A DNA stretch of 64,000 nucleotides from Klebsormidium nitens (Eukaryota > Plantae > Klebsormidiophyceae): assembly GCA_000708835.1 (NCBI GenBank), contig DF237053.1, forward strand, positions 1-64,000, read 5' to 3'. The notes under the pieces were generated by a model that made no database searches, was not told the origin of the DNA, and saw nothing but the letters and a program-made list of their open reading frames with translations. A program made the position numbers and the translations under genes. Numbering within the stretch: the first letter of the stretch is position 1; each line of letters begins with the position of its first letter. Shown here piece by piece: positions 1 through 64,000 of the stretch.

Positions 1-240
1 GTAGTGATTCGGGGTCTCCCCAGCTGCCTGAAGCTGCTCCAAGTAGTTCACAAACGCCCGAGAGTCCGAAAAGCTCGAAAAGCTCTTGAACCCTCCCGAG
101 TCGCTCAGGTTGCAGGATCCGATCAGCGAGTGGGCGTTCGCCTGCTGGTGCTAAACGGCCGCCGCCTTCTTCGGGAACCAAGGCTGGCCCAAAAAGTCCT
201 CGTGCCATAAGGAAACTGAGCTGCTAGAGCCCCGGGCCTT
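1..240 (-). pseudogene. Possible archaeo-eukaryotic primase (PrimPol-like) N-terminal fragment with an in-frame stop; runs off the left edge of the window
   Basis: Minus-strand frame reads KARGSSSSVSLWHEDFLGQPWFPKKAAAV*HQQANAHSLIGSCNLSDSGGFKSFSSFSDSRAFVNYLEQLQAAGETPNHY. The spacing recalls the PrimPol segment before motif I (W..F..Q..A ... G.R.F ... F..YY ... H.YE). Resemblance is by eye only. TAG at 151-153. Confidence 0.3.
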
Positions 241-244
241 TAAT

Positions 245-655
245 GTGTCCCCACCTTGGGACCGAGGTCGGAGTGTCCGACCTAAATGCGAGGTTCTCAT
301 TGGCCGCCAGAGGTGGGACACGGTCGCTACGAGCCGTCGCTTCACATTTTCTGCGTAGATAAGCTATTTACACTAGCACTGGTACTAGTAAACAGCCTAG
401 CTGGGCCTCGATTTAAAATATAAGTCGGTAGATCGATCACATAACCGACCACTGACACTGAAGTCCTAGACCACTAGGCTGGGCCTACAGGCTCGAAATG
501 CGGCCGCAAATAATTGTCATAAGCCGGCGGATCGATATACCGCCGTTTTCGGCCTGAACCAAAATCCGCGCTGGATCCACACCCGACCCAAGGTACCGAC
601 GGTGCTTGCTGACGTTGTCCGTGGCCAATCCAAGGGCCGCATTTAGGTGGGACAC
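245..655. repeat. 33-bp imperfect inverted repeat (273-305 / 623-655) plus several GTGTCC(C/G)ACCT motif copies in both orientations
   Basis: 273-305 gtgtccgacctaaatgcgaggttctcattggcc versus the reverse complement of 623-655 gtgtcccacctaaatgcggcccttggattggcc. The motif also occurs at 245-256 and reversed at 311-321. Confidence 0.75.
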
Positions 656-925
656 GGACCGCCGGTCCAAAGGTGTGGACAGATTAAAGGCCGGCCTTGG
701 AAAATCAGAGTCCTTATGTGCGGCAGGTGATGCTGCGACCATAGCAAAGATGTTCATCAGTCGTTGTTTCCAGCGTAGCGTTTGCACATGAATCGGAGCG
801 TCATCTCGCCGTTCCACTACGAGCGGCCAGAAAGATGGCCGTTTGGCATTTAGCGGGCCCCAAAAAGCACCTAAAGCGCACTCGTTCCTCAAGAGACATG
901 GAAGGGACCTCGCGGGAATCATATC

Positions 926-1054
926 GTGCCTGAGATCGGTCGGGAACAAATATTGATTCCATTTCTATAGATGTCTTAATATCTGGAATACGATTTGTTC
1001 CCGCGCCAATTGATGCACTCGAAATTGATAGGTCTTGTGCATCCAAGTCAATCT
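926..1054. repeat. Hairpin-containing dispersed repeat, copy 1
   Basis: gtgcctgagatcggtcgggaacaaatattgattccatttctatagatgtcttaatatctgg... matches 1210-1333 and 2591-2676. Internal inverted repeat cgggaacaaat (941-951) / atttgttcccg (993-1003). Confidence 0.9.
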
Positions 1055-1209
1055 GGCAGTGTGTTCAAAAAAAGGCGTTCAAATATAGGCGACAAATGAG
1101 GGGTGCCAGATTCAAAACATCGTCGAGAGAATCTTCTGGTGTGCAACTTTGGCCGAACGGGCCTGGATCTCAGCAGTCAGCGAAGAGAGCCAGAGCGGGT
1201 TGTTCGATT

Positions 1210-1333
1210 TGAGATTGGCCGGGAACAAATATTGATTCCATTCCTACATATGTCTTAATATCTGGGATACGATCTGTTCCCGTGCCAATGGCTGCACCCG
1301 GTCCTGATAGGTCATGTGCATCCGAGTCAATCT
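1210..1333. repeat. Hairpin-containing dispersed repeat, copy 2
   Basis: Aligns with copy 1 through ...gataggtcatgtgcatccgagtcaatct. One mismatch in the stem. Confidence 0.9.
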
Positions 1334-2590
1334 TGATGCGCTTGATATGTGCCGAGATGCAGTCACGACGCAAACAAGCTTGTACATAGAAGCATCTCCA
1401 ACATACCGTTGCAGCATCCAAATATAATTCGCCGCTTGCATAAGGCATGGCCGAAGGGCGGCCCACTTGCATGAGGCTTCATACTAGTTAGTCATCACGA
1501 TTCATTGATTCGGAGCTTCGGACACAGTCTGATTCATATCTGATACTGCCGAGTCTGAATATTATTGAGAACTCACGAATCCTGCATCGGAGGCTACTTA
1601 GAAGCTGAAAGTCGATGGAAAAGGTTTGATTACCTCACTCCATTAGTGAGTGTATCATTCTTCAGGAACAAGCATCGGACGTTTGAAGCAACCGTTGCCA
1701 TTAACCTGAACTTCACGACCCTACTAAAAACTTAATAAGTACTATGCACAGTCGAGCAATTGATGTACCTGGCCTTGCTCGTCGACAACTGTCTGCTCCT
1801 GGCTGCATCCGAGAGCACGCGCTGCGAATCCGTCTTGAGGGCCCACTTCCTGCCAAATATCATCAGTCATCGTCAAGGCTGGGGACCAGGCCGCCATGTG
1901 ATACAACACACAGAAAGACGAGCAATGCTAGCGCGCACATCTGGGCCTTCAACTAGTACGTACTGTATCCGCATCTTGGTGAAGTCACTAACTGCAAGCT
2001 CTATGCTGCAGGTACGATCGCATATTCACCTCTGGAAGCAGTCGTGGGGACAGCAGATGCTCTCCCTCAGAGTCTTGCAAGAAGATGATGCGGCGACGCT
2101 TCCTGTCAAGCGCTTGCCCTGTCAATATCATGGGGCTGAGGTCCTCTTCGAGAGAATCTTCGCCTGACAACCTCTTGCCCACACCGCCATGCTGCTGCTC
2201 AACTAAGGGGCGGCGAGACGGAGCCACCTGTGAAATTCGACAAGTGCAGGATGTCAAATATGGATGCAAGCAAACCCCAGTGAGCTTCCATTAGCAAAGG
2301 GTGCTGCGCCGCATACAGCCGTGAAGCATGACCCTCGAAAACTTGATGTTGTTCATGCTTCAATCAAGTTAGAGGCACACCCATGACAACCAGCTGCAAC
2401 AAGTCACTGCCAAGCTTGCACAAATAGCCGCCTTCAGGCTTCCGTTCTTACCTTGCGTATGCACGGTGGTGGTGTGCTAAATCCCTTCTTGAAAGCGCTG
2501 CCAGCGGTCCAAAGGAACGGAGAGGTAGGTGAGAACCCCTGGACAAGTATATAGGGGGACGAGAGTAAGTGAAAGTGCTCGTGCGTCAGC

Positions 2591-2676
2591 CGTGCCTGAG
2601 ATCGATCGGGAACAAATATTGATTCCATTTCTATAGATGTCTTAATATCTGGGACATGGGACACGATTTGTTCCCG
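2591..2676. repeat. Hairpin-containing dispersed repeat, copy 3
   Basis: Near-identical to 926-1003. Contains an extra 7-bp tandem duplication (tgggaca x2). Stem at 2607-2617 / 2666-2676. Confidence 0.9.
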
Positions 2677-2779
2677 CCATATTCATGAGCACAGCAGCAA
2701 CTGGTCTAGAGACCCATTTTATGAATGCAAGGTCACGCTAGACTGCACTCTGCCAGGATGCTAGAAGCAGACTAATGCG

Positions 2780-4780
2780 CGCCTAGAAAGAATCAAACTG
2801 CGAAGTCCCTGATAGTCTGGCCCATGGATGTATATGGACCTGGGATAGAGCAAGGCCTGCCAACCACATTGAAGCAATGTGTGAGTGACTCACCAGAGCG
2901 CGGCTCTTCTTGCTCTTCTCAAGACGTTTCGGCAGTTGAGCTGGGCTGAGACTGTTTTCATTTGTGAGAGCCCGGTAGAAGTTCGGGCCTTGGATGCTTG
3001 CGGAGTCTCCATCATTCAAGAAATCCTCTAGAGAACGTCCAGACTTGGACCCGTCAACAGACCGATCAGCGTACTCAACACCTTCAATGTCCTCGCCTTG
3101 GGTTTCTTCAGAAGCAGATGAGCCGCTGGAGAAGAGAAAAACAGGCGCACATCAGCTGACTGTTGACCAGGGTTGGCATGAACAGCGGATGGCATTTTGA
3201 TGTCATCTTTTCGTGCAGCTTATCAATCTGTGACTTGCAATCGAGCTGGCGGCGCAGATTTAGCTCGAAGCCCCCCATCTCCACTAGCAGGATGGGCGAC
3301 GCACCCCGCTGCCTGACTACGCTAAGCCAGTCTTGTGACTTTCTTCACAAATGCCTCTCCATTCAAAGCTGTTCTTGCTGTGGATGGGAAATGTATTGGA
3401 TACAGCATGTCACTTGATGAGAGCATTCCTTTCACCTTCCGTGGCTAGTGGATTGACCAGAAGACTAAGAAAGAGCTTTTGTGTTCAGTGCTTTGCAGAC
3501 AACATACGAAGAGGCAGACTTTCAACTGCACAACTCAGCTGACCACCCCAGTCCCGGCAGTGTCAAGGTCACCTTTCAAGAAGGGGAAGAATACCTTTGT
3601 CCTGCACTTGCAGGACATGATTGCGAAAACTAAATTTCCAGATTCTGGAACGAAGACCATCAAGAAGGCTGCCCCAGAGAAAGCTGGGTTAATCAAGTGC
3701 CCCAGAAACACTTTAGAAGGGCTACTAGAAATCTGTTTTTGGTGAGACAGCGGGAATTCTGAATGTATGAAGAAAATAGTGCTGAGGGAACCCAAGACTA
3801 TGCACTGCGGATCTCAGCAATTCTGCTCAGGACTTTGCATACTTTTGGCTCACTGTCGAAAGCTTCTGCAATTCAAACTCCCAAGAAATCCGTCAGAAAT
3901 TGGTGCCAACTAGATTGACCGAAACATTCCCCCAGCCAGTTCGTGTGTTTTTGCTTCACCAACGTTTCTCAGTCCCGCCTGAAGGCACTCGAAAAAGTCC
4001 CACAGATTTGCTGCAACTCGCAGTATTGAACGTCGTCCATGGCCAAGCATGGAACTGCTTTTCAACCTGGCTGCATAATTCTGGTGTTTGATAACCCAAA
4101 CAAGCAATCAGTCAAGGAGGAGGTGCTAGGTAAAGTTCCTCCTTTTCTTCGTATAAGTAAGATTAGTGTCCGGCATCAACAACTTCATGGTCGAGGACTG
4201 TCATTGTTTTCAGAGTGCAGCTGAAGACCACTGCTCAGCATGTTTGCCCAATGTACTTCTTGCCACCAGGTGGCACAGCGTCCCGGCTTGATCTGATCTT
4301 GAATCTGGCAGACAAGTCGTCTTTGCTTGTAACAGCGCTTACCTTTCCCAATGGAAATGCAGGTTGGAAGCCATTGCCCGCAGCTCGTAATTGCAGCTTC
4401 AATGGTGGTATTCTCTGCCAGTTATTTTGATGGCGCTGCTCCTATAATGCCAATGGCTTGAAGCTGAGTGTACTTGGAGCTCAGTTTTGGCAGCTCAACG
4501 TGGGGTTCAATGATGCTGGTGACCGCAGATCAAGCAGGCTGTGCACAGTTGCTGATGCCCAACTGTGGAGCTGCCCAATTGCTGGCAGCCGGCGCTTCCA
4601 CCCTGGCAGTTCAGGCCGGCAGTGTCAAAGTATTCTATGGATAAAGCGAAATTAGTTAGAAGTGACGCTGAGGCTGGAAAGAACTTGCGGCGGCTTGGCC
4701 CATTTGTGCATCTGCAAGGGCCAAGACTGAGCACCACCCACAGAGGACGGTGCAGCAAGTCAGAACGCACAGGAAGCTAC
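2780..4780 (-). pseudogene. Heavily decayed coding-like region, possibly an F-box/LRR remnant
   Basis: Fragments such as LPKLSSKYTQLQAIGII, LTQLSLG and LTLPGL lie between many stops. The region looks CpG-poor. No continuous model could be built. Confidence 0.22.
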
Positions 4781-4959
4781 CCCAGCTGACAACTCGGCGA
4801 TCTTGCTCTTTGCCTTGAGCTGCACTCTAGCGACGGCCAGCTCGCTTATTCTGCTGATGGATGCTGGGAATGAGGCTATACGTTCGGAACTTCGGACCTT
4901 GGTTGGGAAATGAGAATTTACGTTCGGAATATTGGAATTTATAGGCCCGCATTGCTGCA

Positions 4960-5310
4960 ACACGGGACGGTCCGGTCGGTACGGGCCGACCAGAAAGCCC
5001 CGACATTCGTTCACGTATACGGAGGCAAACTCCGGAATTTGATTGTGCTTCCACGTGGTGGAATGTGAGGGCCGCGAAGCCTGGCTTGCGTCCACGTATA
5101 TGTCCAGATCTGTCCAGATGCCGTGCGTATATATGGCTTTGGGATTGCACTGTCCCGCTCGGGAGCAGAGCGGGTCGGGACGGGACGATCGATCGAGCCA
5201 CCGGCCGGGACGGTCGGGGGGACACGTGGCGGCACGGGAGTGGGCGGTTTTATGCCGGATTTCAGATGGTTAGTTGCCGGCGGCCCCTGTCCGACGGGCC
5301 CTGCCGGTTT
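4960..5310. repeat. GC-rich cluster with three CGGGACGG motifs (4963, 5176, 5206); possible DNA-transposon subterminal remnant
   Basis: The motif copies are seen directly. No TIR pair or target-site duplication was identified. Confidence 0.3.
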
Positions 5311-5717
5311 ACAGGTGACTGCGAATGTTTCAGTGACAATAAGTGACGGAAAGGCAGCCGGCCGGCCAAAGCTTGGATACAACTTGAAGCTCTGAACAGG
5401 ACACCATCCTAGCAATGCCATGCACTGGAGACAATTATACATCCCGCTTCCATCAGTATGGATCAGGACGCGTACCGTACATGTGGGGAGCAACCCTTGG
5501 TCTGTTAATCTAATGGTACTAGGTGCATTCGATCCAACAGGGATCCAACGAAGGTTGACGTGGTTCGATGGCGCCGGCCGTGAAGGCTATGGTTGATTGT
5601 ACGTCAATGAAGATTCTACTCCAAACTAGCGTATGTGCAATAAGCAGACGTTTGACTTGCATTGACACACGTCTACAGGAGACATTGCAGAACTCAAAAC
5701 ATCATCACGTCAACCCC

Positions 5718-7589
5718 TTAATCACAATGTAACAACCGTACTGCGGACAAAAAGCCGACCTTCTCTATTTCTGCCCACCCAACTTCTTCTCCCTCTAACC
5801 ACTGGACTTCGTCAACCTCTGGCCACCCAATGGTTCGCGGCTCGGAGTCCCCCACCCGCTTGCTAACCTCTCCTTCCGCCTCAAGCTCGTCCCTTACACA
5901 CTTCCCACCCGCCTCCGCTTCCAACTCCCCCTCTAACGTCCTCCTAAGTCTATCGACAACCACAAAGGGACTCAAACTGTCCTTCATGGCGTCAAAGTAG
6001 GGCACCATGTACTCATAATCTTGCTGTAGAATCTCGCCTATAACCCGAACTCCCGGGGGCCCCCACGCTGTTGCGAAATAACCTTCTAAGACTACCCAGT
6101 GCCTAACTCTTTCTGTCAAAGAGGGGCCTTCAAGATCCTGTTCGGGAGAGGTAGTTGCGTCTCAATCGCTGCCAAAAAAAGGTAAACCTTATTTGAATTT
6201 ACGGTCCACTGACATCTTCCAAGGGCCAACGCGCTTCTGAAGACAGGCTGAAGCGCTTCTCGAATTGTAGAGTACATGTTGAAGATAATCAACGAAAACA
6301 AAGGTGAGCAGAAGCTATGCAAGGACCAACACCAAAGAACCACGGGCTACTCACCATCTTTCCAATGCGCTCGTCTATTGCCTTGAGCGTGGCCCGGTCC
6401 TCGACTTTGCCCTTATTCAGTGCAGCTAACTCCGACTTTATCGTCGCCATATCTTCTTCGCTTCCAGTTCCGCCTAACCCTGATTTTCCACAAAAGAGTG
6501 CTAATAAGAAAGGGCGTAGCGAGCTGCGAAGACACTTTGTTGAGTTGGGACAATAAAGCTTAAAACATTGCAATGTCGTTGTTTGGAAACACCTGATCAA
6601 GTGCGAACTCAGCAAACGTCAAAACCGTACAGTTTGATAAGGAACACCCGCGCCGAAAAGAAACTTATTTGGGGCTAGATATACTGCTCCGCTGAACATT
6701 ATAAGAATGTCTGGTGCCAGGTCTCGGGGGGAGCAATGAGCTGAGAGATATTCAATTACGAACGCGCAATGACCATTGGGACCGATTCTTCTGTGCAGAA
6801 CACGGCAACTCGGTTTAAGTGGTGGCTGATGACGATGTGACGGCCACCAGCGGCAATAGCGCAATCATTTAACGTGGTTAGCTTCTCAACCTGGAAAAGT
6901 CTAACAAGCTTTGAAGGATCCAGGTGCCAATTGTCTAGGCTGACCATGTAATGTGTTAAGTCGCACCCTGGCGAGGCAGAACTGCAGGCGAGATCTCGTG
7001 ACTGTCCGAGGCATGTCAAAAAGATGGGATAGAGCATGAGTGTGTCTGACTTGCAGAGCACTTCATATGACATGGCGTCAGCTCCGGATTGCAAGAAGCA
7101 CAAAATAATAGGCTTCCGCACATGGCAGCGCCCTATTTCACGCTGTCCACAACGGCTTTTGTTCGTCTCATAATCGCTCCTATCACCCAGAGTTACAACC
7201 GTTTAAGAGCTCTGATCGAACGTCCATCTCAGCTCTGGGGCTTCTCAAGGGCCCCTAAAGCCTGAGAGACCCGCTTCCAGCTTGTCAGCAGATAAGCTAC
7301 TAGATCTCCAGAGGTAATCGAGTGAGATGCTAGCCTTTTTTAAGTACATGAGTCTGAAATAAATTGCACATGTTCGCATGAAGTCAGTCAAGATACACCT
7401 TTCCGACTCACGCGATCCAAAGTCGTAGAACCCCGCTGTGACCGGCTCCCCTTTCATCGGCACGTAGTCATCCACTCGCCTCACAAGCGCTCCCGGTCTG
7501 ACAAGCAAGTCCAGCATCTCCAGAATGTCACCAAGGGCTTCCCCGGACTTGAATTTGTAGTCTTTGCCGTGGGCACGGACAATAACCAC
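5718..7589 (-). CDS. Hypothetical spliced gene or remnant: small N-terminal domain, coiled coil, uncharacterised acidic C-terminal region
   Basis: Exon-like blocks: about 7589-7410 (VVIVRAHGKDYKF...GFYDFGS, flanked by ctgcag| and |gtgagt), about 6478-6355 (LGGTGSEEDMATIKSELAALNKGKVEDRATLKAIDERIGKM|gtgagt) and about 6137-5718 (ERVRHWVVLEGYFATAWGPPG...). The first two join in phase 1. The start codon and last acceptor are uncertain. Confidence 0.4.
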
Positions 7590-7899
7590 CTGCAGATCAT
7601 GGCCTCTTTAGCAAAAAGTCTCGGCTATCCTTTGTTGACATACTTGATCCCCTATATAGTTGGTCAGACATCACACGGAGGACGGCTGGTTTGCAGGCTG
7701 AGCTTGAGCCTGAGCATACCCGTTCCTGAGATAAAATAACCGGTCAAATCCTGGCACCAAACCCCGTTTCGAGTACAATGTCGACCAGCAACAGTGCTGC
7801 ACAACTGGAAAGCTGGACTAGGCGTGTAAGCTTCTTGATGCTAGTGATTGAAGGGAGTGTCTGGATACAAGGGCCCCCGCCTTCATAAGACAGGTGCAG

Positions 7900-9600
7900 T
7901 ACCATCATACTCATAAACTTTACCGCAAAGAAGATGGTCTTTCATTGTTGCCTGTGTCTGCCCTTCTACAGCTGATCTAGCGATGCTTGCTCCAATCTGA
8001 AGGCTTTCTGCGGCACGTCTGCCTTGACCAGAAGCTCACAAGCGCACATAAAGTAGGAACCAAAACTCTGGCAATCAAGCTTTGACACGTAAGCTTGCAA
8101 AGCAGATGATCGAGAAACTGCTCCATCCAGTCAAGAAATGCACAACCGAAGGATCAATCACGTGGAGCCTGAGATACCTGTACACTGACCGAAGTAGGAC
8201 AATAAACTGGGAACATAAAGCCCCAAACATTGAGAGAACGTCAGCAGAGACAACCACGGGTAACCTCTGTTACTGAGTATACGGGAACAACACACCTTCT
8301 CCGGACCAAGTTCGTCTCCCTGCTCGATAATCCTTCCAACTCCCCCCAATCCCGCCTGGAGCCGAAATCTTTGTAGGCGAGGTCGTTGCGCCTGCTGCTT
8401 GAACGGGTCAGCCACAAGTTTTCGACCTGGACAAATCAAGATACCACGTGCTCAGTATGGCTTCCCAAATACTAAGGAGGCTTCAACATCATTGTATTTG
8501 TGTATCAAAACCCAATTTGAAGGGGAGGAGAACTTTTGCAGAGAAGAGCTGATTGCAGGCATGCAAGGCTGCCAACAGGCCACAAGAGTGTCCCTGCTTG
8601 AGAGGGTTCACTTGGGCGGAGTTGCAATCAAGCATGATTGCATTTTTATGGCTGCTATTATGTCTGGTTGAAAATTGCAGCGCACACAAATGCCACAGAA
8701 GCGGAATTTTGAATCATTGTCCTGATTGAGTCTGGATGGGTGTGCTGCCACCAGTGCCAAAGTCTCTTCACAGGACTGAACAACCTGACAAGACATCGAC
8801 AGATCCGGGACCGCGGATAAATTACAACAGCCATTTCTCAGTTTCTTATCAGACTGTAAGCTCAAAGCTTCAACATGAAGTTCCTGAAGATCCAATTCAG
8901 CACGATTTGACCACCAGATATACTTTCTGTCGCCAGCTGAAACAATACATGGACTTGCGTGTTGCCACCTTTTGATCCTACTTGTTACATCGTCTGCCAC
9001 ACACATTTGAAAGTTTGAGAACCTTGTGACATCTCTCTACTGCCTGGTTTCAACTTCTCTACAGCCAAAACCCAGCCTCTAACAGACACTCTGCTGCACG
9101 CCAAGTCTCCAATACCATCTCAAATTTTTGAAGCTCATACTCCCCAGGTCGGAAGCTAATAAAACTTTATGCACACAAGACTCTCCTCATCCTCACACAG
9201 GAATCTCCTCAACCGGCACTCCTCATAAATCGTTTTCTGGAGTGCATGGGAAGCGCAAATAGGTACCTAGAATGGCTCGCATGTGGCTCTCTGCTTCTGC
9301 CGGGAAACACTGGTGGCTGAGCGCCCTTCCCCCGGCCTGGGCGCCTCCCACAGCAACCACCGCCGACATGGGGATCCAGCACCCCCCGCAGCCGAAAACT
9401 TCAATCGCAATCAGTTCCTGGCCCAGCTCCTGGCCCAGCAGAGTCACAGACTGGGAGACATTCTATTTTGTCTCCGCACAATATCGCGTATCAAAGCCAG
9501 CAACTCTCACAGTCCGCACCTCATCCAAACATTCTGCAGGCAGCCAGAAGCACAGGTTCCTACCCCTCGAATTGGATCTTCTGACGATGGAGGCGATTTG
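7900..9600 (-). pseudogene. Decayed F-box/RNI-type LRR-like remnant
   Basis: LRR-like fragments LDLQELHVEALSLQS, GCCNLSAVPDLSMSC, WYLDLSRSKTC and YPWLSLLTFSQCLGL occur in different frames with stops. Confidence 0.3.
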
Positions 9601-9872
9601 TAGAGCTGCTTACTTAAAACACTCTTAAGTTTTGCCCGGCAGAAGGATATGGCAGCAAGAGAACCTTCTCTCATTGTCCATCACGACACGACTCGGAGTC
9701 GGACTCAGAGCAAAAAGGCCTGCATTAAACTCTGACAGTCTCAAAATCGCGGCCGCGTTGAGGAAACGTCGCGGCCGCTGGCATGGCATTTCTAAGGAGG
9801 ACTCGATCAGCTTTCTACTCCGCAGCGACAGATTCCATCATTTGAGAAGCAGGAGGAGGCGCACCAGCCGCA

Positions 9873-12800
9873 ATGGCGTCCATTCGCTGCTGCCGCCCCT
9901 TCCTCAACTTCTCTCCTGCAATGAGCCACACCCAAGCGGGTGCCCAGGCGACATTGCGTCCCGCTGCATTCGCCGCAGCCTTTTCTAGAGGGGCCCCCTC
10001 GCAAAGCTTGCGATCACATTCTAGTTTTTCAAATTCTCGAGCCACCTCCATTACCGTCAGCCCACGTTGCCAGTCATGTGCTACTCAAAGCTCGTTCCTC
10101 CCTAGCTCAGATCTCCACTCCCTCTCCAGCCAACGGCACGGCGCCACCTGGCGGTTCCTCGGCCGCCGATGTTTCAGCACAACTAGAGTGAGCATGGGCC
10201 TAACAACGGGCATTGTGGGGCTGCCAAACGTGGGAAAGAGCACACTGTTCAATGCGCTCGTGGAGAATGGAAAAGCGCAGGCGGCCAACTTTCCGTTCTG
10301 CACCATCGAGCCGAATGTGGGCATCGTAGCGGTGCCGGACTCGAGGCTTCAGGTGAGACCATTTTAGGGTTTTGGGTGGTCAAGCATGATGCCGAGCACC
10401 ACACAATTTGGAATGAAATTTTGCGCACTTTCTTGGTCAATTGGTTTCGTGGACAGCGTCGATGGGTACGGTGATTGAGAGTCCGTTGGCGTGGATCACA
10501 CAAGCTTATGGGTTTATTTGTGCTTGCAATGCCGTCATGTTTCTCATGACAGTGCCAGCCAGCACTGGCAGCCACTGTCTCTTTTCTTGGTCTCCGTATT
10601 TTCTGCCAATGGAAAGCGAACCGCTGGATTCGCCATCAGGTTTACATATTTCTTTCCTTCGTAGTACAGGGGTGGATGTGTTGTCCTTTTATTTGGATTG
10701 CTTGCAGACAGCAAAATTCAGAGAGGGGACAATTTGATAGGAACTTCAGAGGTGTTGGAGAAATTGTAAGAGCTCGATGATGGTTTGCTTGAGAGCGGGG
10801 AGCTGTCAGTTGTGTACCGCTTTCGAAAGCCGTACCAACACAGGAAAATATTATCTACATATGGTCAACGACTTATACGATGCGGAGAGTGGTAGGCTCC
10901 AATTGTGCTTCGTAGCTGCTGACAAGGCAAGGGCCCTTGCGGATGCATCAAGGTCAGCAGCCTGACAGAAGCCTTCTACTCTACTTCTATAGCTGTGCTG
11001 AGTTCGGCGTAGTTGGCGGCCTGAAGGGCATCCAGAGCGTTGAATCATCAGGTTTTTGATGACCATCTCACTCAATATCTAAATATCCCCGTGAAATTCT
11101 TCTCTCGTGCCCCCAGCCCGGAATCATCGCACTGGTCTCAAACAGCAATCTACAGACCCCAATGATCGGGTCCCCCACCCCTGCAGGTGCTCCAAGACCT
11201 GTCCAAGTCCCAAAAAGTCGTACCCGCAATCGTCGAGTTTGTGGACATTGCCGGGCTCGTGAAGGGCGCGAGCAAGGGCGAGGGGCTCGGAAACAAGTTC
11301 CTCTCACACATCCGCTCAGTAGACTGCGTCGTCCAGGTAGGTTATGCATCAAGGTTTGTAACTCAGGGACTTAGCATAGTGTTTTCCGTGTTCTTAAGAT
11401 CATGGCATTGCCAGAGCTTTTAGCTGTTTCTGAGTCCTGTCCCGGCTGGCAGCTTCGCAGATAAGTCTGCCAGCAGACTTTGAAAGGAGGCGTCAAAAGA
11501 TGACAAGAATCACCAGGTTTCAATAAGGGGCGCGGTCGAGTCACGTGCACGAGCTTTGTTCTTTCAGTTGTTCTTCGTCCTACTTCTCGGTTCTACGAAA
11601 GAGACGGCTCTAAACTCCATGTGTTACGGCGCAAGATCTTGACAATTGTGCGATAAGTTTTAGTGGGCGGTATCCTGAACCCAGGTTAGCTTGAACGAGC
11701 GGCAGCTTCTTTACCTGACAGGAGGAACAAAGGGGCGAAGAACAGCAGGCTCATCCCTCCAGACGCGACATGCACATTGGAATTTCATTTCCTAGTCGGT
11801 CTTCCATCGTACCGTTGGACTTAAATTTTCACAAGCGTGCAAACCGATGCGGCAGGGGCGCTGACGTGTGCAAACAAGAATTTGCCCTGCAGGTGGTGCG
11901 CTGCTTCGAGGACGATGACGTCATCCACGTGAACGGGCGTGTGGACCCTGTGGAGGATATCTCCGTCATCAACTTTGAGCTCGCGCTCGCAGATCTGGGC
12001 CAGGTGGGAAACACCGCTTTTCTCTCACCCCCCGAGAAAGTTTCTTTCGGATTAGATTCACGGGGTTTGATTCTCTAGCCATGTGCTCAAGGTCTGTATA
12101 TCTCAGAAGATGAGACGGATCCTGCGGTTTGATGGAATCAAGAATGGATGAGGGAAAGCAAAAAGGTCTCAAGAAACCGCATGTGCGTGCTCATCATCAT
12201 TCAAACCTTCCCTGAAAACACAGTCGAATCAAACTCTCCAAAAAGAGACACCATTGCGGATCCTGCTTCAGAGTCTGTTCATGATTTCATGCCTTCTTTG
12301 CGGAATGCGAGAGCTTGGGGGTGGATTATGTGGATTTGAGATATGTTTGGTCAAGGGCTAGAATAACAATCACTCTTACCACATTTTTCTGGGCTTTGCA
12401 GATCGAGAAGCGGTATGAGCGGTTGAAGAAGGGAGCCGGCCGCGCGCAGAAGAAGGAGGACAAGGCGAAAGACGACATGGAGATGGTAGCGCTCGAGCGG
12501 ATCCAAGCCGCGCTGGAAGACGGCAAGCCTGCGCGTGCGGTGGAGCTATCGGAGGACGAGCAACCACTAGTGAGCAATCACGCTCTTGATCTTGCCGTTT
12601 CCGGTTCTCGTTTCCGTTGCTTATCTAAGACGCTCGTCTTCTGGATAATCCGCCGGATACTCCGTGGATTTGGTCGGTTCCGCTCCGTTCCATTCCGATC
12701 CGCTCAGCAGAAAAATGCGCCCAGCACATTTATTCCCTCAGTAGGCAGCTCGCAAGCGCCAAAAATGGCCTTTTGGCCGCACACAGGACGGATATCGGAA

Positions 12801-15455
12801 CCAGTGGACGGCCTCGATGGCCCACACCACGGGATCAGGAAGTCATGTCTTCGTGACCTACTTCCATGCTATTTACACTCTAAAGCAACTTATAGATTCT
12901 TTCCGCCCAGGTGTTTCGCTCAGCCCTCTGCCCGTAAAGTCATCCCCGCTTCCTCTTGTCTTAAGAGGAGCCCAGAAAACAAAAGCCTTGCCGCTTATCG
13001 CACGAGTGCCAAGAATTTCTACTGATTGATATGACCCCGCAGACAGCGAGGTCGAATCGAATAAGGCCCACGTGAGCATTTATGTTGGTCAATAGGACAC
13101 ATGCAACAGCGGGCGGGCTGTGCTGCCGTGTAGCCGAAAACCTGATTGCAAATAACATCCGAGCCGTTTGATCGCCCCACAAGAAGTTTGCATGGCAATG
13201 AAATATTTCTTTGCCTTTGGGTCCGGATCGCGCTCGATGTTTCGCTCAATGTATTTCAGTATGATTTGCACTCTAATTGTGCTCATATGCGAATTCAGAT
13301 GCCGTGCAGAACGGCAGATGGAAGATGAGCATTGATTGCTGGCGCTTTGTTCCTACTCCTCCCAAAACCGTCCTCTGGTCCGTTTTGACTTGCAGACGTT
13401 CCATCGTTCTTCATGCTCCCTTTTTGTCTTTCTTTTGGGTTTTCATTTCCTTGCGAAAGTTCCGGCCGTTTGCCTCATTGACTCCCAAGTCTCTGCGATA
13501 CCTCATCTTGAGCACATACGGAAGTCAAAAATGGGGCGGCCAGCTCTCGTTTCCTGCCGTGTGAAGTTCTTTGTTTGATCCCTCTGCCCGCTTCGGTTTC
13601 AGGTCGATCAACTCCAATTACTGACGGCCAAACCCGTGGTTTACGCCGCAAACGTCGCTGAGGGGGATCTGGCCAATCCGGACACGAATAAGCACGTGCA
13701 AGCGGTTCGAGATCATGCAAAGAAAGAGGGTGCGGAGGTGGTTGTGGTTTCGGCACAGGTGAGCCCTTTATCTTTTTCTCGTGAAGGTTCTTGTACCACC
13801 GGCAGTCTCTTGTTCCGAGTGGAAAGTCTACTTCATTGCCGTGTAGCGGAGTAAAAGTTTCGGCTTTTCGTTGGAAACTGTGCTCTCCAAATACAGTACG
13901 ATGTTTCACCAAGCGTGCACGTATGCCTGCTTTGCTCGACATCGCAATCGCGAGGCAAACAAGCACACCACGCTAAATCTTAGAATCACTCGACATTCTG
14001 ACCTTTCTCTCGTTTCACGCCCACTCCCGGGTTGCGGTGCCAAGCCCCCGGTAACGTTCTGATGGTCAGATCCACGCACTTTGACATCTGCTGATTTGGG
14101 TCAAGCGCCTAACCGCAGGTTGAAGCAGAGTTGACCGATCTGGACGCCACGGAACGGGCCGAGTACCTAGAGTCGCTCGGGGTTACTGAGGGCGGGTTAG
14201 GGTCGCTGGTTAGAGCGTCTTACGCGCTGCTCGGGTTGAGAACGTACTTTACGTCAGGGGAAAAGGTGAGCCGCGGTTGAGAATCTTGTCTGCGTTCTGG
14301 GTTAGCGTGATCGGTCACCCGATTTGAGCTCGAGGTAAGCCTGGTTAGTGCGTCGTATGCAGAGTTTGTGTTGAGCGATTGCAAAACCCAAAAACTGTGT
14401 GTTTCCAGCAAAACGTGCGCCTGGCACTCATAAGACACCTTCGGAAGTCAAAGTTTCGCTCAGTCTCTATCTGGTTGTAATGCACCTGGAGCTCTCCTTT
14501 ACAACCATGCTTAGTCAAGGGCCACTAACAAATTCATTTTATTGTACGCTTCTGGTGGAAGGGCACCTAGCAAACACCCAACCAGGTCTGCTTAACCAGG
14601 TCCCGTTAACATTGGCAAACAGATTAGTTCCTGCGCACAGGAAACGCGGGCGTGGACGATACACGCGGGCATGACGGCCCCTCAGGCAGCGGGGGTGATC
14701 CACAGTGACTTTGAAAAGGGGTTCATTCGGGCGGAGACTGTTGCGTACGACGCGTTTTGCCAAGCAGGGACTTTGAATGCGGCGAAAGACAAAGGGCTGG
14801 TAAGTAACTGTCACGTGGCAGATGACGTCGGCTGCTGATCTGTGGATTGCGATAGACAAATGCCTCGGTTTGAGAGACGAGTGTCTTTGCTCTCAGAAAG
14901 GCTGCTTTTGCGTTCACAGTCCCGTCAAGAGAAGGCTTGTCAATGCGCTTGCCTGCCTGACAGTAAGGCTGCTTTCTTTTTCACATTCATGTCCAAGAAA
15001 CGACTTTGTTACGATCAGCACACTTCCTTGAAAAGGATTACGGATGGACTGACTTCGAGAGTCTTGACATCAAGGGATGACTGGCGGCTCGAGTACTCTC
15101 CGCCTGCTGTCTGTTACATTTGGCTGTTTCCTTGTTGGACTCAAGTGCTGGTTCTTTTATGGTTCTGTAGCGGATGCTGGTTCGCTTTCTCTTGTTCCGC
15201 TCTTGGCTTTTCCCCTCGTCTCAGTTTGCTGTGCAGCTTCGAACAATCTTGTTGAAGAAACGCGTCCCAAAGGTGTAGGTTTGTCGTATCAAGATTTTGC
15301 ATAGCTCTGCGGACCTGTCAATCTGCAACATCCATTCCCAATGTCCGAAAGACGTGCTTTGACCAAGGCACGATTCTGCGCTGCAGGTGCGATCAGAAGG
15401 GAAAGAGTATGTCGTGCAAGAAGGGGACGTGATGTTGTTTAGATTCAACGTATAA
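9873..15455 (+). CDS. ychF: Ribosome-binding ATPase YchF/OLA1 (Obg family) with a probable organellar transit peptide. Exons 9873-10352, 11187-11336, 11893-12003, 12402-12569, 13603-13758, 14119-14265, 14641-14798, 15387-15455
   Basis: G1 [17 protein letters not shown], effector [11 protein letters not shown]3 [11 protein letters not shown]4 variant NVAE, TGS domain ETRAWTI...[12 protein letters not shown] and C-terminus [20 protein letters not shown] Ser/Arg-rich extension of about 107 aa precedes the GTPase domain. The first six introns are phase 0 with GT-AG. The last junction has a phase mismatch (see findings). Confidence 0.95.
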
Positions 15456-16700
15456 CAGCATTTGACCATGGGCGCACCTCCCGTGCGCCGCTTCTTATAT
15501 TTCAGTTGAGCGCTGTCCGAAGATATGCACGGAAACCAATGTTTTTCACCAATTTTGAATGCTGACGAGATTTACCAAGCCCGTTGAATGGCTATATACG
15601 GAGACGTGAGAAATGGTGCCCTGAGGGCCTGAGCAAAAGGATTCCCCAAGAAAAGAAAGGGTTAAGAATACGTTAGAGATTTCAAAGACTGAGAGTTGCT
15701 TGGGAGTTTCTTAAGGAACGTCCAATGTGAGAAACAATCGTGGCAGATTGCCACTTAAACGAGGATGCAAGCTACATAAGTGCTCGAGTCCGCTGCATGA
15801 ATGGCCTCTTTCAAGTTCTGCTCGCATGCGCACGCCGTGCAACGTCGATGGGCCTGGTGCCTGAGGCAACTTTTCGGGTCCACCATCTGTACCTGATTAG
15901 ATGGTCTCTTTTCGTACTCGCCGTAGCCAAAATAGGGCATAGGCTTCTCGTGGCATACATGTATGGTGGTTGTGTGTCTGAGACCTAGAGCTCTACTCGA
16001 CTCTACCAATCACGGTACCGCGGTGCACCAACCTGCCCGCCTTGGGAACCACCTGCAGGTACGTACCTGCGTGACTGTAGTAGTTGCATGACTGCAATGA
16101 TTGACCAAATGATAGCACGGCGCTCGCGCACTGTGACTTTTCGGGCCTGCAACCGTTATTCTGACACAGACTCTGACAGCTGACCTCGTCCTGCCGTGTG
16201 ATTCTGTGTAGGTATCTGAGCATCTGTGAGGCTAGCCTCTGTGTGGGGCTCCAGCTTCAAGCTTGCTGTATTTCCCTTGTGTGCACTTTGATGCAAGGAG
16301 AGGAGATCGGGGCATGTGCAGCTCGCATTGGCGCCCAAACTTGGGGTTCATCGGTTCTTGAAGAGTTGATGCTTCTTCAAGACCCCGTTTATTGAGGCTT
16401 TCCTCGCCCACATTGCAACCATTTCGACGGGGTGCTGGACTTGGCTGGGCGAAAGGGCAAGCTGTTCGTAGCACTTGATTGCAGTCCCACACTTAGCAGC
16501 AGACTGATCAACCACTGATTCGTAACGAGGTACAATTGCCAACTGTTGTGACACGCTACAGACAAACCCCTGAGAGCGGTAGCAGCTACCGCTTTGTTTT
16601 GGTGAGCTACCGTAGCTCACCAAAACAACAAAACCCAGAACGTTTGTGCCCACTTAGCGAATCCCGCATGGTTTACGAGCAGGTCAAAACGCCCTAAAAG

Positions 16701-16862
16701 ATGGCCCTGAGCGAGAAACTAGAGGTGGTCCAGCTGCTGATGCGCAAGGTCCAGCTGTGCGCGGAGCTCGTGCGGCTGTCGGTGCGCTACCTGCGCAACC
16801 GCAGGCTGCCCGAGCTGAGCGACGAGCGGCGCAGCGAGCTGCGGTTGTCTAACTTCTTCATG
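16701..16862 (+). CDS. Orphan coding-like exon: either a 5' exon of the WDR93-like gene or a separate small gene
   Basis: ATG-initiated with strong GC3 codon bias (MALSEKLEVVQLLMRKVQLCAELVRLSVRYLRNRRLPELSDERRSELRLSNFFM). Possible donor atg|gtgggg. The downstream connection is not resolved. Confidence 0.45.
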
Positions 16863-17568
16863 GTGGGGCCTGTGGAGACCTCTGAAGTGTCTCATTAGAA
16901 TAAATCTCTCAGAGTTGAAGGTTTGAGGTGTGCCCACATTGGCCGGGTTTGAGTTCTTCGGCAAAAGGAATTGATGGTCAGCTGATCTTTTGTGGACCGA
17001 TGAAAGGAACTTCTGGCGAATTTTCCTTATGGGTTCGTCATTGATCCAAGGACCCCAACATTGGGGGGGCAATGAACTAGCTGCTCAAATCATACTCAAA
17101 GCGAATAGCCAATTGGTGTTACTTTTCGCCTTCGAAAGGAACGGGCTAAGCCCGTCTCGGGGAAAGAACGGGGCGAAAGGTTGGTTGGATAGAACCTCTT
17201 GCAAAGACTCATTGATAGGAAGTGCCCACATTTTTTTGAAAAAAGACTCAGGGAAGGGTTCAATCGCTTAAGTTTGCAGTGATAAGGAGAGCCCACATTG
17301 TCAAACAGATCAGTCCTTGGAGTTGCTATGAGAAGTGATTCTTGAGGGGACCTTCGTGGGCTTAAGTCGGGCCACATTGGTCGCAGCAGGCTGAGGAATG
17401 TGGGGCATTCGGCAGGTGGCACTCAAGTAATTCTTTGGGCGTGTAGTTGGAACTTGTCAAATGCCCCCTGAAGATTAGATCTGTACGACTGCAAGCTGCC
17501 CAGCAAGGAAACTCCGAAACAAGGCCTTTGAAAAGCAAGGTTTGCGGCCAGCTAGACCCAGTATAGAA

Positions 17569-20500
17569 ATGGAGGCCCTGCCGGAGACGCCCAAGATGCC
17601 GCAACCGCAGCGCCAGGTGAACAAGGTTCTGACGAACCTGGTGGAGAAAGCAGTAGAGATTGGGGAGAAGAAGAGGCGCGGGCCCGGGGGGCTGGGGGAG
17701 GAGCAGGAAGAGACGGGGCCGGTGAGTTTTCTGAGCTGGTTTCGTTCTTCATGTATGGCGTTAACCGTAGCTGGTTGGCTGAGCTGCCCTTTATCCTTGG
17801 TTCTCAGGTCTATATTGGCGTTGTCGTCCGGCAATGGTGTACTGGCTTTTGCCGCCGTGTTTGATTGAATCAACAAATTTAAACTTGACAGAGGTTGAGG
17901 TGCCCATCTGAGGCTTACCCGTACATAAGGTCCTAAGAGAATTTTTAGAAAATTGGGTCATGTGTCAAAAGGGAATTCGAGCAGGTAATCTACTGAATTG
18001 TGAGGTGTTGATACTCGGACCAGAGAACGTGTCATAGCAATAATAAGAACGGGATCAAGACTGGGACCTCTGGATGCATAGGCTATTGAGTGGAGTGGAT
18101 GGGTTCGGACCTCGGAATCGAAAATTCTCAAACCCTGAGATCTTCTCAATATCGCCATAGAGCAAACGTTGAAGTACAAGATCCTACTTGCAGGCAATTG
18201 AACCAAGCGCCCATAGCGAGCCCCTGGCAGCCGTCCGATGCCTCGCCCTCTCTTCCGATGAGCGCCACCTGTTCGCCGGTCTCGCTTCCGGCCACGTTAT
18301 TGCCGTCAGCGCGACAACTGGCGGCACCATAGCGACCCTCGAAATCGGCGAGGGGCCCGTAAATGCAATCGCCCAAATAACCCTGCGCTCGACTACCGTG
18401 CCAGAGGGGGGCCTTGAAACCGCAGAGGAGGAGGGGGGGGGATCAGAAACGGAGGCGGTTGCCTGCAAGGTGCTCCTTGTCGCTGCTGGGGAAAAAGTGC
18501 TGTTCTTCAAAGGTCAGTATCTCTAGGCATTCCTCCGTGCTTCAGGTGCGACTCCTTGCTTCCTCCCTGTTTTCGAGAGACCAGATCATGGTAGATCAGA
18601 CTGACCGGTAAGCAAAGATGGAGCGTTTCTTTGACGGCATCTTCAGAACCAATAGTGTGTTCCCTCATAAGCTTCAAGTCTTGTAAAAACTTTTGTGAGA
18701 AACCTGGTCGATGTTGGTGACTTCCCAGAATAGAGCTACACTTGAAGATCACTAATCGATACCGTACACAGGACCAAGTGCAAACGAAAAGGGGACTACG
18801 AAACGACTCTCGTTTAAGCTTCAAACACGCGGCTCTTTCTATACTTCCGGCTGCAAGTCATCCTGTCTTCAGTGCCCGTTTTGTTTGAGGAGTCATCCAC
18901 TCGCCCCTAATACCAAAAGGTGGAACCATATTTCCGATGCACATAGGCTCTAACGACCCTTTTCGTTTGCATACTGCAGTGGTTGGTGTGCTCGAAGACA
19001 ACACCTTCATCCAATTTGCAGCCGCGCAGCTGCCACGGGGCACCCACTCAGAGGCCGCCAAACCACCTCCGCCCGTCGCAGCTCCACCCCAACCCCTAAA
19101 CCCCGACCCCGACCGAAACGGGGGGGACATTAAAGCCCTGGGACTAGCCCCCGACGCCGGACTGTTCTGGGCAAGCACACGGAATGGCGCCCTAGCCGTT
19201 TTCCCAATGCCTTCCCCGACCCCCCCCCACAAAGACACTGCAGAAACGCCCCCCGTCACGCAACTCGACGCAGTCTTCCTTCTCCCCCCTGATTCGGCGG
19301 TGGCCGCTGCTGGGTTCGCCCGTTCACACTCTGCTGCGCAGAGTCCAGCGAACGTTGTGAACACGCACGCACTGACCCCTACGAACGAGCTGGTTTGTTT
19401 CCTGCTGAGGACTGCTAGCTTCCGAGAAGGAGCCGATGCAAAAAGCCTCGCATCTAGTTACCAATGCGAGCTGTACGTCTGGTGGGGAGGCAGGAACCAC
19501 ATTCTCATGTACGACGTCCCCTGGAAAAGCAGTGCTTCTGCTAGTAAGAAAGAGGTCTCATGTGAGCCGAGAAAGGCGCGGGAGTGGACGATGCCTCACG
19601 GAGTGACAAGTGGCACGCTGTCGGCGGACGGGTCATTAATGGCGGTGGGAATGGGGGACGGGTCGGCGCTGCTTCTGGACCTGCATCTATGTAAGTAATT
19701 CTCGATTCTATGGAAAGTAAGCCCCATGAAGGGTAACAGCAACACCTAACTAAAAACTTAAACCCAAGGTTTAAACGCTCCGTTTCCATACCCACCCTAA
19801 CCCCCAAGCTAACTTCACCCGTCCCATTTACCCTCCATGGACCTTATCCTTCATAAATGCGAGCGGAGTTCTATGTAAGTGTCGGACTTTTGTGAGACCC
19901 GGCCGTTTCTTTCGTTACGGTCTGGCTACTGCCTTTGCCTGATGCGGATGTCTAAGGCGGCGTTCTTGCTGTGGCCTGGGACTCTGGAACCGTGTAACTG
20001 TTTGCCAATTGTCAACAAGCGACGGCTCTGCGAAAAGATTGGATTGCGCTCGATGTGCACACGAGCTGCTTGTAGGCGACTGTATGTCGTCGTCTTCTCC
20101 TTCGTTTGTTGCACTGACTATCGTCAACGCCAGTTCATCAGTTGTTACCAATTAGATTGGAACCCTAGAGCCGCCTGCATAATGGCTATTACTCCGCTTC
20201 TCAACGGCTGAGACACGAGGAGTGCTTTCCAAAAGGCTCTCCGAGAAAAAAGCTTCGGTTCGCCCCATGAAGAGGTTGAGTCGTTCGATTGGTACCGTAC
20301 GTTTGGCCTTCTCGGTGTATCTTCTTGACAGTTCGACGAATCATTTGGAGCATCCAAGGCCATCTTAATTTCTAACGTCCACGTTTCTCAGACGCAATGA
20401 GATATATAGCATGCAGAAGCGCTTCAGAAAGTCCGGCCCCCCCTTGCACACTCGATTTGACATCGATTTGACAACCGCTGCATCAACCAGCAATGCTCAA

Positions 20501-23500
20501 AGCCGCCGGTGATGCGGAACTGGTACGACCGCTTTATTTACTTGTCCGAACCGCCTCCTTTTTAATCGCGCAGGTCTCACTCACCGACTCTTCCAACGAC
20601 TGGAAGGCGCCATAACGGCGCTCGCTTTTACGGGGCAGAGCGCCCACCGACCCCCAACCGGACTTGTGGTTCTTTCTTCCGGGGGGGAGCTGAAAGCGCA
20701 CAATTTGACGGGGGAGAAAGCGGAGGAGAAGCTCGCGGTAGCGGTCAGGAAAGGGGTGACCGGGGTTGCGTGCTTGGAGGGAAGCTCGAAGGTGAGAGGC
20801 CTGCTTAGCGGTGGTCTTTCCGAGCTAAGCTTTAATCGTGCGAACTTCTGGATTGTCTCAGGATGAACACTTGGCAGTTGGCCTTTCGCCTTCGGAAAGC
20901 CGGTTCTAAAGAATGAGAACAAGAGACGGTTCAGAATTAAGAGGCAACCCTTATGTTCGTTGAACTGTTAGAAAGTTTCGTGACTCACCTTTCTGCGTTG
21001 AAGGTGCCGGAATCATCACTAGTACGAAGTACCCAGGATCTGAAAGCTTCTTTCAGATACAGTGACGGCTGGTTCCAGAAAGATTGAAATGTGGCGATAA
21101 GCGTCTGGGCCCATCCGTGTTGACAGTCCTTTCGACCGCCACCACTCTGCAGGCGGGCGGCCGAATCGTCTGCAGAGAGCGGAGGTTTCACTGTCCGCTT
21201 CAAGCGAGTGGGCGGCCAAGATTGCTTTTGTCAATTTTTGAAGCGCAAGTCCAGCTCACGGTATGATCATACTGCGATTGCTTTATACAATCAACTTCTG
21301 AGATCGAATCATTTCCTTGTGCAGGTACTCCTGTTCTCCGACGACGAGCGGCCAGCGCAGCTTGTTGACGTCAGGACCGGCGCCGTCCTCGGGAGCTTCG
21401 CCCCGGGGGAGGGCTTCGCCTGCCCACGATTTCCGCGGGACGGAACAACGGCTCAGCGGAACGGCGGAACAGCGGAAGAGCAAACCGGAGCAACGGAAAG
21501 GCGGAGGGAAGGACCGGCTGAACGGCGGAACCGGATGTGGGCATTTTCGGGGGGACACGTGCTTGTCCAGACTGCGCAACGGCTTGGGGGGCAGGTCGAG
21601 CGGGTTAAGGAAGGGGGGGAGGGCGAAACACATCCGGACGGTCAGACGGAAGGTGAGGGGGATCATCTGTTGGGGAGTTCGTATGAAGTGTGCTTCTGCA
21701 TTTTGGCGAGCATGGGAAGCATTTATGGTGACAGTTGCTGACGTCAGGGGCTTTTCGTGAATTGGCTCATACTCAAAAAGTCAGATGATGGAAGTCTTTT
21801 CTAGAGTCCCTGCCAGCGCTCGCAACGTGCTTTCTGACAATCACTCGCAATTCCAGACCTCTTGTGTTGCGCTTTGACTGCCTCTCAGCCCTCTCTTTAT
21901 ATCATTGACAACAACGCTCGCAGGCGCAATGTTCAGGGGCAAAAAGCAGCGACTTAAGCCAGTCGCCGCGGTCAGAAAAGCAACTACATTTGAGGCTTTC
22001 TCGTCCGAAAAAATTTCTGTCCACGTAAAATGTTTTACTCAACGCACTGAATGCAACGCTCGCAGGGCCCGCGAATCCAACGGACCAACCCACGTCCAAA
22101 GGTGTTGCGGCGTCCGATTCGGACGCGCCGTCCGAATGCCTGGTGTTCCACAGCCTGCACAGCGGCGCGCTTTTGTCGCATTCGGACACTTTCGCGGGGC
22201 TTTTCAACGGGCCTCAGGTTAGTGCCTCGGTTAGACGGAACCCGGAACCGGTTTGTGGGAGTGCTTGCAATCAGAGCTACTCTGAAAAGCATTTCTTGGA
22301 CCAGCGTTCAAGGGGGAGAGCATCCGCTTATGGCACCATTGATGTAGCTCGCACCGCAATGCCTTCTACACAAGATTGACCGCCTTCGTCAAGCCTGGCA
22401 GTCTGCAGGCCTCTTAAGTACAGTAAAGGGCGTTGGATGACAATTTCAAATATGAATTGCATGTAATTGTTTCGTCAATGAACATCCACATCTCCGCTCT
22501 AAGCCGTTTCCTCTTTTAAGCCCATCTCCGTCCACCGCACTGAGAGCGGAGAAAAAAGCCTATCCAATTTTAAAGAGAGCAATCTTCTTCTTTTCGTCGC
22601 AATAAGATGAAAGTGCGCTGCTTCGTTCACTTCTCAAACTTGAAGTAAGCGGATTCGTGGAAAGGCGGGATAGCCGACGTCTTCTCGCAGTCATGACAAC
22701 TTATGAAATTCTGAAGCTCCTTCGCCCGCAGCTTCTCGAGAGGATGCTTCACGACTCCGCGTCTGTACGAGGAAAGCCTGGGGACGTCTCGCGGCGGGCC
22801 TCGAGTAAGCGTCCTTTTGCGCCAAGCTTCTCTCGAACGTCAAAAAGTCGAATTTTGTGGAGTCTTTCTACCATCCGTCCAGGCCTCCTTTGCAGTATGA
22901 TCTTGCTCTTCATTCCTCAGTGCCTTGGTTTCTCAGAGAACGCTCTTCGGGGAGGGGCCGCTCGACTGGGCTGAAAAGGGAGTCGGAAGGTGATAAGACT
23001 TCTAATCTATCTAAATTACTGAACACACCAGGAGTAAGGACGTCGCGAGGTTTTCGCTAGTGACGTTCATTCTCGGATTCTCCATGCATCGTTTCAATGC
23101 GCTCCTTAGCAGGCTTGGGCGGCGATTACCTGTTTCAATCATTCCTGTCTACGCAATGCATTCGGCAGATCTCTCCCTGGTCCATCACCTCATACTTGTG
23201 AAACTTTTCGCTTTTCTGTGGCTGTTGAGCCCCCCCTTTGAAACCTCATCTCCATTTTTTTTCGCAGTTATGCAATCTTCGCCGCGTTCCAAATCCCGCC
23301 ACGTGTCCACCTCGTTGCCGCCCACCGAGACCCTCGACCCCTCGGGCCGTCTCCCGTACCCTCCAACCATGTCCCGCCACGTGTCAGTCCACGAGGCCTC
23401 CGGCGACAGCCCCCGTAATCTGGGGCACTCATCGCCGCGCGCCTTCCCCTTCATCCGCGAGAATTCTTTCGTCGGTGTGAATAAGCCCCTCCCTTTGAGC

Positions 23501-24476
23501 CAAGCCTCCCTCGCTGGTGTGAACAAGCCCCTCGCCCAGGGCCAGCTATCGCTGACCCGGAACAGGGGCGCATTCACATCGAGCCCTCGGGGCGACCTCG
23601 CGAGCCAGAGCTCCCCCGGAGGGTCGCCGCGAGGGGGCCGTGTAAAGGCCGGGAGAATCGAGGGATTGCCCGTCGCGCAAAAGGAGGAAGAACCGCAGAT
23701 AAGCGTTGGCTACCGGGACGATGTACCGGCCATGTTGAACCGTCTGAGCAGCAAGTAAGTGCCCGGTTGGAGTGGCCGGTTGGAGTGGCCGGTGTGGTTG
23801 AGCGTTCTTGAACCAAGTGCTCACGCAGAGGCTGGTCGAGACGAAACTGTCTTCAGCACCTGTGCTGATAAATTGTGTCGTACAGATCGTCGCCGGACCG
23901 TCTTCTGTCCCCAACTTTACATCTAGGGGATGACCTCGCCGCTTAGTAAGAGCCTTCAGATCCAAAAAGGTTTGCGTAAGCAACAAAAGCCCGTGGAAGC
24001 ACAGGAGCGGAAGCACGGCGAGAATCCTCATCCGACGCAAAGAATTGGTTGTGCCGAGAATTGGAAATGCTCACAGTTGCTCGGTGCAAGGGGAATCCAA
24101 GTCAGTGGGGAAGGTTGTATGTTTTTTTCGGAATATATCAAAATAAATCAGAACCCCGATTCAGTAAGGTCTTAGAACGACTTCAAGCACGCTTTCGACT
24201 GAAAAGTCCCCAAATTAAGAGCATTTGCGCCCTGGAGAATCACACCATCTCATATGGTCAATATCGTGTGAAAGGTCTCCTTTTTCAGATCAAAACTGGT
24301 CTCGATCTTCTCTGCCCATACTGAAAAGCGTACTTAAAACCGGGTCTCGATGCATTCTAAGGACGGGCTGCTCTTGCAGGGGAGGCGGCCGCTTTGCCCG
24401 CGAGCAGCGCATGTGGCAGAGGCGGGAGGAGATGCTGCAAGAGCTGGCGACCAACAAGGTGGCAGCCCTCACCTAA
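17569..24476 (+). CDS. WDR93: WD40-repeat ciliary protein, WDR93/CFAP297-like. Exons 17569-17721, 18194-18512, 18980-19690, 20574-20791, 21325-21652, 22691-22804, 23268-23754, 24380-24476
   Basis: All seven introns are GT-AG with compatible phases (0,1,1,0,1,1,2). N-terminal MPQPQRQVNKVLTNLVEKAVEI resembles the WDR93 motif LPQPYRMINKLVNLLF..SWEII. WD-like repeats include VRCLALSSDERHLFAGLASG and VTSGTLSADGSLMAVGMGDGSALLLD. Confidence 0.8.
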
Positions 24477-25172
24477 CGTCGCCTGAAACGGCCGCCCGGG
24501 GCTGAGAACCGCTAAATGTGACGGTTTGAGCGGACGTAGCGCGTAGGTATGACAGTATTAGCTCGAGGACAAACCAAAGCTTGCACAAGCGAAGCTGCCG
24601 GTAGAGGTCTGTCCAGACTGGAAAGATCTGCCCCTGGCTTTTTTAGCGACAGTGAGTATTGAGAAGCCTGTACGGGAATTGGGAGGTTGCACATGGCTGA
24701 GAAGCGTGCCCGTTGATGATGGACAGCTCTGTCGAAGCTATCTAAAATACCTACTAACAGCATATCGCTATGGTTTTGTGGACCGAAAAGAAAAGTGTGT
24801 TGAAATATTGGCTAGCTATCAGTGAGCCTGGATTTGCTCTAATGGTCTATAATATTGAGGTAGCTGCCGGAAAGTAAAATCGATTTGTTTATAGTTGGAC
24901 GTGTTGTTGCACAGAGACCCTCCATCATCCTGCTTCCTTGTGCCTTTCTGCGGTCACAACCCTTCCAAGATCGCCGCCGGCGCGGCTGCCCACTAGTTAG
25001 TGCTAATCCTACTTTCAACAGTCTTCTAGATTGTTTCCCCTGAAAGTGTATAAGCTGTTTCGCTAGCGCACGTCTGCATGAATAGCCATCAGGAGAAGTT
25101 GACAAATTAGGTATGTACTAATGTAGCACACCGAGATGCGGTGAGGTAGCTCGGCGTTCAAGTGTCGAACAT

Positions 25173-25634
25173 TGATTCCCATGTATGCCATGGAAGCCTA
25201 TGGCCCATGTGGCTACGGCCTTTGAAAAGAGAACATCAAAGGCCGATCATAATAGTCGAACAGGTGACTTTCGGAAAGACAATTGCAAGGATTTGGGCGG
25301 CCACGCCACTAATATTTTCGAGCTAATATTGCAGTCCGCCAACCGGTTATATATGCGTATATACAGCCGCCATGCACAAATCGAGAGGATTGTGGCAAAT
25401 TCTTACCATGTGACGGTCATACGGAGTACGCAATTAATAAGGAGATTCTGTTGTACGCGCAGTAATCGTAACTTCTTAAAATGTTGAACTGTAATTGTAC
25501 TGCTCATGAGTTGACTATCCACTGTCTCTAGATCAGTTGGGAGAGTCTGGTCAAATTTGTTCTGATTGCCATGTTGCATGCCATGGAAGCCTATGGCCCA
25601 TATATGGCTACCGCGTTTCGAAAAGAGAACATCA
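25173..25634. repeat. About 66-72 bp direct repeat pair (25173-25238 and 25563-25634) in an AT-richer intergenic block
   Basis: Shared core catgccatggaagcctatggcccat...ggctac...tttg/cgaaaagagaacatca. Confidence 0.85.
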
Positions 25635-26822
25635 TGCGCGACATCCTTCTTAGTGTTAAAACCGGCGATGCAATTAATCATTGTATCTCTTTCTACACAC
25701 ACCTAGCTTGGAAGCTAGTTTATACCGCAATTAAATCGTATGCATAAATCCTAGCAATTCCTTATACATGATGGCCGACCATGCCTGTAGGCCAGTGCCA
25801 TACCACGGCAAATTAATCAAACGTGCAAACGGTGCACATGCACATGCACAAAAGACTGCCATGCAATTTGCACAGATCGACTGGTAGGCATGCAGGATTC
25901 TACGCATGATGAATCTCCTAGCTGGTAAGACAGCCTAGTAGAATTGCGTTAGTGTCGCCCCTCCTATTAACTTCTCAGCGGGAATATTTGTAGAAGCTAT
26001 GGCTGGCTTGTGTTACAACAGGCCTCCCTATACATGTCTGATTATCGAGACTCATAAGGCAAAAACTTGAAATGCGCATGCATCCAGTGGTTCCAACAGA
26101 GTATGCGATAATGTGGAGAGAAGTGAACCTGCTACAGTCTGAACATTGACATGGTTTGAAACTTGACATGGTAGATACGCTCTTTGCTGCCTCCTCAGAA
26201 GAAGAACAATCAGGTTGCACAGAGACATCCATGCCAGTGCAGACTCCTGAAATTGAGCAGCGACGGCAGAATGCAATGGTGTCTTTGCCGCAGCTTCGAT
26301 TAAAATTCAAAGTGATACGGCGGAGGCTTGGATCCAGTGGTGGTAACAATCCAATAATGAGCATCTTCTCTTTAATCTCATAGTGACCCTTCTCAAAATT
26401 CAGCAAACGGAATCAGATCCCTCGGTGTCAGGACCCCCAGTTCCTCAGCATTTTCTGAACTCGCGGCATGCTGTTCAGAATTCAAAAACCTGCTCTCTGG
26501 TGCTCAGTAGCATCTGCCGCAGATCTTGCTTATTCTGCCTTTTCATTGGGCGCTAGGTATTTCAAGTTCTTATGCAGACCCGCTTTATTGATTTCAAACA
26601 AGGCAGATGGCCGCTGTAGGCACTGGCAGAAACAGGCACCCACCTATTCCGCTCAAACACCGCACCAACAGGACAGCAACACACAGCAAGTCGCTCTCTT
26701 TGGGGCAAGGTCCCACCTTTGCCCGGCGTCCGCGCGTCTCTGATCTCCTCTCCTTTTTTAAAGCGTCAACTCTGACCCTCTCAGCTGCTCGCATATCCAA
26801 ATCTGACTAACAATCACGACAT

Positions 26823-27122
26823 TTACCAACCCACAGGGCTCCCTACAACAGCGACCTCGATGTAATCCACATCCGCCATTTGCAACTCATCTGGTGTGCT
26901 CGTCCCCGAGATCCTCCGCCCCTGGTACAGAAACTCGACGCTGCTCTGATCTAGCTTTTCCCGACTACAGAACGCCTCCTGCAACAGCGCCAGCGGCATC
27001 CGTCGCCGCATCTTGAAGAACACCTCCGCCCCGTCTGCTGAGGTCACCCGCAGCTGCACGTACCGCGACTCCTTGCGCTTTGCCGTCGTTTCATTGGGAT
27101 CCCTCCACATAGGGTTGCCCAT
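26823..27122 (-). CDS. Intronless SUMO-like (ubiquitin-fold) protein lacking the C-terminal di-glycine
   Basis: YVQLRVTSADGAEVFFKMRRRMPLALLQEAFCSREKLDQSSVEFLYQGRRISGTSTPDELQMADVDYIEV matches the SUMO pattern (V...G.E+FFK++R...L..L..AYC......+RFL+DG.R+....TP..L.MED.D.I+). It ends VVGSPVGW*. Confidence 0.85.
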   Translation of the reverse strand: MGNPMWRDPNETTAKRKESRYVQLRVTSADGAEVFFKMRRRMPLALLQEAFCSREKLDQSSVEFLYQGRRISGTSTPDELQMADVDYIEVAVVGSPVGW

Positions 27123-27800
27123 AGTGAGGGGAAGCGGCAGGTGCGCGGCGGGCCACCGACACAGGAGGATAGGCGTGGCCTGTGTGGAGCCTGCCCGCCA
27201 ACACCGGCAGCATGCGGCTTTTGAATCTTACCCTCCTTTCAGTGTTCACTTTCTCTGCGCTTCGAGGAGAAGGCAGCAGATCTTTGCTTTGAGATATGGG
27301 CCAATTCACACCTAGATCCAGCTGCAGCAGATGTTTGGAAGATGTGCCCGGGGGAGCCGGAGCGACGGCAGCCGTTTATACACCCGTCCTCCCTGCGTAG
27401 CAGGGACAAAAAATAACAGGCTCGTTGCCGACCGGCTGACGGTTCAAACTCCCGTCTTATTCCAGTCTTCAATCCCCGTGTGCCAAAAAAATCTGTTTGC
27501 AAACTTGTGAATGCTCAAGACTTGCAATCTGGTACGCGCGCACAGCATATGCCGTGCTGCAATCTCTTCTCAGACTCCAGACTCCGACTCGCTAGAGACT
27601 CGGAGCCATCTAGAGACACCTCTAGGTAGGATCTTTCCAGAGGCGCTTTCAGCAGGGTCCCACCTCTCATAATTCCAATTCTCCCTGTGAGCTTTCAATG
27701 TCATGAGGTGCAGAGGACGTCCTGATTAGCAAGAGGGGCACCTACGCGTAGAGCGAGATCTTCTGCTTACGGTACGCCCCGGCCGGTTGCAGGCATCAGA

Positions 27801-29915
27801 ATGGCGGCGCACCCGTACTATCCGCGCAGCATTGTGTTGGCCGGCTTCTCTCCACAGCTGTGGTCGATGCCTGCGATACTGGGGGTGTTTTCCGTCGCCG
27901 TCTTTGTGGTGGTGGGCGGGACTCTGCTGCTGTCAAGTAAGCGCACTTTGCAGAGTTCCAAAATGATAATGTAGTTTCAGATGTCAAAGCATATCACAAG
28001 GCTGCCGCTTGAAGTTGTCGTGTGATCAGTCAGTGACCAAGTGACAGCTCCAGCACCTTTTCAAGCACAGTGGCATTGTATGATACTCTTATTCTGTAGC
28101 TACCATCACCGAACGGTGCGATGATCAAAGCCCTGAGCTACAGTGGCGCTCATTGATGAGGGCCGCTAGATTTTCTCTTTCAGTTGGACACTTTATCGGA
28201 GCAATTTGCAGTAGGTACATGCAAATCAGACTCCTTTGGAATGTTGCGATAAGCCAACAGAACTATAAGAGGACCAGAGCTACAGATTTTGTAATAAAGA
28301 GAGTTAAGCAGCCAGTGCTCCATCCTATGTGCAGGTGGCAACAAGAGGCTAACGGCTCTAGACCGCGCAACGCTTGCTTGGTGGATAGCCACAGGCCTGA
28401 TACACTTAGTAATCGAGGGCTCTTACGCAATCGCCCCCACATTCTACCAGACCACGTCCGCCAACTTTCTCCACGACCTATGTAAGGCTTTCCTTTGGAT
28501 CTCAATACAGCTACCTTTGCTGTGTCTGGGCCTTCACTTCTCATTGCCAAGGGCAATTTGAGGATTCCAAGATTCAGCCCGTGGTTGTCTGCTTTGCTGA
28601 GCCCGAAGGGTTCATTGGAAGACTTTGCCTTGGCCTTGAAACTGAAAGGTGGTCTGGCTTTCTGCATCAGTAGGAGGGCCTGTAAGACCTCGACGACCTC
28701 TTTTTTTACACCTGGACCCCTGATCTGCAAGTCTCACTAGCGGCGGCCGCTTTTCGAAAAGTGCAACCGATTTTAAATTATGGAATGGCAGTGCGTAGCT
28801 CCACCGGCTGACAGCAGGGGAACTTTTTTAGCATGAGCCAGGCCCTTGAAAGTATTGGACCCATCTTTCCAGGTCTGGCTTTAAACAGATCTGATGGAGC
28901 GTCGCAGCACATCAGGCTTTGTGTCCGTCAGATCTTCAATTAGATCCAGCGCGGTCTGCTCAAATTACGCTCTTTGGCCTGCTAATTGCTTGAAGCCTTC
29001 AATCATTCACGTAGGCTTCCTACCCTGGTCCTCATGAGATGCCTACGATCGAATTGCTGGCAGTAGATAGATGGGGTTAGGAGACTGAGGTGTTCGATTT
29101 GCACTCCAAAAGCGTGATCTCAGATCTCTGCCTGTTTTCCTGCAGGGAAGGAGTACAGTAAAGGAGACTCCCGATATGCAACCCGAGACTCGTTCATTGT
29201 CTCTATGGAAACAGTCACCGCGTTTGCTTGGGGCCCCGGGAGCTTCCTCGTAGCGTGAGTAGTCTTCTTCCTCATTTCCGCCCTGTTTTTCGGCTTCAAC
29301 CGCGTGAATTGTGCTGTCTGGAAAAGCCTGGATATATAGCCTGGCTCAATTTGGAGGTACATCAATTTGGAGGTACATCAACAGTGCCGAATTACGGTTC
29401 TTGTCGTTCTTCGTTGTATTTGGAGGTCGAGTGCCAGAGCCTTGTGACGATGTACGACCTCATTTTTCAACTCCTATAGTGAACATTTGAACAAGGATTC
29501 CAGACAATGGTGAGAGATTCTGACATTCGAAATGCACTCTGAAGTGTTTGCACTGGAGCCGTGGAATGCTCGAAATGTAACCGTGTTCAAGCAAGGAATC
29601 TGTCTGGTTGGCTGAATCGAGCGACGTTCGTGTTCGGCCAGGTACGCTCTTGCAACGGATGCTCCCTACCGGCACGCCGCTCAGTTGCTGGTGTCGCTTG
29701 GGCAGTTGTATGGTGACGTGTTGTATTTCGGCACGTGCTATCTTGAGGGCTTCGTACATTCGGATCCAGGCTGGTTGTATTTCTATGGCTACTTCGTATT
29801 TATGAACGCAATCTGGATTGTCGTTCCGTCGCTACTCATAGGACAGTCGTGGCAAGCGATCAGCGCAGCGTTTGCGTCTTTGAAGCCTGCGAAAGTGAGA
29901 TCAAAACGAGCTTAG
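27801..29915 (+). CDS. HYD1: 3-beta-hydroxysteroid delta8-delta7 isomerase (EBP family, HYD1-like). Exons 27801-27936, 28335-28481, 29146-29254, 29642-29915
   Basis: MAAHPYYPR..., [48 protein letters not shown] and [10 protein letters not shown] are EBP motifs. Intron phases 1,1,2 all join. Confidence 0.95.
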
Positions 29916-31070
29916 GAGACCCTTTTGAGCATCCCTCAGTAACGTGTTGCATAATCAGGAGCCTTCAGGCCCGGGGCCTCTGGTGAGAGTCAATTCGAAA
30001 AGGCACGTGGGACAATCTTCAATCAAAAGTCACAAACCGTGAATACACTCAGGCTAGCTGGGGAGAACAAACATTGACCTGAGTAACAACGTTACAGTGC
30101 GAGTAGCGGATGACGCGTTTGTTGGATGGATAAGTGCAGCTCAAATTGTCGAGTCGGAATGCGTATGAATCAAGATATCAAGCTGAACCTTGGTGCCGAC
30201 GAGGGCTGAGTTGCTCAGCCTCCGTACAAGTGTGCACTCTCATGACGTGCACTGCTAAGTTCTTGAATACTGAAAACCGAGTCGATCGATATTACTACTT
30301 GAGCTCGAATCTAGATGGGTGATCAACGCGTCACCGGCCAACCATGAGCACCTTTAGACGTGAACGTTCGCCCGAGCCAGCTAGGCTGCCGCCCACATGC
30401 TTCATGGATCAACAGTAACCTCTCATATTGCAGGAGTCGAAACTGCTCTTGTACACAAACGAATTGAGTACATATCAAGCACGAAGCTTATTCGAAGACA
30501 TGTAGCTTTGCAACTATTGCCAGACCAACGGCTTACGTATACAAAGGTTACATGTTATTGTCACTTGGTTGCTACGAGAATCCCATATCATCCATACCAA
30601 TCCTTATGAATATTTTGGGCGGTACCGGTCAGCTGTCATCATTGGCACCGCCGAGAGGAGAAAGCTAGAAACTGGGATCATCATCAGAATAAGTTGGGAA
30701 AATGAAGTACCGGCCTCCTCTCGGCCTCCTGGCCGGCAGATCGGAACTAGAACTTGTAGAACCGAGGGACCTAGCAGGTAGGTTTGAGATTTGAGAGGTG
30801 CACTCAAGTCTCAAAGTCCCACACTGTGCCACTGTCCTACAGCTTTGAGTGGACAACATACAGCACTGAGCAGTGCAGGCTCAGCCGCACCGGCTGGACA
30901 GCTGGCCACATCACGGTACGTGCCCCGGGAGGTCAATCCCGTGTGGTCATCGGGTGAGAGTGCAGGGGAGCCGGGGCCCGGTAGGAGGATTAGGGAGGAC
31001 TCGCAGGGTCGGGACTGATTGACAGTTGGCAAACGGACTAGGTATACCTAGGTAGCTGCACGCTAGGTAT

Positions 31071-31109
31071 CACACTGCACACTGCACACTGCACACTGCA
31101 CACTGCACA
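31071..31109. repeat. (CACACTG)5.5 tandem repeat
   Basis: Read directly from the sequence. Confidence 0.95.
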
Positions 31110-31159
31110 GTGCTTGCACGGCTCACGCGCGCCACGGGTTGTGGCCAAAGGTGCATGAT

Positions 31160-31533
31160 ACACGTCGTCTGACAAGGTCAATAGGGTGGCGTCATCAACT
31201 TGGGTCTCCACCACGTATCTTGTGGCGGGCCCAGAGATGGATGCAGAAATCCACATCGACGGCTGAGGGCTCATCTTTTCCCTCATCCGCAACCAATCAT
31301 CGCGAACTAAAAGATCCGCGGTCGCTGAACTGCGAACAAGCTCCGTGCAGAGTACGGCCCACCCGAAGCCACATGCTTCAAGCTCTTCACATGGCCGCCC
31401 CCGCATTGCGTGGTTCAGGATCCGGATCGCCTTTTTCCAAAATATCTCCGGGCGGTGACATGGCGGAACGGCAAAATATCCGGGTGGTTTACGGCCACAG
31501 AACCGTTGCCCGTGGAGATATTGAGTGCCACGT
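31160..31533 (+). promoter_or_regulatory. Candidate clock/light cis-element cluster upstream of the B-box gene
   Basis: Evening element AAAATATCT at 31439-31447, variant AAAATATCC at 31473-31481 and reverse AGATATT at 31516-31522. ACGT/G-box-like cores at 31160, 31211 and 31527. Confidence 0.5.
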
Positions 31534-31969
31534 ACGCCTGCCCGCGTGAAGTTCAATCGGAACATTTGTGCGGCCAGACTGGGTTGCGTGAGTGGTGACT
31601 CAAACCTTCCAGGACCACACTGGCGATTCTGCGGCTGGCAGGCGAGCTTGCAAGTTGGGCAGGCAGATATGATTCACGAGTCTGACTCTTCTCAGAGTTG
31701 TTCTCTTCCTGGGCGCTGGGAACAGCAGTGCTAGAGAATCTCCGTCCCCTTCAGCTACCCTAGTCCTAGATATCAGAAGCAGAGGCTGCGACCTGGCCAC
31801 AGATGCGGCGATCAGGTTCACTGCTCGACCGTGGCGCTTCTACTTGAACACCTTGGACGTCCTCTTTACATATACCTATCTGGGTTTCCTCTTTGCTCAT
31901 TCACAAACTCCAGCCTCCTACAAGCTCCACCAGCAGCATAGCAGTAGTGCGGCGCTGGGATTAGTCTCC

Positions 31970-33898
31970 ATGGCTATTATGTTCGACGTGTTCCGCCCTG
32001 CGGCGTCGGGCCACCCCGCCGCAGCAGTGGCTCCTTCTTATCTGGCCGCAGTGCGTCCCGAGTCTGAAACAGCCTGCTGCGGACCGTCCACTTCAGGCGC
32101 CTCCAAGCAGTGCGAGCTTTGCCCAAAGGCCGCGCGCGTCTTCTGTGATGCCGACTCCGCTTACCTGTGCTCCGCGTGTGACGTCCGAGTCCACACGGCC
32201 AACTTCCTGGTCTCCCGCCATGTGCGGACGCTGCTGTGTATTGACTGCCAAGGGGAGACGACCTGGCGCGCTTGTGGGGGACGGCCGGGCAAGGAGCACC
32301 ACAGATGCAAGGCTTGCGAGGAGACGGCGAGGCGACTGAAAGCAGATGAGGACCAGTGCGTTCCTTCTGGGGGAGTAGATGCTAGCTGGCTGACGTTGGG
32401 CCCTATTCTGTCGCACCCGCTGCCGAGCAGGGGCGCCGTCGCAGAAGACAGGGCCTCGGGGCGCTGGGGGCGGGACACCGTGCGGGAGGAGCAGGCTGCC
32501 ATCAGTCCCTCAGGGAGCAGTGCGGTGTCGGGCTTGTCAGAGGAGAGGGAGGCTACGGTCACTCCAAGCAGTGTACTCATCGAAGTGCCGCGGGGTGAGA
32601 GGAAGCGGGCGAGGGAGGAGGGAGATGACGGTCCTGTTGCAGCGTCCCATAAACATCAGAAGGTAAGCTTTGGCACTCAAGTATGTTTTGTGATGCTTCC
32701 AGCAAATTGGGCTTCTTTTGCTGTTGTTTGACAGCTGTTCTTTCGAATCGAAAAGTAGCTGGCCCCTTGGTGGAGGATGATGAAGTCTAGCCCTTCTCAT
32801 GGTTGTTGTGCTCCTGCAAAATTGTCTGATGCTGGATCATAAAGAATGCGAGGTTTAAAGAATGCGAGGTACGCTTATGTCTCTTTTGGATGTTCCTTGC
32901 ACCGGGTTTTTTTCTTCCTGCAAGCTTTTTGTTGTACAAAATGGTTAATATTCCAGAATACAAATCGTTTTCAGAAGCTTGGTCTGTGCACTTCTTACCC
33001 AGGAGTTGTGCCCTCTTTCTTGTTGACTTCTCAGTTGACTCCCTTCTTTTTAGATCAAGTATTGAAATTTGAATTTGAGGCTTTTTGTGCGCAAGCTGTT
33101 GCGTGAGCTGTGCTGCCCTGTGCTTAACTTCTGTGATTCAAGATTTACTAGGTTATCTTTCTTTCTTTAAGTACAACTCTTTCTTTCTTTTAAGTACAAT
33201 TCCTTGGCGAGGCCGACTTTTTTTCCATGACGCCCTGTTTACTGTTGACTTACTTGAGATGATTTGATTTTTGTTACCCTCCTTCTGTGTTGTTCGTACT
33301 GCTTAATAGTCATGGTTTGAGCTCTTCAAGAGGTCATGAACAGCTATATTGTAGTCACAGGTTGATTACATGTCCATCAACATGTTCATCAGAGTCCTCT
33401 TAGATTCCTATCTTAGATTCCTATCTCATATCATCCCCCGCATATTTTCAGGTTGATCATGCCCATCGGCCACAAGTCGCAGCACTTCCCCCCCGCCCTC
33501 AGCGCAGCGCCCCTCTCCGGCCAAACACCGAGCCAGCAATGACCAACGCCGCGATTGTCGAGCGGCTCGAACGAACGCTGGCGCGGTGGTACGTCAGCCT
33601 GAACCTGAACAGCCCCGAAACAATCCCACTGTCTATGCACATTTTCCGGAAGGTCCTGCAAAGCCTACAGCCTAACCTGCTGGCAGCAGAAGCGATGAGG
33701 GTGACTCTGGCGGGTTGTCTTTGGTTAGCAACGAAGGTGGACACCGCGCAAGTGAAGGTGCCGAAAGCGTCGGAGGTTGCGGTAGCTGCGGGGGTGCAGG
33801 CGTCGAGGTTGTCAGCTGTTGAGCTGCAACTACTGACCCTCTTGGACTGGAGGTTGTTGGATGGGTGGGTCGGCAGCGGCGAGGTTCTGGATTCATAG
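31970..33898 (+). CDS. Single B-box zinc-finger protein (BBX28/29/32 type) with a C-terminal cyclin-box-like domain. Exons 31970-32662, 33452-33898
   Basis: CELCPKAARVFCDADSAYLCSACDVRVHTANFLVSRHVRTLLCIDCQGETTW is a type-1 B-box with the group V extension. Donor aag|gtaagc and acceptor ttttcag|gtt join in phase 0 into the 33539-33898 ORF. Confidence 0.88.
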
Positions 33899-35386
33899 GC
33901 CTTACCTCTTTGGCGGAGTAAACCTGTGCAGCCAAGGCAGCGGTCTGTTGTTCTAGACAGTCTTGTAGATACTAGATTTGAAGGTTGACGATACACATTG
34001 CTGTACGGAGGCATAGTCGAAGCTCGGATTGGAGCTTGTCAAAAGCCTAAAAGACAATTAAAACAATCGAAACAGTTGCGACACATTCGTTCTTTTATCG
34101 AAAGCTGGGCATATTTGATGTGCCATGGGTTGGGCCTCTCACAAAATGGCAAATTGCCTTCGTGCGAAGTATGATTGAGTAAGTGAATGTTCAACCAATT
34201 CAATCCAGCGAACGATTAATTTTTTCCGCGAATGATTACGCTGCATATGTACATTGCACATACATTTGTCAATAAAAAACCTTGTATATGCTCGCTTATA
34301 TGGCATACTAGTAATAGTCGTTCGCGCGACAGACCTTTCAACCCGGATTGCAAATGCATCCTTAGTAGATTGCAATCGGCGTAGCGTCACTTAATGGCGG
34401 TAGAATAATGTAGCAATGGTGTTCAGATTCATGGTGCGTTCACGCGAGAAGACCATGGTCTTCTTATGGAAAAAAAGTGCACATCCTTCATGAAATTTGT
34501 AATGATGTGAAAGTGGAGAATAATCGTTTCTTGTTGATAGATTAGACACCGATCCGGCCTTCTTTTCAAAGTGTGCAGCTAGTATTCCGAACACGGCCAA
34601 ACGCGACATAATCGGACAAGCTGTTGGCCGGCCGGACAGCAGGCCATGGCACCGGATATAGGTAGGCCATACAAAAATAATCATGTTCCTTTTCTTAAGC
34701 TCGCTAGCGCGCTACAGCAACATTATGCAAGTCCATTTACAGCCGTCCCCTCGGAATCAGCAGTCACAGTATTAGCTATACACACACCACGTTTTACCTT
34801 AGTTTGTGGCCGCATTGAAGGCGATCTGAATAATTGCGGTTACCTAATATGTTCTGCACATGCGCCAATGCTCATGCCAATGTTCGTGTGCACTCCTTGT
34901 GGATAGTTTGGAGCACTAGCTGGATATCAGAACGGATGCACTCCACTACAGAAGGACTGTAGTCACAGGGGTAACCTGACTGACACATCCAAAGACAAGG
35001 CAGAACCTAGCTACATGCGCGCTCTGAGGTGTGAATGCAGGGCTGATCATAATGGTGCTAGCATTAGTAGTGCCTAGTTAGATTCACCACCTCATACCGA
35101 GCAGCTTGTATCAAGTGAAAGTGCTGGATCAGGACAGAATGGCAAGAATGAATGCTCCAATTGTTCACAGCCATATGCTTGTCAACGGACTTGCTGAAAA
35201 CACAGACGCGGTTGTATGGAGCAACCCTCAATCCTAGGTCAACGCAACTCGAAGGAAGGACTCGAAACTGTCCCAGCGGTCCCCACAGTTCCAGATTCGC
35301 TTGTTTATGCAATTCGTATGTTAAATTGTACAGTCTGCAAAAGCACAATAAGGGGGCTCTAGAAAGAGCAATGATCAGCACCCCAT

Positions 35387-37650
35387 CTATGCCTTGGAGA
35401 TGACGTCGTTCAAGATCGATACAACCTTATCGTAGCTCTCCTTGGCCTTCTCTTGGCTCTTTTTCCTGGCAGCGTAGTCAAGCTGCAAGAACAAATTAAG
35501 AAGTTAGCAATGATGAAGTGTCAAGAGACATATTTGCAGAAGTGGCAGGCTGCTTCTGCCTACCGCAGGCATCACTTTGCCGTCTGACCATTGAGATATC
35601 TCTTATAAGTAGCCTGACCTGGCGCCTCATGTCAATTACACCATCCTACTTTTCGTTCTCACGTCTGGGAACAGAGACACACAACTCTCCAATCGTGACG
35701 ACAATGGATGCAGACTCAACCAAGCTCAATGTTTAGGGATTCTGACAATTAGGGTTTAGAACGGCGTTAAAAACAGGTAAGCATGTCAACTCACAGAGTC
35801 GAGCTCGGCGTTCAGAGACTTCTGCAGGGCCTTGATCGCCTTCTTCTCCTCCTTGGACTTGCTGCTAGCAATAGTGTCAATGTCAAAGTTCAGGTACTGA
35901 GCCTCAAGGCGCAGCTGGTTCTGGACAAACGGCCACGCCTTCTTGGCAATGTACTTCTCAGAGTCCTGGATAGCGGCGGCAGAGGCCTTGAGCCGGGCCT
36001 GCGCCCCTGCGACATCCTCGGATTGCAGGAAGAACCGCTGCTTCAGCGGCTGGTCGAGGTCCCGGGCCTCATCGGCATTCTTTGTTCCGGCTGCAGAGCG
36101 AGCAATGGAAGCATTCAGAATTGGTAGACTGTGCAAGACTGTTGCCTCTTTACAGAGTAGACAACCAAACATTACTTGAGCGGTTTGATATTCTGGAATG
36201 TGAAACGTTTGCATGTCCCGCGAACAGGAGAGGAAGGTCTGACGAGACAGGCGCTCCGAGGAAGGCGCAGAGAGGGTTTATTAACACCAAAAACAGCCAG
36301 ATAAGTCTGAGACCCGTTCAAAAATCTTCAATTTCAAAATATGCTCTGTTAGGAACAGGGCCAAAGAAGGTATGACGGCTTGAGTAGGTATTGAACGGCC
36401 AGAATAATGAAGTGGCGGACGCTCTTCCTTATCCAAAATACACTGTTCCCCAATGCCTCACGCATACACAGGCTCCCACCTGCCATGCATTACTCATCTG
36501 TTAAGTTTTCAAATCCATAGGTCCAGACCTTGGGTTTATTGCTAAACTGTTTGACAATATCTTGAAGACTCGCCCAGACATCTGAGTTTCCCCTGGGCTG
36601 CAATTCAACGACACGGCTTCCGCTTTGGCCACAAATGCGTCAGCCACACGTCCAATGCTACAGACTGCAGGCTTCCTAATGTAGAAAGGTCACCGCCCTT
36701 AATCCATTATCCTCTTGGCTTTCTGTGAAGCAGGCCTCTAATGACAATTCCCACACGAGAAAACCAGATTTTTGGTCTTGCAGAATGCCTTGGGAATCAT
36801 CATGTTTCCCCTTCTCTATTTCCCTCCATTGCTGTGCTCCATTGTTCAGTACCACACTAATCATCTTTTAGTCTTGAACTTCTAATTACTTTTGCTTGCA
36901 GCAGTCCCCTGCGAATCCATTATTCGTAGCTGCTGCTTCCTGAGATGCTCATGACAGTACTGTGTCTCCTCACGCATCCCCCATTTGGCAGCTTCGTTCA
37001 GAGGGACAGTGAAGCTGATTGGATGGCATTCACAATGATGGTTTCTCCTTCTCAACCTCGCAGATAGTGGACTGCCGGTCGTACTATCCTGAAATCATAC
37101 CCCCACCTATTCAAATCTACATAGCTACCAAAACAGGGCTAAGCTAGGTTTGAATACCAGCCAGTCAAAGGCAATGCAATCAATGCGGACCAACTCAACA
37201 ACAGACCTTAAGAACTGGCACAACCTTTCCTCTACAGACTTGAGTCTCCTAGTTTGCACTGGAATCAGTTTCCCGTTCCTGACCATCCGCAATAAGGGAC
37301 TGCCATCCTGGTTAGCAATCCAAACCAATGCAATGCACAGGGGCATGAAACTTACGGAGGCCACCGAATGGCTTCGGTGATGGTCCAATCTTAATGGAAG
37401 TGGCCTCTGCGTTCGCCCTCTGCACAGTCCCCACGCTCACGGCAGCCGCTGCTAGCAAGCTGAGCATAGCCCTCCTCGGCACCGCAGCCTCCTCCTTTGC
37501 GCTGGCCCTGACCATCAGAGACTGACCCCTCTTGCTCGACACCGGGACGGCCGCAAACGCGCGGGACGCCTTGGTGGCAGCATTGCCAACCTCGACCTTC
37601 TGGAAGGCAGCAACGGAGGTGGAGGCGCGGGCGACGGTGGAGGAAGCCAT
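35387..37650 (-). CDS. psbQ: Photosystem II oxygen-evolving enhancer protein 3 (PsbQ) with a bipartite chloroplast/thylakoid transit peptide. Exons 37650-37356, 36090-35795, 35482-35387
   Basis: Twin-Arg signal VPRRAMLSLLAAAA...RANA, then IKIGPSPKPFGGLPGTKNADEARD and WPFVQNQLRL...YLNFDIDTIASSK, ending LDYAARKKS...ILNDVISKA*. Phases 1 and 0 join. Confidence 0.97.
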
Positions 37651-38973
37651 GGCGACAGGAAGATTCTGTAATGCGGCGCTCGTCCTGTTGTGTTGTGGAA
37701 GGAAAGAATGGCTGCCAGGTCTTGCCGGAAGTTTGCAAACTGGGCTGAGGTGGCAAGATCGGAGCGCAGCGAGTGGTCGGAATTGTTCAGTCGAGATAAG
37801 GAGGATTCTGCCCCTGTTTCGGAGCCGTACGATTGGTTGGAATGATCACGTGGCACCCGGCCTTGCGGACTTCAGCGGCCAGTGCGGTTGGACGGAGGAT
37901 ACCACCGATTAAATTGAAGCGTCCAATCCTGGTCGGGCGTCCGAGGGAAGCCCGCGCGTGCACTGAGTGTATGATGATGTGTGACTGACCGGACGACAAT
38001 TCGAAAGCAGAGTGGCATGCAGTGACAAATAGCTCTCAATGAGTATCTGGCGATGCCTATCGACCTGCCGCCATAAGATGCCCTCAATGAGAAACTTTCT
38101 CACGGCCTACATTCCAATACAACGGACCCGGGGCCACGACGGCTAGCGTTGTTGGGTGACATTCTAACGAGTGATCGAGATCGGGCTGTTGATGATGGCC
38201 GCCAGCTGTACATGTTCATGCAAGTTTGATTGACGTTATCGCGATCCGCGCAAATGATACTGAGAGATGCGCGTTAGGCAAGCTTTCAATTATATCATAT
38301 GTACATGGAGCAAGCTTTGCATGACAAATCAGGCAAAGCTTGAGTTCGCAGAGAATACCTCGTCGAGAAGAGCTGAAGAGTCGTCTAGAATGGTCGGCTC
38401 GAATCATAAGCAGTTTTGGACGAGGTCACGTGGTCATATCCAACTTTGGTGTCAATCCTTGATTATAGTAATCCAATTCTCAATCGTAGCGCAACAAGAA
38501 GCTTGATCGACAATTGTTCTTGGCATGCGGCTCCAACATCTTCTTTTCTTGAGTGCAAGTTCGCCTCGTCCTACCTTGGCCTTTCTTACTTGCTCGTCCG
38601 AGCACCGCAATGTCTCTGAAGTGCTCCGTCTAAGTTTTTGCAGATCCGACCTGAAGAAAGCGCCGGACTCGACCTCTTTCTCCGCACGAGCTGGCCCGCG
38701 CTCTTGCTAATTTTCAGAGCATCTAAAATTACTCGTGCTCTTATGTACATCACCGCAATGAAGGTTCTTCCGACATGGGCGCTCCAAGAGCCCAATCTCT
38801 TCCAAGCAACCCTTGGACTTTTCGTTAGCACCTGTCTTACTTCCAGGGAACAACCCGTGCAGCAGGCCCCAACTATGGTACATTAGACAGACCTCTCCTC
38901 ACTATAGTACAATAACGTCATGTGCAAGTATGCACTTTCGAATTGTTCTCGTTTCGGAAGGACATTCTGTCTA

Positions 38974-41900
38974 TCACCGCTTGAGGTAGTAGAACTCGGA
39001 CGGGACGGGTACGCCATCCGCAGCCAATCGCGAGTACAGCTCCTGCGTACACATGAGAGAGACGTCAACCGACTGATTTGCCAAGGCTCAGGAACTCAAC
39101 GTCGTGGTACTCTTTGATCGATGTCGGCCACACGTGGTGCAAACTCCAAAATACGAAGAGCGAAACTTGAGAAAGCCACAGAGAGACTGCTCCGCAAGTC
39201 CAGTACGCTGCAAGCAAAGCCAGTTGCTGCGTGTTGCTTTCGTCACTGTCCAAGAAGCCGACAGATAGGGCGAGTGAGTATTGCAACAGCAGAATCGCAG
39301 GTCGGGTCTAGTGTTGGGCGTTTCTTCCTCAATCTTGTGATCTGGGTGAATTTGCATAATAGCTCTCGGCTTCCGCGAACCAGACAGCACGGGCCGTACC
39401 CCTCTTTCATTTCCACCGAGGCAATCCAGAAGAAGAGCGCTGAATCCTCGGAGACATGCACTCGATTTCAGCTGTGAACCTATTCAAACCTACGCCACTT
39501 TGGTTCTCGAAAAGTTCGGCCATTCGCTCGCCCAACAGCGAGTTGAACAAGAAAGGGAAAAGCTGGTTTTCGACCCACCGGGCCAAATGCATTCTCCTTG
39601 ACCTCCAACCTCACCTTAGCCACTGCGTTGTAGGCCGCCGCCGAAACGCCCTTGCACCCCCGCAGGTTGCAGCGCCGCAGGCGGGGACACGCCGCCAGGA
39701 GAGGGAGGACGTCTGAGTCGCCAACCTTTGCGCTGCGAAAAACGGGGCGGCATCAAAAGAGCGCAGGGAAGGAAGGCAGATGTTGAGATTCAGATAGTAT
39801 GAAAACTGAACAAGACGAAAGAAACGAGGAAGAACGACAGAGTCGCCAGTCCCTGGAGTGCGGGCATTGGCATGAGGAGCACGAGCGAGGTGCTGAAGGA
39901 GAGATGCAACGGGTAATCAGAGAATCAACGACCGGGCCAAAACGAAGATGAAAGGATTGTTGCGTTCTAAATTTCCATTCAAACTTGAGGGCAACATTAA
40001 AAAAGGGAAACAAAGCGTGCTGGGATGGAGTGGATAGAAGGAAACGCCGACGGACAAACCGTTGAACATGAGCTTTAACCGAAACATGAAAGATCTCGAG
40101 TCCCGAACCTCCCGACTGAGGTGACGGACGGCAGCGTCAGAGAACAACGCCGAAGCTGCCCCAAAGTCTTCAAAGAGGAGCAGACTGACCACTGTGCCAT
40201 AATATGACCTCACAATATCCATAGAGCGACCGATAAAGCCTGTCCCGCACTGTCAGTTCGACCAGAATGTGACTTTGAAAAAAGGCAACCACCTGTGCGC
40301 GAGTTCGAGGACCTCCAGCCGCGACTCGGAGACCGTCGCTAATGCTCCCAGAGTTGCCGGACCCGCAATGCCCCTGCGAAACACATCTTCTGCTGTGTTA
40401 ATCCACGGGCTCTTTCCAACGAAAACACCGCAAATGCACGGAGTCAAATTGCTGATTGGCAAGCGGGAGCCCGCAGACTGTGGTGCGTGAAATGCGACTT
40501 TCGAAAAAGAAACCGGGCACCTATAACGCAGTAAAGACGTCTAACACAGTCAGCCGGGGTTTACAGCAGGGTTTGCAGCATTCTTGAAAAGCAAAAAATG
40601 TTGCTATCAAGTTGGACTCGACAGAAGCATGAGCGTCCGAGTGATGCCCGTGTTTTATTCCTTGGAACGAGAGGATTCTGAAGAAACTTCCTGTGACTCT
40701 CCGCCATGCAACAACGTCTAACGGACTTCCAAAGGACTTAGCCACGACACGGGCTCGGATCAGTGAGAACTTGGACCCTCAATGGCGAAGACCAATCTGT
40801 ATCTCATTTTCGCCGGACAAATGAGCGCGCTTCGCAACTGGAACGAAACAGCGGATCTTTAGAAGCCTGATTAAAGAGGGGCACACAACAAAACGGGCAG
40901 CGGATCGACACGCGAAACGGAAAGGCGGGCGAGGAATCGACGATACCAGCAAGTCGGCAAGCAGGAAAACAGGAAGCACCAAAATGAAGCAGAGGAAGAA
41001 AAAAACAGACGAGAGCCGAAGCCACTACGGAAGTAGAACAAGATGGAGATAATCAAACGCAACTAAAACGAAACATACGGTTAATGCAACGAAACCAGTA
41101 AAGGCGGCCAGCTCACGTCAGCCCGAGCTTCTTGAGATTCGGACACCGCCGGACAACGGCAGCCAGCGTCTCGTCCGACAGGAGGTGACATTGGTGCAGC
41201 AACAGGACGCTGCGTTGAAGGACGGGGTTTGTTAGCGTGGTTCAAATGAACACTACGACGGCATCTTATTCTGTCCAGGGAATGCAAAAGGGCAAATGAA
41301 CGACGTCTTGAGTAAGGCGTGTCTTCCCCAGTGCTTGTTGTGCGGCTTGAGAGAAAAGCAAGGTTGGTTGGTACGCTGGTCGAGGAGATAGGGATCTCAA
41401 GGGCTTGAGGTCGAAGAAGGTTGGGAAAGGGATTCGACCGAGCTGAGACAAAGAGGCCGTTCGAGCTCCTGAAGTGATGATGGAAAGTTGCAGGGGATAG
41501 AAACCTTTTCGTTGCCCTTGCCATAGCAACTCTTGACCTTCGTCAAAGAAAGTGTTTGTAGAACCAATCACAACCCGACGAAAAAGCACTTGTGATCAGA
41601 CGTCATGCATTCAAAGTCTGACGTCACTGTCCTCTCACCTCAGACTGCCAAACGTGTGGCTGCCAGGAAAGAGCCGCTCAAAGCTCTCATTACAGAGGAG
41701 CCGACAGCCTGAGAGGTCGATTTGTGTCGTTGAGTGCAGCCCAAGATTGGTACCCTGACTTTCGAACCCCGTTCTCCCGACCTGGATGCGCCTCAGCAAC
41801 GAACACCCTTTCGTGGATAGGCTCTGCAGGAGAATAGGAGTCTGCAATCAGTGACTCTGTCAACCAGACCTGTTACGCACTGGGCTACTGTTTGGATTGC

Positions 41901-43134
41901 AATTGCTCAGGCTCTTGATATTCAGTGACTCAATCTGACTAAACTGCTTTTTGATTGGTTCAGGATTCCTCAGGGGTGCAAAGGACAAGGAGAAGCAAGT
42001 TCTGCATGTGGATTCTGAACATTCAATCTGAAGTTTCTATCGATCCATGTCAATTTCTTCAAACTCCAGCTCTTCACAAATGGCAAATTGTGTATCAGCT
42101 CCTAGTCCAAAACCTTGTCGACTTCGTCATCCTTGTCAAATGGCCACTGAGAAAACCATCAGAATCAAGTGGATAATGCAAGAACCACCAAGCAAGAAGG
42201 TGGGAGCGCTGCAAACTCCAGGTTCCGATGCACCGTCAGGGAGAGGGGCCCTTCCCAAGGAACGTACGAGAGGTCGATGTGTCGGAAGCTGCCTTTTTGC
42301 GGGGCACTATTGAGAATACTCTCCATGAGGGACATAGAAGAGGCTGCAGGTGTGGGGTTACTTTGAGGGCCGGTGGTGATGACACCGTCTTTTTGTGACG
42401 GACTTAGTGTAGTCTTGGGCGAAGCATCTGGCGTTGTCTCCCTACCACTCTGCAGGGATCAACGTGGAATTGCTTGTCAGTTGTTTTGCACCACCGTGTT
42501 CTTGACGTCTTTCACACGCATGCAAGGCTCCTGCATGTGACCTTTTGCACAACGAAAAAGCACTGATGAGAAATCACGTTTAGGTCCCTACTACATTCCA
42601 AACTTCCATCCGGTTTGTACCAGAAAGTCGCTTTTAGTGCACCAGACAAGAACTTGTTGGGGCGCCTTTCGCCCCAAACAGACAGGGTTGCTTGCGTATA
42701 TTAGTGTAGGGCACCTGACAAACCTAAGCAGGGGCAGGGGAATTTGAGTCGCTTACAGTTGCAACTCGCATGAGCCGTAGAAGCAGTTCATCTCGAAGTT
42801 GGATGGCTGAGCAGCTGTCAGAGTAATGCACGTGATGTCAGCCAGGTCCAAGCATGGGCACCGGACCACAAAAACTCCACGCGTCAGTAGATAGGGAATG
42901 TGAGCGCACCTTGGAACCATCTACGTGAAAGAGAATGCAGTCCCAATCCCATCGCGAGCGCCCGTTGATGTACATAACCCGCTGATTCTTGTAGATGGTC
43001 AAGACGGTGGCTTCTCTGCTAACGGACCGCCACCGTCGGCTAACACAGCCGGCCCGCACAAGGGCTGCATTGTCACACCGCAGCAAAACGGCCCGAAAGA
43101 GGTCGAGCGACAGGGCCTCAAAGGGATCCCCCAT
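38974..43134 (-). CDS. F-box/RNI-like LRR protein (multi-exon; several internal junctions unresolved)
   Basis: N-terminal F-box DPFEALSLDLFRAVLLRCDNAALVRAGCVSRRWRSVSRE. LRR exons FRHIDLSY, QIDLSGCRLLCNESFERL, VLLLHQCHLLSDETLAAVVRRCPNLKKLGL and DSDVLPLLAACPRLRRCNLRGCKGVS. Probable last exon ELYSRLAADGVPVPSEFYYLKR* (stop at 38974-38976). Confidence 0.75.
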
Positions 43135-43313
43135 CAGCACTGGCTGTTTTCAGCAAAGGTTATAGAGCTTAGAAGGAGGTCTTTAGAGCTGCTAGCCCCA
43201 TACTGGGAGCCGATTGTGCACCCATAGCTACACAGAGAATGTGCTCAAGAAAAAGGTGGTGCAAGCATTGAAGCAAAGCTTGAAGGAGGCAGCCAATTCT
43301 GCAGTCCTGTTGC

Positions 43314-43348
43314 TTTTAGGGTTTCGTAACATCCAAGATTAGGGTTTT
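43314..43348. promoter_or_regulatory. Two telo-box-like motifs (TTAGGGTTT) in the about 290-bp head-to-head interval between the F-box gene and USE1
   Basis: TTTTAGGGTTT at 43314-43324 and TTAGGGTTTT at 43339-43348. Confidence 0.4.
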
Positions 43349-43427
43349 GCCCTTCAAGTTCAGTGTCTGGATGCCTCATGGCAGCTATTTAAACTTCAAG
43401 TTGACGTGAACTTTTGACGCCTTCAAA

Positions 43428-46400
43428 ATGGTGGCGCCAAAGCAGGGTGGCCTCTTCAAAGTAGAGGGTGGTGTGCTCGATCATGCATCAAAGCCCCCTC
43501 TGTCCAAGACTGAGATCAACCTGCACCGCTTGCTGAAGAGCTGCGAGCGGCAGGCGGCAGAGTTGGACGATGCGATTCTGAGGCAGGACCTTCGGTTTGC
43601 AAACGTGAGGAGGAACAAATTCTCTGCTGAGACATTGAATGTTGTTGAAGGCGCACGAGTTGGTGGTGCAGACCAGCTGACACCGGAAGTGCCTTTTCAG
43701 CTTTCAAGAGGGGTTTCAGCCAGTTCGCTGTGTCTAGTTGACCACAGACAGCCACTTGAGCATTGGAATCATTCTTCGTCTCTTCGTCGATAAGCCCTAC
43801 AGCCCCATCCGGCTGCATCCTTTGTGCGTGCGTTTGGGCCGGCAATCAGAGCAACTTGTTGCGCTGCATGTTGTTCGTTTGGTTGGAAAATATTTTGATG
43901 TGCTCTTCCTTCATTCTGCAGTATGTCGCTGTCGCGCGCGACCTGCTGAGCGAGCTGCAAGGGAGAGAGATTCACAACTCTTTGCCTAGGTACAGAATTT
44001 CCTGCTTCTGACCTTTTTTTTGAATGAATTGGAGACAAGAAGACTTACACCAGGACATTCCAGTAGAAAGGCATTTGATCTTAGAAAGGCACTCAATGGA
44101 TTATCAAACAGCCTTGATTAGCGGTTTCATTGCTAATCTTGCACAGAGTCTCTCTGATACAGTGCAGCTCCTCAGACTCAGAAAATGGACACCGGCACAC
44201 GTCGCTTTACAGACCTCCATAGAGCTAATGCATGCTTGGGTTTGAAATAATGAAGCAAGCTGGAATGAAGTTACAAACTCACTCTCATGTTTTGATGAAG
44301 CGGTTGTCTCTACGCCAGCCCTTGTGTTCAGCCCCCTTCTTTTAATGTTGCAGCATCTCTGCTAGCAGAGCAGAAGAGTACGAGAAGCGCATTGGCACTC
44401 TGGAGAAGCGAGTAGATGAACAAACAGTAAGCCTATCCAGAAAGGGTCAGCACTGTTGGTCATAGACCTCCTTTGAATTTGAGTAAAGACTTTGTGGCTG
44501 ACTAACCAGTCGGTTTGATTAACCAACTCAGCCCCCCAGCTTGTACTTTCACGTTCCCAAAAAGTCGGAGCCCTCTTTCCCCCCTAAATCCACAGTTTGA
44601 GCACTTAAACAGTGGGGACTAAGATGAATGTTCTAGAATGTCATACCAATTTGGCATTAAACGCCTTCCTGATGAGCTCTGAGGTGCCCGTCAATTGTCT
44701 TGGCAACTTCTGGCCAATGCCTTGCCTGCTTGAAGGGCTTCTTGTTTAGTAATTCCAGCACCAACTTCGGCAGAATTTAATAACTCTTCTCTTTGAGAGG
44801 TAAAGCCTTTTTGGACTACGCAAAGTAGCAAGGTTTGGGACCGTGAGACTGACACGCGGGTAATCATCGTTCTTATGCATCGCAGCTTAAGATCACTCAC
44901 CTTTGGTTGATGTTCTGCATTTGAGGTCGTCTCGCAGAGTTCTACACCCCTTAATTTCGATACACACTGGCTTTCCTTGATTGAGCCTCCATTCAGCATC
45001 CAATCCCATCTCCCAGTATCAGCGCCAGGCTGACGTCACTCAGCATTTATACGCCTCTGTCAATCGCAGCGGCAGGCGACGACAGCAAGAAACGAGGCTG
45101 GCTCGGATGGGGCAAGTGGCACCAATCACCAGCCGCCAAGTGGCGGAGGGGAACCTCCTCAGTCCAGTCAGAGGGATCCCCCTCCAACTTCGACGAACGC
45201 AGCGGAGCCACAGCTGCGCCAACGGAGTGGGTAAGTAAAAGTCGTTTTCTCTTTCCCGCAAAACGAGTCTCAGCAGTGGCCTCAGGACCGACTGCCAGCC
45301 AACTGACCATCGTTTTAGAGCACCGCAATTGTCAGTTCCTGAAATTACTGAGCCCGTCCGGAATGACTAGATTGAAGACTTCGCCGTTTGTTCTAGCGGG
45401 ATGGGACCGACCCCTTTTTGCTGTCGGCAGGAGACTGGCGGTGATGATATTTGGGGACGTTTTGTCAAGGGGCGCATTTTGTCTGATCAGGAAACGATGT
45501 GGAGTACTCCAACAAAGCTGTGATTGTTAGTGAGGGCGATCTCAACCAAGTTCGAATTTTGTTGCCACTTTTGTCACCTTGCACTTGTAACTTGTAGTAG
45601 AGCAAAAAGATTCCGACGAGGTTTATATCGGCTTTGCATGACTTAGGGACAACTCGCAAAGCCTTGAAAGTGGATATCACCTATCTTTAAAATCAGCTTT
45701 GCGTTTGCCGAAACAAGGAGCCAAAAACTCGTGCTGGGATTGCATCTGCTGACCGTCAATCAGCACGCCTTGTGTCGAATAACTCCGTACGTGGTGCAAC
45801 TGGTCAGAGGTCAGTCTGGACATTAGATTGTGCTTCGCAGTGAATCTTTTCTTGCTATGTTGTCTGGTCCATCTCCTTGTGCAGGTTCCTCAGATTTCCC
45901 ATCAGCGGGTCTACGTTCCATGCATCGAAGCCGACCCCTCCTTGGGAAATCACCTTTCCGGTCTCTTCATTCCTTGATGCTACTATCCAGCATCCCTTGC
46001 TCTGCAAAATGCACGATAATCCGCTCGACTATCTTGCTTTGAGGATGTCTTTGTCGTTTCTTGCCTTCAATTCTTCCCCAGTGAAATCTCGCCAAGCGGC
46101 GGCCTTGGAGCTCATAGCAACCAACTAGAATACTTTGAGGTTACTTCGAGGCGAATACTTTGTCATTTATTCCATTACCACGTCTCCAGGAAATCTCGTC
46201 AAACGGAGCTCCTAGCAACCAAGGCTCACCAGAGCGGGGGCAAACTGGATCAGGACGTCAGCCGAGTCTTGGATCAGCATCGCCAGTTGCAAGAGGGTCT
46301 GACGGACGAGATGGTTGAGCTTGCGAGGGCTATCAAGAACAACAGTCTCGCCATGGAGCAAAGCATGAAAGAGACCGGCAAGGTGAGTTATCTGCACCAC

Positions 46401-46805
46401 CACTTGAGGTTCTGGTTGCTATTGTTTAGTTGTAGCAGCCACTCCTTCGCTGTTCCATAAACCGTCCGTTTCGCCAAGGCTCAAAACGCGGTCTCACCTT
46501 TGACTTGTTTCCGCGTCCGTTTAGATTGGTGTTTCAGTCACAGATTGGCGACGCAGTTTTCAACTCCGTTTGGAATGAGGTTCGACGGCTGCAGACGTGA
46601 GCTAGTCAAAAACATCCGTGCTTTGTAGGTACTTGATGCAACGGAGCGTGCGGTCGAGCATAGCATTGCAACCACGAGCCATGTCAACACACGAGCATCG
46701 AAGATATATTCAGCAACTTTTCGGACCGGGTGTTTTACTTGGCTTGTGCTCCTAGCCGTGTCTGCCATCTTCTTTGGGATGGTATTTTTGATCAGGATTA
46801 CTTGA
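43428..46805 (+). CDS. USE1: ER Qc-SNARE USE1. Clear exons 43428-43604, 43922-43989, 44366-44426, about 45075-45231, about 46218-46382, 46629-46805
   Basis: N-terminal LSKTEINLHRLLKSCE, SNARE QHRQLQEGLTDEMVELARAIKNNSLAM...VLDATERAVEHSIATT and C-terminal TM CFTWLVLLAVSAIFFGMVFLIRIT*. The middle exons are approximate. Confidence 0.92.
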
Positions 46806-47730
46806 CATTGGGGAGGTTGTTGTGGCGCTTTTCGCTGCAATGGTCCTTTGAAGTGTCACGAATTCGTAGGGACGAACAATATGTTTAAGGTGCATGTTCA
46901 ATTTACTGCCAGCTCGTCTACAGGAATCTCGGTCGGTACAGATTTCAGCAGGTTGGACCGCCTCTATTATCCAGGAATTGTGGTGTTACTGCCTCACTCA
47001 AGCCTGCTGAATTCCGTAAAGGGTGTAAGCAGTATGTTCGATTCAGAAATGTAATCATGTATAGGTATGCTCGGACCTTGTTACGTCAGACCTTGTCCAG
47101 TGCATGAATGCCAATCTTGGAAGTCAAGTACCTATGCTGACCTTGCCTGGCATACATTCAATTGTGAGTCACGAATGCGCTATGCTAAATATAACCCATG
47201 CACACTGGTATAGAATCATAGGTGCATGAAAAGACAAGAGTTTGACGGACAGCCAGACTGATATGGTGGTGTGCGGCTGACCAGACGGTGTCATGAAGAT
47301 GCACCCCACAAAATGATTGCAGCCATGCGATGACAACAGTCCGATCATCCCTTCATGATCTTCAATATTCAATTAAAGACTTTTGACACTTGTCTGAACC
47401 AACTTGTAGCTATTGTTCAGGGTTCCCCGGAGCCTGTCCGACCTATGCAGCAGGACAGTAAAGGTTTTAAGGACCTTCAAAAATTCATTGCCCCCATCAT
47501 GGGCCAGGATGCACATGTGCCGCCCGACGGGAATATGAGTGTATGGCCCTAGGCTGCTATGATTTGAGATAAGCTTCTACGTCAATTATCACCAATTTAG
47601 CATGGTAATAATTGTGGCCATTGAAAAAGCAGTGCGTTGGCTTTGAAGCCTGGCCTCATAGCTGTAGGATTTGAACGTTCTGCTTTTATCCATACTGATA
47701 TCCTGACTGCCGAATTGCATGAATTCCCGC

Positions 47731-48056
47731 ATTGGAAAGTGCAAAGTGCAAACCGTACATCGCGCCGCGCAGACCACATGCTCACCCCCCGATTCTCATT
47801 GGTTCAAAGTGGAGAATCGGCCTCTTATTGGATAAGCTCGGCCGCTTTCGACTGGGGTATTTCAGACTTGGTGAACCGGGTGGGTACGGTCTGCTAAAAC
47901 AAGCAATAAGGTGACCGGTGATAAAAAATAGCGTCGAAGTGAGCGTCCTCTACATTGTAAGGACTCCGAAGATACAGGGGGCCTGCCTGGGCGAGAGGGA
48001 GCCAGCCTGGCCGGTAGAGGACATGAGGAAGAGGAGAAGTGTCGCTCGCCGATTGG
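47731..48056. promoter_or_regulatory. Four CCAAT boxes (ATTGG orientation) upstream of NF-YA
   Basis: ATTGG at 47731, 47798, 47827 and 48052. Confidence 0.5.
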
Positions 48057-48124
48057 ACGCGCCCGGAAAGAGAAGTTTGAAAATGCTCAAGAAGGAAGCT
48101 CTGGCGCCCAGCATTCAACCGTGA
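48023..48124 (+). other. Candidate 33-aa upstream ORF in the presumed NF-YA leader
   Basis: ATG at 48023, MRKRRSVARRLDAPGKRSLKMLKKEALAPSIQP*. It is followed by a possible leader-intron donor (gg|gtgcgt, about 48152). The transcription start is unknown. Confidence 0.3.
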
Positions 48125-48460
48125 TCAGGGTGCCCTCCCTCTCCTGAAGGGGTGCGTAACTCCAGGCTCCCTTGTAGCCAAAGGCCTTTGAGTTTTGTGA
48201 AGAAGAAGAACCTTACAGTCTTTGTTGTTCAAAAAACGTTGGCGGGGGTCTATTGTGCGGTCTCGCTGAGTGAGGTGGACTTGTAATTTGCGGGCAGAAG
48301 GCAAGGAATTTTGGATACGCCAGTCTGAAAGTGCACCAGCAGGCAGTTTCCTGCTTGCTTGTTGAATCTGAACACTGAAATTTGAGGACAAGTTGCAGCG
48401 CTCCTTTCCGATTGTGTCGTCCACTTTGGTAATTGCAAGTCTGTACAGAGGTCAGGCATT

Positions 48461-51164
48461 ATGCAAGAAGGTGACCTCAGTGGCGGTGGATATGGAGAGA
48501 CTGCGAGGCAAGAAGAGGCATCAGAACCGCCAAGTGACAATGCCCTTGTAGTAGCACGTATTCCAGAGCAGCCTCAGTTTAGCAGTCCAGAAAGGGGTCA
48601 GCAAATGAGTCAGCCGTCCTTCAATCCCCTGGTGTCCCCACAGTCTCACACGCCGATTAGTAGGCCTGGGGGTCACGGAAACAACACGCACGCACCAGGG
48701 GTTGTTGGAGAGGGGTCTTTGGCAGGTGTGAGCGCACCCGTGTACATGGCCCATCCTGGTGAGCCGCTCTATTTCTTTCTGCAGCCTTGTGTATATTGCC
48801 GATGAAAGCTAAATGGTATTCTGAGCTTTCTTCGGCAGCTTCTTAGTCACGCAAGGAAGATTGCAAATAGGCATGGAAGGTCTGAGTAGCGCCGTATCCT
48901 TTTTCTGTCTAAATTGCTTGTAGGTGACATTCTGTGCACATTGCAGTACGTATCAACTAAGCTCAGTGGGATAGCTTGCTGCTGTACGTATTTTTGGTGC
49001 ATGCGAAGGCGAGTATAGGGAAGCTCTACCGGTAGATGTTTCAGGTCTAGCATGTTGTCAGACAGAGGCCTGCTTTTTATGCCTTGCTGCAAGTGAAATA
49101 ATAATTTCAAAGATTGTGCGCTATATGACCAGTTGCTGGTTCAATATGGTTGGTTTCTTGCTGAGCTCTGTTACTCAGGAGGGTAACTGTAATGGAGCTG
49201 ACTTGTCGAGTGACAGAACTCCCCCTTTCACAGTGGTTTTATTCAGACTTAAGGCAATGTGCTTGCGCAACTTTCAGCAATGGCAGCTGCACAATCTGGT
49301 TCCTTAAAAACTTTTCTTTGCACATTTATTCCATCATTTAGCTGTACATCTGCATAGCTTACTTCCGTCGGCCCCTGAAGTATTGCTGATATTTTACTCA
49401 AAAAGTTCCATACGGAATTCGATTAGGGGTTGTGCCCCTGGAATTTTTGTTTGTGAAACTTTCGTGAGCTACAGCAATCCCCTTGGCAGACTTCTTGCTG
49501 ACTCATCCAGTGGCCATCTTTGGTCTGATGGAACTATTTGAGCGTCAGCATTGATGCTCTTTAGTCTCCTTCAAGGGGGGTTGCATGTTGCAAGACGAGC
49601 GCTTCAAAGCCACCAAAGAACACTGTGCAGACGGCTCAGGAATGTTTTGGAAGCATTCCTCTGGTTGCCCTCCTTCTGAAGAAGGTATGAGCGGCTCCAA
49701 CATATTTCTGGAATGGCTGTTGAAGTTTTGGCCTCCATCTCCGCAGCTTATGAAGGACAAGCTGTTGAGGAACACCATCCGGTACAGCCGCCAGTCCCAA
49801 CAGCAGCTGTTCCTCACATGGAGCACTATCCGGGTTACCCTCATGTAGATATGGTGAGAAATGCAGCCTTCTGCTTGACCTGGAGGAACCATTTGGGACA
49901 GCGAAGACATAAAGTGTCTCAGCGTACAAGCCCCCCTCAGGTTTCCTTCGAATCGCTTTTACAAACGGTCATCTGTTGGACCTGATGATAGAAAGGTTTC
50001 TCATCCGGAGACAAAAGCGATGGGTGTGTCTCTAGGCAGCGGAATGAGTCCCTGCGTCCTGTGCTTGTGACACTCATCTCACATAAGAACGCCCTTTTGT
50101 CTGCAGGGGAGGGTGCCATACCATACTCCCTATGACCCCTACTACTCTGCGACTATGATGGGGTATGGACATCAGCCAATGGTGAGGATCTCTCATCAGA
50201 AGATGCAAATGCTGAGGCCCGAAAGCAATTGGGGTTCAGCGATAGACTATGCAGCTCTTCCTTTCCCTTCCTGCTATCATCCGTGTGTCTTCTGTTTCCT
50301 GTGAGCCAGTCGTCGTTGGGACAGGGTCGCTTCGAAAGGTCTGTCATATCCTCAATTGCAGTCAGATTCGAAGTTTTAAAGTGGGCGATTCACTCTGCAG
50401 GCCCCGCACCCATTGTTGGCGGCACAGACTGCCCGTATGCCTCTGCCAATGTCAGAGTTGTTGCCGGAAGAAGAGCCTGTGTATGTGAATGCAAAGCAGT
50501 ATCATGGGATTCTGCGGCGTAGGCAAATTCGAGCCAAGCTGGAGCAAGAAAACCGATTAGTCAAAGCGCGGAAGGTGAGAGCTCATTTCTCAATCTCAAC
50601 CTGCAGTCAACTGTTCATGCTTTCAGAACACAACTCTGATTAAGGCAAACCCGACGTTCAGTTATGCAGAGTTTTGAATCTGGGTTGGCTACAAAAATTG
50701 CACTCTATGAATGCCTGAAAGCTATGGCAAACCAGACTTTCGAACTGATAGTCATTCCTGTTTGCTTTGTGCTCCAGCAACCATATCTGCACGAATCTCG
50801 ACATCAGCATGCGCTGCGGCGAGCTCGGGGATGTGGGGGTCGTTTCTTGAACACAAAACCGGAGAAAAAAGATGAGGAGCAAGGCGGAGCAGCTCAAGAA
50901 GGGGCGAACTCAAGCGGGGCCACAACCGAGGCACCGCAGAATCAGGAGACGGGGGCTGCTAGCCAGCAGAATCCGAATAATTTGCCGGAAGCACCGTCAA
51001 ACTTGCAGCATGAGGAGCAGCCGGCGTTGGTTTACTCGAACGCCGTGGTTGTGCCTCAATACATGCATGCCAACGGGCAAGCTGGCTATCCGATGGCAGC
51101 ATATCATCCACATTATGGCCCCGGCTCTGAGCAATTGCCGCAGCCTGGGTTGACGTCGCAGTAG
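48461..51164 (+). CDS. NF-YA: Nuclear factor Y subunit A (HAP2/CBF-B). Exons 48461-48758, 49747-49853, 50107-50181, 50401-50574, 50778-51164
   Basis: [25 protein letters not shown] and [26 protein letters not shown], plus the plant NF-YA upstream motifs DPYY and RMPLP. Phases 1,0,0,0 join. Confidence 0.95.
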
Positions 51165-52648
51165 CGCAATCAGACATTGTTCGTTGAGTTTGAGTCGGCT
51201 GATGCAAGTCAGGTTTGAATCTAGAATAGGAGAGCCATCAAAGACAGCTACGGAATGGGGGCATTTTGCCGATGCTACCAAGAATGGCATGGTGCATCAC
51301 TTGAGAGTAGGCTAAGAAAGCTCAACTATCTTGTGACGAAGTCAACAAGATTTTGCAAGTTTGTGAGCACCGTGTGTCCAGTCCAGGAGCAGACTTGACT
51401 GTAGGTGTGCTGAAGAGTTTGGCTCTGATATGCTTTTGGATCGGGCTATGTAAAAAAGAGAAGCGTATCAAGTTGCCGTCTCAACTGTGTTGATTGATGA
51501 ACGAACTTCGCCCAGTTGACGTGTGCCACCATGAGCCTTGCTTCTTGCCATTTAGCCAAGCACAGATCTAAACTCCCCGTTCTCCTAGTCAAATCGATGA
51601 TGAGGGCCGGGGGAGACTTCCAGCAGTTGACATGCGAGCAGTGCGTAATGGTGCCATGCTTAGGCATGACACTGCTCACAAAGCTATTGTAGCTATATCG
51701 AGGAGGTTTCTCAAAGACAGCTCACGATTTATCAGGAGCTAGCGCGCTGGCAGCAGCTTTTGGCATGATGGTCAACTTTGATAAAGGAGAAAAACCCGGT
51801 GACGTGTGATCTCAATGACGTATACAAACCCAGTTAAGCATGTATACACACGAACGTGAATAACGTGATCCACGATATGCTGGAATTGGCCGCAGTGTAT
51901 GCAGAAGATGAAAGATTGGATTGAAAGACTACTGGATCCCAGTTTAAGCTATTGCAGTCACCGGTCGATCTTCCATCAACTTTAAATTGCACAAAATGCC
52001 TAAAATATGCATGATGCATGTCGGCAATTCGATCATCCATAGACTCGAGATAAACCTCTTTTGCAGTGCGACGGTTGCCTATTGTATATGATGACCATCG
52101 ATATATCGAACGTGTGATCAAGAATATAGAATCATGCAAACGACGGCCTGCATGCTCTATACATACCCGAGCTACCGTAAATACTACAACGACGGTTGGG
52201 CATGATGAAAGTGTCAGCCGGGAAGGCCGTGCATAGTACTGAGTGCCTGGCGGCGCGTATGCGTGTGCTGGGCCCGGACTCGTCTTGTTTGCGTTGGACT
52301 TAAATGCTTGATGAGCACGCACTAACGCACGAGATTGACGGCCTCGGAGGGCCTGGCAGTAACTCAAAGCAATCCGCCCATTCAGCATAATACCCAAATA
52401 CGGAGCGTTGTAGGGTTATCAGAGCGCGACCCGTCGCGGGACCATTACAGAGGTAACACATTATCCAAAATATATGCAAGTCCACCATTGGTTGATTACT
52501 CCAGATTTCAAGATGACGAAACGTCCTCTGTGGTAGGCCCCAACTCACCAACCGGCCGTTACTCCCCATGAGCCTCTTTGACCCCGGAGCGAGCATCATG
52601 CTCTCACCCCCAAGCTACTTTACCAGCACCCATCCTAAACAGCCCAGG

Positions 52649-55600
52649 TCATATCGACCGGGGGATGATATTCCGGCCACTTTCCGGCCTATCACCGGGC
52701 GATCGAAGTGAGGCTTTGGGAGCCCAGGGAGAATGTCCGGTCGCCGTGTCGAAGCGCCGCGTCTGCGGCCGGTCGTCCGCGTAGTTGAGCACGTCCAGCG
52801 GGGTCGTCGTCTTGTCGAGCTGCGCGTTCAGCTGACGCGTGGCCTTCCCGTACGACTCCGCATAGATGTGCTGCCACAAAGAAGTTGACGTGCTGACGTC
52901 AGCTGATAGATGTATGTTTCTACGACGGATTGTGAGTCCTTCGAGCAAGAGGATTCGTTTTGGCGTTTCGTCGGACCGTGTCTGTTTGTCAAAAACAATC
53001 AGGCAGGAGCGGCTCCGGGGTGCTATTACGTGTGCAAAAACGGACGCAGGACCCGTGACGACTTCTCAACATCGTTTCCGCACGCAGACTTTCAATTTTA
53101 AGGAGATCTTACCGCTTCCATGGGGCTTTCCTCGACGTCTGATCGTCGTGAGCGGTTTGCCCCCGTTTCCTCAAAGAATTGGAAGTTCTCGGAGAGTTTC
53201 GAAGAGACCCAATTTGTTTACAACCATTTCCAACCAACGAAGAGCGCAACTCCGAAACGACAATGAGCACTCCTCTGACAGCTGATTCCACAGAGAAAAA
53301 GCATACGGTATGCCCACCTGCTTCCCGTGCACGTGCCCGGTATAGCCCGACACGTGGTGCCTGCCCTCCATTACCTCCGCGATGTCGGCCGTGATGGGCT
53401 CGCGGACTTTGTAGTCTTTGGTGTGAACGAACTGGTCCCTCTGCGCAACCCAAACGCGTCACACCGGATCAGACTCAGAGTAAAAGAAAAAGCTCGGGCA
53501 TTTTTAGGATGCGAGCGGACTAAGTATATATGCGCAGGCCGGAAGGCTTCATTGCCGACTCAGCACAATGTTTAGGGTTCCCAGAATTTGAAAAGCTGGA
53601 AGGTGTTTTGTTTCTGTCATGGCTCGACACACCTTTGAGTAGGGTTTGCCGTAGCATTGAGCAGAAGCTCGATCAGCTCAGCACAGTTTTGTAGGATCAA
53701 GAGCCTCCAATCTGATCGCGCACCATTGGTGTTGAAGTAGACGTCTCATTCGGATCGAATCAACCGCGGGATCTTATGTATCTCGTCTCCCTTCACGTCA
53801 CAGTATTTCCAATTTTGACCAACTTCTTCGAGGCGACGGGATCTTGCAAGCGATATGAGACTTCAAAGCCACAAGAAGCGAGCGAAACTACCCGTTGCAT
53901 TTGAGTCGCTTATAGTCCCTCGTGAAAGCGGCAGGGAAATAAGTCTAATCGTCTCGTTCAGATCACCGAGTCATCGGGATCGCTTACGGAGTGATCCCCC
54001 TTCTGCGCGAGGATCAACGGCTGCGGCTCGCCTGCGTTTGGCTGCGCTTGAGCGTACATGTCGACACGGCCCTGCAGAGAAATCCGTCACGATTCAGTGA
54101 ACGGAAAGCCCAGTAAACTGTAACGGTGGGGACGGCTCGGTTAATCCAGGGGTTAGGGTTTGGTACGAGTGCGGGGAGCGTGAAATTATGGGGGAGACTT
54201 TTAATCGAACTCGAAAAGCGTGAAGTTCACTACATTCACTAGACCGAGAATTGTCTAGTACAACGTAGATGGCAGGGCTTGCTTGCAAACAAGCAATAGC
54301 TGCGTCCCTCGACATCGAAAAGGTCCGTAAAGGTCCTCAAATACGTTGGCCTACGTGAGAAGATTACGCCGCCCAGGTTTGAGAGTCGAAAGGGCGGGAT
54401 ACACCGCTAATGAACAAGCGGTCGCCTGATCATTCCGAAGACTTACAAGCAGCCGACGCGTTTTGCAACCACACCATTGCGTCCGAGCAACCAACCTGTG
54501 CCTTCAATTCACTTGATCAGGCCTGTTTTCAACTACATACACTCCCTATTTCCTCAGAAACGCTGTCTTCAAAGGATCTATTTGGAATCTGAAAACACTG
54601 AAATCTAGAAAGGTTGACGCGAAACCCTTTCACTTGAAACCATAAAACCTTCAAAGCCTTGGACCGCGCACCTGCGGCCGCGCGTCCACGAGCTCCGCCA
54701 TGGTGCTGGCGTTGCCCCCCTCCCGCATGACGCCCTCCGCCTTGTGCGCGAGCGCGGTCGCCTTTCCGTACGTCTTGGCGTACACGTGGTTCTTGGCCGG
54801 TACGTACCCCTAGAAAGGAGCAAAAATCTGTGATTTTGAATGCTGGTTGTGTTTATGATCCCTTGCTTCTTGTTTGCAAGCGCGCGGTTGCCCTCTCGTT
54901 TTCTTGTGTCTCGATCGATCTCTGGCCGGTACATACTCAGGTGACAACAGAGGGTTTGGTTCTTAGGTCTCGCTTTCAATCACTGGTTGTTTAGCTTTCC
55001 TTTTTTTCACTGCCTGGTGTAGGAGAAGCCAGAAAGATAGCGATCAATAGAAATGGAGCGAAGGAAAACGAGAAGCCCCTACCGACCGTTGGATCACTTC
55101 CGTTTCACGAAATCCAAGGACATCCAAAGCATTCCCAGAAACAGCTCTAGGCATTTCGACAGACGTTGACAGGGCAGTCTAGTTGGCGAGAGAAAACAGG
55201 AGAAAAGATGCTGGCGAACATATTGTGACGTCACTGACCAGGTAACCGGGTACTTTGGACTCGTCGAGTGACTTCACCCCGGTCGGCCTGTCGTCAGCAT
55301 ACTCCATGGCGCGGAGGCTGACCGTCGCCAGTTTTGGCTCGGCGTGTTCCCCCGCCTCGGTCAGCTTGCGGGTGACGTGGCCATAGCTGGTGCCATAGAT
55401 GTGCTGGGCGCCGTGCTGCGGGCAAGAGATCGACGGTCAGCATGATACGGAGAGAAGGAAATATTCTCAAGAGAACGCAGAACAGCTGCTCAGTGGAACG
55501 TTCTGGAATGGTCGTCTCTACAAGGAACCTTTTGAAAAAGGATTTCGATTCGAAGATTCACGTTCTGTAAACGACTACAGGCAAACGAACCGTGTGCGCG

Positions 55601-57920
55601 CAATTCGCGTCAGTTGCTGTCTTGTCTCGGCCTTACTGGCCTCGATGAAAGTCCTTCGTTCGTCTCTCTCATACGGCAGTGTGAAAAGGCAATTCCACAC
55701 GTTGAACACTCCCTCTCTGCTCGAAACAACCGCACGTTCTCGCCTCATCAGTAGAACCCGTCCCGCAGCCCACCTGATGGCCCGTGTAACCAGGGACCTT
55801 GTTCTTCCCCTCGGTGACCTCCGTCGGCAAATCCTCGAACGCCTGCTTCCGAGTCTGCAGGGGCCGTTCTCGGTAGCTCATCTCCGGGAGCGAAGCCGAC
55901 GGGACGCTCTTCAGAATTGGGCCCCCGATGCTGCCCGGACTAAGCGGTTGTTGCTCTTGGGCGTAGAGAAAGTCGCGACCTTGGGGCCGATTGTCGACCA
56001 ACTGCGAAGGAAAGGAAGCGGATTTCTTAGCTGAGAAGAATGTTCAGCCTTGTTTTCACTACGGTCTTGAAGGCATCCTTTGCGACCTAGTCGGAAATAT
56101 TGGCGCTGTTGCTCTCTGGAACCGGGCCCCCGATACTGCCCGGGCTGAGTGGTTGCTGTTCTTGAGCGTACAGAAATTCGCGGCCTTGTGGCCGGTTGTC
56201 GACCAACTGCGGAAAAAAGGAAGCGGATGATTCTGCAGAGAAAGATGTTCAGCTCTTTCTTGAACGATTGTGAAAGCAGTCTTTCCAACGTAGGTATAAA
56301 TGATGCCCTTTCGGATCGGGTTCCCGATTCTGCACGGGCTGCTCTTGGGCTTAGTTGAAGTCGGGCGGCGCCCGGTTGTCGACCGAGCGAGTTCACCGAT
56401 CAGTAAAAGGGGACTTGGAAAAGGATGAGTCTTGGAAAACTTCATGGGAAAAGGAGACGGAAGTCTCTTCGGAAGGTTGAGGTTGGCCAAGAGATTTTGT
56501 TCCTGCGGGGCAGCTGTCGAACCAGTTGGCAAAGTTAGAAACGAAGAGGATTGTTTGTGGGTTAGCTCCCTAGTTTAGGGTAACCTGACCGCCAAGCTGC
56601 TAAAAAGCGTCAACAGCGACCTCCTGGTTAATAGTGACCAGCACGAACGTGCGCCTCGAGGGAATCCCGTGCGCAAATCATGCGGAAAGGCAGGAACAGA
56701 CGCTTGCACAGATTTCCACGAAGCGACAGTTGGCGCCGCATCTGTTCAAGAGTCACCCACTTTATTTGTGCAACTCTGAGTCTTCTCGTGGAAGGTGTTT
56801 CCTCATCGTCGTTGGCGCAAGTGTTCTGTGACAAGCTCAGGGCAACGAGCTGCTAGCTACCGTTTTCAAATTCCATCAGACCTACTCAAAACCTTCGCTC
56901 CGTGTCTCCTTTATCATCTCCTTTCCATAAGCTAAGCTCTCGATCTTCCTGTGTTCAGCCTCCTTGTCAAAGGCTGGACCAGGGACTTGTGTGCTTACAA
57001 CCTGGCTCCCTCGATTGTTCGAGTTTGCTAGAGTGGCCCCACAACTTTCGCTTCATCAAAACTCCAGTTGCACCTCTTCGCTGCTCAAGAACCGCGTTAG
57101 CACTGCTTTCTTCCCTGTCGGGGCCTCGCTTCAATTCAGCCGCCTCTAGCTACATTATTTTCTTTTTCTTGCACTTCCTTGTTTGGCCCTATGGGTAGCT
57201 TCCGTCAAAGCACGTGGTTTCCTTTGTCTTGCCTGGACTACCCCAATCTTCAATCGCTCCGCAAGAGGCTTGCTAAAATCCAAGTTCTGCTCATCTCAAT
57301 TGCAATACTCTGATAGATTTGGCCTGCTCAAGGCCAGCCCTGCAAACCTTCTAAATATCGACGTTTCCTTAGTACTTTTGGGGCAGGAGAGGTCTCCTTT
57401 GAATTCCAGTCCCCGTCCACCGTACACACACATGCCAAACTCTTTCTTCCAGGATACCCCCGTCTTGAACAGCGGTCTGCATTCCATTTGGCGGCGCCCT
57501 TTACTGGTGCGATTTTGGTGCAGCATTGTACATGCTGACCGTCAGGCTGAACCCAAAAACGTCATTGCATCCGATAAAAGTCAGCCCATGACACATTCAA
57601 TCGGCCCCTTCTACGCACACCCGTCGTTGCTACCCCATCCGAAACCTAAAACAGGATTGGCCCGGAAAATCGTTCGGAACCCAACTCACTCAAACGCCTA
57701 ACTAATGAAAGGCTAGCCTGACTAATCAAAAACTGGAGTCTTCTTTTACCGTAGTCATGCCCCCCGGGTTCCGCCCCTCCTTAAGCACGTCGCTCGCTTC
57801 CGCCGCCCGTCGCGACGCCTCCGCGTAGCGTTTTCCAATCAGGTGGTTCTTCATCCCGGGCACATATCCGCTGTAGCCGGGGACGCGGCCCTCGTCGGCG
57901 GGGGGCAGCCAATGCGCCAT
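52649..57920 (-). CDS. Axonemal PGY-repeat protein (FAM166/CIMIP2-like microtubule inner protein), about 352 aa. Exons 57920-57750, 56001-55774, 55415-55239, 54809-54672, 53440-53318, 52870-52649
   Basis: Four repeats: VPGYSGYVPG, VPGYTGHQHG, VPGYLGYVPA and VSGYTGHVHG, each followed by YA/YG..YG motifs. All five introns are GT-AG phase 0 and exon lengths are multiples of 3. Confidence 0.8.
55915..56390 (-). repeat. Tandem triplication of the exon-2 5' portion and its splice acceptor (copy A about 55915-56060, B about 56121-56265, C about 56310-56390)
   Basis: A: cgcag|LVDNRPQGRDFLYAQEQQPLSPGSIGGP. B: cgcag|LVDNRPQGREFLYAQEQQPLSPGSIGGP, offset 205 bp. C: VDNRAPPDFN*AQEQP. Confidence 0.9.
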
Positions 57921-59051
57921 TGTTGGACCGCTGACGTTCCTATGCTTTTTCAAAACGTCGACAGGTTGCTTGTTTCTGAAGCACCTGAGGATATCAGTGC
58001 ATGTGAAATAGCTTTCGACTCCACTCCAATTCTACACGACGCCCCTATGCGATATTTTTCTGTAGACCCCTTGAGTATGGCGGCATTGCATTTGGGCAGT
58101 GATCGAATTTGAAAGGGTTGGTCGCAAACCATGAACGGGGGATGACAGATTTTGCGAATCTAGCACGTACTTTAGTCTGCACTTTCTATATTTATATGTA
58201 TCATGGATCGCTGTACAAATTTGCGGGCTGTGCACGTGGTCTTCTTGTTGCTCGTCGATAACGCAAATCGACGGCACACAGCAGAGCAAAGTAGCTAATG
58301 CGCGCGCAGAGCGTACCGGCCGAACCTTTCGCGCGACCGCAGGTCAAGTGGCCGTCTGACCAAGCAGCATGCACCAGGGAACACGATTTACCGTGTTGCA
58401 TGTCCGAGTCTCCTTCAGCAATACGTACTGCTTACTTCAAGCTATGTTCAGGCTGCTGTTTTGACAAATATGCTTGCGGCGGTGAAGCCTTTGAGAAGTG
58501 GCGGAACTCACTAGTGACCCGTGATTTTCTGCCGGACCGTCTGAAACCTGCTTTCATGCAAAGGTGCCGATGTCCTACCAAAGCAATGCATGCGCATTGT
58601 GTTCTTGCTGCTTTGAGGTGCGTCTTCAAGGGACCGCCCTGGAAATAAGGCGTTCTAAGGGTGCTTGATCGAAAAGGTGAATGTTGAAAAGTGTTGCGCA
58701 GCTTTGTGCGTTCTAAATTCTGTGATGAGGGGTCACTAAAGGCAGCATTATCCCTTACCCTGGAGGGCAGCACAGCGGGATCTGCGGCCATATTTAGATT
58801 ATTAAGGCCCTCTGGCTATTGCAGCAATCTGCAGCAGAGAGTGAACAAAGACGTTTATGAACGGGCTAATAGGCAGACAAAGGTGGAAATCACGGGTCTA
58901 TGCATCGATGTGACCTCGATCGCAGGTCAATCAGCCACGCAAGGGTAGGGAGAAAGCCACTTGGCTCCATTCTAAAAAGGCAGCAATCGGCGCAGGAAGG
59001 CCTGGCGCGTTCCATTAAGCCTATGGGTCAGATGACACTTCCAACGAAATA

Positions 59052-62000
59052 ATGTCCCTCTCTCGGACCCACAGCCGGTGGGATCGATCCCAAGCAGCCA
59101 CGGTAATCATGGACGCGCCTCTAACAGCTCACAAAACCTCGTGGGCAGTCAGACCAAGGGCGGAGAGCCACGTGGGCGCCTCTGATTCGTTGGTGGGCAG
59201 TGCTGATTCCGTTGTGGGCACTTCGAAAAGCTACGTGGGCAGTGCGGAATTTGCAGTCGGTGTCTCTGATTCGTTCCTGGACGGTGCCGCATCCGCTCCA
59301 AGAACAGGCCCTTGGGAACAGGTACAGCTGTCCGAGTTGCTGACGTCGTCGGTGACGTCACATGCGTCGCCCCGGCCGGCGGCCAGCTTGCGGCGGGAGT
59401 CGCAAGAAACAGCGAGCGGCGCCCCTTGGGAGCCGCCCCCGGAGCACCGGGTGCGGACGGGAAACGAACATTGGGGGGGGGCAGAAAACGCCCACAAGAT
59501 GCCCCCCCGCCCGCTGCCGTCGCGCCGGCGGAGCAGCGAGCAAGACAAGCCGGGGGATGACGCCATCGGAGGCGGCAACGGCTGGGTGGCCGACGTTAGC
59601 GGGGGCTGGGCGGATGACGTCAGCAGGGCGGGCGCTGACGTCGGCGGGTGGCCGGCGCAGCGCCAGGTGGCGGAGCGGGAGCGGGCGAGCGTGTCGGGGG
59701 CGTTGCTGTTGGACGATGACGCGGCGGGGATGCCGCTTCTGCCGAGGTTGAAGATCGGGCGGCGGCGAGACAGCTGGGAGGAAGAGGAGAAGAAGAGGAG
59801 TCTTGCGTGGCGGAAGCTGAGGGGCGTCGGAAAGAGAGTGATGGGCGCACTTTGGTGGGTGCTGAAATTGCCGGGGGTGTCGGACGAGGAGGGGATCAAC
59901 GTGTTGGGTGCCACGCTGCTGATCACGGGGAGTACGATCAGTGGGGGGGCGCTTGCGCTGCCAGCTGTCACGCAGGTGGGCGATTGGCTGTCAGTTGCAG
60001 CGCTCCATGTACTTTTAGGAATCTGCAGTGTATTGAAGTTCCTTGAAGCGCCTCTGAGGCTCATTCTTGTGATTCTCACTACGAAGCTGTTGCAGAGACG
60101 CTCGAACGCATTCCTCTATGCGCGTCCCAGTTTCACTGTTGGCTAGGCATCGGCCAGAATAGTTGGGAGCGGAAAGTGTGTCGATGTCCTTTGGCGATCT
60201 CGCAAGCTGCTGCGTTGGTGGAGAAAAAAGGCTTTCCGCACTACGGATCTGACGCGATCAGTTGGCCCAAAAATGCGAATTGATGCTCCAGGAGCTGTGC
60301 TTTGCCGATACTGTGTGACCCGAACCCTTCTCAGTTTGGATCGATTAACACGCTATTCCTCCGTCGATCACAAGACGATTCTCTACATATGATTAAGAAG
60401 GCCACTTTTGAAGCAACATGCCGTCTTTTACGGATCTGGATTGGGGCCACGAATCCTCAACGGTCAATGCAAGCAGTCAAGGAATTGTGAAAGAGAATTT
60501 CGGATGTACATCTTAGCAGAACCCCGCCACGTTCCTTCCGCAGGACCTGGGGTTCATTCCGTCCGCCGTCTCCATGACCGGATGCTGGCTCTTCCAAGTG
60601 CTAGAGGGGCTTCTATTGGCAGAGGTACGAGCATGAAGAAGTTTCTCCAGAAGCGAATGCTCCTGCAGAGGGCCCGATGTGTTGTAAACTGCATGGAAAG
60701 CGAGCGCGACTTCGAATCCGTCCATTGCCTTTGGATGGCGTTGCAGTCCGCATGAGACGAACTTCAGGACACCAAATCTCGGAAGGGTTGAGGTCGTACC
60801 AATCGCCCATCGCTTCTCAAGGCTGAAAGACAAAGTCCAAGCAATGTTCCAAGCAACGCTAGCGTAGCTACGTAACGCTACTTGAGCAAGCTGAAGACCG
60901 TTCCAAAGTTCGAGAGCAAGCATCCTGCATGGCGCCCTCTAAAACTAAAGCTTCCCCTTTCACTTCGATATAGCAGCGCATGCCCAGTCGTATGATGCAA
61001 GGAAGAACCCACTAGATATAAAGGCATAAGCGCAAGCTAAGAGATGAGACACAGTCAAAAAGGGACGCACGCTCTGTTCCTGCGCAGGTGATCGCAGGCC
61101 TACACAAATCACCGCAAGAAAGTGGCCATACTCAAATCACCTCAAGGGATCCCTTCGTTTCTGCGCAGGTGATCGTGGGCATCATGCAGCGCCTGAACAA
61201 GGACAGCGCGAGCATCACGTCCGCGGCGTCCGAAACTCTGGGGCCGCGGACGGCCCTCCTGCTGTCCGCGTGCTACGTCTTCTACATGAACGCCACCCTG
61301 GTGCGGCTCACAACTGCGCGCGCGCATATTTCAGAACGTAGTCTTGCACGAGATTTTTCAGCTTGAGATAAATCTGTACTGCTGCCAAATGCTAATGGTT
61401 TCAAGGTAATTTGACCTGGTACACGCACGGCTGTCAAATTTGCGCCCGCGCTCTTTCGCAAGACATTGGGCGTTTTGGAACATTTTCTTAAATGAACCCG
61501 TTACTTGTATGTGAAAAACGTAGAGCCTTGCCACCGTCGTTCTAAATTTGAGTACCGTGCAAAGGAAAGTCTGGTTACACAGCGCCTCTTCCAGCTCCGT
61601 GACTTCCCTGCTCTTATATTTTCAAAATATGCAGTGCCTTCGCGATTATCGCCAACACCTCTTGGGGCGCAGTACTGTTCATAGCAATGAAACGACATGG
61701 AAGGGTCCCTAGAAAAGCACTCGATATTATGTTCTGAATCAGCGAAACCCCATCCCGGAAGCAACTGCAGATCGAGAACAGTTTCCGGGGCGCCATCATG
61801 GTCAATAATTTGGATACAGCCACAGTTCTGCAGAGATTCATGTGTACCTTACCGGATTCGGGTTATCAGAACCCGGCTCCATGTGCAGAACTCAGGTCGC
61901 CCAATCCTCCCCCAGGCGCCAAGACTTAAGAAATCCGACTCAACTGTATTTCAAAGAGGCATAAGCGCCACTTCCTTTGCTAAACACAGGTCGCCAACAT

Positions 62001-63596
62001 CTCCGCGGAGCACGATTGTGGCCGGGTATCATCTACACAAGCAACATAATGTCATGAACAAAGCAATCTGAAAAGCGACTCCAATACAGTTGCAAGACGC
62101 AGGTCGCCAACATCTCGCAGCGCCAAGTCCGTGGTTGCCATCGAAATCAGCAAAAGAAAACCTTGAAAAGATTCATCTGAATGAATTTCAAACTATCGAC
62201 GAACCACAGGTCGCCAACATCTCGCGGGGCGCCACGATCGTAGCTGCCATGGTGGATCTCCCGCTGGACGTGGCTTCGCTCGCGCTCGTGCTCGCGAGCG
62301 GCGCGCTCCTCTTCGTGGGCGGCGTGCGCGCGACGGACCTCGCCAACCGGGTGCTCACCGGCCTTCTCCTGCTGTCGCTTATTCTCACCATTCTTACCGG
62401 GTTAAGCCACGTGAGTGTGAACACTCCCGCTCATTTCTACTATTTCATTGGGCTGTTAAACGCGAGAGTAAATATTCTGGCCTCACGTGCGTTCTACCAC
62501 GCCAACGGGAGTCTCACCGGGCAGCTCCTGATGTCGCTCATTCTCACCGTACTCACCGGGTTGGCCACGTGCGTGTAAATACTTTCGTTCATGTCCTTTA
62601 CGGCGCTGGTGTGACTCAATGTAGATTCTCCTGGTTGCGAGCACGACTTTATCGGGTCATAGCACGTGCGTATCAAGGCTCTCAGATTCAATGCGCGTCT
62701 TGTCAGGACCGCGATCTATCCAGCGCTCGCGACGACAGATGCCAGTGTCTCTCGTATGTCAAGTCTTCTCACAGAGCTTTCCGTTTTCACTTACAGCACC
62801 CCGTTCTTCTGGAAAAATAGCCTGATTATGCATGTCTTTGGGACGACCAAACCGTGAAACCTCTGTTCCCCGTGAAACCTCTCTTTCCAGATGGAGGTTG
62901 GGCGGCTGACACGTGGCAGCTGGGCGGCGATCCCGGCGAGCCTGCCGGTCATCATGCAGGTGCTCAACTTCCTGTGCATGCTGCCGGTCGTGTGCAGCAT
63001 CCTGCGAGGTGAGAAAATTGATTTTTTCCAACAATCAAAACCAATGAAGTGCTGTATCTGGCTATATAGTTGAAACAGGGTTCTTCTTTCATCGAATCCA
63101 AGGTGCGAGTCAGCTCTCGAGGTTTTTTTGCTTTCAATGTATCGCAGGTCCTGTTCCGCTTTTCTCGGCCCGTTTGCAGACAGACCCCCGATCATGTTCT
63201 TCCTTTGACAAGCGTTGTGGAAGCGAACTTCTCTTCCTCCTTCTTAGGCGTCAGAATGAAAAGCATCGCTGCCGAAGAACCTCTGATTGTTCAGAACCAC
63301 GAACCTCTGACTCTTCAGTCGTAGAGCCATAGAGTCATAGAGCCATCAATGCTTGCCATCCGTTCCGCAGGCGAGATCCGGCTCATCCGTGTTGCCGTCA
63401 TCCTGGGGAGCGGAATTCCGCTCCTGCTGTACGTCGCCTGGGACGCCGTCGCCCTGGGCCTTCTTCCGGCCATGCCGCTGGCAATTCCGGCGCGCCAAAC
63501 GGACCCGGTGGAAGTGCTTATGGAAGCGCGGGGGGCGCATATGGGCGTCGTCCTCACTCTGTTCGCCTTCACAGCGGTCGCCACGACGATCATCGG
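59052..63596 (+). CDS. tyrP: Tryptophan/tyrosine permease (TyrP/Mtr family), 3'-incomplete in this window. Exons 59052-59975, 60544-60624, 61169-61300, 62210-62410, 62891-63008, 63371-63596
   Basis: GATLLITGSTISGGALALPAVT|DLGFIPSAVSMTGCWLF..EGLLLAE matches the family start (G..LIAGT.IGAG.LALP....GF.PS). Later motifs include WAAIPASLPVI, IRVAVILGSGIPLLLYVAWDAVALG, DPVEVLM and FAFTAVATTIIG. Phases 0,0,0,0,1 join. Confidence 0.88.
59169..59273 (+). repeat. Coding 21-bp minisatellite, 5 units (xVGxxxS) in the permease N-terminus
   Basis: HVGASDS LVGSADS VVGTSKS YVGSAEF AVGVSDS. Confidence 0.85.
61893..62240 (+). repeat. Four copies of the exon-4 acceptor and first codons (cag|gtcgccaacatct) at 61896, 61990, 62103 and 62210
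   Basis: Read directly; the 61896 copy is degenerate. Confidence 0.85.
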
Positions 63597-63727
63597 GTTA
63601 GTGACGGTTATCTGTTTTCGATTCTAGAACTTTGGGGTTTGTATACTTTTCGTTCAATGTTTCGTAGCCTGAGTATCCGCTTGTTTTGCCTTCACAGCGG
63701 TCGCCACAACCATCATCGGGTTAGTGA
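63563..63727 (+). repeat. Duplication of the exon-6 3' end and donor (63563-63604 / 63686-63727)
   Basis: gccttcacagcggtcgccac(g/a)ac(g/c)atcatcgggttagtga, offset 123 bp. Confidence 0.9.
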
Positions 63728-64000
63728 AGGTTCAATTTTGGGTTTAGGATGTTAGGGTTTTGGATCCTTATCGTCGACCGGTTTTGAAGACTTTGTCGTC
63801 CGATCTCCAAAGCTCTTCGCCTTCGAAACGCTTGTAGGAGCTCGCGACAAAAGCCGTCCTTAGACTTTTATTCTTGCAGCTGTTTGTAAAAATATAAGCC
63901 TTCGAGAAGAAAACGAAATGAGATTGTGCTAACGGGAAACTACAGAATGGTTATCGGTCAGAAAATGAGGATACGAATGAGAGGACTACGCCCAACAAAC

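What the first reader, a model, noticed from the sequence alone, without database searches (positions are those of the whole stretch)
31970..33898. B-box protein fused to a recognisable cyclin-box domain, possibly revealing the fold of the plant BBX32 C-terminus
Seen: the B-box exon splices in frame (phase 0, strong GT-AG) to an exon encoding ...MHIFRKVL...RVTLAGCLWLATKVDTAQVKVPKASEVAVAAGVQASRLSAVELQLLTLLDWRLLDGW. Known: this fits cyclin N-box helices 3-5 (A.ACL+LA.K+EE...P......ME..+L..L.W.L). From recall, Arabidopsis BBX32 ends in an unannotated domain (roughly VFLAAAFWFGVK...VEDVTGVSAGMIRAVESKL...EEGW) that aligns motif by motif (LAGCLWLATK, GVQASRLSAVELQL, DGW). Inference: group V BBX proteins may be ancient B-box-cyclin-fold fusions, with the cyclin signature better preserved in this alga. 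That would suggest a link from light/clock signalling to a CDK or TFIIB/Rb-like interaction surface.
Basis: partly seen in the sequence, partly recalled or inferred. Interest (0 to 1): 0.82.

Follow-up and report, generated by a model that had tools for sequence, protein, structure and literature searches.

The report
B-box protein with cyclin-box tail
This alga's gene fuses a B-box zinc finger to a single cyclin-type helical domain, and the same domain is the previously unannotated tail of flowering-plant proteins named BBX32, a family that regulates light responses, flowering and yield.

Summary
In Klebsormidium nitens, exon 1 (31970-32662) encodes a B-box that passes Pfam's threshold. Exon 2 (33452-33898) encodes a domain that passes Pfam's Cyclin_N threshold. 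Transcript contigs from four studies join the exons at the predicted GT..AG junction. A related species keeps both exons, with dN/dS of 0.04 across the domain.

The predicted structure (pLDDT 91.8) is a five-helix cyclin box. It best matches the first box of cyclins A, B, D and K (Z 14); TFIIB scores 12.

The exon-2 protein alone finds B-box proteins carrying this domain at their C-terminus in Closterium, Physcomitrium, Diphasiastrum, Ginkgo, Cryptomeria and Picea. Domain-only profiles link it to the C-termini of angiosperm proteins named BBX32 (hhalign 97.5%, E 6e-12). Those C-termini have no Pfam match, yet one of them also models as a cyclin fold.

The main inference is therefore supported for the BBX32 clade. 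It is not supported for the short, B-box-only group V-like proteins recovered. Arabidopsis BBX32 itself was not examined.

There is only one cyclin box, so this is not a canonical cyclin. CDK or TFIIB-like binding is untested. The two-domain gene model is already public under a wrong name. I found no paper linking BBX32 to a cyclin fold.

The parts
31616..34133 (+). Span of the spliced mRNA (5' ends 31616-31675, 3' ends 34105-34133 in four assemblies)
   Evidence: Each of four runs has one contig of about 1.7 kb with the 789-nt GT..AG skip.
31970..32662 (+). Coding exon 1 (231 codons from the first ATG; the public model starts at the second ATG, 31979)
   Evidence: Sequence and ORF. 100% match to public protein P0001. 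dN/dS is 0.147 against relative L001.
32111..32230 (+). B-box zinc finger (CELC...CDADSAYLCSACDVRVH...H)
   Evidence: Pfam zf-B_box scores 27.8 bits against a cut-off of 24.1. The Cys/Asp/His ligands are invariant in the alignment of 13 full-length relatives.
32237..32317 (+). Second Cys4 motif, C-x2-C-x19-C-x2-C, directly after the B-box (P0001 C87, C90, C110, C113)
   Evidence: Invariant in alignments A1 and A2. Also present in angiosperm BBX32-like and B-box-only proteins. Its fold was not tested.
32591..32620 (+). Basic cluster RGERKRAREE in the linker, a possible nuclear localisation signal
   Evidence: Seen in the sequence. Similar K/R clusters occur in relatives' linkers. The role is inferred only.
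32663..33451 (+). Intron, 789 nt, GT..AG, phase 0
   Evidence: Skipped in transcript contigs. Not alignable to relative L001, while both exons are about 80% identical. Low GC.
33452..33898 (+). Coding exon 2 (148 codons plus stop)
   Evidence: 92% amino-acid identity to L001.
33545..33871 (+). Single cyclin-box domain (P0001 residues 260-368). Five helices at 260-277, 285-299, 307-324, 334-341 and 345-358, followed by the DWRLLDGW tail motif.
   Evidence: Pfam Cyclin_N scores 31.4 bits. AF2 pLDDT is 91.8. VIA-align gives Z 14.4 to cyclin A2 residues 201-321, rmsd 2.5 A over 112 residues. dN/dS is 0.039.
33734..33736 (+). Lys323 (LATK) in helix 3, at the position of the conserved cyclin-box Lys
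   Evidence: Aligned to the ASK of v-cyclin in the profile alignment. K in all 23 segments of the two groups without moss, lycophyte or seed-plant B-box proteins; N/T in gymnosperms; K/R in 9 of 11 angiosperms.
33821..33823 (+). Glu352 (AVEL) in helix 5, at the position of the conserved cyclin-box Glu
   Evidence: E in 38 of 40 family members. Aligned to the helix-5 Glu of v-cyclin.

Best explanation
This is a real, expressed, two-exon gene of the streptophyte alga Klebsormidium nitens. Its protein has three parts: an N-terminal B-box zinc finger followed by a Cys4 motif, a roughly 150-residue low-complexity linker with a basic cluster, and a C-terminal single five-helix cyclin box. It is the algal representative of a family found across streptophytes, whose angiosperm members are the proteins named BBX32.

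Shown here: the gene structure, its expression, both domains, the cyclin fold, strong purifying selection on the cyclin box, and homology of that box to the unannotated C-terminus of BBX32-type proteins.

Inferred: like BBX32, the protein has no DNA-binding domain and acts as a transcriptional co-regulator built from two protein-binding modules. Published work on Arabidopsis BBX32 reports that the B-box pairs with other B-box proteins. I propose that the cyclin box is a second docking surface for a partner not yet identified. Candidates are another transcription factor, a kinase of the CDK type, or part of the basal transcription machinery.

Because there is only one cyclin box, it is a cyclin-fold adaptor and not a canonical two-box cyclin.
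For: - Gene structure and expression.
- The public 376-aa model already carries PF00643 and PF00134.
- A related species (L001) has the same two exons and the same intron position. dS is about 0.62 in both exons, and dN/dS is 0.147 in exon 1 and 0.039 in the cyclin box.
- Fold: pLDDT 91.8 with five helices. Foldseek's top hits are almost all cyclins and TFIIB, TMq 0.6-0.71. In VIA-align the top 45 rows are all cyclin-fold proteins or cyclin-like CDK activators, with cyclin A2/B1/K/D3 at Z about 14, TFIIB 12 and Rb 9.9; the next row scores 5.8.
- The family profile hits TFIIB (1.3e-5), v-cyclin (3.7e-3) and cyclin E1 (0.01) among PDB sequences.
- Family: the domain-only search finds 83 proteins with the domain almost always at the extreme C-terminus. 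Many have an N-terminal B-box, including Physcomitrium (1e-19), Closterium, Diphasiastrum (8.5e-7), Ginkgo (3e-9), Cryptomeria and Picea.
- Link to BBX32: for the sequence evidence. Names and accessions are, for example XP_015895718.1, Ziziphus BBX32.
- The Forsythia BBX32 C-terminus models as a cyclin fold: pLDDT 87.3, TFIIB Z 12.9, cyclin A2 Z 12.6.
- Published function: BBX32 is described as a co-regulator that binds BBX21, HY5, BBX4/COL3, BZR1, PIF3 and EMF1. Group V is described as having one B-box and no CCT domain (PMC10442040, PMC7575571).
Against: - No partner of the cyclin box is known, and no binding was tested.
- Nuclear localisation and co-regulator function in the alga are extrapolated from Arabidopsis literature.
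- Arabidopsis BBX32 itself was not analysed. The angiosperm proteins carry database-assigned BBX32 names, and no phylogeny against other BBX groups was built.
- K. nitens against a eudicot BBX32 C-terminus gives no pairwise BLASTP alignment, so that link rests on profiles and intermediate sequences.
- The BBX32 structure model used an alignment that includes the algal sequences.
Confidence: 0.8

Rival explanations
1. It is a working cyclin. The C-terminal box binds and activates a cyclin-dependent kinase, so the B-box targets a CDK to light or clock transcription factors.
For: Pfam Cyclin_N scores above threshold. The best structural matches are the CDK-binding N-terminal boxes of cyclins A, B, D and K. 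The Lys (helix 3) and Glu (helix 5) that align with the conserved cyclin-box pair are invariant or nearly so in algal members. That this pair contacts the CDK in cyclin A is from my memory of the cyclin A-CDK2 structure literature and was not checked here.
Against: There is only one cyclin box, and the protein ends 8-18 residues after helix 5. No Cyclin_C hit and no second repeat are present. The Lys is lost in gymnosperms and in some angiosperms. TFIIB and Rb, which bind no CDK, also score highly. No CDK interaction is mentioned for BBX32 in the papers read.
Confidence: 0.1
2. It is a TFIIB-like module. A zinc-binding N-terminus plus a cyclin-fold repeat contacts TBP, RNA polymerase II or promoter complexes, and so competes with or modulates the basal transcription machinery.
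For: The family profile's best PDB sequence hit is archaeal TFIIB (E 1.3e-5). One member hits Pfam TFIIB. The angiosperm model's top structural hits are TFIIB, at Z 12.8-12.9, tied with cyclins. The zinc module-linker-cyclin fold layout loosely parallels TFIIB.
Against: The zinc module is a B-box, not a zinc ribbon. There is one repeat, not two. The K. nitens domain matches Cyclin_N and not TFIIB in Pfam, and cyclins score above TFIIB structurally (14.4 against 12.6).
Confidence: 0.08
3. The fusion is an artefact: two neighbouring genes, a B-box gene and a small cyclin-like gene, were merged by gene prediction.
For: Prokaryote-style ORF callers split the locus into two ORFs in the relative's contig. 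An ATG at 33539 opens a free-standing 119-aa ORF.
Against: Single spliced contigs in four independent studies span both exons. The same B-box plus C-terminal domain architecture is found from Closterium to angiosperms.
Confidence: 0.01

Closest known systems
Angiosperm BBX32 (structure group V B-box proteins; Arabidopsis BBX32/EIP6 and its named orthologs such as Ziziphus XP_015895718.1 and Forsythia KAL2462526.1)
   Same: All have a single N-terminal B-box followed by the same Cys4 motif, no CCT domain, a low-complexity linker, and a homologous C-terminal domain of about 110 residues ending in an (E)EGW-type motif.
   Different: The algal domain still passes Pfam's Cyclin_N threshold and keeps the Lys/Glu pair and the WRPLEGW tail. 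Angiosperm versions have a shorter helix 2-3 loop and a charged insert before the tail, and they have no Pfam match. Published descriptions treat the BBX32 C-terminus as lacking a known domain.
Cell-cycle cyclins (Pfam Cyclin_N, PF00134), first cyclin box of cyclin A2/B1/D3/K-cyclin
   Same: Five-helix cyclin box, with Z 14.0-14.4 and rmsd 2.5-2.8 A over 112-114 residues. The Pfam score is above threshold. The Lys and Glu lie at the conserved helix-3 and helix-5 positions.
   Different: There is one box instead of two. It sits at the extreme C-terminus behind a zinc finger. No CDK partner is known. Sequence identity to cyclins is only 13-21%.
TFIIB / Brf core repeats (Pfam TFIIB, PF00382)
   Same: Cyclin-fold repeat with Z 11-13. 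The family profile hits Pyrococcus TFIIB at E 1.3e-5. A zinc module is N-terminal to the fold.
   Different: The zinc module is a B-box, not a zinc ribbon. There is a single repeat. Pfam TFIIB is hit by only 1 of 40 members.
B-box-only short proteins recovered in the same search (CONSTANS-like names; possibly BBX28-31-like, not verified)
   Same: Same B-box plus Cys4 module, scoring up to 122 bits against the family profile with this module alone.
   Different: They have no C-terminal cyclin box, and their scores against the domain HMM are negative.

Membership tests
Cyclin (Pfam Cyclin_N, PF00134) | Score at or above Pfam's gathering threshold | tested here: met
   31.4 bits on exon 2 and 28.6 bits on the full protein, against a cut-off of 23.
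Cyclin (Pfam Cyclin_N, PF00134) | Five-helix cyclin-box fold | tested here: met
   The AF2 model has pLDDT 91.8 and five helices. Z is 14.4 to cyclin A2's N-terminal box, and the top 45 hits are all cyclin-fold proteins or cyclin-like CDK activators. This is a prediction, not an experimental structure.
Cyclin (functional, CDK-activating) | Two tandem cyclin boxes (N and C) | tested here: not met
   The protein ends 18 residues after helix 5. There is no Cyclin_C hit and no second repeat upstream, where the linker is low complexity.
Cyclin (functional, CDK-activating) | Conserved helix-3 Lys and helix-5 Glu | tested here: met
   K323 and E352 align with the ASK and Glu of v-cyclin. K is found in all 23 segments of the two groups without moss, lycophyte or seed-plant B-box proteins, and E in 38 of 40 family members. 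Their role in CDK contact is recalled from the literature and was not checked here.
Cyclin (functional, CDK-activating) | Binds and activates a CDK | not testable with these tools
   No complex prediction or binding assay was available.
BBX structure group V / BBX32 clade | Single N-terminal B-box and no CCT domain | tested here: met
   One zf-B_box hit and no CCT hit on the full protein.
BBX structure group V / BBX32 clade | C-terminal region homologous to that of proteins named BBX32 | tested here: met
   Domain-only HMMs and hhalign (97.5%, E 6e-12) support the match. BLASTP to the Tasmannia BBX32-like C-terminus gives E 8e-10.
BBX structure group V / BBX32 clade | Groups with Arabidopsis BBX32 in a phylogeny of all BBX groups | not tested
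   No Arabidopsis sequence and no other BBX groups were retrieved, so orthology rests on shared architecture and on database names.
TFIIB family (PF00382) | Zinc ribbon plus two TFIIB-type repeats, and a Pfam TFIIB match | tested here: not met
   K. nitens has no TFIIB hit, and only 1 of 40 members has one, at E 0.0012. There is a single repeat, and the zinc module is a B-box.

The most novel reading that the evidence does not exclude
BBX32-type proteins are single-box, non-canonical cyclins, or TFIIB mimics. On this reading the conserved C-terminal cyclin box recruits a CDK (for example a transcriptional CDK) or a basal-machinery component to B-box/HY5/PIF/BZR1 complexes. That would physically link light and clock signalling to kinase or pre-initiation control. 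The link would date from before land plants, and it would explain how a BBX protein without a DNA-binding or repression domain represses transcription.
Probability: 0.15. Interest if true: 0.85.

Novelty: new variant of a known kind. Interest (0 to 1): 0.62.

Why it matters
BBX32 is a well-studied regulator of photomorphogenesis, flowering, brassinosteroid cross-talk and high-light acclimation, and expressing the Arabidopsis gene in soybean raised yield (PMC3281879, PMC10442040). Yet the papers I read describe group V BBX proteins only as having one B-box and no CCT domain.

Three results here make the protein's mechanism directly testable. The C-terminus is a structured cyclin-fold domain. 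It is conserved from Klebsormidium through moss, lycophyte and gymnosperms to angiosperms. In the alga it is under stronger constraint than the B-box. The tests that follow are defined domain boundaries for truncations, two candidate contact residues (the Lys/Glu pair), and a short list of partner classes (CDKs, TFIIB/TBP-type factors, other transcription factors).

The result also shows that the B-box-cyclin-box architecture predates land plants, and that related cyclin-box tails occur without a B-box in chlorophytes and a liverwort.

One limit on novelty: both Pfam domains are already computed for the public K. nitens protein, and the predicted structures of BBX32 proteins are public. What is new is the connection, not the data.

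Tried and rejected
- A single-sequence phmmer search of exon 2 against PDB sequences found nothing. The family profile was needed.
- A word-indexed search with the Cryptomeria C-terminal region returned only close conifer relatives.
- Whole-protein profile scores were rejected as evidence for the C-terminus, because a B-box-only protein of 118 aa scores 122 bits. I replaced them with domain-only HMMs and hhalign.
- Pairwise BLASTP of the K. nitens domain against the Forsythia BBX32 C-terminus gave no alignment.
- Foldseek E-values for the small domain were only about 1e-2, so I relied on the consistency of the hit list and on VIA-align Z-scores.
- Holtan 2011, Qi 2012 and Ravindran 2021 could not be read because they are not held. 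Published mapping of BBX32 interaction regions was therefore taken only from reviews.
- The scan's earlier notes held nothing relevant.
- The two-gene artefact and a chance helical resemblance were considered and rejected.
Full report
**1. What is in the sequence**

The window comes from Klebsormidium nitens. Exon 1 matches a public 376-aa protein of that species at 100%.

The plus strand carries an ATG at 31970, and a second in-frame ATG at 31979 is the start used by the public model. The open frame runs to 32662 and ends AAG|GTAAGC. A 789-nt AT-rich stretch ends TTTTCAG at 33451. A second open frame runs from 33452 to the stop at 33896-33898. Exon 1 is 693 nt, so the junction is in phase 0. 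GC content is 0.57-0.67 in the two exons and 0.40-0.47 between them.

Pfam places a B-box in exon 1 (27.8 bits, cut-off 24.1) and Cyclin_N in exon 2 (31.4 bits, cut-off 23, profile positions 48-126 of 127). On the full public protein both still pass, at 26.9 and 28.6 bits, and no CCT domain is found.

**2. Is it one gene?**

Contigs of four sequencing runs from four different studies were laid on 31300-34700. Each run has a single contig of about 1.7 kb that covers 31616/31675-32660 and 33450-34105/34133 and skips 789 nt with GT..AG ends. Pieces of the intron appear only at 4-8x depth, against 33-81x for the exons, as expected for pre-mRNA. The runs are only guessed to be RNA, but an exact intron-less join is itself the signature of spliced RNA.

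A 54-kb contig of a related species (L001) carries the same arrangement. DNA similarity runs 31140-32697 and 33449-34046 (79-80%) and is lost across the intron. The donor (AAG|GTAAGT) and acceptor (CAG|GTG) sit at the same codon. Synonymous divergence is about 0.62 in both exons. dN/dS is 0.147 in exon 1 and 0.039 over the 119 codons of the cyclin-like part, which is therefore the most constrained part of the protein. The two-gene artefact is excluded.

**3. The fold**

An AlphaFold2 model of residues 250-376, built with a 40-sequence family alignment, has mean pLDDT 91.8 and five helices.

- Foldseek's top hits are almost all cyclins (K, E1, A2, B1, D, Pho80, C, T1) and TFIIB, with TMq 0.6-0.71. 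The E-values are only about 1e-2, as expected for so small a domain.
- An exhaustive structural comparison gives Z 14.0-14.4 for the first cyclin box of cyclin A2 (residues 201-321, rmsd 2.5 A over 112 residues), B1, K-cyclin and D3.
- In the same comparison TFIIB scores 11.9-12.6 and the Rb pocket 9.9. The top 45 rows are all cyclin-fold proteins or cyclin-like CDK activators, and the next row drops to Z 5.8.
- By sequence, the family profile hits archaeal TFIIB (E 1.3e-5), v-cyclin (3.7e-3) and cyclin E1 (0.01) among PDB chains.

In that alignment K323 (LATK, helix 3) and E352 (AVEL, helix 5) fall on the ASK and the helix-5 Glu of the cyclin. From my memory of the cyclin A-CDK2 work, this is the conserved Lys/Glu pair that contacts the kinase. 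I did not verify that here.

There is only one box. The protein ends 18 residues after helix 5, and the region upstream is a low-complexity linker.

**4. The family**

The exon-2 protein alone was scored against 1.84 billion representative proteins and found 83 at E<=1e-3. In almost all of them the match lies at the extreme C-terminus, and many carry an N-terminal B-box.

Named members with a B-box include:
- Physcomitrium patens (1e-19)
- Closterium species
- Diphasiastrum complanatum (8.5e-7)
- Ginkgo biloba (3e-9)
- Cryptomeria japonica (3.4e-5)
- Picea sitchensis (1.6e-4)

Mesotaenium, Marchantia paleacea, the chlorophyte Apatococcus and many unnamed Ala-rich proteins carry the same C-terminal domain without a recognisable B-box or any other Pfam domain.

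Full-length alignment shows an invariant B-box, an invariant C-x2-C-x19-C-x2-C motif directly after it, a variable linker, and the conserved C-terminal domain.

**5. The link to BBX32**

A profile of 15 full-length members retrieved angiosperm proteins that NCBI or UniProt name "B-box zinc finger protein 32" or "32-like". They come from Tasmannia, Magnolia, Forsythia, Ziziphus, Linum, Abeliophyllum and Vicia, with unnamed equivalents in Melia, Papaver and Lithospermum.

Whole-protein scores cannot prove anything about the C-terminus, because a 118-aa B-box-only protein scores 122 bits. I therefore tested the domain alone.

- An HMM of the C-terminal domain, built from 13 non-angiosperm sequences, hits the C-termini of these proteins: Tasmannia 70.6 bits, Magnolia 53.0, then 48.2, 45.0, Forsythia BBX32 43.2, then 41.7 and 40.0, and Ziziphus BBX32 30.3. 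E-values scaled to 1.84e9 sequences run from 1e-14 to 0.04.
- An HMM built without any moss, lycophyte or seed-plant sequence still finds the right region in ten of them, at 36.5 to 9.6 bits.
- Profile-profile comparison gives 97.5% (E 6e-12) for the non-land-plant group against angiosperm C-termini.
- It gives 99.9% (8e-31) for gymnosperm against angiosperm.
- It gives 96.8% for the group lacking a B-box against angiosperm.

Pairwise BLASTP of K. nitens against the Tasmannia C-terminus gives E 8e-10, but against the Forsythia one nothing. In derived eudicots the similarity is therefore visible only through profiles.

Short or B-box-only relatives (P0124, P0126-P0129, P0131, P0132) show no trace of the domain.

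None of seven angiosperm C-termini has any Pfam hit, even at E 10. Ginkgo (17.9 bits) and Diphasiastrum (20.9 bits) fall just below the Cyclin_N threshold. Twenty-one of 40 family segments hit Cyclin_N at E<=0.01.

A model of the Forsythia BBX32 C-terminus has pLDDT 87.3 and again matches only cyclin-fold proteins at the top: TFIIB Z 12.9 and cyclin A2 Z 12.6. Its input alignment included the algal sequences.

Column counts show how the signature erodes:
- The helix-3 Lys is present in all 23 segments of the two groups without moss, lycophyte or seed-plant B-box proteins, is N/T in gymnosperms, and is K/R in 9 of 11 angiosperms.
- The helix-5 Glu is kept in 38 of 40 members.
- The Trp of the WRPLEGW tail is lost in angiosperms, where a charged insert precedes a terminal EEGW/EEGS-AEC motif.

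**6. How it most likely works**

Shown: two folded modules separated by a disordered linker with a basic cluster (RGERKRAREE, 32591-32620), no DNA-binding domain, expression as one mRNA, and strong constraint on the cyclin box.

From the literature: BBX32 acts as a co-regulator without known DNA binding. It interacts with BBX21, HY5, BBX4/COL3, BZR1, PIF3 and EMF1, and the B-box mediates BBX-BBX pairing (PMC10442040, PMC7575571).

Inferred: the cyclin box is a second docking module that gives the family its specific output. I put about 0.1 on a true CDK partner and about 0.08 on a TFIIB-like contact with the basal machinery. The rest goes to binding of other regulators.

The single box argues against a canonical cyclin. 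The conserved Lys/Glu pair in algae keeps the CDK idea alive.

**7. Novelty**

The two-domain model of the K. nitens protein is already public, with both Pfam hits precomputed, under the misleading name "C2H2 zinc finger protein".

In the held literature I found no paper connecting BBX proteins with a cyclin or cyclin-like fold:
- The 15 best-ranked of the 46 papers that hold both "BBX32" and "cyclin" concern gene expression or unrelated topics, judged by title and abstract; the rest were not inspected.
- The two papers holding "B-box", "cyclin-like" and "BBX" are unrelated.
- A 2025 preprint on BBX evolution that includes K. nitens does not mention cyclin.
- A 2026 review does not mention cyclin either.
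- A BBX28 study describes group V as having one B-box and no CCT, and found only low-complexity regions in the BBX28 C-terminus.

The connection therefore appears to be undescribed. It could, however, be seen by anyone inspecting public structure predictions, and I could not check InterPro or the AlphaFold DB.

**8. Limits**

- Arabidopsis BBX32 itself was not analysed, and no BBX-wide tree was built.
- Both structures are predictions.
- No interaction was tested.

Noticed in passing
window 31669-31734 and 31803-31847; L001 726-875: The 5' UTR holds two upstream ORFs. The first (21 codons, MIHES...LPGRWEQQC) has a counterpart starting at the equivalent place in the related species (MHEL...LPAHWEQQ...). 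This may be a conserved regulatory uORF.
   Followed up: partly
window 31140-31970: About 830 nt upstream of the start codon (promoter plus 5' UTR) are 79% identical to the related species. That is as conserved as the coding exons, whereas the intron is not alignable.
   Followed up: no
window 32237-32317: An invariant C-x2-C-x19-C-x2-C motif lies directly after the B-box. It is shared by all family members and by B-box-only short proteins, and it may be a second zinc site. Pfam's B-box model does not cover it.
   Followed up: partly
window about 35741-36229, minus strand: A PsbQ-like gene (photosystem II subunit family PF05757 in the relative's ORF) lies downstream. It is syntenic with L001 4529-5116, with 73% amino-acid identity by tblastn.
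   Followed up: partly
window 32841-32870, about 33155-33200, about 33399-33424: Three small tandem duplications of 13-20 nt lie inside the intron. They were seen by eye in the sequence.
   Followed up: no
P0040 (Apatococcus lobatus), P0033 (Marchantia paleacea), P0006 (Mesotaenium) and many unnamed proteins: The same C-terminal cyclin-box tail occurs without a B-box or any other Pfam domain in a chlorophyte, a liverwort and many Ala-rich unnamed proteins. This suggests a wider green-lineage family of proteins that end in a single cyclin box.
   Followed up: partly
P0001 (public protein of this gene): The public name 'C2H2 zinc finger protein' is a misnomer, because the zinc finger is a B-box.
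   Followed up: yes
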